Part shown: piece after piece, positions 1-64,000 of the stretch
How positions within the stretch are numbered: position 1 is the first letter of the stretch
Layout of the letters: each line of letters begins with the position of its first letter
Source of the DNA: a virus
DNA: 64,000 bases
Direction: 5' to 3' (one strand)
IMG/VR virus record: IMGVR_UViG_3300048104_000741
Coordinates: 8,650-72,649 of that record
Notes under the pieces: model-generated
Told to the model about the DNA's origin: nothing
The model's input: only the letters and a program-made list of their open reading frames with translations
The model's database searches: none
Translations under genes and position numbers: made by a program

Positions 1-627
1 AACAGGGAGTTTTTTGCCTGCCTTGGCATTTTTAATCATTAATGGAATTAATTTTTCTTCATGTTGATTTGGCCCGTAATTGTTTGAACAGCGAGTAATT
101 AAAATAGGATAATTGAAAGTCTCATAAAAACTACGGCACAACAAGTCAGCACTTGCCTTGCTTGCCGAATAGGGGCTATTGGCTTGTATTGGCGTGTTTT
201 CGGTAAAGGCATCATCCCCTTCGCTCAAAGTTCCATAAACCTCGTCTGTGGACACCTGAAGATATCTCTCGATGGTCGGACAATCATGAAGTAACGTGAG
301 GAGCGAGTGTGCGCCATTTATATTCGTATGAACGAAAGGAGTCGAATCATTTATACTATTATCAACATGACTTTCAGCCGCAAAATTAACAATATAATTT
401 ATATCATTCTTTTGTATTAAATTACGAATACGATCTGTATCATTAATATCGCAAATGGATAAACTGTATCGACTTGAATTGTTAATTTCGTCACTGATGT
501 TATCGTAGCTTGCTGCATATGTTTTTAGATCAACATTATGAATATGATAATTTTTATATTTATTGAATATGTATTTTATGAAATTACTTCCAATAAATCC
601 TAGCCCGCCAGTAACCAATAAATTCAC
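1..627 (-). CDS. rfbB: dTDP-glucose 4,6-dehydratase (runs off the left edge of the window)
   Basis: Manual translation from GTG at 627: NLLVTGGLGFIGSNF, DLKTYAA, NFAAESHVDNSI, VSTDEVYG, YSASKAS, RCSNNYGP. Not in the ORF track. Confidence 0.92.
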   Translation of the reverse strand, partial: MNLLVTGGLGFIGSNFIKYIFNKYKNYHIHNVDLKTYAASYDNISDEINNSSRYSLSICDINDTDRIRNLIQKNDINYIVNFAAESHVDNSINDSTPFVHTNINGAHSLLTLLHDCPTIERYLQVSTDEVYGTLSEGDDAFTENTPIQANSPYSASKASADLLCRSFYETFNYPILITRCSNNYGPNQHEEKLIPLMIKNAKAGKKLPV

Positions 628-634
628 ATTGAAA

Positions 635-1462
635 TTATTCGGGTCTTTTTCCTAACGGCTTTCCGTCTTGTCCAATTTCGCCAGCTCGTATCTTTGTGGC
701 GGATACATCCTGAAGCTCTTTGCTTAGTTCAAGTTGTTCGATGTTATAACCGACCCCTCTCCCATAAAAAACATCCATAATATTGGGTATCTCTATTATT
801 TTTATTTTATTTCCAAATTCTACGCAAGCGGCATGAATTTCTGCTTTTACTTTTTCAAAATCGTATGGGTTTTTTTCATCGATTCCCCCTACATCTCTTA
901 ATGCTATACAGCATTGGCCAGTTCTTTTAATTGCTTCAGCAACTAAGGTTTTGTGGCCCACGTGAAAAGGTTGATATCGACCAATGAGTAGCGCTGTAGG
1001 AGCTTGATTGTCCCAAGCTTCTGTTTTGTAAATGTTTCCTAACGCAGTTTCAGCCCATTCTTCGGGAGTACCATCTTCAAGGATTAAATCTCCTTCATCC
1101 CATCTTTCATCTTTAGTTGGGTCTTCAAATAATTTATTTGTATCCTCGTATCTACCTTCTTTAATTCTGTTGACCCAAATCACAAAATCAGGGTTGAACA
1201 ATTCTCTAGCTTTTGCTGTTGGACAACAAAAATCAGATATTACATAACCCCCTCCTAGCGCAGCCCAATCTGCGAGCTTCCCCATTCTTCTTGAATGCTC
1301 GTTCCTGTCTTCTTCTGAAAATCCAAGGTCTTTATGTATTTCTTGTCTTACAGCGTCAGCATTAAACCATACAGCGTTTAGCTTTGGTACTAGCTTTTCA
1401 GCTAGAGTCGTTTTTCCTGATCCGGGCAACCCCATTATTAATATTTTTCTTTTTGTTCTCAC
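635..1462 (-). CDS. cysC: Adenylyl-sulfate kinase fused to a C-terminal HxGH nucleotidyltransferase domain
   Basis: GLPGSGKTT P-loop, NADAVR, DLGFSEEDR; C-terminal GRYQPFHVGH and SATKIR motifs. Confidence 0.85.
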   Translation of the reverse strand: MRTKRKILIMGLPGSGKTTLAEKLVPKLNAVWFNADAVRQEIHKDLGFSEEDRNEHSRRMGKLADWAALGGGYVISDFCCPTAKARELFNPDFVIWVNRIKEGRYEDTNKLFEDPTKDERWDEGDLILEDGTPEEWAETALGNIYKTEAWDNQAPTALLIGRYQPFHVGHKTLVAEAIKRTGQCCIALRDVGGIDEKNPYDFEKVKAEIHAACVEFGNKIKIIEIPNIMDVFYGRGVGYNIEQLELSKELQDVSATKIRAGEIGQDGKPLGKRPE

Positions 1463-1515
1463 GACCTTTGTTACACTTTTTTTTTTTGCTATTTTAGATT
1501 TGTGTATAATTTTAC

Positions 1516-1713
1516 ATGAAAAACTCTTTAAAGCTAATCAAAAAATTAAAAAAATGCCTTTTATTATTAAATAAAGAACAAATAGAATATGAAATGATAG
1601 AAAAAATAATTAGATCTTTAAAAAGAAAATTAGAAATGGGAGAGAATCCCTACAAGTTTAAATCTAATGCTCAATTAACCGACAACTACTTAAAAGATTT
1701 TCTTGATTTTTAG
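1516..1713 (+). CDS. Hypothetical protein
   Basis: 65 aa ORF preceded by the GTGTA-N9-ATG motif. Confidence 0.55.
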   Translation: MKNSLKLIKKLKKCLLLLNKEQIEYEMIEKIIRSLKRKLEMGENPYKFKSNAQLTDNYLKDFLDF

Positions 1714-1770
1714 GCTTGACATTTACTCTTCTATGTGTAATATTACTTATAGATCTTTGAAATTTTTGCT

Positions 1771-2199
1771 GGGGGTGTACTGGATTCGACTAATGTTGGA
1801 ATTTGGCGCTGCAAGTCGGAGATGCATCTGGCTCCGATATCAAGATGCAAAAGCTATACATGGCGAAGGTTATTATAGTATTGAAGAGCTTATTGAAGCT
1901 GCTACTGAAGAGTACGAGTCTCTCGTGCAATTTGAGCAGGCTGAAGAGCTTGAGATGGTAGCTTAAAGCTGCCCCCTTACTTTCTTTGACGCAGATACTA
2001 GAATAGTAAGGACATTTATCTGCAAAAACAGAAAAGGTTTATCTGTTAATAAACTGTAGTCCGCTGAGTATTTGGAGGCAAATAATTGTAACAGAAAGTT
2101 AGATGTTAATATCGCAACTATAAAAAAAATTAACTAAACTTGTAGGTGCGTCAACCAAAGGCACTTAGGACGCGGGTTCAACTCCCGCCACCTCCACCA
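1771..2199 (+). ncRNA. ssrA: tmRNA (429 nt)
   Basis: 5' GGGGGTGtactggattcgac pairs with 3' CACCTCC-ACCA including the G3:U70 Ala determinant. T-arm gcgggTTCAACTcccgc. PK1 tcggag/ctccga with gcatct/agatgc. Tag frame 1862-1966. Confidence 0.95.
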
Positions 2200-2244
2200 A
2201 AATTTTTAAAAATAGAAAAAAAAATTACAACGAAAACTCGAACA

Positions 2245-2412
2245 GTGGACGATACACACAAGAAATACAGAAATACAGAAAAAGGTAAAAAAGCGCAAGA
2301 GAAAGCTCGCAAAAAGTATGATGAAGCCGATTTGGAAAGAAGGAGATCTCAAAAGCGAGAGTACATGAGAAAAAAAAGACGAGAAGACCCTGGGTATTGC
2401 AAGTGGAAGTAA
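2245..2412 (+). CDS. Small basic hypothetical protein
   Basis: K/R-rich 3' part of ORF 2146; start moved to GTG 2245, downstream of the tmRNA. Confidence 0.5.
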   Translation: MDDTHKKYRNTEKGKKAQEKARKKYDEADLERRRSQKREYMRKKRREDPGYCKWK

Positions 2413-2455
2413 AAACTTGACTTCTGAACTTAATTCTGCTACAATGTTTTAAGTT

Positions 2456-3142
2456 ATGAAAAAAAGAGGTAGAAAAAAACACACCTGTCAATTAAAATTC
2501 AGAAAAACTATTTTTCAGTACGATCAATACTGGAACATTCATTATACAGAGTTATTTGCAGATGGCAAAGAAAAAGATTTTAAAACCGTCATTAAAGCTC
2601 GTTCGGCTGATTTAGCGAGGCAATATCTCAAGAAAAAAGTTTCCCAAGACTCGCCGAAATCCAAAATAAAATCTTTTACTGTTTTTATGTTTCATAGGAA
2701 TGGAGAGGTAAACGGAATAAATCTTTCGACAGAAGATTGGTCTTTAATAAGAAAATGCTCTTTCCCTAACGAAGTTAATATATTATTTAAATACGAGAAT
2801 CCGAGGCCAAAAGGTTACACCAATAGATTCAATAGTCAAGTTCAGGGCAAAACCCCACTAAATGGCTTCAAAAAAGGGCATGCCTACATTGCTCCAAAAA
2901 AACTTTACACTAAAGAAGAGAAGTCAAAAATGAAGTATGAAGGAGGGTGGAAGCCTTGGCCAAAGGCAGAAAGAGAAGCTTTAAAAGAAAAGATAATTTA
3001 TAATTTTAAATTAAGCAAAAATAGTAGAATTAAAACTGCAAAAGCCCTTGGTTTCACAAGTTCAAAAGCTCTAAAAAAGCTTTTAGATGAAAAATTTATT
3101 GAAATAAATTGGAGTAAAGAATTTCCCTGTCGCACAGATTAA
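2456..3142 (+). CDS. Hypothetical protein with C-terminal Fis-like HTH
   Basis: SRIKTAKALGFTSSKALKKLL; TTGACT/TACAAT promoter upstream. Confidence 0.55.
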   Translation: MKKRGRKKHTCQLKFRKTIFQYDQYWNIHYTELFADGKEKDFKTVIKARSADLARQYLKKKVSQDSPKSKIKSFTVFMFHRNGEVNGINLSTEDWSLIRKCSFPNEVNILFKYENPRPKGYTNRFNSQVQGKTPLNGFKKGHAYIAPKKLYTKEEKSKMKYEGGWKPWPKAEREALKEKIIYNFKLSKNSRIKTAKALGFTSSKALKKLLDEKFIEINWSKEFPCRTD

Positions 3143-3144
3143 TT

Positions 3145-4014
3145 ATGACCAATAAAGATAAAAAAATAGAAAAATTTAACCAATGGCTATCTTGCTATCA
3201 AGAAGATTTGGGTCGAATAGTCGGTAAATATAGATTTACTAATCACGCTTTGGAGCATGATGAAGTGGTTTCTGAAATTAACTTAGGCATCATAAAGAGT
3301 TATGAAAAGCTAGCTTCAGACTTAAAAAATCCGATTAAAACTGAATTAGATTTTCAAAAAACAGCTTACTCTTATGCAAGAAACTATATAAAGTGGACGG
3401 CAGATGGAGCTTCAAATAGAGATAAGAAATATATAATGAATCGTCAGGATGGAGTGGTAGCTTCTGATGGTGAAGGTAAAACTGTTTTTGAGTCTGTGTG
3501 TGAAACCATAGGTAAGGAAGACTCTTTTTTTGCATCTTTGAATGACTCTGATAAATTTCAAAATATACTTTCTTGGATTTTTGATTTCAGCCATTTTCTT
3601 ACCCCTCATCAAAAAAACATACTAGAGCTTTTATTGTCTGGAAAAAATCTAGATGAAGTCGGAGATTTAACCGGGGTAAGCCACCAGGCGATATCATCAA
3701 TTTCAATAGAAATGTTTGCGGCAATTAAAAACAATGTAAAAGTCGCCATAGGGGACGATGATAGTGATAAATTAAAAATAAAAGAAGGTCATGCTTCTAT
3801 AAAAAAGCTTTTTAGCTTGGAAAGAAAATCTAGAATGATGAATCTAAAAGACTTAAGTTTTATAAAATCTCGATTAATAGAAAATCCAAAAAAATATACT
3901 CTGATAGATTTGGTGGCCATGTTAAAAGGTAAATATTCCTCAAGACAGATATGCGCTTTTGTTAACAGGAACAAATATAATATTTATTTAAAGAAAATCG
4001 CAGATAAGACTTGA
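3145..4014 (+). CDS. Phage sigma-70-like factor
   Basis: Region-2-like DEVVSEINLGI...AYSYARNYIKW; region-4 HTH LTPHQKNILELLLSGKNLDEVGDLTGVSHQAIS. Confidence 0.65.
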   Translation: MTNKDKKIEKFNQWLSCYQEDLGRIVGKYRFTNHALEHDEVVSEINLGIIKSYEKLASDLKNPIKTELDFQKTAYSYARNYIKWTADGASNRDKKYIMNRQDGVVASDGEGKTVFESVCETIGKEDSFFASLNDSDKFQNILSWIFDFSHFLTPHQKNILELLLSGKNLDEVGDLTGVSHQAISSISIEMFAAIKNNVKVAIGDDDSDKLKIKEGHASIKKLFSLERKSRMMNLKDLSFIKSRLIENPKKYTLIDLVAMLKGKYSSRQICAFVNRNKYNIYLKKIADKT

Positions 4015-4050
4015 CTTTTTTTAAAAACCTGTTAATATATAAACCATATT

Positions 4051-4587
4051 ATGAATCAATTAGAAAACACAAAAACTTACTTAGTAGGGCATATGCAATA
4101 CTTGAGCGGGAGAAATTGGAGAGAAGAAATTTCAGAAAGTCTTGCAGGCTTAAACATCACCTGTTTTGACCCTTACAAAAAACCTTTTATAAAAGATGTG
4201 GAAGAAGATGAAGCGTCAAGGCAGGAAATGGAAGGGTGGATGAAAACTAAGCAGTATGACAGAGCTTCAGAGAGAATGAAAACTGTCAGATCCTACGATC
4301 TAAATTTAGTAGATAGGTCTGATTTTATAATTGCTCATTTAGTTCCCGAAGTAGCTTCGTGGGGAAGCGCAGAAGAAATTGTTACAGCTGTAAGAATGAA
4401 GAAACCTATATTTATAAGCATGGAAGGCGGAAAAGCCAAAACCCCCCTTTGGCTCCTCGGCATGCTCCCCCATAAGTATATTTATAATTCTCTTGACGAA
4501 ATTGTCGATATGTTGTATGCTATAGACAATGGTACAAAATCAATTGATTCAGATAGGTGGAGATTATTAAAAAAGGAGTATAGATAG
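4051..4587 (+). CDS. Nucleoside 2-deoxyribosyltransferase-like protein
   Basis: YLVG..NWRE..FDP, DLNLVDRSD, SWGSAEE, KKP. Confidence 0.75.
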   Translation: MNQLENTKTYLVGHMQYLSGRNWREEISESLAGLNITCFDPYKKPFIKDVEEDEASRQEMEGWMKTKQYDRASERMKTVRSYDLNLVDRSDFIIAHLVPEVASWGSAEEIVTAVRMKKPIFISMEGGKAKTPLWLLGMLPHKYIYNSLDEIVDMLYAIDNGTKSIDSDRWRLLKKEYR

Positions 4588-5110
4588 CATGGAATTATTA
4601 TTACTTTACGCAGTAGGTTCAATCATATATTATTGTATTCATTTTAAATAAATGATAATTATAGATAATATTAAAAATTATAATTTTCAGTTTGGATTTA
4701 ATCAAACTCAAGATTTTATTTTAGATTCTCTAGAGAAAGAGTTTAAATCAAAACATGGAGACTCTTTTTTTTATGAAAACTCCCTTATTATTATAGTTGA
4801 AAACGAAAAATTCTACCACGTTATTAGAAACAAACATAAAGTTAGAGTTAGTGGAGAACTTCTTGAAAATTTAACCTTAGATATTAATTCTCACCTGTAA
4901 GCAATGAACAAATCAAAATTAAAAGAAATAAAAGAAATAATGGGCTACAAAGGCCTTAGAGAACAAAAAAGACTTTTGAGGAGATTTAAAAAATCGTACT
5001 CAAGTTTAAATCAGGAAGATAAAATAAAAGTTATTAAAGATTTAAAAGAGGCTTTTGAAATAAAATCAAAAAATACTTGATTTTTTAACCTTAACATATA
5101 TTATAAGAAT

Positions 5111-5395
5111 ATGCACAAATTAAAATATTTCTCAGCGCCTTGGTGCGGTCCATGTAAGTTTTTTAAGCCAATCATTAACGAATTAAAAGAAGATGGTTAT
5201 GATATAGAAATTATCAATATAGACGAAGACCAAGAAAAGACTTTAGCTTATGGAGTGCAATCAGTACCTCATTTAGTTTTTGAATCTAAATGTTCTGAAA
5301 AATCTCCAGACTGCAAAGAAGAAATTTTATATAGAGTCTCTGGAGGAGCCTCTAAATCTGATATAGAAAAAATATTAACAACTAAAATCAAATAA
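5111..5395 (+). CDS. Thioredoxin
   Basis: WCGPC active site; GVQSVP. Confidence 0.9.
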   Translation: MHKLKYFSAPWCGPCKFFKPIINELKEDGYDIEIINIDEDQEKTLAYGVQSVPHLVFESKCSEKSPDCKEEILYRVSGGASKSDIEKILTTKIK

Positions 5396-5397
5396 AA

Positions 5398-5673
5398 ATG
5401 ACAGAAGAAAATAAAAGTGCCAACGAGTGGAAACAAAGAGAGCTTGGAGCCTTGTGGAAAAAAGAAGGTAAATCTCAAAACTATTATTCTGGAAAAATAA
5501 ACCTTAAAAATTTATCAAATTCTGATTCAGTCAGCATTGTAGGGTTTGCAAATAAATCTAAAAAAGAGTATCCAAATTCCCCAGACGTAATTCTTTACGC
5601 CTCCTCATCTCCCGAAGTTTCATCTTCTGAATCTACAAAAGTAGAAGTTGACGATGAATCGCCAATGCTTTAA
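5398..5673 (+). CDS. DUF736-like small protein, acidic tail (possible ssDNA-binding protein)
   Basis: ELGALWKK..G..YYSGKI, PD motif, acidic C-terminus. Confidence 0.5.
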   Translation: MTEENKSANEWKQRELGALWKKEGKSQNYYSGKINLKNLSNSDSVSIVGFANKSKKEYPNSPDVILYASSSPEVSSSESTKVEVDDESPML

Positions 5674-5860
5674 TATATGGGCGTTCCGGTATATGTTATA
5701 GTTAGAAATAGAAGAAGGGCAGATCCTTCAAATTTCAAAACAAAAAAAGAATCTGAGTCAAGATTAAATTCTATGGTTTCTCACTTCAAAAGTTTAGATC
5801 CTGATTTTAAAGAGGTTTTTAAAATTATAAAAACCTCAAACCCTCACTTCTTAAGGTAGA

Positions 5861-6298
5861 GTGAAAGATTTTGGGGTTTTTTCTGAGGCTTGCCGAAAAA
5901 AAGGTTTAATACTTAGGGAGTCAGCGTATACGTTAAAAAGAAATTATTCAAATTTTACCCTAGAAGGTAAAAACCGTAAAAAAAGTTATATTTACTTAAA
6001 AAAAGTTCAAACGAATAAAAGTTTTGTCTGGGTTGAAGTTAAAAATAAAGCAGGAAAACCTGGCTGGCTTTTTGGTTCTAGCGACTTCTTAGTGTTTGAT
6101 ACAAAAAGTTCGTTTGTTTTAGTTTTAAAAGAAAAAATGATAAAATTTATAATGAAAAATCTAGATAGCCCACAAGTTTCTTCGGGCAAGAGAGGGTTGC
6201 CTTATAGCTCTTCTCGAAGAGAAGGTACTAACGAGCAAACTGTCTTAGTTCCAATTGAAGATATTAAAAAAATAAGTTACGAGATTTGGAGCAAATGA
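5861..6298 (+). CDS. PD-(D/E)XK-like phage protein
   Basis: WVEVKNKAGKPGWLFGSSD motif. Confidence 0.45.
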   Translation: MKDFGVFSEACRKKGLILRESAYTLKRNYSNFTLEGKNRKKSYIYLKKVQTNKSFVWVEVKNKAGKPGWLFGSSDFLVFDTKSSFVLVLKEKMIKFIMKNLDSPQVSSGKRGLPYSSSRREGTNEQTVLVPIEDIKKISYEIWSK

Positions 6299-7422
6299 AT
6301 TTAAGTCAAATAGATTTCGCCTTAGTTACGAGTGAATCCTTGCGTCAGAGAATTAAGTCTTGGAATTCTTTTGAAGATTTATCTGAAGATCAGTTTGTAG
6401 ATTTAATCGATTATTCAAAAGAGTTGGTAAAAGAAGACCCTAATCACGAAATACTTTTTCTTGTTGTTGCTAAAGGCGTTGATGAAAAGGAAAAGCAGGA
6501 AGAGGAAGAGTTAACGGAATTAAAAAGTGAACTAGAGCAGGCTGAGAAAGAAAAATACGCTAGCTCCAAAAAGAAAAGCGAATTAAGAGAAAAGTCTAAG
6601 CAAATTTTAAATTCTCTTTATGGAATTTAATTTTAATATTGATTTTTTGCTTCAACATACTATAATATATTAATCATGAATGATTTTAGCGGTAAAGAAA
6701 TAAATAAAGCTCAAGATGGTTTTAAAAAATATTGCGACTCAAATAAAATATCTCAAAAACGAGACACTATTTTTAATAAATCGAGTAGCGCAGGAAAAGG
6801 AGATGTTCCAAGAAATATAAGTGACTCCTTTAAATCAAACTTTGAAGAAATTTTCCCAAACTCCTTTAAACCTTATTGGAAAAAATAATTTATGAGTAAT
6901 TGTGTAACAAGTTATAACTTAGATATAATCCATAGAGATTTATCGTCGCTTAATGAAATTATTCATGGCCGATTGAATCAGAGCTATGTTAGAGTAATTC
7001 ACAAGCCTAAAAGAAGCGATTCTCAGAATATATCTTCGTGTAAAATCGCTATTGTTTTTGAAGAGACGGAATCCCTTCTTTTTACCGACATAATAAAAGA
7101 CCTCTTAAGTGAAAATAACTTCCTGGAAATAGGGGGAAGCTTTGTAGATCCTTCTGGAGAAGGCTATGTGAATTCTTTAGGCGATAAAGATTATATTTCC
7201 ATTAATTAATAAAATATGAATTTCCATCTTTTAAATTTTCTTCTAAACAAGTTTTTGCCTTTTTTTATTATAGCTTTTTTATGTTTTTTAAAAATGGGTT
7301 TTAATTGCTTCGAGCCTTACGTAATAATGTCTATGTGTTTTTTTACAAGCCATTTTCACTTTAAGACTGGGTATGCGTTAGCTTTCTGCGAATCTAACGG
7401 TGTATCAACAGTTAAGAAATAA
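6286..7422 (+). other. Four small hypothetical ORFs (6286, 6676, 6892, 7216)
   Basis: Tightly packed co-oriented ORFs; 6676 has the phage-type AGKGD.PR motif. Confidence 0.6.
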
Positions 7423-7479
7423 AACTTTTTGGAGAGACGCTTAAATACAATTCTACAATTGTAAATTAAAAATATTTCA

Positions 7480-8094
7480 ATGGATTCTATTTATTTAGTT
7501 TACGGGCTATTTGCTATTTGCTTATTTCTTGCTTCTTGGATTTTTCTCTCACAGAAAAAAACTTCTGAGAAAAAAAATCTACAAGAGTCCATAGCTTCTA
7601 TTCCTCAAAATTTTGAAGAAATTAAAAAAATCTTAACAGAAGAAAGAGATTCTTGCTTAGATAGGGAGAAAATGCTTTCTCAAACGATATCTGAGCTTCA
7701 AGAAAATCAGAAACAACAACATTCGCTTTTTCAAGAAAATTTAAGTCAAGAGAAGGCTCGTTCTGAAGGTTTTTTGAGTGAACTTCGAGCGTATAAAGAT
7801 AAATTTGAATTAGTTTCTCAAGAAAAGTCAAAAGTTTTGTCTCAAAAGAAAAGTAGTGAAGTAAGGCTTGGTCATATAGCGGAAACTTTAGCTCCTTTTT
7901 TGGACGAATTTGATTTTAATCCAGAAGAGTGCGTATTTATGGGAAAGCCCATTGATTATATTTCCTTTGGAGAAGAAGAGGTAACCTTCATAGAGGTAAA
8001 AAGCGGCAATAGCAAACTAAACTCAAAACAGAGACACATTAGAGACTTAATAAAATCTAATTCAGTTTGCTGGAAAGAAGTTCGACTTAAATAG
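7480..8094 (+). CDS. Membrane-anchored Holliday-junction-resolvase-like endonuclease
   Basis: N-terminal TM, coiled coil, then G.IAE.LAPF, FMGKPIDY, FIEVKSG..L...Q. Confidence 0.8.
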   Translation: MDSIYLVYGLFAICLFLASWIFLSQKKTSEKKNLQESIASIPQNFEEIKKILTEERDSCLDREKMLSQTISELQENQKQQHSLFQENLSQEKARSEGFLSELRAYKDKFELVSQEKSKVLSQKKSSEVRLGHIAETLAPFLDEFDFNPEECVFMGKPIDYISFGEEEVTFIEVKSGNSKLNSKQRHIRDLIKSNSVCWKEVRLK

Positions 8095-8165
8095 CTAAAA
8101 ATCGACATTCAATTACTCGACAAGAGTGTACTTAACAATGAATTTAATTAATAAATAAAAATAAT

Positions 8166-8807
8166 ATGAAAAATAAAATCGTATCATTATTACTGGCCAT
8201 TGGGCTAATTACTAACGTCGCGCTAGCAAATTCCGCAAAGCTTGGATATACCTCTGATTTCTTTTATCGGGGAGAACAAAAAGCTCAAGAGTCTGTTCAG
8301 GGATCTATCAACCTTAAAGCTAAAGTTTTGGGTTTAAATGGATCTGCTCATGTTTGCACAAATCAGTCTGTCGATACAGGTTCTGATAGCTACAACATGG
8401 GTCTGGGTTTAAGCCATAGCTTTGATCTATTAACTGTTTATGGAGGTTTTCATCATTTTGAGGATGTTCCTGGGGATGCTTTATCTGAAATAGAATTAAA
8501 ATTGTCCATTGAGTCTATTGGGTCGCCTTCTATTTCTATTTTTAGAAGCACAGATGACAACCTTTATACCTTTGAAGGATCTGTATCTCATTCTATGGAT
8601 TTTGATTTAGCGAGCTTAACTCTAGTTGGTTCCGCCGGAAACACCGAATTAACAGATTCTTCGGATAGGTCCTATTATTCAATTGGAGCTGATTTATCAA
8701 AGTCTATCTCAGATAATACAACGCTGAGCGGAGGAGTAGACATTATGGATGCTGACGACATTGATCGGGAATTTGTCTTTGGAACAGCCTTAACTTTTAA
8801 TTTCTAA
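8166..8807 (+). CDS. Outer-membrane beta-barrel protein (TorF/TIGR02001-like)
   Basis: Signal peptide, YTSDFFYRG, alternating beta strands, C-terminal FNF. Confidence 0.65.
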   Translation: MKNKIVSLLLAIGLITNVALANSAKLGYTSDFFYRGEQKAQESVQGSINLKAKVLGLNGSAHVCTNQSVDTGSDSYNMGLGLSHSFDLLTVYGGFHHFEDVPGDALSEIELKLSIESIGSPSISIFRSTDDNLYTFEGSVSHSMDFDLASLTLVGSAGNTELTDSSDRSYYSIGADLSKSISDNTTLSGGVDIMDADDIDREFVFGTALTFNF

Positions 8808-8825
8808 ATAACAAAAAAGAAAAAT

Positions 8826-9089
8826 ATGAAAAACACACTAAACACAATCTCAGGAGCGGTAAAAGGTATTGCCGCTACCTTATTAAGCGTACTAGGACTT
8901 CTAGTAGTAGTTCAAGCAGTCTTTGGAGCTTCAGCTCCTGTAGACGTAATTGGCAACCTGCAGGCCCTAGTTACAGGATTTGCTGGACCTCAAGCAGGAT
9001 TCACGTCTTTCTTGACTTTAATTCTTGTAGTTGCTCTGTTGGCTAAGAATAGTTCTTGCTCAGAAGGGGAATGCAACAAGAAAAGCTAA
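8826..9089 (+). CDS. Small membrane protein
   Basis: Two hydrophobic segments. Confidence 0.7.
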   Translation: MKNTLNTISGAVKGIAATLLSVLGLLVVVQAVFGASAPVDVIGNLQALVTGFAGPQAGFTSFLTLILVVALLAKNSSCSEGECNKKS

Positions 9090-9111
9090 GAAAAAAACTT
9101 AAAATATAAAG

Positions 9112-9140
9112 AAAGAGGGCTTCGGCCCTCTTTTTTTTTT
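9112..9140 (+). terminator. Intrinsic terminator
   Basis: aaagagggc-TTCG-gccctcttt plus T tract. Confidence 0.9.
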
Positions 9141-9154
9141 GTGTATATTGTTTT

Positions 9155-12100
9155 ATGAACAAGAAAAAAACCGTTTCAAGCGACGTACTCGCATCGGATA
9201 TCGCCCCTTCTTTCCCTGTCGATCAATCAGGGAATTCTTTAACTATTTCAACTTACGCTGATATGCCCGATAATTCTTATGAGAAATGGGCTTATTCTTT
9301 TGACGATATTTTATACGTTGAAAAAGAGTGGACTGATTTTCAAAGTGGAAGCCTTCAAATAGACTTAGATGGGACTGAGTCCGCTATTCATTTTAGGGGA
9401 ATGAACAATTCTATACTTTCTTCATCTAAAGCTGAAAGTTCCTTGCAATCTTCAAGTCTTTTTTCAATAACCTTTGATAGCGGCGCTAACTTTTCGGAAA
9501 CGGTAAAAAGTCAGGTTACTCAAGGCTTCTTAAAATGGTCTGATTTAATATCAGGAATAAAGCCTAGTAATTCGTCTAACCCTACTGTTTCTCATAATAT
9601 AGAGGTTACGGTAAAAGCTTTTGCTGAAAATTCTTCAAAGGTAGGTAGCGCTATTATTACAAACACTGACACAGTAGAAGGTTCTACTTTTGCTATATCG
9701 GGAGATATATCTCTTAATACAAATAATATAGACGCCTACTCCACTAAATTTCTACAAGTAGCCGGACCTACTAGCAACAAGACTTATACCGTTACTGTTT
9801 CAAACGGAGACTTCTATATTGATGGTGCGCAGCAGCCAACGCTAGCTCTTACGGAAGGCAACACTTACAAGTTCGACCAATCAGATAGCTCGAATAGCAA
9901 CCATCCCTTGCGGTTCTCTACCACTAGCGATGGAATACATAACAGTGGATCGGAATACACAACAGGTGTAACGACTGCTGGAACCCTAGGTAGTGCTGGA
10001 GCGTTTACGCAGATTGTGATTGCAGCAGGCGCACCAACGTTGTATGTGTATTGCAAGACTCATTCGGGAATGGGTTTCCAAGTTAATACGGAAACGGGAA
10101 ATAGCTACCAAGTTTCGGTATTAACTTCTATTATCGTTCACGAAGCTGCTCATATATTAGGACTGGGGACCTTATGGAGCGATAGAGGTTTTATTAAAAC
10201 TCACTCTAATGGTTCAACATATTACGATGGAGTAAAAGCTTTAGAGGAATACAAAACAATTTTTTCAAATTGGCCAGATTCTAGCAGTTTTATTGGAATT
10301 CCAATTGAAAATGATGGCGGAGCAGGAACAGCGGGATCTCACCCAGAAGAAGGTTTTAAAACTTTTGTTTCCTTTACATCTGATTATGCCCAGTTTGGCG
10401 GATTAATATACCCAGGACTTCAAGACGAGATTAATACGGGATTCATGACTGAAGATAATTACATGCCTTTGAGTAAAATATCTGTAGGTTTTGCGGATGA
10501 TTTAGGGTTTGTTGTGGATTATGATAAAGCTGATGACTTTGTGGCTCATGATCCGCCCTCAACTCCTACTCCTACTCCAGCGCCTCCTGCAGAAGGAGAT
10601 GGAATTACAATGTATTTTGAAGATACAAGCTCTGTTTCTCTTCCGATTGCACAGATTGGCTGGAAACCAACTACTGATCATTTGGGAAATCAAATTACAC
10701 ATTACAAAAATGACGGTCCAGATTCTTCGATTGTTATAGATTGGGGAGATGGAACTACGCAAACCTTAACTAAAGGTCAAGAAGGGGTAATAACAAAAAC
10801 TTACGCCTCTAATTCTGGAGTTAAAACAGTTAATATAACTGGGCATTTGGTAAAATATGGAACTCCTGATTTAGTTGTAACCGGTGGGTCCGAAAATACC
10901 GATGTAGTTCAGAGTAACACGAAAATGACAAAACTCGTTATAAAAGGGATGGATTTTCTAGAAGATACTTCTTATGCTTTTTACAAGACCTTAATGCTGG
11001 AAACTGTGGATTTAGCTGATTTTAAATCCCCAAGTTTAGAAAAATGCGCATTCATGTTTGCGATAGAGAAGCTTATATTTGAAACTAATGGAAAATTACA
11101 TTGCAGTGCCCCGTTTGGCCTCAACACTCCAGTTTTAAAAAGCATAGATATTTCCTCAATGAATTTCTTTGATGTAACATGGTGGACAGGCATGTTTAGA
11201 GCTCAAAAAAATCTTGAAACCATTTCAGGCGCGGAAAATCTTTTTTTCCGATACGGAAATGACTTTGGTGGCAACTCCAATAGGAATACTTTTTCAGCTC
11301 TGGGAACGGGGGGAACAATGGACGCTTCGACTAGTATATTTAGTGGTTGTGACTCTTTAGCTTCTTTAGATTTAAGTTCATATGGATTTGCGTATGAAGA
11401 AGGTACGGGTTTTTCTGTTTCAGACGCTTATATTGCTGCAAATTCGGACTGGCTGGATACATATACCACCCTTGACTGTATATATGATCCACTTTGTGAA
11501 TCTTTAAGTAATAGTTGGAATGCGGCTTTTATGAAAATTCCCTCAAATAGACCTCAATGGGACTCTTTTAAGCCGTACAGACAATCTGGGGGAGATTTTT
11601 GTAATAACTCAGGAGATTATATTGAATTAAAATTTAGCGCAGCAAGATTGGCCTCAATAAATAGAACTGTTTCATTTGAATTTACTCATCATTTGCTTCA
11701 TTGGGCTCAAGACTCTTACGTAGAGTTAACCGCTGGTAATTGGGGGCCGGATCCAGATTCAGAACCTCATGTCTATATAGATTGGGGCGAAGGAGCTGGA
11801 AACCAAGAATACGCTTGGAGCAACTCAGCTTCTTTCACCTACCCAGATAGCAATACAGAACGCACTATTAAAATTTCTGGAGATTTAAGTTGGATTACCT
11901 GCAAACACGCAAGCTCTGCTAAAATAATTGGAATGAGGTCTTTAGAGAAAACAGATCGAATGTTTAAGTGCGATTACGGAAAGGAGTTAGATTCTTTAGA
12001 TTTATCTCAATGGGACTCTAGAAATATCGTATCTATGAATAGAATGTTTTACTATCAGAATTTGAACGCTCTATCTGATAGTAATGGAGAATTCACTGGA

Positions 12101-12526
12101 TTGTCAAATTTTTCTTCTAAAAAATTAACAGATATGGCTTATCTTTTTTGGAAATGTGGAATGCCTAAAAAAATAGATTTAAATCACATAAATGTTTCAA
12201 AAGTAACAGATATGACGGAAATGTTTCGTAACAATTGGTCTGGGTGTTGCTCTGCTGTTCCTGTGAGCAATGGGGGTTCAGGAGTTGCCACTCAGATAGG
12301 AATTTCAGAATGGAGGCCCGTGAACTTAAAGTATGCTTCATCTATGCTTAGAGACTGGTGTGAAGTACCGGACTTAACAAAATGGGAGACGCCTAACCTG
12401 AGGAGTTATATATGGAATGGGTATAATCCATACTACAGCACCTACGAGACCGAGATGAGAGCTAAAGCTCCCACCTCTTGGAAGATTGAAGCAGGGGGAA
12501 GCCTCGTTCCTCATTGGTTTAATTGA
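9155..12526 (+). CDS. Mosaic protein: leishmanolysin-like zinc metalloprotease, inserted beta domain, PKD-like domains and BspA/DUF285-like repeats
   Basis: HEAAHILG and GGAGTAGSH; IDWGDG and IDWGEG; repeats like WDSRNIVSMNRMF and NVSKVTDMTEMF; PTPTP linker. Confidence 0.7.
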   Translation: MNKKKTVSSDVLASDIAPSFPVDQSGNSLTISTYADMPDNSYEKWAYSFDDILYVEKEWTDFQSGSLQIDLDGTESAIHFRGMNNSILSSSKAESSLQSSSLFSITFDSGANFSETVKSQVTQGFLKWSDLISGIKPSNSSNPTVSHNIEVTVKAFAENSSKVGSAIITNTDTVEGSTFAISGDISLNTNNIDAYSTKFLQVAGPTSNKTYTVTVSNGDFYIDGAQQPTLALTEGNTYKFDQSDSSNSNHPLRFSTTSDGIHNSGSEYTTGVTTAGTLGSAGAFTQIVIAAGAPTLYVYCKTHSGMGFQVNTETGNSYQVSVLTSIIVHEAAHILGLGTLWSDRGFIKTHSNGSTYYDGVKALEEYKTIFSNWPDSSSFIGIPIENDGGAGTAGSHPEEGFKTFVSFTSDYAQFGGLIYPGLQDEINTGFMTEDNYMPLSKISVGFADDLGFVVDYDKADDFVAHDPPSTPTPTPAPPAEGDGITMYFEDTSSVSLPIAQIGWKPTTDHLGNQITHYKNDGPDSSIVIDWGDGTTQTLTKGQEGVITKTYASNSGVKTVNITGHLVKYGTPDLVVTGGSENTDVVQSNTKMTKLVIKGMDFLEDTSYAFYKTLMLETVDLADFKSPSLEKCAFMFAIEKLIFETNGKLHCSAPFGLNTPVLKSIDISSMNFFDVTWWTGMFRAQKNLETISGAENLFFRYGNDFGGNSNRNTFSALGTGGTMDASTSIFSGCDSLASLDLSSYGFAYEEGTGFSVSDAYIAANSDWLDTYTTLDCIYDPLCESLSNSWNAAFMKIPSNRPQWDSFKPYRQSGGDFCNNSGDYIELKFSAARLASINRTVSFEFTHHLLHWAQDSYVELTAGNWGPDPDSEPHVYIDWGEGAGNQEYAWSNSASFTYPDSNTERTIKISGDLSWITCKHASSAKIIGMRSLEKTDRMFKCDYGKELDSLDLSQWDSRNIVSMNRMFYYQNLNALSDSNGEFTGLSNFSSKKLTDMAYLFWKCGMPKKIDLNHINVSKVTDMTEMFRNNWSGCCSAVPVSNGGSGVATQIGISEWRPVNLKYASSMLRDWCEVPDLTKWETPNLRSYIWNGYNPYYSTYETEMRAKAPTSWKIEAGGSLVPHWFN

Positions 12527-12571
12527 TAAAATTTTTACATTCAGATACGCGCTTTAAGTGTATACTTTAGT

Positions 12572-12805
12572 ATGACTAAAGAAGGTGAATATATAGACGA
12601 CGACGACATTTTTTTTGTGTCCCCTAGGGACTACGATGAGCAAACTGACGCTTTAAGATTTGACCTGGACGATCTAGTTGATAGGTATACAAGTGAATTT
12701 GATTTAAATACGATAACTATCATAGGAGCGCTCCAAGAAAAAATTGAGGAGTTAGCTGATTCGGGAAATATCGAGTTCACAATGGATGAAGATTTTTTTA
12801 ATTAA
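12572..12805 (+). CDS. Acidic hypothetical protein
   Basis: ORF preceded by GTGTA-N9-ATG. Confidence 0.65.
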   Translation: MTKEGEYIDDDDIFFVSPRDYDEQTDALRFDLDDLVDRYTSEFDLNTITIIGALQEKIEELADSGNIEFTMDEDFFN

Positions 12806-13201
12806 ATATTATATTAATAATGAATATAATAGTCGGAGAGATGTTCAAGTTAACTTTTTATAAAAAGTTTTTTAATTGTTTTTTTAAGACGTACCTAAAA
12901 AGCGGATCTTACTCCTACGATCAAATTATAAAAATAGACTTAGAGTTAAGATTTTTCTTTAATGAAAACTTAAAGCGAAAAAAAGATCCTAAAAAGGTTA
13001 GAGAAGAATTATGCGTCAATTTATCTAACTCTTTTAAGAGTCCATTTGATGTAGAGTGTCTCGTTTATAACTATCAAAGCACAGAGCTTTCAGACGTTTC
13101 TAATTTTGCCTTTGAGGATATTTTCAACTTTAAATTTTGCCCTACTATAAAATGTTCTACCGAAGAATATTTATCTCATTTATTATTTTTTTATTTTAAA
13201 A

Positions 13202-13711
13202 ATGGAAAACTATTCAAAAATACCAATTCATAAAGAATCTCCCTATATAGTCAACTCTATAATAGAAATAGAAGAGGGCTCGAGAAATAAATATGAGTTT
13301 GATAAAAATCTCAACGCTTTTGTTTTTGACAGAATTTTAAGGTCAGCGATGGTCTATCCTTGTAATTACGGCTTTATACCCAACACAATGGCTGACGATG
13401 GAGACGCCTTGGATGTCTTAGTTTATAGCCCCGAACCTATAAAAAGAGCTACTTTAGTCGAGTCTAGGGTTATTGGATGCTTAGACATGGAAGACGGAGG
13501 CTTCAAAGATTATAAGATTTTTGCAGTGCCATCTTTTTTTAGGGAAGATTTTAGCATTTTGAAACATCTTGATCCAGATATTTTAGACATATTTGAAAAT
13601 TTCTTCTTAAGATATAAAGATTTAAGTCATAGCGAGTCGCACGTCTCCTTAAAGGGGTGGCTTACCAAGGAAGAAACTTTTAAAATTATAAACGAAAGTG
13701 TTTTAAAATGA
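13202..13711 (+). CDS. ppa: Inorganic pyrophosphatase (family I)
   Basis: KYE, YPCNYGFIPNT, DGDALDV, DYKI. Confidence 0.93.
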   Translation: MENYSKIPIHKESPYIVNSIIEIEEGSRNKYEFDKNLNAFVFDRILRSAMVYPCNYGFIPNTMADDGDALDVLVYSPEPIKRATLVESRVIGCLDMEDGGFKDYKIFAVPSFFREDFSILKHLDPDILDIFENFFLRYKDLSHSESHVSLKGWLTKEETFKIINESVLK

Positions 13712-14045
13712 TTTCTATACTGCTTCTATCAATCTTATATTTTTTTTGTGAAAGATATTATTTAAATATCCCGAAGGGAAAACATATAAAAGACTTGCGA
13801 TTAAATAAATGAAACCAGTTTTACTTCTCTCTTTTTTGTTTTTGTTTGGGTGTTATCCAATAAAAGTAAAAGAGAAGGAAAGAGACTGGAAAGAAATTTA
13901 CAAGAAAGAAATGCTTAAAGCTAGGGAAAATCAAGATAGAGATGCTTATTTCTTTTTTCTTAAAGAGTACGAGAAAGAATTCGAAAAGTCTGCGGCAAAT
14001 AAAAATACTATTGACTAAAAAGTCTTTTTGTGTTATATTTATAGT

Positions 14046-14840
14046 ATGACACAAAAAATTATTGAAAATTCTTTCGTTGATAAACTAATTAGTTTCGGGG
14101 AATCCTTATCTAAGGAAATTGTAGATATACAAAACTCCGATTTTGAGGTAAATCAAAAAGAAGATGAGTCCCCGCTGACTAAAGCTGATTTGCATTCTAA
14201 TTCTCGAATTAAATCTTTCTTAAAGGAAAATCACTCGCTAAGTAACATTTTATCTGAAGAAGATAAATCTGTTGATTTCGACTTAAGAAAAAAATGGGAG
14301 TATTATTGGGTAATAGATCCTATAGACGGAACAAAAGAATTTGTTAAAGGTCGAGAAGATTATTGTGTAAATATAGCTTTATGCAGAGGTTCTGATCCTA
14401 TTTTTGGATATGTTTTAGTCCCCAAGTCTAAGGATTATTATTTGGGAGGAGAAGATTTTAATGCGGAAAAAAATGGATCCCCTATAAAATGTGGAAAAGT
14501 CTCGAGCTCAAGCAAGATGAGGATCGTAGCTTCCAATTCGCATATAAATGAAGCTACTCAGTCTTACATTGATGACGTAAAAAAAGATTTTGAAGTTGAA
14601 GTTTTAAAAGTTGGAAGTTCTTTGAAATTTTGCTTAATAGCTGAAAACAAGGCGGATATATATCCGAGAATAGGTCCGACTATGGAATGGGACACCTGCG
14701 CCCCACATGCCATTCTAAATTCGGCGGGAGGGAATGTTTCGGAGTATCTATCGCCTTCAAGCTTAAAATATAATAAAGAGAATCTTCTAAACCCAAGTTT
14801 TGTTGCTTCGGGATTTTTGGTTTTCCCCACTGTAATTTAA
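14046..14840 (+). CDS. cysQ: 3'(2'),5'-bisphosphate nucleotidase
   Basis: SPLTKAD, LSEE, DPIDGTKEF, GSSLKFC, YPR.GPTMEWDT. Start set at the leaderless ATG 14046. Confidence 0.92.
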   Translation: MTQKIIENSFVDKLISFGESLSKEIVDIQNSDFEVNQKEDESPLTKADLHSNSRIKSFLKENHSLSNILSEEDKSVDFDLRKKWEYYWVIDPIDGTKEFVKGREDYCVNIALCRGSDPIFGYVLVPKSKDYYLGGEDFNAEKNGSPIKCGKVSSSSKMRIVASNSHINEATQSYIDDVKKDFEVEVLKVGSSLKFCLIAENKADIYPRIGPTMEWDTCAPHAILNSAGGNVSEYLSPSSLKYNKENLLNPSFVASGFLVFPTVI

Positions 14841-14865
14841 AGATTTTAATTACACTCGTTTATAT

Positions 14866-16500
14866 ATGGCAAATAAAAGCCCCAGAGTAAAAGACAAGTG
14901 GATATCTATAGAATACGAGGGAGTGAACTATCGAAGTGTAGCAGCTTGTGCTGAGGCTATAGGTATTGGAAAAGCTGTTCTATACAGAGGTTTTAAGAAA
15001 AAGTTAAATATTTATCAAATCGTCGAAAGACATAATACCCATGGGCCTAGTACTTCAATACCCATGGAGTATAAAGGTAAACTTTATGAGTCTACTGCTG
15101 CTTTTTGTCGAGATCACAATATTCACCCCGCAACTTTTCTTAGCAGAAGAAAAGCTGGTGATTCCATTGATCACATACTTAAAACTTATCAACCTCAAGT
15201 AGTTATCAAATGGTCGGAAGAAAAAGTCAAGAATGCAGTTTTAGAAATTTATAAAAAATTTAACGATGGAAAACCTTGCGGCTTAAGCGTTTCTGATGTT
15301 CGTCAATATATTGTAGACAATAATCTCGCATCTTTATCCAGAGAAATAGTAAAATATTTTGGATCAAAACCTAATCTTGATAAAGAGCTCGGGCTGGAAA
15401 AAATAGACAGAGGACTTCCTTGTAGAGCGTCTTTTGATCAATTTATTATTGATTTTAAAAAAACTTGGAGCGATCCTGATTCGGAATTCTCAAAATGGTT
15501 AAAACATATTGGGCACGAAGGTTACCCCTTTGATTATTCTGATTCTGAATATAAAAATAACCATACAAGTGTAAAAATTTTCTGCAACATATGTAAAAAT
15601 CCCTTTTATCAATTAGTCGATTCGCACAAAAAAGGATTCTGCGGTTGCAAAAATTGCATACCTAAGTATAGAAGTTTTAAAACCCAACAATATACTATCG
15701 AAGATATATTTAGATTAGCCATTGAAAAGCATGGAACCGACCTTGAATATAACTTTGAAAAAACAAAAAAAGAATATACAGGGTATTCTCATAGCTATAT
15801 TTATTATGTTTGCCCTAAACATCGAGATAATGGAGAGCGTAAAGTTTCCTGCCAGAATCATTTATTAAATGGCCATGGATGCCCATCTTGCGGCAGTATT
15901 CAAAGTGGAATCTCTAACACTGAATCCCTCGAAGAGAACATAAGAAAGAGTGAAGCAAAACATGGTAAAGGGCGCTACGATTATAGCTATATAAAAGAAG
16001 AAGACTTTAAAACAAAAAAAGATAAAGTAAAAATCTTTTGCCCTGAACTTGATAAAGATGGGAATCCTCATGGATTTTTTCTTCAAACTTGGAGCAATCA
16101 TATTGCTGGATCTGGATGCCCAAAATGCAATACATTAAATAACTCAAAAGCTGTTCAACTAATTACTCAAATACTCTTAAAGCATAATATTAATTTCGAA
16201 AGAGAAAAAAGATTTCCTGAGTGCAAAAATAAAAAACCTTTACCATTTGATTTTCTTTTGGTAGATTACAATATACTCATTGAATTCGATGGAATACAAC
16301 ATTTTGAACCCATGAGATGGTACAATAATCACCCTGCTGACCCAAAAAAAGCAGAAGAAAAACTCCTACAAACCCAAGCTAACGACAAAATAAAGAATAA
16401 CTGGTCTAAGAAATCTCCCTATACTTTATATAGAATTCCTTATGATAAAAACGTCGAAAAAGAATTGAATAAAATTTTAATTAAAAATAAAGTAATATGA
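14866..16500 (+). mobile_element. Putative homing endonuclease: zinc-finger repeats plus C-terminal PD-(D/E)XK domain
   Basis: Repeated C..HG...H..G.GCP.C modules; PFDF..ILIEFDGIQH..NDKIK. Confidence 0.7.
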
Positions 16501-17717
16501 AAATTAATAAAAAATTAAAAAACGCAGAGTTCGAATACGATGAAGAAACAAAGGTTTTTACCATTATGGAGCAAGATGGCTTCCACGGTCATATTCAATT
16601 AAATAAGGTATACGCTTTTGCTTTCATGCGTTTTGTTGTTAGAATGGCTCAAAGAAATTGGCTAAAAAACCCGAAAAAGAATCATAAATATGAGCCTGAG
16701 GCCCTAGAGAAAGAAAACGAAGATCAATTAAAAATGTTTTAAAGTTTATATTGAATTAAAGATATATAAAGTATAATATATAATATACATGACAAACAAT
16801 AAAAAAAATAAACCAAAAATAATTTACTCCTCAGAAATAGAAGAATTTTTCTGGGAGGATTCTGACATTTCTGTATCTGAAGGCTTTCCTGTAGGCGTAG
16901 AAATTGACAATGGAGATCGCGTAGATTTAGTTTTATGCGAGGGAATTTACCATGAGCACAAAGAGAGCAGAGCCTAGACTTTTTCAATTTAGAGTGAAAT
17001 ATAACGCTGGTTCTTATCATTCTGCTATGGATAGTCATCATTATTATTATGCAAAAAACGAGCAAGAAGCTTTAAATAATCATAATTTCGTAATCAAGAA
17101 AACGGGCTCTTCTCAGACTCTAAAAGTTGAAAAATTCAATCCTTATTCGGGAAAGTGGGAAGACAAAAGCGAAATTTTAGCGAAGAATATTAGCTTTGAT
17201 TTTCAAAATTGAACATGAAATCTTCAAATATAGTATATTCAGAGCATGGTTTAGACGAGTGTTTTGAGTATAAAAATGGATCTGGTAGAGTGCCAGATGG
17301 ATTGGCTGTTGGCTTTGTAAAAAATTTCTCTGGGAGTACTTTGAGAGATTTATTTCTTTTTGATGATATAATTTATAGTAATTACGATCACGACTATTGG
17401 GACAACCTAGAGTTGGAAAATGACGTAGATAGATTAATATTGCCATGATTGCTTTTAATAAAGACTTCGGGGATCTTGGCAAAAAAAAAGTTAGTAAGCT
17501 TATTGACCTCCAAGATCTTTTGGATTTGGCCTCCGAAATGGAGGCTGAGATGGAGCAGGAAGAGAAAAAGCTACAAACTTTCGAAAATGTAGATCTTTCT
17601 AAAATTTTAGAATTGATATATAATTCCTTATTTTTAGATAAAAATTCTCAAATTGAATTAGCTATCGTAAAATCCGACAATAACTCCTTAAGTTTATCCA
17701 TGTCTTCAAAAAAATGA
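16497..17717 (+). other. Five small hypothetical ORFs
   Basis: Co-oriented, mostly with overlapping start/stop codons. Confidence 0.6.
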
Positions 17718-18265
17718 CTAAAGAAAAAGTAGATAAAGAAAAAAATTACTCAAAAAAAATCGAGCGAATAAAACCTATATTAATGGGATTTGCGTTAAAA
17801 AAAATTCGAAACCGCGTAGACGCTGAAGATGTAGTTCAAAATTGTCTTATTATTTTATTTAAGAAAGAAGCTCTTTTTGATTCGAGTAAAAGTTTCTTCA
17901 ACTGGGCTTTTACTATTTTAAATTTCCAAATAAAAGGTTTTTTTTCTCAGCGCTCAAGATCAAAAGAAGATTTAGTCGGTGAAGTTGAAAATTCTTCTAA
18001 CAATGCGCATGCCGACTATATAAATTCTAGAGATTTTTTAGAAAAGAAAAGAGATCAGTTACGCCTATTAAATCTAAACAAAGATTGCCTATCAACTAGA
18101 GAGTCTCAAGTCTTAAATTTGACATTAAAAGGTTTTAAACAAATAGAAATATCTCGAGAGTTGAAAATTCGATCCTGCCATGTAAGCAATTACAACAAGA
18201 ATTTAATAACTAAGATGAAATCAAGACTTTCAAACGAGGTGGCAAAAACCTCCAATCATTATTAA
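17714..18265 (+). CDS. ECF-type sigma factor
   Basis: DAEDVVQ, FFNWAFTI, LSTRESQVL..G....EISREL. Confidence 0.85.
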   Translation: MTKEKVDKEKNYSKKIERIKPILMGFALKKIRNRVDAEDVVQNCLIILFKKEALFDSSKSFFNWAFTILNFQIKGFFSQRSRSKEDLVGEVENSSNNAHADYINSRDFLEKKRDQLRLLNLNKDCLSTRESQVLNLTLKGFKQIEISRELKIRSCHVSNYNKNLITKMKSRLSNEVAKTSNHY

Positions 18266-18833
18266 AAGAAAATTAAATAATACTTCTCGCAAATCTTCTA
18301 TTTTAAAGCTGAGATCGCAAGGAAAAAGTTATAGTGAAATCGAAAAAGAGCTGGGTTGCTCTAGGTCTACCATATCATACCATTGCGGCACGGGAAGTGA
18401 AAAAAAAAGAGCAAAAGCTTCAAATAAAAACACCTCTCCTCTTTGCAAAAAGGTTTCAAACTTTAAAAGTCGATGCTCAAGAGCTAATTATAAAATTTTT
18501 AGATCTAAATTTAAAACCTTTAAAAAACGAAGTAAAGGCTCCAAAAACATTGTGAATAATGTATCAAAAAATTATTCCTGCAAGGATGTAATAAATAAAA
18601 TTGGAAAAAATCCCATCTGTTATCTTACGGGAGAAAAAATAGATCTAAATAAACCCCAAACCTATAATTTAGACCATTTAATTCCAACCTCAAAAGGAGG
18701 CTCTAATGACCTTTCCAATCTTGGTATTTGTTTAAGAGACGCAAACCAAGCTAAGGGGGATTTGCTTGTCGACGAGTTGCATTCTCTGTGTGAAAAAATT
18801 TTAAGCTGGAAGAAAAAATGCGATTCCCCTTAG
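18261..18833 (+). CDS. HTH-HNH endonuclease (start uncertain, possibly ATT)
   Basis: Frame of ORF 18552 is open back to 18219 and encodes LRSQGKSYSEIEKELGCSRSTISYHC; C-terminal CYLTG, LDHLIP.SKGG.N.L.N, AN.AK. Confidence 0.7.
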   Translation: MKRKLNNTSRKSSILKLRSQGKSYSEIEKELGCSRSTISYHCGTGSEKKRAKASNKNTSPLCKKVSNFKSRCSRANYKIFRSKFKTFKKRSKGSKNIVNNVSKNYSCKDVINKIGKNPICYLTGEKIDLNKPQTYNLDHLIPTSKGGSNDLSNLGICLRDANQAKGDLLVDELHSLCEKILSWKKKCDSP

Positions 18834-19239
18834 AAACTCATTTTTTTGTAGATTGTGGGTCTTTTTTTGAAGCGAAGCTCGCGGGTTTTTATGATGAATT
18901 TTGCGAAGAGCTTATTTATATTAAAAGTTCTGAAGACCCTGAATTAAATTTAACTCCAAGCGAAATTGAAGAAATATCCGAAACTCCAGACTTATTCGAC
19001 ATCAATTTTATTGAATCTGGGGAAATTTTAACTAATTGCAAGATTTTTTACTTAGAATCTTATAATAATTATTATATGCTTCAAAAAGATTTCGTGCCTG
19101 ACAGCGTTTTAATTCAATGTTGGAAGCTTCTTAAGGTGGAAGACTTGTTTGATCCCAATGACTATTGGTTTTAGTTTTAAAAACAAATCTCTTTTTTTGC
19201 AAATATAGACCTAAAAAAGTTTTTAGTGTATTTTTTTCT

Positions 19240-19644
19240 GTGGAAAAATACGATAAAGAGCACAAACACCTGCTAATAAACGCGACTTTTGAAAAAACGC
19301 CTTTCATTGATGAAGCTTTCACCCGATCTTGGATTTCTAATTTGGTAGATATTATTGGAATGGAAGAACTCTTAACTCCTCAATCAGCCCGTTCAGAAGA
19401 AAAAGGAAATGAAGGGGTTAGCGCTTTTTGCATAATCACAACTAGTCACATTTGTCTACATTCTTGGGAAAAAATGAAACCAAATTTAGTGCAGTTAGAC
19501 GTTTATAGCTGTAAAGATTTTTGTCAATTTTTAATATTAGATGAATTAAAAAAATTCAAACCAATAAGGCTTGGTGGAAAATATCTAGACAGAAGTATTG
19601 AAAATACTAGGGGATGGGAAATGGGCAGAGAGGATCTTTTTTAA
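19240..19644 (+). CDS. speD: S-adenosylmethionine decarboxylase
   Basis: HKHLL, GVS..I.TSHICLHSW, DVYSCK. Start reassigned to GTG 19240 after GTGTA-N9. Confidence 0.85.
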   Translation: MEKYDKEHKHLLINATFEKTPFIDEAFTRSWISNLVDIIGMEELLTPQSARSEEKGNEGVSAFCIITTSHICLHSWEKMKPNLVQLDVYSCKDFCQFLILDELKKFKPIRLGGKYLDRSIENTRGWEMGREDLF

Positions 19645-19645
19645 T

Positions 19646-20419
19646 TTGAAAATACACTTTAAGCATTATTCGGGTTCCATATCTCAGTATGATTATTTGT
19701 TTTTTGATTGTATGGCTGAATTAAAACCTCAAGAGGAGAATGAAGCTTTAGAAGGGGGCTGGTTGCCCGATGATTATTTAATTATTAAAAATAAAAATGG
19801 AAAAACGAAGAGTTCTCGCTGGTATCAAGCTAGGCAAACTAGAATTGCTTTAAAAAACTATAAAGACACAAAAAGTGCCAAAAAAACTAGAAAAAAATGC
19901 AGCGATATAAATGTAAAATCTATTAAAGCTAATGAGGTTGATATGCCTGAATTAGAGTTGATTTTTTCAAAATATACTCAATATAAAAATTTTAAACAAT
20001 GGGAGCTAAAACCTCTAATTTCTTCTGAGGTCGAGAGGAAATATTTTTTAATTTATTATTTAAATAATAAAGCAATAGCTTTTACCTTTATGAGGGATGT
20101 TGGCTCAAACAGCGTTTTCTCCACTCAATTTGCTTGGGACTATCAAAACCCGAAATTATATCTTGGCAAATATGCAACTTTAGCTGAGATTGATCATTCT
20201 ATCAATAGCGGAAGAGACTATATGTACCTTGGCTTAGGGTATGAAAAGTGCTGTATTTACAAATCAGATTATAATGGTTTTGAATTTTGGACTGGAGAGG
20301 AATGGTCTAACGATGTAGAGCATTATAAATTTTTATGCGAAAGAGATTCAAAAATAATTAAAACTAGCGATCTCGATAAGGTAAAAAGGCATGATGATAA
20401 ATATTTTTATAATAAATAA
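19646..20419 (+). CDS. Ate/Bpt-like aminoacyl-tRNA-protein transferase (GNAT fold)
   Basis: AL..GW, LYLGKYATLAEI, YMYLGLGY..C..YK, FEFWTG..W. Confidence 0.65.
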   Translation: MKIHFKHYSGSISQYDYLFFDCMAELKPQEENEALEGGWLPDDYLIIKNKNGKTKSSRWYQARQTRIALKNYKDTKSAKKTRKKCSDINVKSIKANEVDMPELELIFSKYTQYKNFKQWELKPLISSEVERKYFLIYYLNNKAIAFTFMRDVGSNSVFSTQFAWDYQNPKLYLGKYATLAEIDHSINSGRDYMYLGLGYEKCCIYKSDYNGFEFWTGEEWSNDVEHYKFLCERDSKIIKTSDLDKVKRHDDKYFYNK

Positions 20420-20878
20420 ATGATTAAAGATTATATAGATTACATTTCCATCAAGAGGAAGGAGCTTGGGGGTCATGCTATCTGCCCATTTGCTAAAAGT
20501 TTTTTAAATAAAACTCAAATAATAGAATCTAAAAACTTTATGAAAGATGCTTTTCGATGTATTCAGAATGAAAAACATCCAATGCTTTACTTAATATATG
20601 GCGATGCAAAAAAATTCGACAAAAAATGGCTAGAAGAATTCTGCGATGATCACCAACAATTTGCTAAGATAAAAGACCTTTGGCTCATTTGGGATCATCC
20701 CGATCAAATAAACGAGATAAATGGGGTAAAAACAAACAATGATAAATATGCGGTATTATTAATACAAGGGTTAACTGAGCTTAATAAATATTCAAAAAAG
20801 CTACATAAAACAAATTATTATGGATTTTGGGATAAAATATATTATAATAAAATAGTAAAAGATAGAAAAATATCATGA
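20420..20878 (+). CDS. Hypothetical protein (CPFA motif, DUF1415-like)
   Basis: ICPFAK, DHP, Y..W. Confidence 0.55.
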   Translation: MIKDYIDYISIKRKELGGHAICPFAKSFLNKTQIIESKNFMKDAFRCIQNEKHPMLYLIYGDAKKFDKKWLEEFCDDHQQFAKIKDLWLIWDHPDQINEINGVKTNNDKYAVLLIQGLTELNKYSKKLHKTNYYGFWDKIYYNKIVKDRKIS

Positions 20879-21237
20879 ATAATCAAGCAAAATTTGTAGA
20901 AAAAAGATGGGGACATGAAATATGGTTCGCAAATAACGAGGCTGAAAATTACTGCGGTAAAGAGCTATTGATCAAAGAAGGTAGTCACACATCAATGCAC
21001 TTTCATTTAGAAAAGCATGAAGTGTTTTATATATTAGAAGGTCAGCTTGCTCTTGAATTAATTTGCACAAAAATTGGTCAGTCAAGTCAAATCATCTTGA
21101 ATAAAGGTGACAAGTATGAGATAGAACAGGGTCAGCCACATCAATTAATTGCTCACAATGGTTCAGTAAAATTGATTGAAGCAAGCACATTCCATAAAAA
21201 CTCAGACTCTTACAGAATATATGATGAGCTAAGATGA
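20875..21237 (+). CDS. Cupin (mannose-6-phosphate isomerase-like)
   Basis: KRWGHE, SMHFH..KHE, PH, EAST.H..SDSYR. Confidence 0.8.
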   Translation: MNNQAKFVEKRWGHEIWFANNEAENYCGKELLIKEGSHTSMHFHLEKHEVFYILEGQLALELICTKIGQSSQIILNKGDKYEIEQGQPHQLIAHNGSVKLIEASTFHKNSDSYRIYDELR

Positions 21238-21245
21238 GGTTATAG

Positions 21246-21437
21246 TTAATTGGGTCGAGTTTCTAAATAATCAATAATTTTGCTTCTAACTATATTGTTT
21301 TTCACGGAATTTTTTATAAATTTGCTCAAACTTATATTATCTTTTTTAGCGTGGCTCTGCCATCTTTCAAATTCTTCTTCACTAACCTCCAATAAAATCT
21401 TTTTGACGAGATTTTCTGATGACTTGTTTGTTTGCAT
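21246..21437 (-). CDS. Ribbon-helix-helix-like protein
   Basis: LEVSEEE..W..AKK..SLSKFI; GTGTA-N9-ATG upstream. Confidence 0.55.
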   Translation of the reverse strand: MQTNKSSENLVKKILLEVSEEEFERWQSHAKKDNISLSKFIKNSVKNNIVRSKIIDYLETRPN

Positions 21438-22314
21438 AAAGAATGATACACGAAAAAGTTTGACAACTCCTTACTTTTGTGATTGAATATTTCTTATATG
21501 AAAACAGAATACATAAAATTAACAGAGTTGTGGTTTGAACGCGAATATGCTGAATTAGGGCATATCATAAAAGAAGAAAGCTGGAGTCATGCTGAAGTAG
21601 CTGAATTCTGCTCTTATTTTGCAAAATACGTTGGTCTAAAAGACTTGAGCGTACTTTACAAGTTCTTATAAGTGGAAGATATTTCCTTAGCTTGGGATAC
21701 TTTTGATTTTTATGCTTCCTTAATCTCAAAGAAAGAGGGAGTTTTTGAAAAAATGACAAACAGATCTCATGAATTTTTAAGCACTTCTAAAATCTCAGAC
21801 AGAAATAAAGCTTATTTAAAAGAAATAATAGAGCTTTCCGACATTCTTTCAAACGACTATAGAAAACAAAACCTAGTTTTAATTGATTTAATAAAAATCT
21901 ACAACTACAAATTAAAAAATGGAATTGCTATACCGATTGAAAATGATGTTTCTGTCGAATATCTTCTTGAATTAAAAGACCTAAACGAAAACTTGTTAAA
22001 GGAGTTAAAAATTCAGAAAAATCTTTTTTTAGATTTTTTAAGTTGACTCTTCAATAAAAACCTAATATAAAATATAACCATGAAAAGAGGAAGACCAAAA
22101 GGATATAATCCTTATACAGAAATAAGTTACGAAGAATTATCGGATTGGGTAGGCAGAAAGACAAAAGTACCTGTCTCTAAAAAATGGCTTCAATCCCTAA
22201 TGGGGGAAGACAACTCTTCTCAGAAAGAAGATATTTCCCTTGACAATGATAGTGAAGCAACTTATAGTAAGGATATTGACTCAAAAATAGAATACACATT
22301 AACAAACTTCAATA

Positions 22315-23241
22315 ATGAATAATTACTTCAAAGACTTAATAGGGCAAACGGCAGTAAAGAAAAAGTTGTCTTTTTACTTAGATGCCTTTCATAAAACCTC
22401 TCAAGCTCCTTTCTTGTTGATGGCAGGAGCAAAGGGCTTGGGTAAAACAGAGTTTGCAAAAGCTTTTGGCAAAAACCTATATAACCAAGATGGAGAAAAA
22501 AGAACTTTCTTAGAGTTAAATTGTTCTACAATAAAAAATAACGAACAATTTTTTGAGCAAATTTTCTTGCCCTTAATAGCAGACAACGAAATCACTATTT
22601 TATTTGACGAATGCCATGCGTTGCCCACTGACCTAACAATGGCTTTTCTGACTATTTTTAATACGGAAGCTAATTCTCGAAAAAATTTCGTATGGAATGA
22701 TATGTCTTTTGAGTTTAATTTTAAAAATCAGACCTTTATTTTCGCTACAACAGAAACAGATAAGATTTTCCCGCCATTGAAGGACAGGTTGACTACGATT
22801 GATTTTGAGCCTTACGAATCTTCGGAGTTGTCTGAAATAGTAAAATTGTGCGTACCGCATTTAAAGTTCGTTGATGGAGTTGATGATCTAATTGCGCCTA
22901 CAATAAGGGGTAATGCTAGAAGCGCAGTAAAAAGAGCTAAAGAAATAGACTTGTATTGTGGGGCGAAAGGTAGAAGTTTTTTCACTAAGAAAGATTTTGA
23001 AGTCTTATGTGATCAAGTCGGCATATTACCTTTTGGAATAACTTTTACAGAGAAACAAATTCTTCAAACTTTAAACTCTTGTGGTTCGGCAACTCTAACA
23101 GGTTTAGCCGCGAAAATAGGAATGAGTAAAACATCCTTGCAAAAAGACCATGAATTATATCTTTTGGGGAAAAACTTAATTGAAATAGATGGAAAAAGAA
23201 AAATCACTTCAAGAGGCTTAACTCTTTGTAAAGCTTTATGA
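22315..23241 (+). CDS. ruvB: RuvB-like Holliday junction branch-migration ATPase
   Basis: GQ, GAKGLGKT, FDECH, ATTE..PLKDRL, RG.AR, RKIT.RG. Confidence 0.8.
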   Translation: MNNYFKDLIGQTAVKKKLSFYLDAFHKTSQAPFLLMAGAKGLGKTEFAKAFGKNLYNQDGEKRTFLELNCSTIKNNEQFFEQIFLPLIADNEITILFDECHALPTDLTMAFLTIFNTEANSRKNFVWNDMSFEFNFKNQTFIFATTETDKIFPPLKDRLTTIDFEPYESSELSEIVKLCVPHLKFVDGVDDLIAPTIRGNARSAVKRAKEIDLYCGAKGRSFFTKKDFEVLCDQVGILPFGITFTEKQILQTLNSCGSATLTGLAAKIGMSKTSLQKDHELYLLGKNLIEIDGKRKITSRGLTLCKAL

Positions 23242-24523
23242 AAATAAACTCTAAGGAAAAACGTATTTTATTAAAATGCGCGGAAGAATTAAATGAGCTT
23301 TCGCTTGAATTGCTTCAATGCGTCAATAAGCCCAACAAGGATAATTGGAATAAAATCCTCGAAGAAATTATTGATGTGGAAAAATATATTGTATTATTAA
23401 AAAAAATTAAAAATGATTGAATTTGAAGATTTATATTTTGGGTTATTTCTTTTCATCGGTGTTCTTTTTCTTTATGATTTAATCAATGGACGAGGAAAAG
23501 ATAAATAATTACAATTGGGGCTTGATATTGTTGGGTGTTATTGTTATAATAATATTATTATGGAAATAGATGAATCAAAAGAAAATAAGTATATCCTAGT
23601 GGACTTTGATCGCTCTCATGGGCATGAGCGTCTTAGCCCTAAACCAATAACAATGACAATCAATGAGGCGTATAAATTAAATCGTGCGCTCACAATGAAC
23701 CGCCAAAACAAAAGGTATGTAAAATCAGAAATATGATGCACGAAGATATAGTTGAAAGTATTGCCTACGAAAAAGGTTTAAATAAATGCAAAACCAATTA
23801 CTCAAAAGAAGAGATAATTACTGCGCATACAAATGAAATAGTAATGAATTGGGTGAAAGACAATCACCCCGAAATTATTAAAAAAACAAGAAAGTTCGTA
23901 GAGGGAAATATAAGTGAGGAAGATGCAGAATAGTTTATGCTCAATTTTTGTTGTTTTATTTTGTGGTTGTCAATCTCAAAGCATTCAAAAGGAAGAGTTC
24001 ATACCTCCTCCGCCACCTAATATAAAGCCTCCGACTCCACCTCCTAGCTTTACTCCATCTATAAAAAGATTAGCTGAAATACAAATAAACCCCATACCGC
24101 ATCCATTTAGCGTTAATGGCGAAGTTCCTTTTGTCATTTGGGTAGATGGAAAACGCTCAGAATTAAGCAATTCCGAAATAATTCAATTAACAAAATCTCT
24201 GAATATAAAATACCAAGTGCCAAATAATACCGCTGAAATACATCGAGGAGAAGGTTGGCAATATCCGTTAACAATAAATGAGTAAAAAAAATGATCCATT
24301 CTATGATGAAGATTTAAATGTCACTTGCCCTATTACGAATAAAGATGTGCTTGATGATTGTCACATCGTAGTAGAGTTCGGTTATGGTAGCGACAAAGAT
24401 ATGACTACTTACAAATTCTCACCTGTTCACGATGAAGTAGGTAAGAAAGTTATAGCTTACATGCAATCCCTCATGCCCAAGGGTAATTCAGTAGAAGAGT
24501 TCGGGGTGAATGTAATAGACGAG

Positions 24524-24973
24524 TTATTTTAAAGGGATAATCACATCCTTTAGCTTGTTTAAATATTTTAATTTTTTATTACTAATAAGACCTCCTATAC
24601 AATCATTAAAATCGCCATATTTTTTAAAAAAATGTTTATTAAATGTTGTAATTAATTCTCTTTGGTAAGATTTGACTATTATGTCTCCAAATATTGTATT
24701 AATAAAAAATTCAACATGATCTTTTCTATTATTACTGCAATGACTTGGGTTTAGATTCTTCTCGACATTTTTTATCTTGCAATGTTTCTTTGTTTTATTT
24801 TTGAATTCTATGTTATGTTTGTCTAAGTCAATTAGCCATTCTTCTTTTTTGCATTTTATCCATATTTTTTCTATATAACCATTTGGCATAGATACGGAGC
24901 TTAAAGTATTAACTTTGGCGTTTATAATAAAGTCTTCACCTTGAAACATTGCTACAAAATATGGTAATTTCAT
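24524..24973 (-). CDS. Hypothetical protein (possible C-terminal part of a VWD-like domain)
   Basis: Start at ATG 24973: MKLPYFVAMFQGEDFIINA...CIGGLI. Confidence 0.55.
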   Translation of the reverse strand: MKLPYFVAMFQGEDFIINAKVNTLSSVSMPNGYIEKIWIKCKKEEWLIDLDKHNIEFKNKTKKHCKIKNVEKNLNPSHCSNNRKDHVEFFINTIFGDIIVKSYQRELITTFNKHFFKKYGDFNDCIGGLISNKKLKYLNKLKDVIIPLK

Positions 24974-24976
24974 TTT

Positions 24977-25006
24977 TTTTGTGTATTCAATAATGAATAC
25001 ACAAAA
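24977..25006. promoter_or_regulatory. Palindrome with back-to-back GTGTA motifs between divergent genes
   Basis: ttttgtgtattca-ataa-tgaatacacaaaa, 13-bp perfect arms. Confidence 0.7.
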
Positions 25007-25010
25007 CATT

Positions 25011-25760
25011 ATGGCTATTTATTATTATAAATTTCAAAAAACTGAAGCCACATGGACATTTACGAATTCTAGTCAAGTTTCTGAGGATGGATGGGATATT
25101 TCTGAATTTGATGGTGACCCAAGGGGTACTGCTAGGGTTGCTGATTGGAGTGATTTATCAAGTTTTGACGAAAACGATTATGATGCCTTAAAGGAAGTTT
25201 TTGGAATAACTGAAAATACGGGACTTGGTTGGACAAGTTTCGATGGAGATACTCAAAGAACTTCGGGAAATAAATACTACAAAGCTAGTTTTAACAATAA
25301 TAGAGCTTATTACTCTGTGATTTCAGTAGGTACTGACTACTCAGGAGGCTATCAGCAAACTAACTCTATATCATCAAATCCAATTAAAAATTTAAAAATT
25401 GGCTCGTGGAGATTTGCTAATTACCCTGCTTTGGTTTATTTTCCAAATTACAAAGCAAATGGTGGACATAGCACTCTAATTATAAATGGTAGCATTAGCG
25501 TTAATTGGAGCGATGCAAATAATAGATTTCAATCTTCAGACGGAAATACTACTCTTAGTCATAATGGAACAACTTGGGTAGGAGATGCCGAAGGCACTTC
25601 TTCTACATCTACTTTAAATGGTTCTAATGTTAAATATTATGTTGACCCTGTAAGTTCAGACATAGATTGGACAAACAGCCTATCAGTTTCCCTACCTTCT
25701 TCTAGCGCTCAAGGAGATCCCCACATCAATCCACTTTTTGGCGATAAATACACAATTTAA
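25011..25760 (+). CDS. S/T/N/G-rich protein ending in a GDPH motif (possible virion-surface protein)
   Basis: C-terminus SSAQGDPHINPLFGDKYTI. Confidence 0.65.
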   Translation: MAIYYYKFQKTEATWTFTNSSQVSEDGWDISEFDGDPRGTARVADWSDLSSFDENDYDALKEVFGITENTGLGWTSFDGDTQRTSGNKYYKASFNNNRAYYSVISVGTDYSGGYQQTNSISSNPIKNLKIGSWRFANYPALVYFPNYKANGGHSTLIINGSISVNWSDANNRFQSSDGNTTLSHNGTTWVGDAEGTSSTSTLNGSNVKYYVDPVSSDIDWTNSLSVSLPSSSAQGDPHINPLFGDKYTI

Positions 25761-25872
25761 TTTTTATCGTGTGTGGAAAAGTTTTTAGATTTTTATTTGA
25801 TCTTATTATAATGTTTTTCGCTTTTTGGTATTACTTACTAATAGAGCCAGTAGTAAAATATTTTCGAGGTTA

Positions 25873-25956
25873 TTAACTAGAAGGGAAAAATATAAATATT
25901 AAAGCTATAAACATAGCTGAATATAAAAAAATATTCCATACGCTTTCGATTTCCAT
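25873..25956 (-). CDS. 27-aa hydrophobic peptide
   Basis: MEIESVWNIFLYSAMFIALIFIFFPSS, preceded by GTGTA-N10. Confidence 0.4.
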   Translation of the reverse strand: MEIESVWNIFLYSAMFIALIFIFFPSS

Positions 25957-26014
25957 AAGAAAAGAATACACAAAAAGGCTTGACATTGTTTATTTTTTGT
26001 AGTAATGTGTTGGT

Positions 26015-27016
26015 ATGACACAAATATTAGGATTAACTTGTATAAGCGAACAACTTAAAGATAAAGATAAAAAAAAATACTCATTTCGCACGATGACTCG
26101 CAAAAGATTCAACGATTTGTGTAATCTAAAAAATAGAGATGAAGCAGTCAAACAATTATCTGAAAGAATTTTGCACAATGTTATTGTTACTCAATATATT
26201 ATCAATCATTGTAATTCCTCAGATATTAGGCATTATCGTCTTAGTTCTGCTCTTTTTCCTCTCCTTACCGATAAAACTTTGGCTTTATCTTTTGAAGATT
26301 TGCCGAACCATGCTCAAATCGACCAAGAGTTAAGATTCGCAGGTTTAATTGCGCAAACTTTTAAAATATCAATCGGTTCTCACCCCGACCAATTCAATGT
26401 TCTTGCTTCAAATAATCGAGATGCAGTTGATCGCACAATAAATGAATTAAATTTCCAAGCTAGTATTCTTGACAAGTTGGGTCTACCTCAAGACCATACT
26501 GCACCAATGAATATTCATATCAACTACACCCCACAAGCAGATGAAACATTAGAGCTTGTCGCAACTAGATTTTTTCGCAATCTCTCCATGTGCGATAAAG
26601 GAGTTTATAAGCGTTTGACTATCGAGAACGAAGATAAAGGCTTCTTCAATGTAGATAATTGCATTAAATTTAGTGACTATTTATTTGAAACATTTAAAGC
26701 GAATATACCTGTCTGCTTTGATAATTTACATCATATGTGCAATCCATCAGAAGAATCTTCCATTAAGTGGCAAGCCGAGCGTTGCGCCTACACATGGGTT
26801 AACCAAGGAGAAGGTGAACATGATTTTATCGCTCCTGTTTTTCATTGGTCAGAGGGCAAACCCGAAAAGCCTCGTTCTCATGCAGATTATTTTGCTCTTG
26901 GCAATATTCCACCTATAATTGCCATCGACCCAAATAAAGAAGCTAAATGGGAGTGCGAAGTGAAACAAAAAGATAAAGCAATAAAAATTTTACGCAATAA
27001 TTTAATTACTGCATGA
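26015..27016 (+). CDS. uvsE: UV damage endonuclease
   Basis: YRLSS.LFP, HPDQFNVLAS, NIH, RLTIENEDK, FDNLHH, HWSE, HAD, EVK.KD. Confidence 0.92.
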   Translation: MTQILGLTCISEQLKDKDKKKYSFRTMTRKRFNDLCNLKNRDEAVKQLSERILHNVIVTQYIINHCNSSDIRHYRLSSALFPLLTDKTLALSFEDLPNHAQIDQELRFAGLIAQTFKISIGSHPDQFNVLASNNRDAVDRTINELNFQASILDKLGLPQDHTAPMNIHINYTPQADETLELVATRFFRNLSMCDKGVYKRLTIENEDKGFFNVDNCIKFSDYLFETFKANIPVCFDNLHHMCNPSEESSIKWQAERCAYTWVNQGEGEHDFIAPVFHWSEGKPEKPRSHADYFALGNIPPIIAIDPNKEAKWECEVKQKDKAIKILRNNLITA

Positions 27017-27600
27017 AAAAAACAAACAGAGAGTTATCTATTGGAGATTATGTAAAAGAAAAATCTTTAAAATTAAAAAGAAGGGTTGGAGAGATATTAA
27101 CCATCTTGTCAGATAATAAGTCTGACCCCACTTTTGAATGTATGCAAGTTGACCCCAAGACTTTAAATCCGATTGAAAAAATGGTTGGCAAGTTTAAAAG
27201 TTTTAAAATAAAAAGAAGTCAATGCAAGCCATATACTCCTAGAAATCAATTATTCCAAAAGAAAGGTTTTTCTTTGGGCGCATTTATTAAATATAAATCA
27301 AATGGTAAAATTAAATATGGAAGAGTCACTTGTTTCTTAAACCAAGAAGAAGGTTTGTATCCTCACTCTTATGATTTAGGAAAACATAATGGAAAAGATT
27401 TGCTAGAATGTGTTGAAATAAATCCAAATAATTTAAGTAGGATTTTAGATTCAGATGATAATCCAAAAATTTTTGTAGCCAACCCGAATAAATGTAAATC
27501 AGTTAATGCTTTAGTTAAAAATGACAAAGGCAAAGAAATCATCCCAATAAGGCTTGACATTTAATTAATAATTTATTAATGTATTAAAAGATTCACTTTC

Positions 27601-28428
27601 ATGGAGCAGTTAATTATGAAGCATCCCATATCTTGTGATTGCAAAAAATGTCTTGATTGTGGAGAATTAAAACATTTAGATAAGTTTACTAAAGATTCTT
27701 CAAAAAAAGATGGTAAAAATATTTATTGCATCCCTTGCAGAAAAAAAAGAAGTGCAAAATGGAAAGAAAAAACTGATTACAAAGAAAAACGAAAAGTCTC
27801 TTCGGAAGATAAATTAAAAAATCTTCAAAAAAAAGATCGTAAAAAATTCTCACGAATTATAGGTGCAAACATTGCACACTTTGATTTTTTAAAAAAATAT
27901 TTTGATCTGTATTTTTTTATTTTAGTTTGTGTCTTAAAAAATCATAACGACATGATTTTAAAAAGGCGGGAGACTCAAAGAAGATACGACAAAGAGAAAA
28001 GATGCAAGCAAAATCCCCAATTATCTTCATACCATGATCATTTAAGAAGAGCTAGAAAAAAATCTGCTATCTTGCCATCTACTAATAATTTAATTATCCA
28101 ACAAATGGTAAGTAATAGGGTTGCTCTTGATAGCTATGCAAAAGCAGGATGTTATCTAGCTAATAAGCTCGATCTAGCAAACAAATTACCATCTTTTCAA
28201 AAAACTAAATGGTCTCTCGACCATTTAGTACCAATCTCGAAAGGTGGATCACATCATCAAGATAATTTACGAGTCTGGAAACTTTCTGAAAACATTGCGA
28301 AACTCAATCATAGTTATTATAAATATGTTCATGTAAAAACTCGTTGGGCAACAAACAAGGAATCTTTCGATAATCCTTTGTCTCCTTATTTTAAAAATAT
28401 ATTTGACAAATCAGAATACTTGGTTTAG
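27601..28428 (+). mobile_element. HNH homing endonuclease
   Basis: N-terminal C..C..K..F..KDG..C..C; LDHLVPISKGGSHHQDNL..EN..K. Confidence 0.8.
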
Positions 28429-28437
28429 GGTATCAAC

Positions 28438-28932
28438 ATGATCGCTACTAAAAATATAGAATTAATAGATGGCAATTTGCTTGATTTTCCTAATGATATA
28501 GATTTTATTGCTCACTCCTGCAACACGCAAAATGTTATGGGGGCAGGAATTGCTAGGCAAATAAAAGATCGTTATCCTATGGCTTACGAGGCTGATTGTA
28601 ACGCAATGTATGAAGATGAAGTAGGTCTAGGTAGTTATAGTTTTGCTTGGACTGACGCAACTCAGACTAAAGGTATATATAATATGTACACTCAAGATAG
28701 AATTGGAGGGGCAAGAGCGGTTGACTACGAGGGCTTCTATTTAACTCTACAAAATGTCGCAAATCATATCGAATGGCAAATGAAGCACGAAGACGAAGAA
28801 AAGACCTTGGGATTGCCTTGGGGTATCTCTTGTGGACTCGCAGGGGGTAATTGGAGTGTTATTTTTTCTATGATAAATGATATTTTAGTTGACAAAAGTT
28901 TTAAAACCTATATAGTTAGATACCATGAATAG
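28438..28932 (+). CDS. Macro domain protein
   Basis: GNLL, IAHSCN..MGAGIA, N.YTQ, GISCGLAGG.W. Confidence 0.88.
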   Translation: MIATKNIELIDGNLLDFPNDIDFIAHSCNTQNVMGAGIARQIKDRYPMAYEADCNAMYEDEVGLGSYSFAWTDATQTKGIYNMYTQDRIGGARAVDYEGFYLTLQNVANHIEWQMKHEDEEKTLGLPWGISCGLAGGNWSVIFSMINDILVDKSFKTYIVRYHE

Positions 28933-31053
28933 ATTTGAATTAGAAGACGCAATGAGCGACTTGCACCAAATAGGTGAAGACATAGAAACAATCATATATG
29001 CTATTGGAGACTCTCCAATTAAACATACTGAAGATCAACTATTAAATATGTTGATTGGAATGAAACAATTACATGATACTCGCTATCAAAAAATGTGGGG
29101 TATATTTGAACAATTAATTAAAAATGGAACAATATCAAATAAGGAAAAACAAAATGATTGAATTAGAAAAATCTTGGTTAGCGCCAAAAAAAGCGCAGTT
29201 GGCAATAATTGATCTAGCAATAACTCACATTAAAAAAGTTGAGATTAATCCCGATGTTAAAACCGAAGGAGATAATTTTGACTATTGGAATAGTTATGAA
29301 CTAGAAGATGGCTCTTTTGTAGATTACAATATCCATTGTGGTGACGAATGGACTAGGGTCAAGCAAGATGGTTCGGGCAAGTATGAATATACTCATCCTA
29401 GCACATGGTCTTGGGATGTCGCTTGCTATGCGGTTGATCCACCAAATAAAGAAAATCAGTATCATCAAATAGATACAGATAGAGAACAATATTTATTTAG
29501 TTATAACAAAAAAGGGGATAGAGAGGTAGAATTTGAAAATGCATCTTAATATATTATATATTTTTGTTTTTTTATTTGGATGCTCTACTCCTCAAAAGAA
29601 ACCTTTGTCGCTTCACAATTATCCAATGCTTAATGATGAATGCCCATCTCTGATTGATCGCTCGATTGATAACGAAGAGGGACTGCGCACAAAAGCGAGG
29701 TTGACAAATATGAGGTATGTTGATTACTTGCATACTTTAGCGAATCAGCCGAAGCAAAACGACAAAACTTTGGGGGTTAAATAATTGAGCGATACAATTG
29801 CAGTAATCGTCATAATCATAAATGTGATTTTGATTTGCGGAATGATTTGTTGGTTAGCTTTTTGCTAGATATGGATGCCGAAGATGTATTGGAATTAATT
29901 GCAATATTTCTTTGGGTTGGATTAATTACTTATTTATCGTTTTTTAGGTTGACATTACTTTGGGAGTAGTTTATTGTTTTAGTTATGAGCGGAGAAGGAC
30001 ACACAACGAGTTTCAAAAGAACGACACAGACTACCAAGTCTAACGAACAACTCTTAGAGGAGTTTAAAGGTCTAGTTTATTCTAGCAAAAAGGTTATGTC
30101 TCATATGAAATGGTATGGCAAAGAGCATAGTGTTGAGCTTATAGAGCATGGAGATGAAGAGCAACCAAAGTGGAGGCAAGAAAGCGTTGCAATTAAAGAT
30201 ACTTTTGAATTTTATATTAGCACTTATGAATCTTGGGGTGAAGATTCAAACTATTACGAATGTCATAAAACAGAGGGAAGTTTCGTTTCTCTTGCTATGG
30301 AATTTGCCGAAGGCAATAATCTAATGTATTTCCCCGATGGTTTTCCTGCTGAATGGATTGAGCAAGAAATAATTGATGGAGAAAAAAATTGGAATCATTT
30401 TATAGTTAAACCCGATGATAAAAACATTGACATGATCTGCGAAGTATGGTATCATTATGGTGTGGAAAAATTACAAAACGATTCAAGCGAACTTTGGGGT
30501 AAAGCTAAACAAAAAATCAAACAATTAATGGAACATGAATATGCAAGATAATATAGTAGCAAGCGAAGATATGGCAATTCAACTTGATAATAATGATAGT
30601 GGTGAAGATTTTGTCTTGACAGGTAGAACTGCATGGATTACAATAGATGGATATTCACTACATATCAACAATCACGATAATCATATTTCAGTCAACCTCT
30701 ATAAGAAAGAGCATGAAGCTGAAGACGAACTAGAAGGGTTCAACCACTACAAATGAGCGCAAAAAATAGCCACTTAACAATTAGATCAGACTTACTAGAA
30801 GAAGATGCAGATATCTCTGTGCCTGTTCGCTTCCTTGATTATCAAGAAGATGATTATGTAGGGGATAGTGCTACCTTAAATATAGATTGCGAATATTCTA
30901 CTGATGGTGAGCAACTAGATGACATGGCGGGTTATAATATAATCGTTAGAATTACTGACTCATCAAAAAAAGATAAATACAACAATCCTTGGAAAGATAG
31001 ATTGGCATTCGCAATATCAGCGGATTTTGATTGGAACTAAATAATAAAAAAAT

Positions 31054-31344
31054 ATGGAAGAATTAATTAGCAAGGTAAAGCAATGGCATCAAGATAGAAA
31101 TCTAATTGATGGCTCTGATGATAAATCTCAAGCGTTAAAACTTCTTCAAGAGTTGGGGGAATTGTCTGACTCAATATGCAAGGAAAAGCCTATTTTGGAC
31201 GATATAGGGGATATGCTAGTCGTTATGATCAATCTTTGTGAAAGAAATGGTGTTACGCTAGAAGAATGTCTTAATGTTGCTTATAACGATATAAAAGACA
31301 GAAAAGGGAAAATGTTAGATGGGGTATTCATAAAAGAATTATAA
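31054..31344 (+). CDS. MazG-like nucleotide pyrophosphohydrolase
   Basis: KL.QELGEL, DDIGD, AYNDIKDRKG. Confidence 0.85.
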   Translation: MEELISKVKQWHQDRNLIDGSDDKSQALKLLQELGELSDSICKEKPILDDIGDMLVVMINLCERNGVTLEECLNVAYNDIKDRKGKMLDGVFIKEL

Positions 31345-31651
31345 CATAATATGTGGAATTACAGAATATTAAAATTAACCGATGGCACTTATGGTCTTTA
31401 CGAAGTTATCTATAATGATGATGGAGAAATATCAGCGCATTCCGAAGATTCTGAGTTGGTAAGCCCTAGCGTCAAAGACCTGTTGGATACTTTGAGATTA
31501 ATGCTTGACGATGCGCAAAAATCCTCTTATAATGTTTTGGAGGTGGATAAAATAAAGTTTGCCCCCTTGATTGATGAAGATGAAAAAGGCGAGTCAATTG
31601 AAATAGAAGATTTCGCTAAATTTATGGGTTTAAATCCAAATAAATATAATA

Positions 31652-32080
31652 ATGAACAATAATAATGAACAAATAGTAGTTGCTGTTAGTGGATATTTTG
31701 ACCCAATTCATGTAGGTCATATAGAATACCTTGAATTAGCTAAAGACTTGGGGGATAAATTAATTGTGATAGTTAATAACGATGGTCAAGCTAGAGGGAA
31801 AAAAGGCAGTTCGTTTATGAATCAAGATGATAGATTGAAGATAGTGGCTTCCTTGAAGTGTGTTGATGAAGCGATAATATCAATAGACAGGGGGTTGAGC
31901 CAATGTGAAACTTTAGCTTTTTTACAACCAAACATTTTTGCTAATGGGGGTGATCGCAATGTTGATGAAATACCCGAAACGGAAGTTATGGAAAAATTAA
32001 ACATAAAAATGGTGGATGGCTTGGGAAAAAAAATCAGAAGCTCTTCAGAATTAACAGGATTGAAAGAAATAAAAAGATGA
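31652..32080 (+). CDS. Cytidylyltransferase-family protein
   Basis: SGYFDPIHVGH, VNND, FANGGDR, KIRSSS. Confidence 0.85.
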   Translation: MNNNNEQIVVAVSGYFDPIHVGHIEYLELAKDLGDKLIVIVNNDGQARGKKGSSFMNQDDRLKIVASLKCVDEAIISIDRGLSQCETLAFLQPNIFANGGDRNVDEIPETEVMEKLNIKMVDGLGKKIRSSSELTGLKEIKR

Positions 32081-35000
32081 AATTGTCAATAACATTAAAC
32101 AACAAAACTTATAGCGTAGAATCTGAAGAGGAATTTGATGGTTCAAATATCAACGAACTAGCGGAACAATTCAAAGGTTTGCTTGTTAGCGCAGGATTCC
32201 ACCCAAGCAATGTGGATGAAATGTTTAATACAGAATACGAATGGTTCACCCAAGAAGAAAGAGATGATAATATGCAAGGTCACTTAAAAGACAATAAATA
32301 CAATGAAGGTTATGCAAAAGGTTGGGACGATGCCAATCACAATGACAAGGCGAGTCAATTCCTAAAAAGCTCCAATGATGATGATTACTTATTTTAAATT
32401 ATGATCCAAATAGAAGATTCAAATAACGAGAAATATCACATAAATCCCAAGCAAGTAATTTATGTAAAAGAAAGACTTCATTCTGGAAAATTAATGTACA
32501 AAATAATGATGTCTAACGGAGAAGCTTTAATGACTTCAAACGAGCATGGAGCAAAATGTATTATAGCTTCGATTAAGAGCAGAAAGACTCTTTAAAATGA
32601 AGTTAATTTTTTCAAACATTTTTTATCGCATTGGTCACGCATTAAGTTTTTTATTGCGTTTTGATTTTTTCACATTTTTACATCCTGTTTATAGTAAAAT
32701 AATGCTTTGGAGCGTGAAGCTAGACAAAGATCGCAAAGTTTGGAAGATGACAATAAATAAAAGAAAATTGCACGATAAATGAAAACATTACATAATACAA
32801 AGAATTGCAATTACAGAAGGTTCTTGCATAAAAGAGTGAAGGACGGAAAAATAAGCGGTCAATTCTATCGCTTTCTTTGCAGGAATTTCCCTTATCGCTT
32901 GACTTATCATGCCATTGGCATGAATGTCAGAAAGGTTATGCACGGCAAGATGAACGAATCTACTGCGATCAATACTTTAAAAGAAAAGGAAAAAGACGAA
33001 ATAAAGCGCCAAGCAGAAATGTATAAGTCAAACATTGAATGCCGAAATAAAATAAGCGAAAAAAAAACTGCTAAAAAATTCACAACAGAAGAAGATGTCG
33101 GGCGAGATATTGCAAGTGTAGAATCTACATATGACAAATATGTAGCAAAGATAAACAACAGAGAAAAACAAGAGTATTTAGAATTTATTAAAAACAAATT
33201 TAAAGCAAATAAGATATCCCGAAAGGTATTAGATCATGCAGTTTTATTTATCAAGAAATGTATGAAAGAAAATTTATATTTACCTGTGAGATTTAAAACA
33301 TCATTGTACAGAATATTCGATAACGATGGTTATAATATTCACGCTAGAGAAGCAGAATTTTTTATGTATTTTAAGTGTGCATTCTCGAAAACACACAAAT
33401 ATAGTCTATACAAACAATCAAATGAAAAATAAGCTAATAAAAACTTGACTTAATGAACATTAATTGATATTATAAAACAATATGCCGTACATAAATAAAG
33501 AAGAAAAATATAAAAACAGCTTAGGAAAACTATCTGACTGCGGTCATCTCAATTACTCTTTTTCTGAGATTATAAAAAAGTATATAGAACAGAACGATCT
33601 AAACTATCAGACTTTTAATGATGTTGTGGGAGCAATGGAGTGTTGCAAAATGGAGTTGTACCGAAGATTGATTAGCCCTTATGAAGATGAAAAAATTTCG
33701 GAAAATGGAGATGTCGGTCTTTTTGAAAATAATGTTAATTCAAAAACAGGAAGCAAATACTAATGAATAAATCTCTATATAATATGCTAAAGAGTTCCGC
33801 TCAAGCAGATGTTGATAAAGCAAAATTAAGTCTTCATTTACTCGGAAATAAGGCGGTTGGAATTGGAGATCACTCAACAGGGGACTTTTACAAAAATGCA
33901 GAAGAGGCTTTAGATTTGTTAGATAATGCGAATAGCAGATTAGAAACTTTAGAAAAATTAATCAAAGAAGAAATATGAGAGAAGTAATATTAAAAGTTTT
34001 AAGTGAAGTTGCTTGCGGAAACACAGGTAGTTGTCAGATAAACTTGCAGTCTGAATCTGCGCAAATAATGATTGCCGACAAATTAGAAAAAGCCCTGCAA
34101 GATAATTTAAACGAAGCTATTGAAAGCGTTTGTTGCGGAAGTTAAGCTGAATGGGTAATTTTCATTACGAAGAAATTCAAAAACTCCAACAAATAATCTC
34201 TAAAAAAACTTTAGATGATAATTTAGATTTAGAAAGATTAGTTGAAATAAATGATTATATGGCTATATTACTAGATAGTTTAAATCATTGGTTTTTTTAT
34301 GATAATACCGAAAGATATTATTACGATTTAAAATCTTTTATTTCTTGGCTTGAAAAAATAAAATAATAAAGTCTTGACAACTTTGCTTTTTTGCCTTAGT
34401 GTTATGGCATGAGCAAAGATATTACAGATAAATTAAAAGAGTTAAAACTTAAAGAGCGAGAGCAACTCCTAGAGTCTATTGCTGAATTTAATCCCGAAGC
34501 ATTGTTAGCGGATGGGCTTGAGGATGCAATCGTAGGGTATGATACAAAAGGCAGAGTTATTTATTCTGTTGGCAATATCATTGATATCCTTGTCGAGCGT
34601 GATGGTATGAGTTACGAAGATGCGAGTGAGTATTTTTCGTTCAATATTGAGTGCGCCTATGTTGGCGAGCATACTCCAATTTATATGTACGAGGAATAAT
34701 TATGAGTAACAAAATAGACAAAGAAATCGTTTGGGCGAAAAGCAGAAAGCAGTCTGAATCCTCTAAATTCACAACTTGGGCAAGCTCAAAAGATTGGTGC
34801 AAACTTGGGGGCTTTTCAGTAAAAGCGCACGATTTCAGCAATTTCGTTTCGGTAAGCGCTCATAATAGTGATGGAGAGTCTTGGAATAGATATTTTCAGA
34901 TTCCTGTTGACAAGATTGAAGAGTTTTGCAATAGTTTAATGGATGCTAAAAAATTAATGGAAAGCAATAATGAAAAAATATAGATTATCAGTAACAGAAG

Positions 35001-36808
35001 AGATTGGTGGATACATTGTGGTTAAAGCTAAGAATGAAGAGGAAGCAGAAGAAATTGCAGAGGAATTACTTAATGAACATGGTTGTCAAGATCTTTTTTA
35101 CAATCATAATTTAACTAAATATCATGGCGATCATACTCATGGAGATAGAGGAGTTTTAACTTGCGAGGAAATAAAATGAAAAGATTTGAAATAGAAATAG
35201 GAAGCACAACTTATCGCACTTATTTTATTGATTCAGAATCGAAAGATGATGCAGTCAGTAGAGCTTTTGATGAAATGGAAGCAGATTGGGAAATAAGTAA
35301 AGCATGGAAACAAAATGCTGAAGTTAGTTTTTGTGAAGAACAAGAAAAAGATTCTGAGCTTGACAAGTTAAACCAAGACCTATAAGGTAAAGATATGAAT
35401 AAACACACAGAAGTATTACAACTACAAGAATTACACGAAGTAGAGAGTGGACTCAATACTCGCATAAGCGAAATATATGATTATCCACCTGCAAAGAAAA
35501 TTGCTGAAAAATTATTTCATTTAAATGATGAATTAAATCTTTTATTAAATAAGAGAGCAGATGCAGTAGGATTAAATATAAAATTTGGCGCAGTACCTGT
35601 TGATACATCTCATTTAAATAATGATGATTTTGGCGCTTTTATTCGGGGTGAAATAAATGAACATAGAAAAAAACTATAATGAGCAAAATTACAAATAAAG
35701 CTAAAAAAGAAAAATACTTTGTGTTTTCTGTGCCTACTGCTTATGTCTACGAAATTCAAGCTGAAACAGAAAAGGAAGCTAGAGAAATATTAGTAGAGCA
35801 TGGGGGTATAGAAATATATGGAGAACAATGCGAAATGCTTGCTGAAGATTATGAAAACGCAGAGTTAAACGAAACTTACGAAATGTAAAAAAAGTATTGA
35901 CAACATTTAAAAATTAAACTAGAGTACAAATATGAAAGTGAAAAAAGTTTGGAACATTGAACCGCAAAAGATGCTAGATTATATTCTTGAGTCAGACAAA
36001 TCAAATGGTATGCACAACGAAAAAGATTATAGTCCTACATTTTATATAGGTAAAGACCTCGTGTACATTCGTGAAGTTTATGAAGATTATAATGGTCTTG
36101 ATAGTCTTACCGAAGAAGAACTAATAGAGAATGAATATTATAGATTGGAGATAGCATAATGAGCATCTATACAAAAACATATAGAGTACCATGTTCATGG
36201 CAAGTTTATGCCCAAGTAGAAGTTGAAGCAGAGTCTTGGGAGGAAGCAATTGCCAAAGTCGAAAGCAATAGTGTTCCACTACCAACAGACCCTAATTATG
36301 TAGATGCTTCTCTTGAAGTTGATATGGAAATAATTGAAGAGGAGATGGAAAATCCAAATACTTTTGATTTGGTAGATTAATTACTTGACAACACAATAAA
36401 AACAACATAGGATTATAACATGAAAGAAATAATAGGAGACGATTACCCGACTTACGAAGATTCAGTCAACATGACTTTAGCTGAAAGAAAAAATAAACCA
36501 AGTAATACTTATATGACAGAAGTAGAGCATGAAATAAATAAACAAAATGTCGAAAGATTATTGAAAGAAAATTTTGAGCTTCGACATAGACTTGCCTGTA
36601 TTGCTGATGATATAGAAATTGTTGATAGACACATTCAAAAGAATTGTAACAAAAGATTCAAAAGATCAAGTCTGAATAAAGATGGAAGTATCTATGCAGA
36701 CGAAGCATGGCATAATATTTCTAACATAGAAATTGCTTGTGATTTAAATGATGACGAACCATTGTATTGGGGTAGTAAAGTTATGGCAGAAAAAGAAAAT
36801 TATATAAA

Positions 36809-37099
36809 ATGAAAGTTTCAGAATTAGAAGTTAAAGAAAGTTTTGATGGTGAATTATATTTTCGTTTGCCCGATGACCTACTTAAAAGATTAGGTTGGGA
36901 AGAAGGAGATGATCTAAAATTTATCCCACAAGATGATGCGTTTATTATTAAAAAAGTAAAATACGAAACGATTGAGCTTGACTTTGATGAAGAAGAGTTG
37001 CTAAAATATATGACTTGCGCACATGAGCAGAGTTTAAGTTTTAACGAATTTGTAGAACAAGCATTAACCGAGGTAATAAAGCAAAAAGATGAACATTGA
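36809..37099 (+). CDS. AbrB/MazE/SpoVT-family DNA-binding protein
   Basis: LPDDLLKRLGWEEGDDL.F. Confidence 0.75.
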   Translation: MKVSELEVKESFDGELYFRLPDDLLKRLGWEEGDDLKFIPQDDAFIIKKVKYETIELDFDEEELLKYMTCAHEQSLSFNEFVEQALTEVIKQKDEH

Positions 37100-38434
37100 T
37101 TATCAGTTGCTAGAAAAGCAGAGAGATCACCTATTGTCTGTCCTATGGCACGACTTCAAGCCTCCGCACGAACAAGAAGATGCTCCTGTCCCCTTGGATA
37201 GAGAAACAGGTTGGGGCATTGTTCATTTATTAGATGACCTACTAGATAAAGAATACTACAGAAAGAATCCAAAGACTTTTTTAAGAACAAAGATTATTAA
37301 TGTTGACAATATGAAAGAAAAGGAATAAAGTATAAACATGAACAAAGAAAGAGAATATTGCGTTGGAGTAAAAATTATTAATTGTTATTATGTTAGCGCC
37401 AAAACTAGAGATGAAGCAGAAGAAATTGTTAGAAACATGGATAATGATGAAATTTTGCTTGACTCTGATTTTAATATTGAATATGCTGATCCTACAAATG
37501 GAGAAATCGCATGGAAAATAAAAGCGCATGAATATGACATTATTGATGATGATCATGGAAATGTGTTAATATGAATAAAGAAACATTACAATCTCTAAAG
37601 CGAGAGGAAGAGCAAAGAGAAGAGTTAAAAGACTCTTGGAAGCACATCAAAGACCTTGAGGCAGAGTTGGAGTTTTTGTATGTCAGAGAACCTCACGAAG
37701 TAGATTATATTGAAAGCGTTAAAAACGCACTTGACAATTTATATAAAAAAGTAGAGAATATAGGAGTCAATTTAATTGGAAAAATATGAAACTAACTAAA
37801 TACCAAAAAGCTAGACTACTTGAACACGAATGGGATGTCATCGAAACCGATGAAGGGCAAAATTGTTCTTGGATCGCTATTCAACCCGAAGATGGGGAAG
37901 CCTATCAAGTCGCACTTGATATTTTCAGCTTGACAGACACAGGTAAAGACATTAAGCTACTTGTAGTTGGAACACAAAACGAAGGAGAATAAATATGAGA
38001 ACTACGCAAAGAGAACTTAGAGAAGGTAATCCTACTATTGATGATATGAGATATGACATCGCTGAACAGGAAGCAATGAATATGAGTGTTTCAGAAATTA
38101 TAGATATGCTCATCTATGGTTGCGAGGGGGTAGAGTCTACACCCGACATTGAAGTGAGAGATGAATGGGAGCAAACTTTTGGAGAATTAAAAAATTGGGA
38201 GAATAAATAATGAAGCTAGAAGAAGCAATGTATATAGTAATTAATGAAGCAGAAGTCTCTGCTCTCGGAGAAAGAACTGATGAAAATTTAAGAGTTTTGC
38301 TTGCAACTGAAGTCGTTCAAGCCTTTTATGATGAACATGGGCATCATTTCTCAAATTTTTCTGTTGACAACGCTGAAGAAGTGTGTCAGCCTTAAATTAT
38401 TAATTAAATTATTAACACACAAAAAATATCACAC

Positions 38435-39046
38435 ATGAATTATTTCAACAAATCAAAAGTAAATTGGAACACATGGAGTCCCGAAAGCATCATCTTTAAA
38501 AGCAACCAACTTGTCAAGAAGGTTTTACCGCCCGAAAATGTTTTGTCTTGGACTAGCAAGCGTGATCGTGACGAAAAGATGTGCAAATTAACAGGTGGAA
38601 AAGTTTACCAAGGTTATCAAGGTTATTCTTATCATGGTCAAGAAAACTACAAAGGTGTTATGGTTCAACTCAAAGATTTGAAATCTGACTTTCCATCTGC
38701 CAATATTGATTTTATTGATCGCACACAAAGAAAAGATAGTGTCGGCAATGAGAAAGGTTTTCTTGATGTATTGATGTATCTAAATTCCTTTCATTCTCCT
38801 TGGGAATATGTCAGATGTGCGCAAACAGGAAATTGGGTAAGAAAAAATAAGCCAAATGTTGCGCCTCTTGAAGAAGGTTATCGCTTTTGCTATGGTGGAC
38901 AAGGAGATGCTAACTCTATGAACTTTGAAGAGTTTCAAGAATTGATTCAAATAACAGAAGCAATAAAAACTTTTTTGGTCGAAGTCATTGTTCCAATAAC
39001 TAGAAACGAATTGACTCCCGATGAATACGAACTAATGGTAGCATGA
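38435..39046 (+). CDS. Hypothetical protein with tmRNA-tag-like C-terminus
   Basis: Ends DEYELMVA. Confidence 0.7.
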   Translation: MNYFNKSKVNWNTWSPESIIFKSNQLVKKVLPPENVLSWTSKRDRDEKMCKLTGGKVYQGYQGYSYHGQENYKGVMVQLKDLKSDFPSANIDFIDRTQRKDSVGNEKGFLDVLMYLNSFHSPWEYVRCAQTGNWVRKNKPNVAPLEEGYRFCYGGQGDANSMNFEEFQELIQITEAIKTFLVEVIVPITRNELTPDEYELMVA

Positions 39047-40208
39047 ATAAAGAAGACATAAGTAAAGAAGAGTATCACTTGTACGACATAATTAGTTCTT
39101 GTGAGAATATACTTGATGACCTTGAAAATGGCGCTCATATCGAACAGGCAGATTTCAACAACCTCGGTTATGCTGATAGTATTATGCTTCGCATACAACA
39201 TAATGTATCCCGACAATTAAATCCAACAAATATTAAAGATGAATAATTTATTAAAAAGTTTACCCGATGTTTTTTATGCGATTAATGTTATTGGGGTTTG
39301 TTTATTGGTTTTGTTGTTCGTTTTAATTGTAACAAATTCTTTTGGAGATTAAAAATAGGTTCACCTCTGAATGTGAGTGACTTCAGTAGTTCGTGATAGT
39401 TTGCTAGTAACTTAATCCTACTGAATGAGCAAGATCTACCATGTCTGATCAGCAGAAAAAGACTAGCAAGTAATTCGATTACTACTATATTGGAGTTAGT
39501 CACGGATACTCTCCGTGCAAACATTTTAAAAAATATGAAAATACAATTAGGAATACGAGGAAGCACAGATTCAATTAATCATATCATTGTAAAAATAGAT
39601 GATCTTATGCTTATAAATGCAAATAACTTATTTTTGGTTGGAGAGGAAGAGAGAATTAAAATAGGAAAAAATTTAGTAGAATTATTAAACTCTCTATCAA
39701 AAGATCACGAAATATCTGTTGGTGAAAATGTTGCCAAGGAAATAGAAAGAGAATTGAACTTAAATGGAGAAATAATTAAATATGGCACACGATGAATTTA
39801 ATAGTGGAGTAAGGCATGGATTTGACATGGCATTGTATGCAGTAAGAGGTATTGACAGGCAAATAGAATATCCCGATGAGAGAGGGAGAGAAGACTATAT
39901 AAAATATAATGCACAAAAAGATTTGTTATATAAAATATACGAAGAAATAAAAAAAGAGATGGAGCAAGAAGTACATGAAAACGATTATTAAAAAAGCGAT
40001 TCAATTTCTTTACATTAAAAAAGATGATTACCTAAAAAAAAGATTAATCAAAAAAGCAGTTAAAGTTTCTCTAGATAAAAACGAAAGAATTCTTGAGCAG
40101 TTAAATGACAACATGGACTATGATGGAATGGGTAATTATGGAAGATTCCCTCCGATAAAAAAATAAAATAGTGTTGACATAGTTGAGCTATTCCATTAGT
40201 GTGTTGGT

Positions 40209-40712
40209 ATGGAATTAAAAAAAGCATCAGCACTCACTCATGTATTAATGCACGAACATGGTTTATCTAGGGGATGGACATTTCGTTGGCAAAACAAAAA
40301 GCGCTCACTTGGCACTTGCAGTTATGATTGGCGAGAAATTCGGTTGTCTAAATGGTATGTTGAATTAAACGACATAGATGATGTAAAGGATACTATTCTC
40401 CATGAACTCGCCCATGCTTTGGCTTATGAGCGCTATGGTTCTAAAAGCATTGGTCATGGAGTTTTATGGAAAAAAGTTTGCAGAGAAATTGGCGCAATTC
40501 CAAAAGCTAGAAGTAAGTCTAATTTAAATACTCCCAAAAATCATCACAAGTATGTTGACACTTGTTGTGGCTTGACTTTCAGAAAGCATAGGTTGAGAAA
40601 AAACAGGACATACTCTTGCCCAAAATGCCATGTCAACTTGTTCGTTAGTGAGAAAGAAAAAAAAATAGATCGTGCGACAAAAGCATTAGCGAATGAAATA
40701 TTTAGCGCTTGA
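40209..40712 (+). CDS. SprT-like zinc metalloprotease
   Basis: LG.C, I.LS, DTILHELAHA, GHG..WK, C-terminal Zn ribbon. Confidence 0.88.
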   Translation: MELKKASALTHVLMHEHGLSRGWTFRWQNKKRSLGTCSYDWREIRLSKWYVELNDIDDVKDTILHELAHALAYERYGSKSIGHGVLWKKVCREIGAIPKARSKSNLNTPKNHHKYVDTCCGLTFRKHRLRKNRTYSCPKCHVNLFVSEKEKKIDRATKALANEIFSA

Positions 40713-41019
40713 CAATTTTTTATTTTTACTTTAATGTATGATTATGAAAGACGAAATTTTAGTTGAACCAAAGATTTTAAAAAATAGAAAGAATCCTTTA
40801 TATGTGATTACTTCTACTCATGCAGAATCAATTAACTTATTGACTCGCAAGAAAAGTCTTGATGAAGTTGATCTTGACTCTTTGAAGCAATTAGGTTTTG
40901 CGGTTGCGGAAAATAAACTTGACAAGGATGGCAACAAAGTCTACCTTAAACATAACACAAGAACATTTGCAGAGAAAATGAATTCTCGCAAACAACAAAA
41001 TAAATAGGAGAAAAATATT

Positions 41020-41439
41020 ATGGGATTAGATATGTACGCTTATGCTCGTCCACCTCGCAAGAGAAATAATGACGAAGACCTTCATATTGCAGAATGGCGC
41101 AAGCACAATCGCTTGCAAGGTTGGATGCAAGAGTTGTGGGAATCTAAAGGTTGTCCCAACGCAGACACAGAAGGCAATCCAATGGGTGACTTCAATAGTG
41201 TCGAAATGAAACTTACTTTAGCGGATATTTATGCTCTTGAAGATGCAATTCTTACAATGACCATGCCCGAATCTAATGGTTTCTTTTGGGGTAGTGATTC
41301 CTTTTTTTGGGCAGACGAAGATGGTAATGATTACCCCGAAGATCGTTACTATTATTTAGAAAGTGATTTGCAATTTGTAGATGATGCAAAAAAAATGCTT
41401 GACAAAGGTTATCGGGTGTTTTATAGTTGTTGGTATTAA
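41020..41439 (+). CDS. Conserved phage protein (MGLDMY family)
   Basis: MGLDMY, WRKHN.L.GW, GFFWG, VFY..W. Confidence 0.7.
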   Translation: MGLDMYAYARPPRKRNNDEDLHIAEWRKHNRLQGWMQELWESKGCPNADTEGNPMGDFNSVEMKLTLADIYALEDAILTMTMPESNGFFWGSDSFFWADEDGNDYPEDRYYYLESDLQFVDDAKKMLDKGYRVFYSCWY

Positions 41440-44400
41440 TCAATCACAAAACGCAAGGAAAAACATGGATACCGCACAAGCATTCGTAAATAGCATTAAA
41501 CAATCAATCGCAAGCGCAGAAAAGATAGCAAACTCAATACCCAAGAAGGGTCTTAATGTTTATCTTGACAAGTCAACTATGGTCATGCAGACTTTTAGCG
41601 ACCCAAGCGCATTTGCTTATGCCAAGCAAGCAACTGCTCGCAAGGGTCAATCAAGTATTCTTAGGATGCAAATGGATGGGGCGGGCAGAACCCAAGCAAA
41701 AGCATTGTAAAAGATGCAAAATATTAGTTTAACTATATAAATACGAACTTTTCGCCAATAACACAATAAAATGCTTGACATATCATGCAAATTAACATTA
41801 ACTAAAAACATGAAACAATTAGAAGAAAAAATACCAACATACGAAGAATATACAAAAGATATGTCGTTAGTAGATCAAATAAAATTTTACTATGATGTTG
41901 ACCTCAAAGATTTTTTTCCCGATGGATGGATGACTGATCCTTGGGAAATTGTTGCGCAAGTTGCAATTAATCCTAATTGGCTAAATGAATTCAACAAAGA
42001 ATTTAAAGAATACCTACAAGAAAGAGAATACATACAATGAAACAACCTATATATAATGGCATAAACGAAGATGAGTGCGAATATTACGATGTAGTACAAG
42101 GAGAGATTGAATACAACAAAATGAATAAATTAAAAGAAAAATTAAAGACAAATATTAAATACCATATAGATAGAATAGCTGAAACAGGCTCATCATCATT
42201 TTCTACTTGCGATTATAGTGGATGGGATAAAGATATTTGGAATCACAGACATTCTATCATGGACAAATTGACTGATGAAGGTTATCGTGTTGAAAGTGCA
42301 GTTAATCATGGAGTATTAGATGTAACAATAACTGCAAATTTAGAATTATGAGTGGAGTAGTAGATACAGAACAATTAAAATGCCAAATATCTAACTTCTT
42401 ATATGACATTACCAATGATGAGTATTATAGTGATGAAGTAATATTATCGGATGAAGACATTTCAAAATTAACAGACAGAATAGTTTTTAGAAACACAGAA
42501 TTAAGAGAAATATTAAATAATGAAAGTAACAAAAATAAGATATTTTAATACATTAAATGGAGTTGGTTACGAATGCCACACAAATATAGATGGGGTGAGA
42601 ATATGTAATCACGGAACAGGTGGAGCAACTTTTATTGATGGCGCATTTAAAGATACAAAAAATTTTAGAGAGTTATCTGAATGGGACTTAGAAGATTTAA
42701 TTGACCAATACGAAAATAAACTCTTGACACAATAATAAAACCAATATAAAGTATTAAACATGAACGATTACATAGAAGAAAATAATAATAAATTACAATA
42801 CGATAGTTTCACAGGAACTTATTTCTTACATGATGAAGAGTGGGAAGAACCTATGGAATTTACTGAAGACGAACTAGAACAAGAGGGGATATACATCAAT
42901 GAATAAAGAATACAACATGACATTAGGATTAACTAGAGAAGAAATTAATGACATTCTAAATGGAGTGCCAATGAAGTTTCATTTCTTGAATGATGACAAT
43001 TCTCCTGCGATTAGCGTTGCTATTAAAACTATGGAAGATGATCTACCTTTGGAGAACTACATGGATTTAAGCGAAAAGCTAGACGAAGAGTTGGCAAATA
43101 TTGTTGACAAGTCTCCTGTTAATGTTTAGAGTATCGACATATTAACAACTATATGTACATAAAAGAGTAAAATATCGACATGAACCAAATAGAAGAAATA
43201 GTTTACCACAAAGATCAAATGTCTCTCGATTTTAATTGGAAAAAAATTGATGACGAGTTAATCCAAAGGGAGGCGACAATTTCCGTAGCAAATGGAGAGT
43301 ATGAAGATTGGGATCATGCTTATGAATCTCATTGGGATATGTGGGAAAGTGGAGATTTAATCTTGACACCTTCTTTTTAATCGCTTAGAGTTATATTATG
43401 AAATTAGTATTAAGAGAAAACGAAGTAAATAATAAAGCAGATGGAACATATTATATAGATTGCATAACTACAAGTTATTTTAATCTAGTTAATTTGCTCG
43501 GAGAACCTACCTCAAAAAGAGGAGATAAGGTATTATGTGAATGGGTAATTGAATCAAATGAGGGTAACATTGCTACAATTTACGATTACAAGTCTGATAC
43601 GAATGATGTTGCATTGGTAACTGAATGGCATTTGGGGGGCAATAAAGATTCGCTTCCTCTAATTGAAGAGATTAAAAATAACATTAAAAATAATATTGAC
43701 TTTTACAATCTTGTCTGCTAGTGTATTAATATGAATTACACAACACAAAAAATTAGTTTCAATGTTGCCACAAATGGTGGAGATCAATATCGCTTATATG
43801 AATGCGTAGATCAAATCGCAGACCTCATTGATATGTACTTCGGTACTGCAATAGAAGATACCACAAATATACATAGATTAGTCGATGAAGAACTTGTTGT
43901 AGCAATGAGAAGGCAAGCTAAAGAAAATGAACTAGAAAACATAAATGGGGGGAGTAAATAATGAATACTAGAGATAAAGTAGAATGGAGTCGCACTCCTG
44001 TTCGCCAAATACAATGTCATAAAGTTAGTGGATACGATTATCACGACAAAATTGAGCTACCTATTCTTTTTAACTTGACAGATGATGGTAAAAGGCTTTA
44101 TGATCGTGAAACAATGACTGATTATTTAGAAGATATTTTAAATGGTATAGAAGAACACGAAAAACATTATAATTAAATAAAAACATTTAGAAGATTAAAC
44201 TAATTTTTCAATTAAAATAAATTTTAATATCAAATTACTTTATTAAATAAATAATTAAATTAACTAGAACAATGATAAAACAATTAGAAGGAGCAAAAAC
44301 TTTCAAAGAGATTTTTCATCTTTATATAGGTGAATTGACAAACGCAGACACAGGAATGTCTTTTGAGAAGTATATAGCAAAGAAATCTTTTATGAATCTA

Positions 44401-44715
44401 GCAGAATTTTTAGACAATAGTCCATTAAGTGTTTCTCAATGGGCGCAAATAGACAAAGAAAAAGAAAGAACTAATAACACACCATCTTAATAAAAATGAA
44501 CGAAATAATAGAATTAATTGAACAAAAAATAGAAGAGATTAAAAATTACTCTATATCCAACCAAGAAGACGAATCTCAATACATGAAAGAATTAGGTGCT
44601 TTTGAAGAAATGTTGAGAATAGTTGAAGAATTTTAAAAAAAAGTGTTGACATTATCACAATCATCAGTCATACTTCAATCATAGTTTAATTTATCACATA
44701 TAACACACAAGAAAA

Positions 44716-46986
44716 ATGATTATCACGGAAAACAAAAACAAGCAAGTAGTTCGCTCACACAACTTCGATGAAGTAAAATGCACCATTGATGCAGAAGATA
44801 TGCGTTATGTAGCATCTTTGCTCCGAAACAATTACTCTAACACTCGTCTTGCAGTAGTGCGTGAAATTACCGCCAATGCGCTTGATGCCAACCTTGAGGC
44901 TAATGCTTCTCGTTCAATAGAAGTCAAGTTGCCAACTTCAATGAATCCATCATTTGCGGTTCGTGACTTTGGGGGAGGACTTAGTAAAGAAGATGTTTTT
45001 GGTCTTTATTCTAAGTACGGCAAGTCAACCAAGCGCACATCCAACAATTATATTGGCGCATTCGGCATTGGTAAGTTTGCACCACTTTCTTATGGTGATA
45101 ATTTTACTTGCACATCATTTCATGGTGGATTAAAAATCGCATACAATGTATTTGTCGATGAATCTGATGATACAAAAATCGTAGAGCTATTTAGTGAACC
45201 AAGCAACGAACCAACAGGATTGAGTATTGAGGTTGCGATTTCTGATGGAGATATTAATGACTTCAAAGATATTTGTCAAAAATTCTTTAAGTTCTTCTCA
45301 AAAGAAGATATGCCTAAATTTATCGGGGCAGAAGAAAATTTTATCAAAGAGAATAAGGTCACATTAGAATCGAAAGATGATTCTTGGTTCTTCTTGGATG
45401 AAGATTCGGGTAGATACAGATATGGGGGTTATAATGCTCATGTTATTATGGGTAGAGTTTCCTATCCTTTAGACTCTCAAGCATTGAATGTTAAAAAATT
45501 CGTGCAAGACGATCAAAAAGCTAGTATAATTGGACAAATTATAGGTTCAAGTAATTTCTACTTGCGAGTACCTCTAGGTTCAGTAAAATTACATCATAGC
45601 AGGGAATCCTTGGAGTATAACAAAACTACTCAACAAAAAATTATTGATAGTTTATTGGTAGTTGTCGATCAAATTCAAGAGATTTCCAAAGAAAAGTTGG
45701 CAGATTCAACTGATCTTTTTGATGCTAAACGCAATTACGCTAGAATTGTCAACGCTATGCCTTATGGTATTCGTTCTGTATTTGAGAATAGCTTTGAATG
45801 GAATGGTGTAAAGATTGACTCTTCTGTTTTTAACAGAGATTATAGTCTGCAAGACAATTTGATTCTTACTCATTCTTGGAAAGAAGATGACTCTTCATCT
45901 CGCAATGGTTTCAAGATTCGTTCTCAAAAAGTGACTAGAGTTGAATGTCAAGACAATTATTTGTTCGTTATGCAAGATTTAGAATCTGCTCATGGCATGA
46001 ATCTGCGAGTCAGAACATTAATGAATGCAGATGATTCGCTCAAAGGGGTTTATATTATTCGTGCAGTTGATAGCATCGCAGAAGATCATATTTACAATGA
46101 ATGGAACTTCAATTTGATCGACAAAAAGCATATTCGATATGCCTCAAATGTTGAGAAAGAAAAAGTTCAGCATAGTGGAGTGCGCAAGAAAAATGGTAGC
46201 CGAGCAAACATTCCATTGTTCAAAATGGTAACAAAAAAGTCAAGTTGGGCAAACAAGAATCTTGACTTTTGGGAAAATGTCAAGGATAAAATTGAAGATG
46301 CCTCTAGCGTAGATGGTTCTTATAATGGCAAACTTGTATATATTCCAATCAAAAACTACAAGATTGAATATAATGAGTACACTCTCGACATCATCTATGC
46401 CAAGATGCAAAGATTCAATGGGCTTCAAAAAGAATCCGAAAAAAATAAAGTCTCTTTATTTGGTGTTCGGGTAGGAGATGTTAAAAAGTTAGACGATTCT
46501 ATTTGGATTTCTTTTGATACTTTTTACAAGCAAGTCGCAAAAGATTTTCTATTGTCTGACATTAACTCTGCTAATGCTTCTTATACGCATAACAAACTTA
46601 AATTTGATCCAAGTGGACTAAGTGTGTATGTTCAAAATTTAGGCAAATTATTTATTAATAATTTTGTTGCGAGTAAAAAAGGTCATTCTCTTAATGTGGT
46701 TGCAAAGAATTGGAAGATGTTTGCTGATATTGGAAACCATACCGCATATAATTATATTCAGTTTCTTCGTAGTACAGATAAAGAGTGGCTTGAATCCAAC
46801 CTCACGCAACTTGTAACTGCAAAAGAATTGTTGGCTCAATTAAAGTTAGTTGAAAAGCAATATCCTTTGTTGGTCAATGTTTCTGATATGTTCTCCTCAT
46901 GGCATGGCATCGAAGAAAATAACTTGCTTAAAAATTTAAACGAATACATTTCCTTGTGTGATGATAACAGAGAGGGGGAAGGGTGA
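44716..46986 (+). CDS. rIIA: rIIA-like protein (N-terminal GHKL ATPase)
   Basis: YSN..LAVVREITANALDA, VRDFGGG, STKR.SN..IG.FGIG, SRESL.Y; adjacent to rIIB. Confidence 0.88.
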   Translation: MIITENKNKQVVRSHNFDEVKCTIDAEDMRYVASLLRNNYSNTRLAVVREITANALDANLEANASRSIEVKLPTSMNPSFAVRDFGGGLSKEDVFGLYSKYGKSTKRTSNNYIGAFGIGKFAPLSYGDNFTCTSFHGGLKIAYNVFVDESDDTKIVELFSEPSNEPTGLSIEVAISDGDINDFKDICQKFFKFFSKEDMPKFIGAEENFIKENKVTLESKDDSWFFLDEDSGRYRYGGYNAHVIMGRVSYPLDSQALNVKKFVQDDQKASIIGQIIGSSNFYLRVPLGSVKLHHSRESLEYNKTTQQKIIDSLLVVVDQIQEISKEKLADSTDLFDAKRNYARIVNAMPYGIRSVFENSFEWNGVKIDSSVFNRDYSLQDNLILTHSWKEDDSSSRNGFKIRSQKVTRVECQDNYLFVMQDLESAHGMNLRVRTLMNADDSLKGVYIIRAVDSIAEDHIYNEWNFNLIDKKHIRYASNVEKEKVQHSGVRKKNGSRANIPLFKMVTKKSSWANKNLDFWENVKDKIEDASSVDGSYNGKLVYIPIKNYKIEYNEYTLDIIYAKMQRFNGLQKESEKNKVSLFGVRVGDVKKLDDSIWISFDTFYKQVAKDFLLSDINSANASYTHNKLKFDPSGLSVYVQNLGKLFINNFVASKKGHSLNVVAKNWKMFADIGNHTAYNYIQFLRSTDKEWLESNLTQLVTAKELLAQLKLVEKQYPLLVNVSDMFSSWHGIEENNLLKNLNEYISLCDDNREGEG

Positions 46987-47096
46987 TAACTTCCCTCTCT
47001 CAATCTTTTTTAAAATAAACACTTGACATTAAATAGAAAATCACTATACTAGAACATATTATTAATTATAGAAGTAACAATAAAAACAAAAACATT

Positions 47097-48257
47097 ATGA
47101 ATAAAGTACCATATACATTAAGTGAAAATTCACTCACCATTTTTTGGGAAGGCAAGCCTTACACATTGCGCAATGACCATCCCAATTTTAATTTAGCTAA
47201 GAAAGCTATTTTTGATGCAAGATACGATGATCTAGGAGATTTGCTAGACATTAGCAAGTCTATCGAGAATTTCGTTGAGGGTGACATTGAGGTCAAAGAC
47301 GAAGTTGTTTACTACAAAGGTCATCGTTTGCATGGTGTTGTGGTTGACAAATTGCTCGAAATGCTTCGTGCAGGAATGAAGGATTCTGCTCCTCTTACCA
47401 ATTTTATTACTCGCTTGCAAGCCAACCCAAGTGCAAATTCAGTCAATGAATTGTATTCTTTCTTGAGCTACAAGTCTCTTGCAACCACTCCCGAAGGTAT
47501 GGTTTTAGGTTACAAGGGTGTTCAAGGTGACTTTTGGAGTTCAACAGGTAATGCTGATACCATTGTGGTTCAAGGCAAAACCAATGAGCGCCATCAAATT
47601 CTCAACGAAGTCGGGGCAACAATCGAAGTTGCTAGAAGATGCGTTGATGACAATAAGGACAATCATTGTTCTTTTGGTCTTCATGTTGGATCATACGATT
47701 ACGCAAATGGTTGGGCAGGAGAAAGTGGACGCTTACTTCTTGTTGAATTTGATCCCCAAGATGCAGTTTCAGTTCCAACTGATTGCGATTTCCAAAAACT
47801 TAGGGTTTCTAAGTACAAGGTGATCTCCGATATTACTGACACTCGAAAAGAGTTAAATACACCTGTCTACGAGGCTAATAAGCCTATCTATGGGTCAGAT
47901 GATGATGTCGATTATGATGATCTTGACGAAGATGTGGATAATTTCTTAGATTCAGATGATGATCTTGATGAATATGGAGAACCAAAAGTCATTCTTCCCG
48001 ATAATTACGATGATGATGATTTCGACATGGACAATACTGAATCAGAAGACAATGAAATGTTGCGCCTTGCGATTCGCAATTATGTTGAAAACAAACATGA
48101 ACAAGGTATTGACCCAACAATCAATCATGTTAATTCTCTTAAAATTTGCAGAGATTCGGACATGACTTGTCGTAAGGTTTTTGAATTGTTGGTTAATATG
48201 GGTTTTGATATAGAAGATAGTGAATACAAAACTTTAAGCCAATTACAAGTTTCTTAA
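47097..48257 (+). CDS. rIIB: rIIB-like protein
   Basis: NPS..V.ELY.FL, GYKGV, CSFGLHVG..YA, P.D.VSVP.D..KLRV..Y.V. Confidence 0.9.
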   Translation: MNKVPYTLSENSLTIFWEGKPYTLRNDHPNFNLAKKAIFDARYDDLGDLLDISKSIENFVEGDIEVKDEVVYYKGHRLHGVVVDKLLEMLRAGMKDSAPLTNFITRLQANPSANSVNELYSFLSYKSLATTPEGMVLGYKGVQGDFWSSTGNADTIVVQGKTNERHQILNEVGATIEVARRCVDDNKDNHCSFGLHVGSYDYANGWAGESGRLLLVEFDPQDAVSVPTDCDFQKLRVSKYKVISDITDTRKELNTPVYEANKPIYGSDDDVDYDDLDEDVDNFLDSDDDLDEYGEPKVILPDNYDDDDFDMDNTESEDNEMLRLAIRNYVENKHEQGIDPTINHVNSLKICRDSDMTCRKVFELLVNMGFDIEDSEYKTLSQLQVS

Positions 48258-48429
48258 AGATTTTAATAAAAAATATTGAAATAAAAACTTCTTTTCATAT
48301 TATAAAGATATGGAAGAAAATAAAAAATTATCAGATATTACTAGCGTTGAAGAATTAGATTTATTTATCGGGGATGACGATATTACTGAAGAAGAATATC
48401 AAGATTTAGTTTCTTACATTCAAGATAAA

Positions 48430-49140
48430 AATGCTAAAAATAATTAATTAAATTTTTAATAATGGGTATTGTAGCGAGGTTAATTTGTTGTCCTTGGTTA
48501 AACTTCATCACCCAACTTGTAACTACATAAAAGCAAGTTAATTTTTATTATTTCAAATAAATCTTTAAATTATAAGTTCACACAGGAAAATGATAATTTC
48601 AAATGCTTTTTTTTATTTTCTATTTCCTTCTTTAAATAACTATCCCAACTATACAATATATAAAGATTAGTATAAGGGAATATATAAAGGATAATATAAA
48701 GATTTACATATAGATAAGATATATAATTAAAATGAATAAATTATTAAATATTATATTTTAGGGAGTGGCGAAATTAATTATATAAAAATATTATGAAAAT
48801 TAAAATACTATCAATTATAAAAAATACTATAAAATATATTACAAAAAATATTATATCAAATAAAAAAAAGAACCAAGCGCAAAATAAAACAAATAAAAAA
48901 ACTTTACGAATAACAAGAAATCAGTATGGATTTTTTTCAGTCGAAAATAAAGAAAAATAAATAATAATAGAATTAAATAAACAATTATAATAAATAATAA
49001 AATATTTAAACTAAATAAATATAATAATAAATTCGCGCCAAATAACTAAAAACAAATTTTAATAAAGTTAAATAATAAAATATTTGAAATAATAAAATAT
49101 AGAATCAAAATAATTAAACAAGAAATAAGTTAAAGTAATT
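48430..49140. other. Extremely AT-rich non-coding tract (candidate origin or control region)
   Basis: About 700 bp without long ORFs; A-rich + strand; recurrent GCGCSAAATAA motif. Confidence 0.4.
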
Positions 49141-49142
49141 TG

Positions 49143-49219
49143 GAGGGAGTAGCTCAGATGGATAGAGCATCTGCCTTCTAAGCAGAATGTCGTGAGTTCG
49201 AGTCTCACCTTCCTCGCCA
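49143..49219 (+). tRNA. tRNA-Arg(UCU), CCA encoded
   Basis: Acceptor GAGGGAG/CTTCCTC, D-arm GCTC/GAGC, anticodon arm tctgc-ctTCTaa-gcaga, T-arm gtgag-TTCGAGT-ctcac. Confidence 0.96.
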
Positions 49220-49675
49220 AATAATTAAACAAAATATTTTATATAATATAAAAGCAAATAATAAATAATAATGCTTGACATAATATAAAAAATTATTTAA
49301 TGTTAAGACTCAAACAAAAATTAATCCAAATAATAAAACAAAATGAGTTTAGCAAAAGAAATAAATAATAGATTAGATGAAATATTATATATGCGCAAAG
49401 AGATGGAACGCATGGAGACAGACCTAAAGGAGGGTGAACCCCTAAAGAATATAACAACAGGCGAGAAGACAGACAAGGAGGGCGCAAAGAAGGTTGTCGA
49501 AGCAATGATCGACCAAATAAAGTCCGACCTATCCTCTCTTACCAACAAAGGTCAAAATGTAAGAGATATATTTACAAATAAGTATTATATAAATGACTTC
49601 ATGCAAGATAGAGAGATACTAGAGAGCGCGCGAAATAATTAGAAACAAAATTTTTATATTTTAAATAAGTATATA

Positions 49676-49873
49676 TTATTTAATTTTATCAATTTTTTTA
49701 ATTAATAATTTTCGTTCTGTAATAGGCATTTCTTTATATACTTTATATGCTATACTCCTAGAGTTCATTAATCTCTGAAAGGGAGTGCCATTTACTTCGT
49801 AAAATAATAAAGAAGAATTAAAAAATTTGTGCGCCAAATACTTAACAATCTTTTCTTTATCTTTTCCTTCCAT
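49676..49873 (-). CDS. Hypothetical protein
   Basis: Preceded by GTGTA-N9-ATG (49887-49883). Confidence 0.55.
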   Translation of the reverse strand: MEGKDKEKIVKYLAHKFFNSSLLFYEVNGTPFQRLMNSRSIAYKVYKEMPITERKLLIKKIDKIK

Positions 49874-50631
49874 GCGTTGTAATACACTGCTGAAGCGGAT
49901 CTTGAGGGAAATTATAAATAATTAAGTATAAAATAAATTAAAATTAAAATAAATTAATGTTAAATAATAAAATAAATTAAAAAATGCTTGACTTAGTCTG
50001 AGTATGGCGCTAGTATGGTTCTATCAATCACATTAATCACACACAAAAAAAGGAAAAATAATGAGTTTAGCAAAATCAGCAAGAGCAAGCGCAGTAATGA
50101 GTAAGGTAAAAGGAGGCGACCCTTTCGCTTTTACTCGTAGGTTCTTGGGTTACAACGAGGCAAAAGAAGGTATATTAGCTCAACAAAGACAGGCTAGTAT
50201 AAAACTACAAAAAATTCTGTTTAATAAAAAAGTGAGGGGGGTAGCATAATGGATACAACAATAAAGCCTCTTAGTGATAAAGTTAGTATGTTTGCAACCA
50301 ACGAAGAGTTGTATAACCAATTAACTCCAAAAGAAATTTCTTTAATTAAATTAGTTAAAGCAGAAGAATTCCTAGAAGATTTATACGGATCAATAATATA
50401 TCCACAGACACAGGATATGTTTCCGCCCAAAAATAGTTACAATAAAATAAAAGACTTATTAAAAGAACTGCGCCAATTAAATAAATAATGAATAAACATA
50501 CTTATAATAATAACTTTAAATATAAAGGACAATCAATAAACATACTAGTATGGAATAAAGATTTTAATCCCTGGAAAACAAAATTAATACTTGACAAATA
50601 AAAAATAAATTTATATAATATAAAACATAAT

Positions 50632-50934
50632 ATGAAATATATAATTATAACTTGCTTAATACTATGCGGTTGCACCTCTCACATTTCCAAAAAACTTCCA
50701 CCTGTTGAAGACACTTCTAAAAAACTTCCACCTCTTGCAGATGGTTATCATAGACTCTTTGATAAGAATAGTGATAGATATGAAGATATTAGATGCATGA
50801 GAAATCCAAAAAAAACTTATGTAACGCATCAAGGGTGCATTATGTGTTGGATAGGTGATGATTTGACGAGTGATTCGCGCGATCCTATAATTATGGATCT
50901 TAAATCTGGATACGGAAAACGAAAAAAGAAATAA
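50632..50934 (+). CDS. Putative lipoprotein with internal 10-aa duplication
   Basis: LCGC lipobox-like; SKKLPPVEDT-SKKLPPLAD. Confidence 0.55.
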   Translation: MKYIIITCLILCGCTSHISKKLPPVEDTSKKLPPLADGYHRLFDKNSDRYEDIRCMRNPKKTYVTHQGCIMCWIGDDLTSDSRDPIIMDLKSGYGKRKKK

Positions 50935-51133
50935 TGAAATACATTTTAATTACATTAATTTTTATTTGCAGTAGTTGCGCGAACAGGCAAACTGTATTCA
51001 CGAAAGAATTAGATGGTTTCGACCACTCATGTCCTACTAAAGGTCATGGAGATTGTTTCCTCTGTGATTCAAAAGACTTTCGGATAAAAAAATACTTGAC
51101 AAATAAATAATAATATACTATAATACTAAACAT

Positions 51134-51388
51134 ATGACAAATACAAAAAAATCAACCGCAATTAACTTTGCTTATTCAAGTTTAGGCTTTTTTGCCGTTT
51201 CATTTTTCATCTGCATTGTCTCCCAAGGTATTGGGGGTTATGGAATGCTTGCTTCTTGCCTCCTTGGTCTTGTGGCATTTGTACTTGGCTTAGTAGAAAA
51301 GAATGCTAAAGCATGGGGATTAGGCTTAATAGCCCCTGTTTTGTTCTTTGCTTTGGTTGTTATAGGTTTAGCAATGGGGATAAGATAA
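51134..51388 (+). CDS. Small membrane protein
   Basis: Three hydrophobic helices. Confidence 0.7.
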   Translation: MTNTKKSTAINFAYSSLGFFAVSFFICIVSQGIGGYGMLASCLLGLVAFVLGLVEKNAKAWGLGLIAPVLFFALVVIGLAMGIR

Positions 51389-51400
51389 ATAAAAAATAAC

Positions 51401-51429
51401 TTGACTTTTAACAAATAATAGAGTATACT
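51401..51429 (+). promoter_or_regulatory. sigma70 promoter of the candidate ncRNA
   Basis: TTGACT-17 nt-TATACT, not followed by an ATG. Confidence 0.8.
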
Positions 51430-51475
51430 ATATAAATCATTGAGAAAGCTAAACTCAATTAAATCAAATAAGTTT

Positions 51476-51487
51476 TGATCTTTAACA
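51476..51487 (+). promoter_or_regulatory. boxA-like antitermination element
   Basis: TGATCTTTAACA, one mismatch from TGCTCTTTAACA; small boxB-like hairpin at 51440-51458. Confidence 0.65.
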
Positions 51488-51496
51488 TTTTAATTT

Positions 51497-51766
51497 CTCA
51501 CAGGTAGCCAATTATAACAATATAGTTTGGACTGAAAAACTACCTGTGAGTAACACTTTGGAAGGGCTTATAATCCTTCCTGTGGGTGACTGAGTAAGCC
51601 TGTGATGAGCGGGCTAAAGTATGCAGATCCCTGTGGTAGGGATGGTAGAGTCCAATCGGATGAGCCAAATGACAAATACCATGTCTAGTCTGTAGTACGA
51701 AGTAGGTACACCATGAACTGATGTTCATCCCGAAAAGTCGGAGGTATACAGTAGTCCTCCCCCACA
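51497..51766 (+). ncRNA. Unidentified structured RNA
   Basis: GC-elevated island with many helices, closed by tgtggg/cccaca; own promoter, boxA and terminator. Confidence 0.7.
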
Positions 51767-51796
51767 TCTATTTATCTATTGTCTTGTTCTATGTTT

Positions 51797-51848
51797 ACCC
51801 CCTTGTGATTCCTGCGATATTCGCTAACGAATCACAAGGGGGTTTTTT
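51797..51848 (+). terminator. Intrinsic terminator
   Basis: acccccttgtgattc/gaatcacaagggggt plus T tract. Confidence 0.88.
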
Positions 51849-51886
51849 GTTTGACAAAATAAACGAGATCCGTCATACTTATAAAC

Positions 51887-52234
51887 ATGATAGGAATAAA
51901 TATAAACGACAAAGAACAATCTTTTACCGAGCAAATAATGGCTGGAGATAAAACAATAGAGACGAGAAATTCAAAGTCTCTTCATCCTTATATAAATAAA
52001 GTAGTAGGTATAATAAGAACAGGTAAAGGTAAAGCTACATTAGTAGGGTATACAAAAATAAAAGAAGCAAAAAAATATAATAATAATTTTGATAAAGATT
52101 ATAATAAACATTTAGTTGCCCCCGATTCTCCTTATCATGGTCAGGATAAATGGGGATATATTTTAGTCGATTCATTTCGATGCGAGCCAAGATTAATTAC
52201 CTCTAAAGGTATAGTTTCCCGAAAATTAGTTTGA
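51887..52234 (+). CDS. ASCH domain protein
   Basis: I.AG.KTIETR motif. Confidence 0.75.
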   Translation: MIGININDKEQSFTEQIMAGDKTIETRNSKSLHPYINKVVGIIRTGKGKATLVGYTKIKEAKKYNNNFDKDYNKHLVAPDSPYHGQDKWGYILVDSFRCEPRLITSKGIVSRKLV

Positions 52235-52744
52235 CACATTAACCATTAACCGTTATAGTATACTCATGATCAATACACTATTAAAAATTATATCTAAAGA
52301 ACAATTCGGCTTTGTCGATTCTAACGACCTTAAGGTGATTGAGGAGGAGATGCCCACCCTTCCATTGCTAATGCGTTTTGGAGCCTGTCGCGAGATCTCA
52401 GAAGCGTCTCTAGTTAAGACCATTATCTCGGAGAAGGAAGCAGCCGGAGATTATATTCGAGATGTCTCTATTCCTGCGAGAGTATTAGACGCGATGTATG
52501 AAACTCCACCCATTCGCGGGTTTGAATCTGAGGTTAAAACTGCCATTGAAACCTTAAGGGCGTAATGGAGCTATTCTTTATTATTGCCTTTGCAATCATC
52601 CTCGGAATAAAACTCTTAAACGAAAATTAATATATATAAATATAGTATACAGTATAATATAAAATACAAAATATAAAATAATATAAAAAGCAAAAAATAT
52701 ATGTATAAACAATAAATAAATAAAATTTTCTTATCATAATAATT

Positions 52745-52775
52745 CCCCTCGTTCCATTCGGAGCGGGGGTTTTTT
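52745..52775 (+). terminator. Intrinsic terminator immediately before repeat R1
   Basis: cccctcgttcc-attc-ggagcggggg plus T6. Confidence 0.8.
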
Positions 52776-52798
52776 ATTGACTTATTCTCTTGCTTTCA

Positions 52799-52870
52799 TA
52801 AGTGGTTGAGTATTAGTGACTTACAGCTGGCGGCTGCCGGATTCCTAAGTTGATGATTATCAATTACTTA
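52799..52870 (+). repeat. 72-bp box-core-box element R1
   Basis: TAAGT-N15-ACTTA, 22-nt core with cggcTgccg, TAAGT-N15-ACTTA. Confidence 0.9.
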
Positions 52871-52933
52871 GCCAAGTTAAATTAATTTAACTTTTTTCTT
52901 GCTATATTTGAAGAACTACCTTAGTATGTATAT

Positions 52934-53335
52934 ATGATTAAGAGAAACCAACACGACCCACGATACATCATCAAGTCAAACCGACCTGTTTATGTATACA
53001 AGAATCTTCACAAGGACTGCTGGTCAGTCAAGCAACACGGATTAGTCAAGGCTCATATCCCAAGAGATCATTCAATTGGAATGTGGGATTGCTATTTCCA
53101 TGTTGATGTTAAGGGCAGAGAAAAGGTTCTTCGTGAGAAGCGGAAGAATGTTCATGCGTTTGTCAAGGGTTATCTTCAAGATGCAGAGAATGTAGACACC
53201 GATCTTCCCGCGACAGAGGTAACATATAATCCATATAAGTATGAGACTTTTGTTGACAAGAACACCGAAAAGTTTGTATACTATGCAGATCAAGTTTTAC
53301 TACAACACAACCAAGTAACCGCCTACACAAGATGA
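52934..53335 (+). CDS. Conserved phage hypothetical protein
   Basis: VYKNLHK.CWS, REKRKNVHAFV.G, YNPY; leaderless TTGCTA-17-TAGTAT-6-ATG. Confidence 0.75.
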   Translation: MIKRNQHDPRYIIKSNRPVYVYKNLHKDCWSVKQHGLVKAHIPRDHSIGMWDCYFHVDVKGREKVLREKRKNVHAFVKGYLQDAENVDTDLPATEVTYNPYKYETFVDKNTEKFVYYADQVLLQHNQVTAYTR

Positions 53336-55252
53336 GAATAGAAGAAAGAATGATAGACTATGCCCAAAAGTGGTATAAAGAAAACGACCTAGAGACAGAG
53401 AAAAAGAACGGAAACGATCTTTATCTTCGAGTCAATGACAATGTATTTACTGAAGTCTCACACTGCGACATCAGACAAAAAGCCATTTTATGGTTGCAAT
53501 CAGAACTAGAAGGAGTTATGTATAATTAAATGAAAGAAGAATTAAATGCAATTAAACATTCTATTGACGGACTCAGCGATGAAATGCTAGAACATCGCAG
53601 ACACGCTAATATGGATGACCTTGTTAAAGTTATGAAAAGCATTAACGAAAACCTCTACTCAATCACATTTGCTCTTGAGGATTTGGCTAAAGAGAAAAAG
53701 ATGCAAAACGAGTTGACAGTCGCACTAAAATAGTTTAGTTTTATATTATGAAACAATTATTAGTTAAAGTTCCCGTGTCACAATGCATTCAAGAAGTCCT
53801 CGACTATATTCAGTATAGCGAAATGGAGGGCGAAGTGGATCCGACAGATTCGTGGTACACCACATATCAATCACTACAAGAGTTGCAAGAGAAAGTTCTT
53901 GATGAAGAAGAAATGTCTTGACACAATTATTCATTTAGTATAGTTTTATATTATGGAAGAAACAATAGACATCACACCAAAATGGACAGCAGTCGTTAGA
54001 ATATTAACTGAAGTGCTGAAAAGCCCAAATGCCGGAAATGCAGATAAGCAAAATGCCACCAATGAATTGCTAAAACTTGCAAAGATCGTGGACGATCAAA
54101 ACGAAAGAGCAAAACAATGACACAAGCAAAGATAAGAGAAACCATTCTAGACATAGTCAGAGGAGAAATGGCATATGCCGATCCAATGTCCAAAGTATGC
54201 CTAGAGCAACATGAACGCCATCCTGAAAAGTTTCCACTTGGTAGCACTTTTCAGTCCGCAGAAGAAGTTTTAGAAGATATTGTTTTAAGCTTGACCTCAT
54301 TGCAAAATGAGCTTAGGATAGAATCATCTTTTCAATCAGCACAACTATAAACACAAGGAACAACATGACAAAAGCACAGATAGAATCAAGAGTAGAAGGA
54401 TGGAATTGGAACATGAACATCTTCGAGATATACGATGAACTCAGAGATGGGCATACAGGAGAAGAGCAAGAGCAACTTTTAACTCATGCATATAATTATT
54501 TCAATAACGATGTAATGATTAAAGAGCTTGCGAATCATTTTTGCGTAACTATTCATACAGACGAAGACTCACCGATACCTTGCTAAAATGAAGATGACAG
54601 AGATAAACATAAGAAACGAAAACATAATCCCTCAAGGTCAACATCTTGCCGTGATCGAAAGAAGCGATTTCTATAAGGACGACTACGATCAAGCTCTTAT
54701 TCTTTATGGATGGGATGAGGTTGGGACATTTGAATCAGAGTTTAAAGATCCGATTTATGTTTTTATTTCTTGACATCATCTAAAAAACCTACATAATTAA
54801 AATCATGAACAACTACATAGAAGCAGTATGCGAAGGCAAACCACTTGACCTTCCTAATTATAACGAAAATTCAGAGCAATGGGAGATTTACTTTGAGGAG
54901 TCAGCGACACCTTATCACCCATACGATCAAAGAGATTTACTCGCAGTAAGTTTCGATTCAGCACAAGAAGCTTGCGACGCTTATAATTTCTACAACACGA
55001 GAGGAGAAAGCAAATAACATGAAAAAACTATTATTAAAAATTTATCGTTGGGTTAATCCTCTATACCAAGTGGTTTATACCACCCAAGACGGAAGAACAG
55101 AAATGTACACAATTACAGAACCTCAATATAAAAACGAATTCGGCAACATAAAAGAAGGTAAAAAAGTTGTGGGTTTTAGAAGCTTTTGTATCAATCGAGA
55201 TGGCATTCGCTCTTTTCGCTACGATAGAATCACAGCCTTAAATAAAGTTTAA
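53332..55252 (+). other. Cluster of small hypothetical ORFs in module R1-R2
   Basis: Co-oriented ORFs of 55-77 aa with internal promoters. Confidence 0.65.
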
Positions 55253-55412
55253 TATGAAAAATACTGAAGTTAAAAAAGACGGATTAAAAACCTCCCTAAG
55301 AAAGTTTGGGCATATGCTAGCCCATAGAGAAATGAGAGGAGATGTCTCCGAGAGTTTTAAAGAGAAAGCAGAAAAACATAGGCTCAAGCTAAGAGCTTTT
55401 TACAAGCAGAGG

Positions 55413-55484
55413 TAAGTCCCTCTAGGTCAACGACTTGCTCGAGCCGCTGCCGCGCGACTTAAGTCGCTGATAGGCAACAATTTA
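55413..55484 (+). repeat. Element R2
   Basis: TAAGT-N15-ACTTG, core ccgcTgccg (22 nt), TAAGT-N15-ATTTA. Confidence 0.88.
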
Positions 55485-55547
55485 CAAAAACATATTTTAT
55501 TTAACTTTTTTCTTGCGTTAATTATTAAATTAGCTTACTATGTATAT

Positions 55548-64000: not shown

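What the first reader, a model, noticed from the sequence alone, without database searches (positions are those of the whole stretch)
51401..51848. Stand-alone unidentified structured RNA gene
Seen: promoter TTGACT-17-TATACT with no following ATG (unlike neighbouring promoters), then a hairpin and boxA. An 11-bp perfect helix follows (51497-51507/51540-51550), then the hairpin ggaaggg/tccttcc. Next is a 186-nt multibranch domain closed by tgtggg 51581/cccaca 51761. It contains agcctg/cgggct, tgcaga/tctgta, atccct/agggat, tggta/tacca, atgaac/gttcat and ggagg/cctcc. A strong terminator ends the unit. GC is well above the flanks and overlapping ORFs are unconvincing. By eye it lacks hallmarks of tRNA, RNase P, SRP or group I/II introns. 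Inference: a highly expressed phage ncRNA, such as a ribozyme, protein sponge or anti-defence decoy.
Basis: partly seen in the sequence, partly recalled or inferred. Interest (0 to 1): 0.8.

Follow-up and report, generated by a model that had tools for sequence, protein, structure and literature searches.

The report
Stand-alone manA RNA gene in phage
The structured RNA is a known but functionally unsolved family (manA RNA), yet in this group of marine phages it is its own small gene with an rRNA-style leader and its own terminator, not the leader of a protein gene.

Summary
The RNA is not unidentified, though: window 51560-51770 is a full-length match to Rfam RF01745, manA RNA (80.8 bits, cut-off 55.2). 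manA is a 2010 riboswitch candidate from marine phages with no known ligand.

The setting is new. In 139 related marine units the same architecture recurs:
- a sigma-70 promoter;
- a 5' hairpin, often closed into a pseudoknot;
- a boxA-like motif (131 of 134 units);
- 0 to about 4 swappable long hairpins; the window's 11-bp helix is one such module, with covariation;
- manA;
- a non-homologous intrinsic terminator (100 of 105 distinct units, against 29 of 279 random windows);
- the next gene's own promoter, with ATG 6-7 nt after the -10 box.

No antiterminator pairing was detected. Cyanophage-type manA copies lack all of this and sit before SD+ATG. All five tmRNA genes examined in these phages also have a boxA-like motif just upstream (3 fit the motif pattern, 2 are one base off).

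My reading is a stand-alone, Nus-protected stable phage RNA of about 420 nt that probably acts in trans. Its partner is unknown. It is a new variant of a known kind, of moderate interest.

The parts
51401..51429 (+). Sigma-70-type promoter TTGACT-17-TATACT; inferred transcript start near 51436
   Evidence: 10 of 12 matches. 86 of 98 distinct leaders of relatives have TTGACN-16..18-TANNNT in the 100 nt before boxA. The start site is inferred, not mapped.
51439..51459 (+). 5'-terminal leader hairpin: ATTGAG, 9-nt loop, CTCAAT
   Evidence: The stem is conserved, with a TTGAG/CTCAA to TTAAG/CTTAA compensatory change in relatives (A3).
51471..51476 (+). Linker segment AGTTTT that can pair with loop AAAGCT (51445-51450): a pseudoknot abutting boxA
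   Evidence: In relatives with 9-nt loops, loop and linker covary. Pairs seen: GGGC/GCCC, GGGGT/GCCCC, GAAGTAA/TTACTTC, GTCT/AGAC, GGAT/ATCC, AAGGTTT/AAACCTT, AAGTC/GACTT. Variants with 7-nt loops lack both partners.
51477..51487 (+). boxA-like motif GATCTTTAACA
   Evidence: single exact copy in the window. 131 of 134 related units have G[AT]TCTTT[ATG]A[CAT]A upstream. Published boxA sequences: GYTCTTTAANA (PMC5725501); E. coli UGCUCUUUAACA and B. subtilis AUGAUCUUUGAAA (PMC13753749).
51497..51550 (+). Lineage-specific inserted hairpin module: 11-bp perfect helix plus an irregular upper stem
   Evidence: In a family of 12 sequences, 5 of the 12 consensus pairs keep pairing through changes on both sides. 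44 of 131 relatives have no insert at this site and 87 have inserts (distance from boxA end to GTGACTGA is 90-381 nt instead of 38-41).
51560..51770 (+). manA RNA (Rfam RF01745): P1 hairpin 51560-51580 and a multi-branch core closed by 51581-51586 with 51761-51766
   Evidence: 80.8 bits (cut-off 55.2), model positions 1-192 of 192, E 5.8e-21. Covariation in 15 relatives: 92% of cells paired against 37-51% in the slid controls, and 19 of 49 pairs with changes on both sides.
51798..51848 (+). Intrinsic terminator: 14-bp GC-rich stem 51798-51811 with 51829-51842, then a T run
   Evidence: 100 of 105 distinct related units have a predicted terminator within 170 nt after manA, in 78 distinct sequences. 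Baseline: 29 of 279 random windows.
51851..51879 (+). Own promoter of the next gene (TTGACA-17-CATACT), starting inside the terminator's T tail
   Evidence: 79 of the 100 units with a terminator have such a promoter within 110 nt, mostly 4-11 nt after the stem.
51887..52234 (+). Next gene (115 aa, weak ASCH-like match). ATG lies 7 nt after the -10 box and there is no SD, so it is probably leaderless. It is not part of the RNA unit.
   Evidence: ASCH E 0.0012, below Pfam's cut-off. 22 loci with homologues of this gene lack manA. The downstream gene differs among relatives, with at least 8 families.

Best explanation
The finding is the 3' domain-bearing, stand-alone gene for a composite non-coding RNA of about 420 nt. 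Its core (51560-51770) is a manA RNA (Rfam RF01745).

Shown:
- The fold belongs to the family, and its helices covary in relatives.
- A clade of uncultured AT-rich marine phages (with rIIA/rIIB, tmRNA and tRNA) keeps the whole unit. In order it has a promoter, a 5' hairpin (often a pseudoknot), a boxA-like motif, a slot holding 0 to about 4 swappable long hairpins, manA, and an intrinsic terminator whose sequence is not conserved.
- The next gene then has its own promoter, placed for a leaderless mRNA.

Inferred mechanism:
1. Host sigma-70 RNA polymerase starts near 51436, early in infection.
2. The boxA RNA recruits host NusB/S10 and the other Nus factors, as in rRNA operons and CRISPR arrays. 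This protects the untranslated transcript from Rho and may help its long-range closing helix to form.
3. The intrinsic terminator releases an RNA capped by hairpins at both ends.
4. The invariant junction and loop nucleotides of manA then bind a conserved partner in trans. The partner could be a small molecule or a host or phage macromolecule and is unknown. The RNA does not switch the adjacent gene in cis.
For: Identity:
- cmscan gives 80.8 bits against a cut-off of 55.2, over model positions 1-192 of 192.
- 30 of 30 related loci scanned reach the cut-off.
- Covariation: 19 of 49 pairs change on both sides, and 92% of cells are paired against 37-51% in the slid controls.

Stand-alone unit:
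- 131 of 134 units with at least 150 nt upstream have the boxA-like motif.
- 86 of 98 distinct leaders have a consensus-type promoter.
- 100 of 105 distinct units have a terminator, against 29 of 279 random windows. Cyanophage-type copies have 1 of 23.
- 79 of those 100 are followed by a new promoter, and in 57 of the 79 the ATG lies 6-7 nt after the -10 box.
- The 78 distinct terminators show no complementarity of the 5' arm to manA: mean z +0.23, with 1 of 78 below -2.
- Downstream genes fall into at least 8 families.
- Loci with homologues of the window's downstream gene lack manA: 0 of 22.
- A complete 184-kb relative has exactly one copy.

boxA:
- The motif agrees with published boxA sequences.
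- A 5' hairpin followed directly by boxA is the B. subtilis rrn arrangement.
- A boxA-like motif also precedes the tmRNA gene by 6-22 nt in 5 of 5 related phages. Three fit the motif pattern and two are one base off.
- A promoter-plus-boxA pattern gave 8 hits in 5 genomes, against 1 for the reversed-pattern control. Six of the 8 precede manA or tmRNA.
Against: - No expression data.
- Rfam and the 2010 description file manA as cis-regulatory, and the cyanophage-type copies do sit 30-40 nt before SD+ATG (15 of 23). A purely trans-acting role must therefore also explain those copies.
- The window's boxA differs from the gamma-proteobacterial consensus at position 2 (A instead of Y). 46 of the 131 variants have T at position 8.
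- Nus binding is untested and the host is unknown.
- The 3' terminator arm shows slight excess complementarity to manA: mean z -0.68, with 11 of 78 below -2.
- 59 of 81 downstream ORFs belong to one family, so some linkage to a neighbouring gene exists.
- The sequences are related, so counts of units are not independent events.
Confidence: 0.62

Rival explanations
1. It is a classical cis-acting riboswitch. manA is an aptamer and the hairpin at 51798-51848 is its terminator expression platform. Ligand binding would set how much transcription reads through into the downstream early genes.
For: manA was proposed as a riboswitch candidate located in 5' UTRs (PMC2864571, passages read). Rfam types it Cis-reg. 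Other phage copies precede SD+ATG. A terminator follows within 8-122 nt in 100 of 105 units. The 3' arm shows weak excess complementarity to manA.
Against: The 5' terminator arm has no excess complementarity to manA: mean z +0.23, with 1 of 78 below -2. The spacing and sequence of the terminators are not conserved. The next gene has its own near-consensus promoter and an ATG 6-7 nt after the -10 box with no SD, so a read-through RNA would bury a leaderless start codon. The downstream gene varies. A boxA leader is typical of untranslated RNAs, not of riboswitch leaders.
Confidence: 0.15
2. The unit is a precursor that is cut up. The long hairpins between boxA and manA would be RNase III-type processing sites or sources of small RNAs. 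manA would then be either the released product or a 3' stabiliser. In the same vein, the boxA-like motif would be a processing or leader signal rather than a Nus-factor site.
For: The modules are long, irregular helices with asymmetric internal loops, numbering 0 to about 4 and in at least 8 sequence types, always in the same slot. Their stems covary. The motif lies 6-22 nt before the mature tmRNA 5' end, where a leader must be removed. The resemblance to T7 RNase III sites is recalled and was not tested.
Against: 44 of 131 units have no module at all, so processing at a module cannot be essential. The motif matches published boxA sequences closely. This rival is compatible with the stand-alone-gene reading and differs only in what happens after transcription.
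Confidence: 0.15
3. There is no RNA gene. The region would be a chance GC-rich stretch or a small protein gene, such as the 75-aa minus-strand ORF 51540-51767 or the 76-aa plus-strand ORF 51721-51951.
For: Both ORFs exist. The minus strand has few stop codons in all three frames.
Against: The covariance-model E-value is 5.8e-21. Compensatory changes occur in 19 of 49 pairs. No frame is open through manA in 10 of 15 relatives, and the window's frame carries 1-3 stops in L002, L006, L012, L016, L018, L022 and L029. Indels are not multiples of three.
Confidence: 0.01

Closest known systems
manA RNA motif (Rfam RF01745; Weinberg et al. 2010, PMC2864571)
   Same: Same fold and the same invariant junction and loop sequences (GUGACUGA, GGUAUACAGUA). 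The match is full length and above the curated cut-off. It is marine and phage-borne.
   Different: The family is described as a 5' UTR element and riboswitch candidate before genes for sugar metabolism, nucleotide synthesis, chaperones and photosynthesis. Here it is a separate transcription unit with a boxA leader, inserted hairpin modules and its own terminator. The neighbours are small early genes of unknown function. This clade also carries insertions in two arms relative to the model.
rRNA operon leaders (5' hairpin or boxB, then boxA) and boxA leaders of CRISPR arrays
   Same: A promoter-proximal boxA-type sequence sits at the start of an untranslated, structured RNA. In B. subtilis rrn a small 5' hairpin is directly followed by boxA (PMC13753749). 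boxA is necessary and sufficient for the rrn antitermination complex (PMC10250234). A CRISPR-array boxA raised precursor RNA about 10-fold (PMC7862264).
   Different: Here it is phage-encoded, on a transcript of only about 420 nt that ends at an intrinsic terminator. No boxC was looked for. The hairpin loop forms a pseudoknot with the linker. Binding by NusB/S10 is untested.
Lambda nut sites (boxA plus boxB with N protein)
   Same: A phage uses a boxA RNA element to modify host RNA polymerase (PMC10250234 and PMC12360218, passages read).
   Different: The order is hairpin then boxA, as in rrn, not boxA then boxB as in nut. No N-like protein was identified. The unit stops at a terminator rather than reading through terminators into genes.
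Other phage-encoded stable RNAs: the tmRNA in this window; T4 species 1 and 2 RNAs (recalled, not from a call)
   Same: Small stable RNAs encoded by large lytic phages. In this clade, tmRNA and manA share the promoter-plus-boxA arrangement.
   Different: tmRNA has a known function. manA has none.
Riboswitch-derived RNAs that act in trans (Listeria SreA; Enterococcus/Listeria EutX/Rli55; recalled, not from a call)
   Same: An aptamer-like fold ended by a terminator gives a free RNA that acts on other molecules.
   Different: Those RNAs keep a ligand-controlled terminator and have known ligands. Here no switch pairing was detected and no ligand is known.

Membership tests
manA RNA (Rfam RF01745) | Covariance-model score at or above the curated gathering score (55.2 bits) | tested here: met
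   80.8 bits, E 5.8e-21.
manA RNA (Rfam RF01745) | Full-length structure: P1 hairpin plus a multi-branch core closed by a 5-bp helix | tested here: met
   Model positions 1-192 of 192. 47 of 49 projected pairs are canonical in the window.
manA RNA (Rfam RF01745) | Helices supported by covariation among homologues | tested here: met
   In 15 clade sequences, 19 of 49 pairs change on both sides (0 of 500 shuffles reach this). 92% of cells are paired against 37-51% in the slid controls.
manA RNA (Rfam RF01745) | Invariant junction and loop motifs (GUGACUGA; GGUAUACAGUA) | tested here: met
   Invariant in the 37-sequence alignment. These two motifs were also the search pattern, so their invariance among the hits is partly by construction.
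manA RNA (Rfam RF01745) | Location in the 5' UTR of a protein gene (cis-regulatory type) | tested here: not met
   A terminator and a new promoter separate it from the next gene. This concerns the family's annotated role, not its fold. The cyanophage-type copies do meet it.
Riboswitch (as a class) | Expression platform with mutually exclusive pairing to the aptamer | tested here: not met
   5' arm of 78 distinct terminators against manA: mean z +0.23, with 1 of 78 below -2. 3' arm: mean z -0.68. In the minimum-energy fold, manA and the terminator form together.
Riboswitch (as a class) | Specific binding of a small-molecule ligand | not testable with these tools
   No ligand is reported in the papers found.
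boxA / Nus-factor antitermination leader | Sequence matching a boxA consensus | tested here: inconclusive
   The window matches GYTCTTTAANA at 10 of 11 positions. The A at position 2 is as in the B. subtilis rrn boxA. Among the 131 motif-bearing units, 10 match the consensus perfectly, 75 differ only at position 2, and 46 have T at position 8.
boxA / Nus-factor antitermination leader | Promoter-proximal position in an untranslated RNA, after a small 5' hairpin | tested here: met
   The motif lies 42-71 nt after the -10 box in 84 of the 86 leaders with a promoter, preceded by a conserved hairpin. The tmRNA genes have the same arrangement.
boxA / Nus-factor antitermination leader | Binding of NusB/S10 and protection from Rho | not testable with these tools
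   Needs biochemistry or genetics. The host is unknown.

The most novel reading that the evidence does not exclude
manA would not be a riboswitch at all. It would be an autonomous, trans-acting phage RNA domain, for example a sponge or decoy for a conserved host factor or signalling molecule. One abundant group of marine phages would express it as a free stable RNA by borrowing the host's rRNA-type Nus/boxA machinery, and would use the same leader for its tmRNA. The slot between boxA and manA would carry exchangeable hairpin modules that add further binding or processing functions. Together this would be a modular phage stable-RNA gene of a kind not yet described.
Probability: 0.3. Interest if true: 0.7.

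Novelty: new variant of a known kind. Interest (0 to 1): 0.5.

Why it matters
manA has been an orphan riboswitch candidate since 2010. In the searchable library only two papers discuss it, and neither assigns a function. More than 100 distinct marine phage sequences carry it as a terminator-bounded gene of its own, uncoupled from any particular downstream gene. This argues that the fold has a function independent of cis regulation, and that redirects the search for its partner from reporter assays towards pull-downs and trans phenotypes.

The analysis also points to phage use of rRNA-type boxA leaders for non-coding RNAs (manA and tmRNA). My two searches on this point found no report of it. 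Finally, it defines a set of covarying hairpin modules that match no Rfam family at the gathering score in the 30 relatives' loci and the window that were scanned.

Tried and rejected
- blastn in distant mode of 51134-52234 against 50,697 phage records found no match. No cultured phage carries a close copy.
- Homologues of the downstream ASCH-like gene: 22 loci, and none has manA. The gene and the RNA are therefore not linked.
- The genome-contig scan gave 18 pattern hits, of which only 2 are real manA by nhmmer (L200, L204). Both lie on short contigs of metagenome bins, probably binned phage DNA, so they give no usable host assignment.
- Pelagibacter phage HTVC008M was tested as a possible relative. 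It has only a sub-threshold manA-like match (25.9 bits), before its ssDNA-binding protein gene. That is the cyanophage-type setting, not this clade.
- Hammerhead-like letters (CUGAUG ... GAAA ... GUC) seen by eye were rejected. They lie inside a conserved hairpin, and no ribozyme family matched at E up to 10.
- Leader-trailer pairing, as in rRNA precursors, was looked for by eye in the window and in the relatives. No conserved complementarity was seen. This was not tested formally.
- The alternative small hairpin 51463-51479 in the minimum-energy fold is not conserved in alignment A3.
- Pfam and PHROG searches of the neighbouring small proteins were uninformative.
- Two further promoter-plus-boxA hits, in G006 and G002, look coding or chance.
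- One paper search was wasted because the term manA matched words beginning 'mana...'.
- Supplementary files of Weinberg 2010 list the individual manA loci and their flanks. They could not be seen and may already show terminator-flanked copies.

Full report
WHAT IS THERE

The window is most of a 72.6-kb uncultured virus record, estimated 53% complete. It is AT-rich and carries rIIA and rIIB homologues, tail-fibre, clamp-loader and HNH genes. It also carries a tmRNA gene and a tRNA-Arg gene.

The finding lies in a run of small genes, each with its own consensus-type promoter. The helix tggta/tacca conflicts with the covariation-supported pairing. The stretch 51435-51850 folds far better than shuffles, with z = -5.8.

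IDENTITY

cmscan against Rfam 15 places 51560-51770 in RF01745, manA RNA. The score is 80.8 bits against a gathering score of 55.2, the match covers model positions 1-192 of 192, and E is 5.8e-21. Projecting the family's consensus structure onto the window gives 49 pairs, 47 of them canonical.

The RNA is therefore not unidentified.

manA was described in 2010 as a riboswitch candidate. [quoted passage not shown] The only other paper in the library that discusses it is an annotation of cyanophage S-CREM1, which says its regulatory role 'remains to be further verified' (PMC9964418, passages read). Searches found nothing else.

RELATIVES

A pattern built from two invariant motifs found 46 loci in IMG/VR. 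A genome-contig scan gave 18 hits, of which 2 are real.

The sequences fall into two groups:
- Group A is the window's clade, 62-85% identical to the window's manA. It has 139 units counting duplicates and 114 distinct ones.
- Group B is the cyanophage type, about 50% identical, with 24 distinct units.

All 30 group-A loci that I scanned with Rfam reach the manA cut-off. They show no other family apart from tRNA and tmRNA. Within 15 group-A sequences the manA structure covaries. 92% of cells are paired against 37-51% when partners are slid, and 19 of 49 pairs change on both sides (shuffle mean 7.7, 0 of 500 shuffles as high). No reading frame is conserved across the element.

ARCHITECTURE OF THE UNIT IN GROUP A

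Upstream of manA:
- 86 of 98 distinct leaders have TTGACN-16..18-TANNNT.
- A conserved hairpin follows, with arms T(T/A)(G/A)AG and CT(C/T)AA.
- When the hairpin loop has 9 nt, it is complementary to the linker just 5' of the next motif. At least seven different complementary sequence pairs occur, which indicates a pseudoknot.
- Next comes G[AT]TCTTT[ATG]A[CAT]A, present in 131 of 134 units that have at least 150 nt upstream.

Between that motif and manA:
- 44 of 131 units have nothing extra; the distance to GTGACTGA is 38-41 nt.
- 87 of 131 carry inserts; the distance is 90-381 nt.
- The inserts are one to about four long, independently folding hairpins of several recurring types, in various combinations. 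There are 86 distinct inserts.
- The window's 11-bp helix (51497-51550) is one such module. In its 12-member family, 5 of 12 consensus pairs keep pairing through changes on both sides.

Downstream of manA:
- 100 of 105 distinct units have a predicted intrinsic terminator within 170 nt. It starts 8-122 nt after manA and occurs in 78 distinct sequences.
- The same detector fires in 29 of 279 random windows of the same loci and in 1 of 23 group-B units.
- In 79 of the 100, a new TTGAC-type promoter follows, mostly 4-11 nt after the stem.
- In 57 of those 79 the ATG lies 6-7 nt after the -10 box, with no SD. These look like leaderless mRNAs.
- The ORFs behind these promoters fall into at least 8 families. 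59 of 81 belong to one 84-aa family and 5 of 81, the window's included, to the ASCH-like family.
- Loci with homologues of the window's downstream gene have no manA: 0 of 22.

Group B is different. The promoter abuts manA, there is no boxA-like leader, 1 of 23 units has a terminator, and 15 of 23 have SD+ATG within 120 nt. In one case the downstream gene is annotated as the ssDNA-binding protein, in Pelagibacter phage HTVC008M. That phage has only a 25.9-bit manA-like element.

IS THE TERMINATOR A SWITCH?

I compared each of the 78 distinct terminator arms with its own manA and linker, against shuffled arms. The 5' arm shows no excess complementarity: mean z +0.23, with 1 of 78 below -2. The 3' arm shows a slight excess: mean z -0.68, with 11 of 78 below -2. 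In the window's minimum-energy fold, manA and the terminator form together.

Taken with the separate promoter and the leaderless start of the next gene, this speaks against a terminator/antiterminator riboswitch. It does not exclude one.

THE BOXA READING

Published boxA sequences:
- GYTCTTTAANA for gamma-proteobacteria (PMC5725501).
- UGCUCUUUAACA for E. coli and AUGAUCUUUGAAA for B. subtilis. In B. subtilis rrn operons a small 5'-terminal hairpin is immediately followed by boxA (PMC13753749).
- GTTCTTTAAAA upstream of a Legionella CRISPR array. There it raised precursor RNA about 10-fold (PMC7862264).

The window's GATCTTTAACA is a blend of these. Ten group-A units match the gamma consensus exactly and 75 differ only at position 2.

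The tmRNA genes of these phages give separate support, although the phages are related. All 5 examined have a boxA-like motif 6-22 nt before the tmRNA:
- window: GATCTTTGAAA, which is the B. subtilis core;
- L021: GTTCTTTAACA;
- G001: GTTCTTTAAAA;
- G006 and G002: each one base off.

A combined promoter-plus-boxA pattern hit 8 places in five genomes, about 580 kb in all, against 1 for the reversed-pattern control. Five of the 8 are the manA units and one is the window's tmRNA. The other two look coding or chance.

boxA is necessary and sufficient to assemble the rrn antitermination complex, and that complex shields untranslated RNA from Rho (PMC10250234 and PMC12360218, passages read). That host Nus factors bind this phage motif is inference.

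MOST LIKELY MECHANISM

Shown: family membership, covariation, and the conserved order promoter, hairpin/pseudoknot, boxA-like motif, module slot, manA, terminator, next promoter.

Inferred:
1. Early transcription by host sigma-70 polymerase starts near 51436.
2. Nus-factor loading at boxA protects the untranslated RNA from Rho and may help the 180-nt-range closing helix to form.
3. The RNA is released at the intrinsic terminator as a stable molecule of about 420 nt with hairpins at both ends.
4. It then acts in trans through the invariant unpaired nucleotides of manA.

The partner is unknown. A trans-acting binding role (sponge or decoy) is the simplest function that fits both the free RNA of group A and the 5' UTR copies of group B, but it is not demonstrated.

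My estimates: about 0.98 that this is a manA RNA, about 0.85 that it is a separate transcription unit in this clade, about 0.6 that the motif works as a boxA, and about 0.45 that it acts in trans.

WHAT COULD NOT BE DONE

- Host assignment. The only genome hits are short contigs in metagenome bins.
- The supplements of the 2010 paper, which list the original loci.

VERDICT

The label 'unidentified' is wrong, because this is manA RNA. The 'stand-alone gene' reading is well supported by comparison and departs from the family's cis-regulatory annotation.

It is a new variant of a known kind. Interest is moderate (0.5). It gives a long-orphan RNA family a testable alternative to the riboswitch hypothesis, and it suggests that phages use rRNA-type boxA leaders for their own stable RNAs.

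Noticed in passing
window 1706-2199: A phage-encoded one-piece tmRNA (Rfam 118 bits; ARAGORN tag peptide ATEEYESLVQFEQAEELEMVA). It has its own TTGACA promoter and a boxA-like GATCTTTGAAA at 1752-1762, 8 nt before the tmRNA. Related phages (L021, G001, G002, G006) also have a boxA-like motif 6-22 nt before their tmRNA.
   Followed up: yes
window 49900-54500: Many small early-type genes each have their own near-consensus TTGACA-17-TATAAT promoter. The -10 box ends only 6-12 nt before the ATG, with no Shine-Dalgarno sequence (for example 51096-51134, 51851-51887, 52231-52266). The mRNAs appear leaderless or nearly so. The same holds after the manA unit in 57 of 79 relatives.
   Followed up: partly
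window 48465-48540; also L037 763-818, L076, L083, L085, L100, L117, L169, L184, L186 (twice): A repeated intergenic element, GGTATTGTAGCG, then 30-60 variable bases, then GTAACTACAT. It is found after rIIB in the window and at 10 places in 9 related loci, once directly after a manA that lacks a terminator (L037). The window copy does not fold better than shuffles (z -0.41). Its nature is unknown.
   Followed up: partly
window 48540-49140: A non-coding stretch of about 600 nt, extremely AT-rich (GC about 0.2), upstream of tRNA-Arg(TCT) at 49143-49219. No boxA-like motif is visible in the ~60 nt directly before this tRNA (read by eye), and the pattern scan of the window found none there.
   Followed up: no
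L208 1450-1760 (NC_020484 about 4990-5290): Pelagibacter phage HTVC008M has a promoter and a structured, sub-threshold manA-like element (25.9 bits) directly before its ssDNA-binding protein gene. It overlaps the annotated hypothetical ORF gp008, which may therefore be spurious.
   Followed up: partly
L003, L033, L042, L023, L038 and other group-B loci, upstream of manA: In the cyanophage-type loci where a hairpin precedes manA (L023, L038 and others), its loop holds the -35 TTGACA and it is followed by a T run. A terminator and a promoter appear to overlap there. L003, L033 and L042 show only the TTGACA.
   Followed up: no
window 52934-53335 and L086 7270-7680: Homologues of Mycobacterium phage L5 gp82 (Pfam PF25735, E 1e-32 and 2e-28) occur among the early genes. 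In L086 this gene is the one directly after the manA unit.
   Followed up: no
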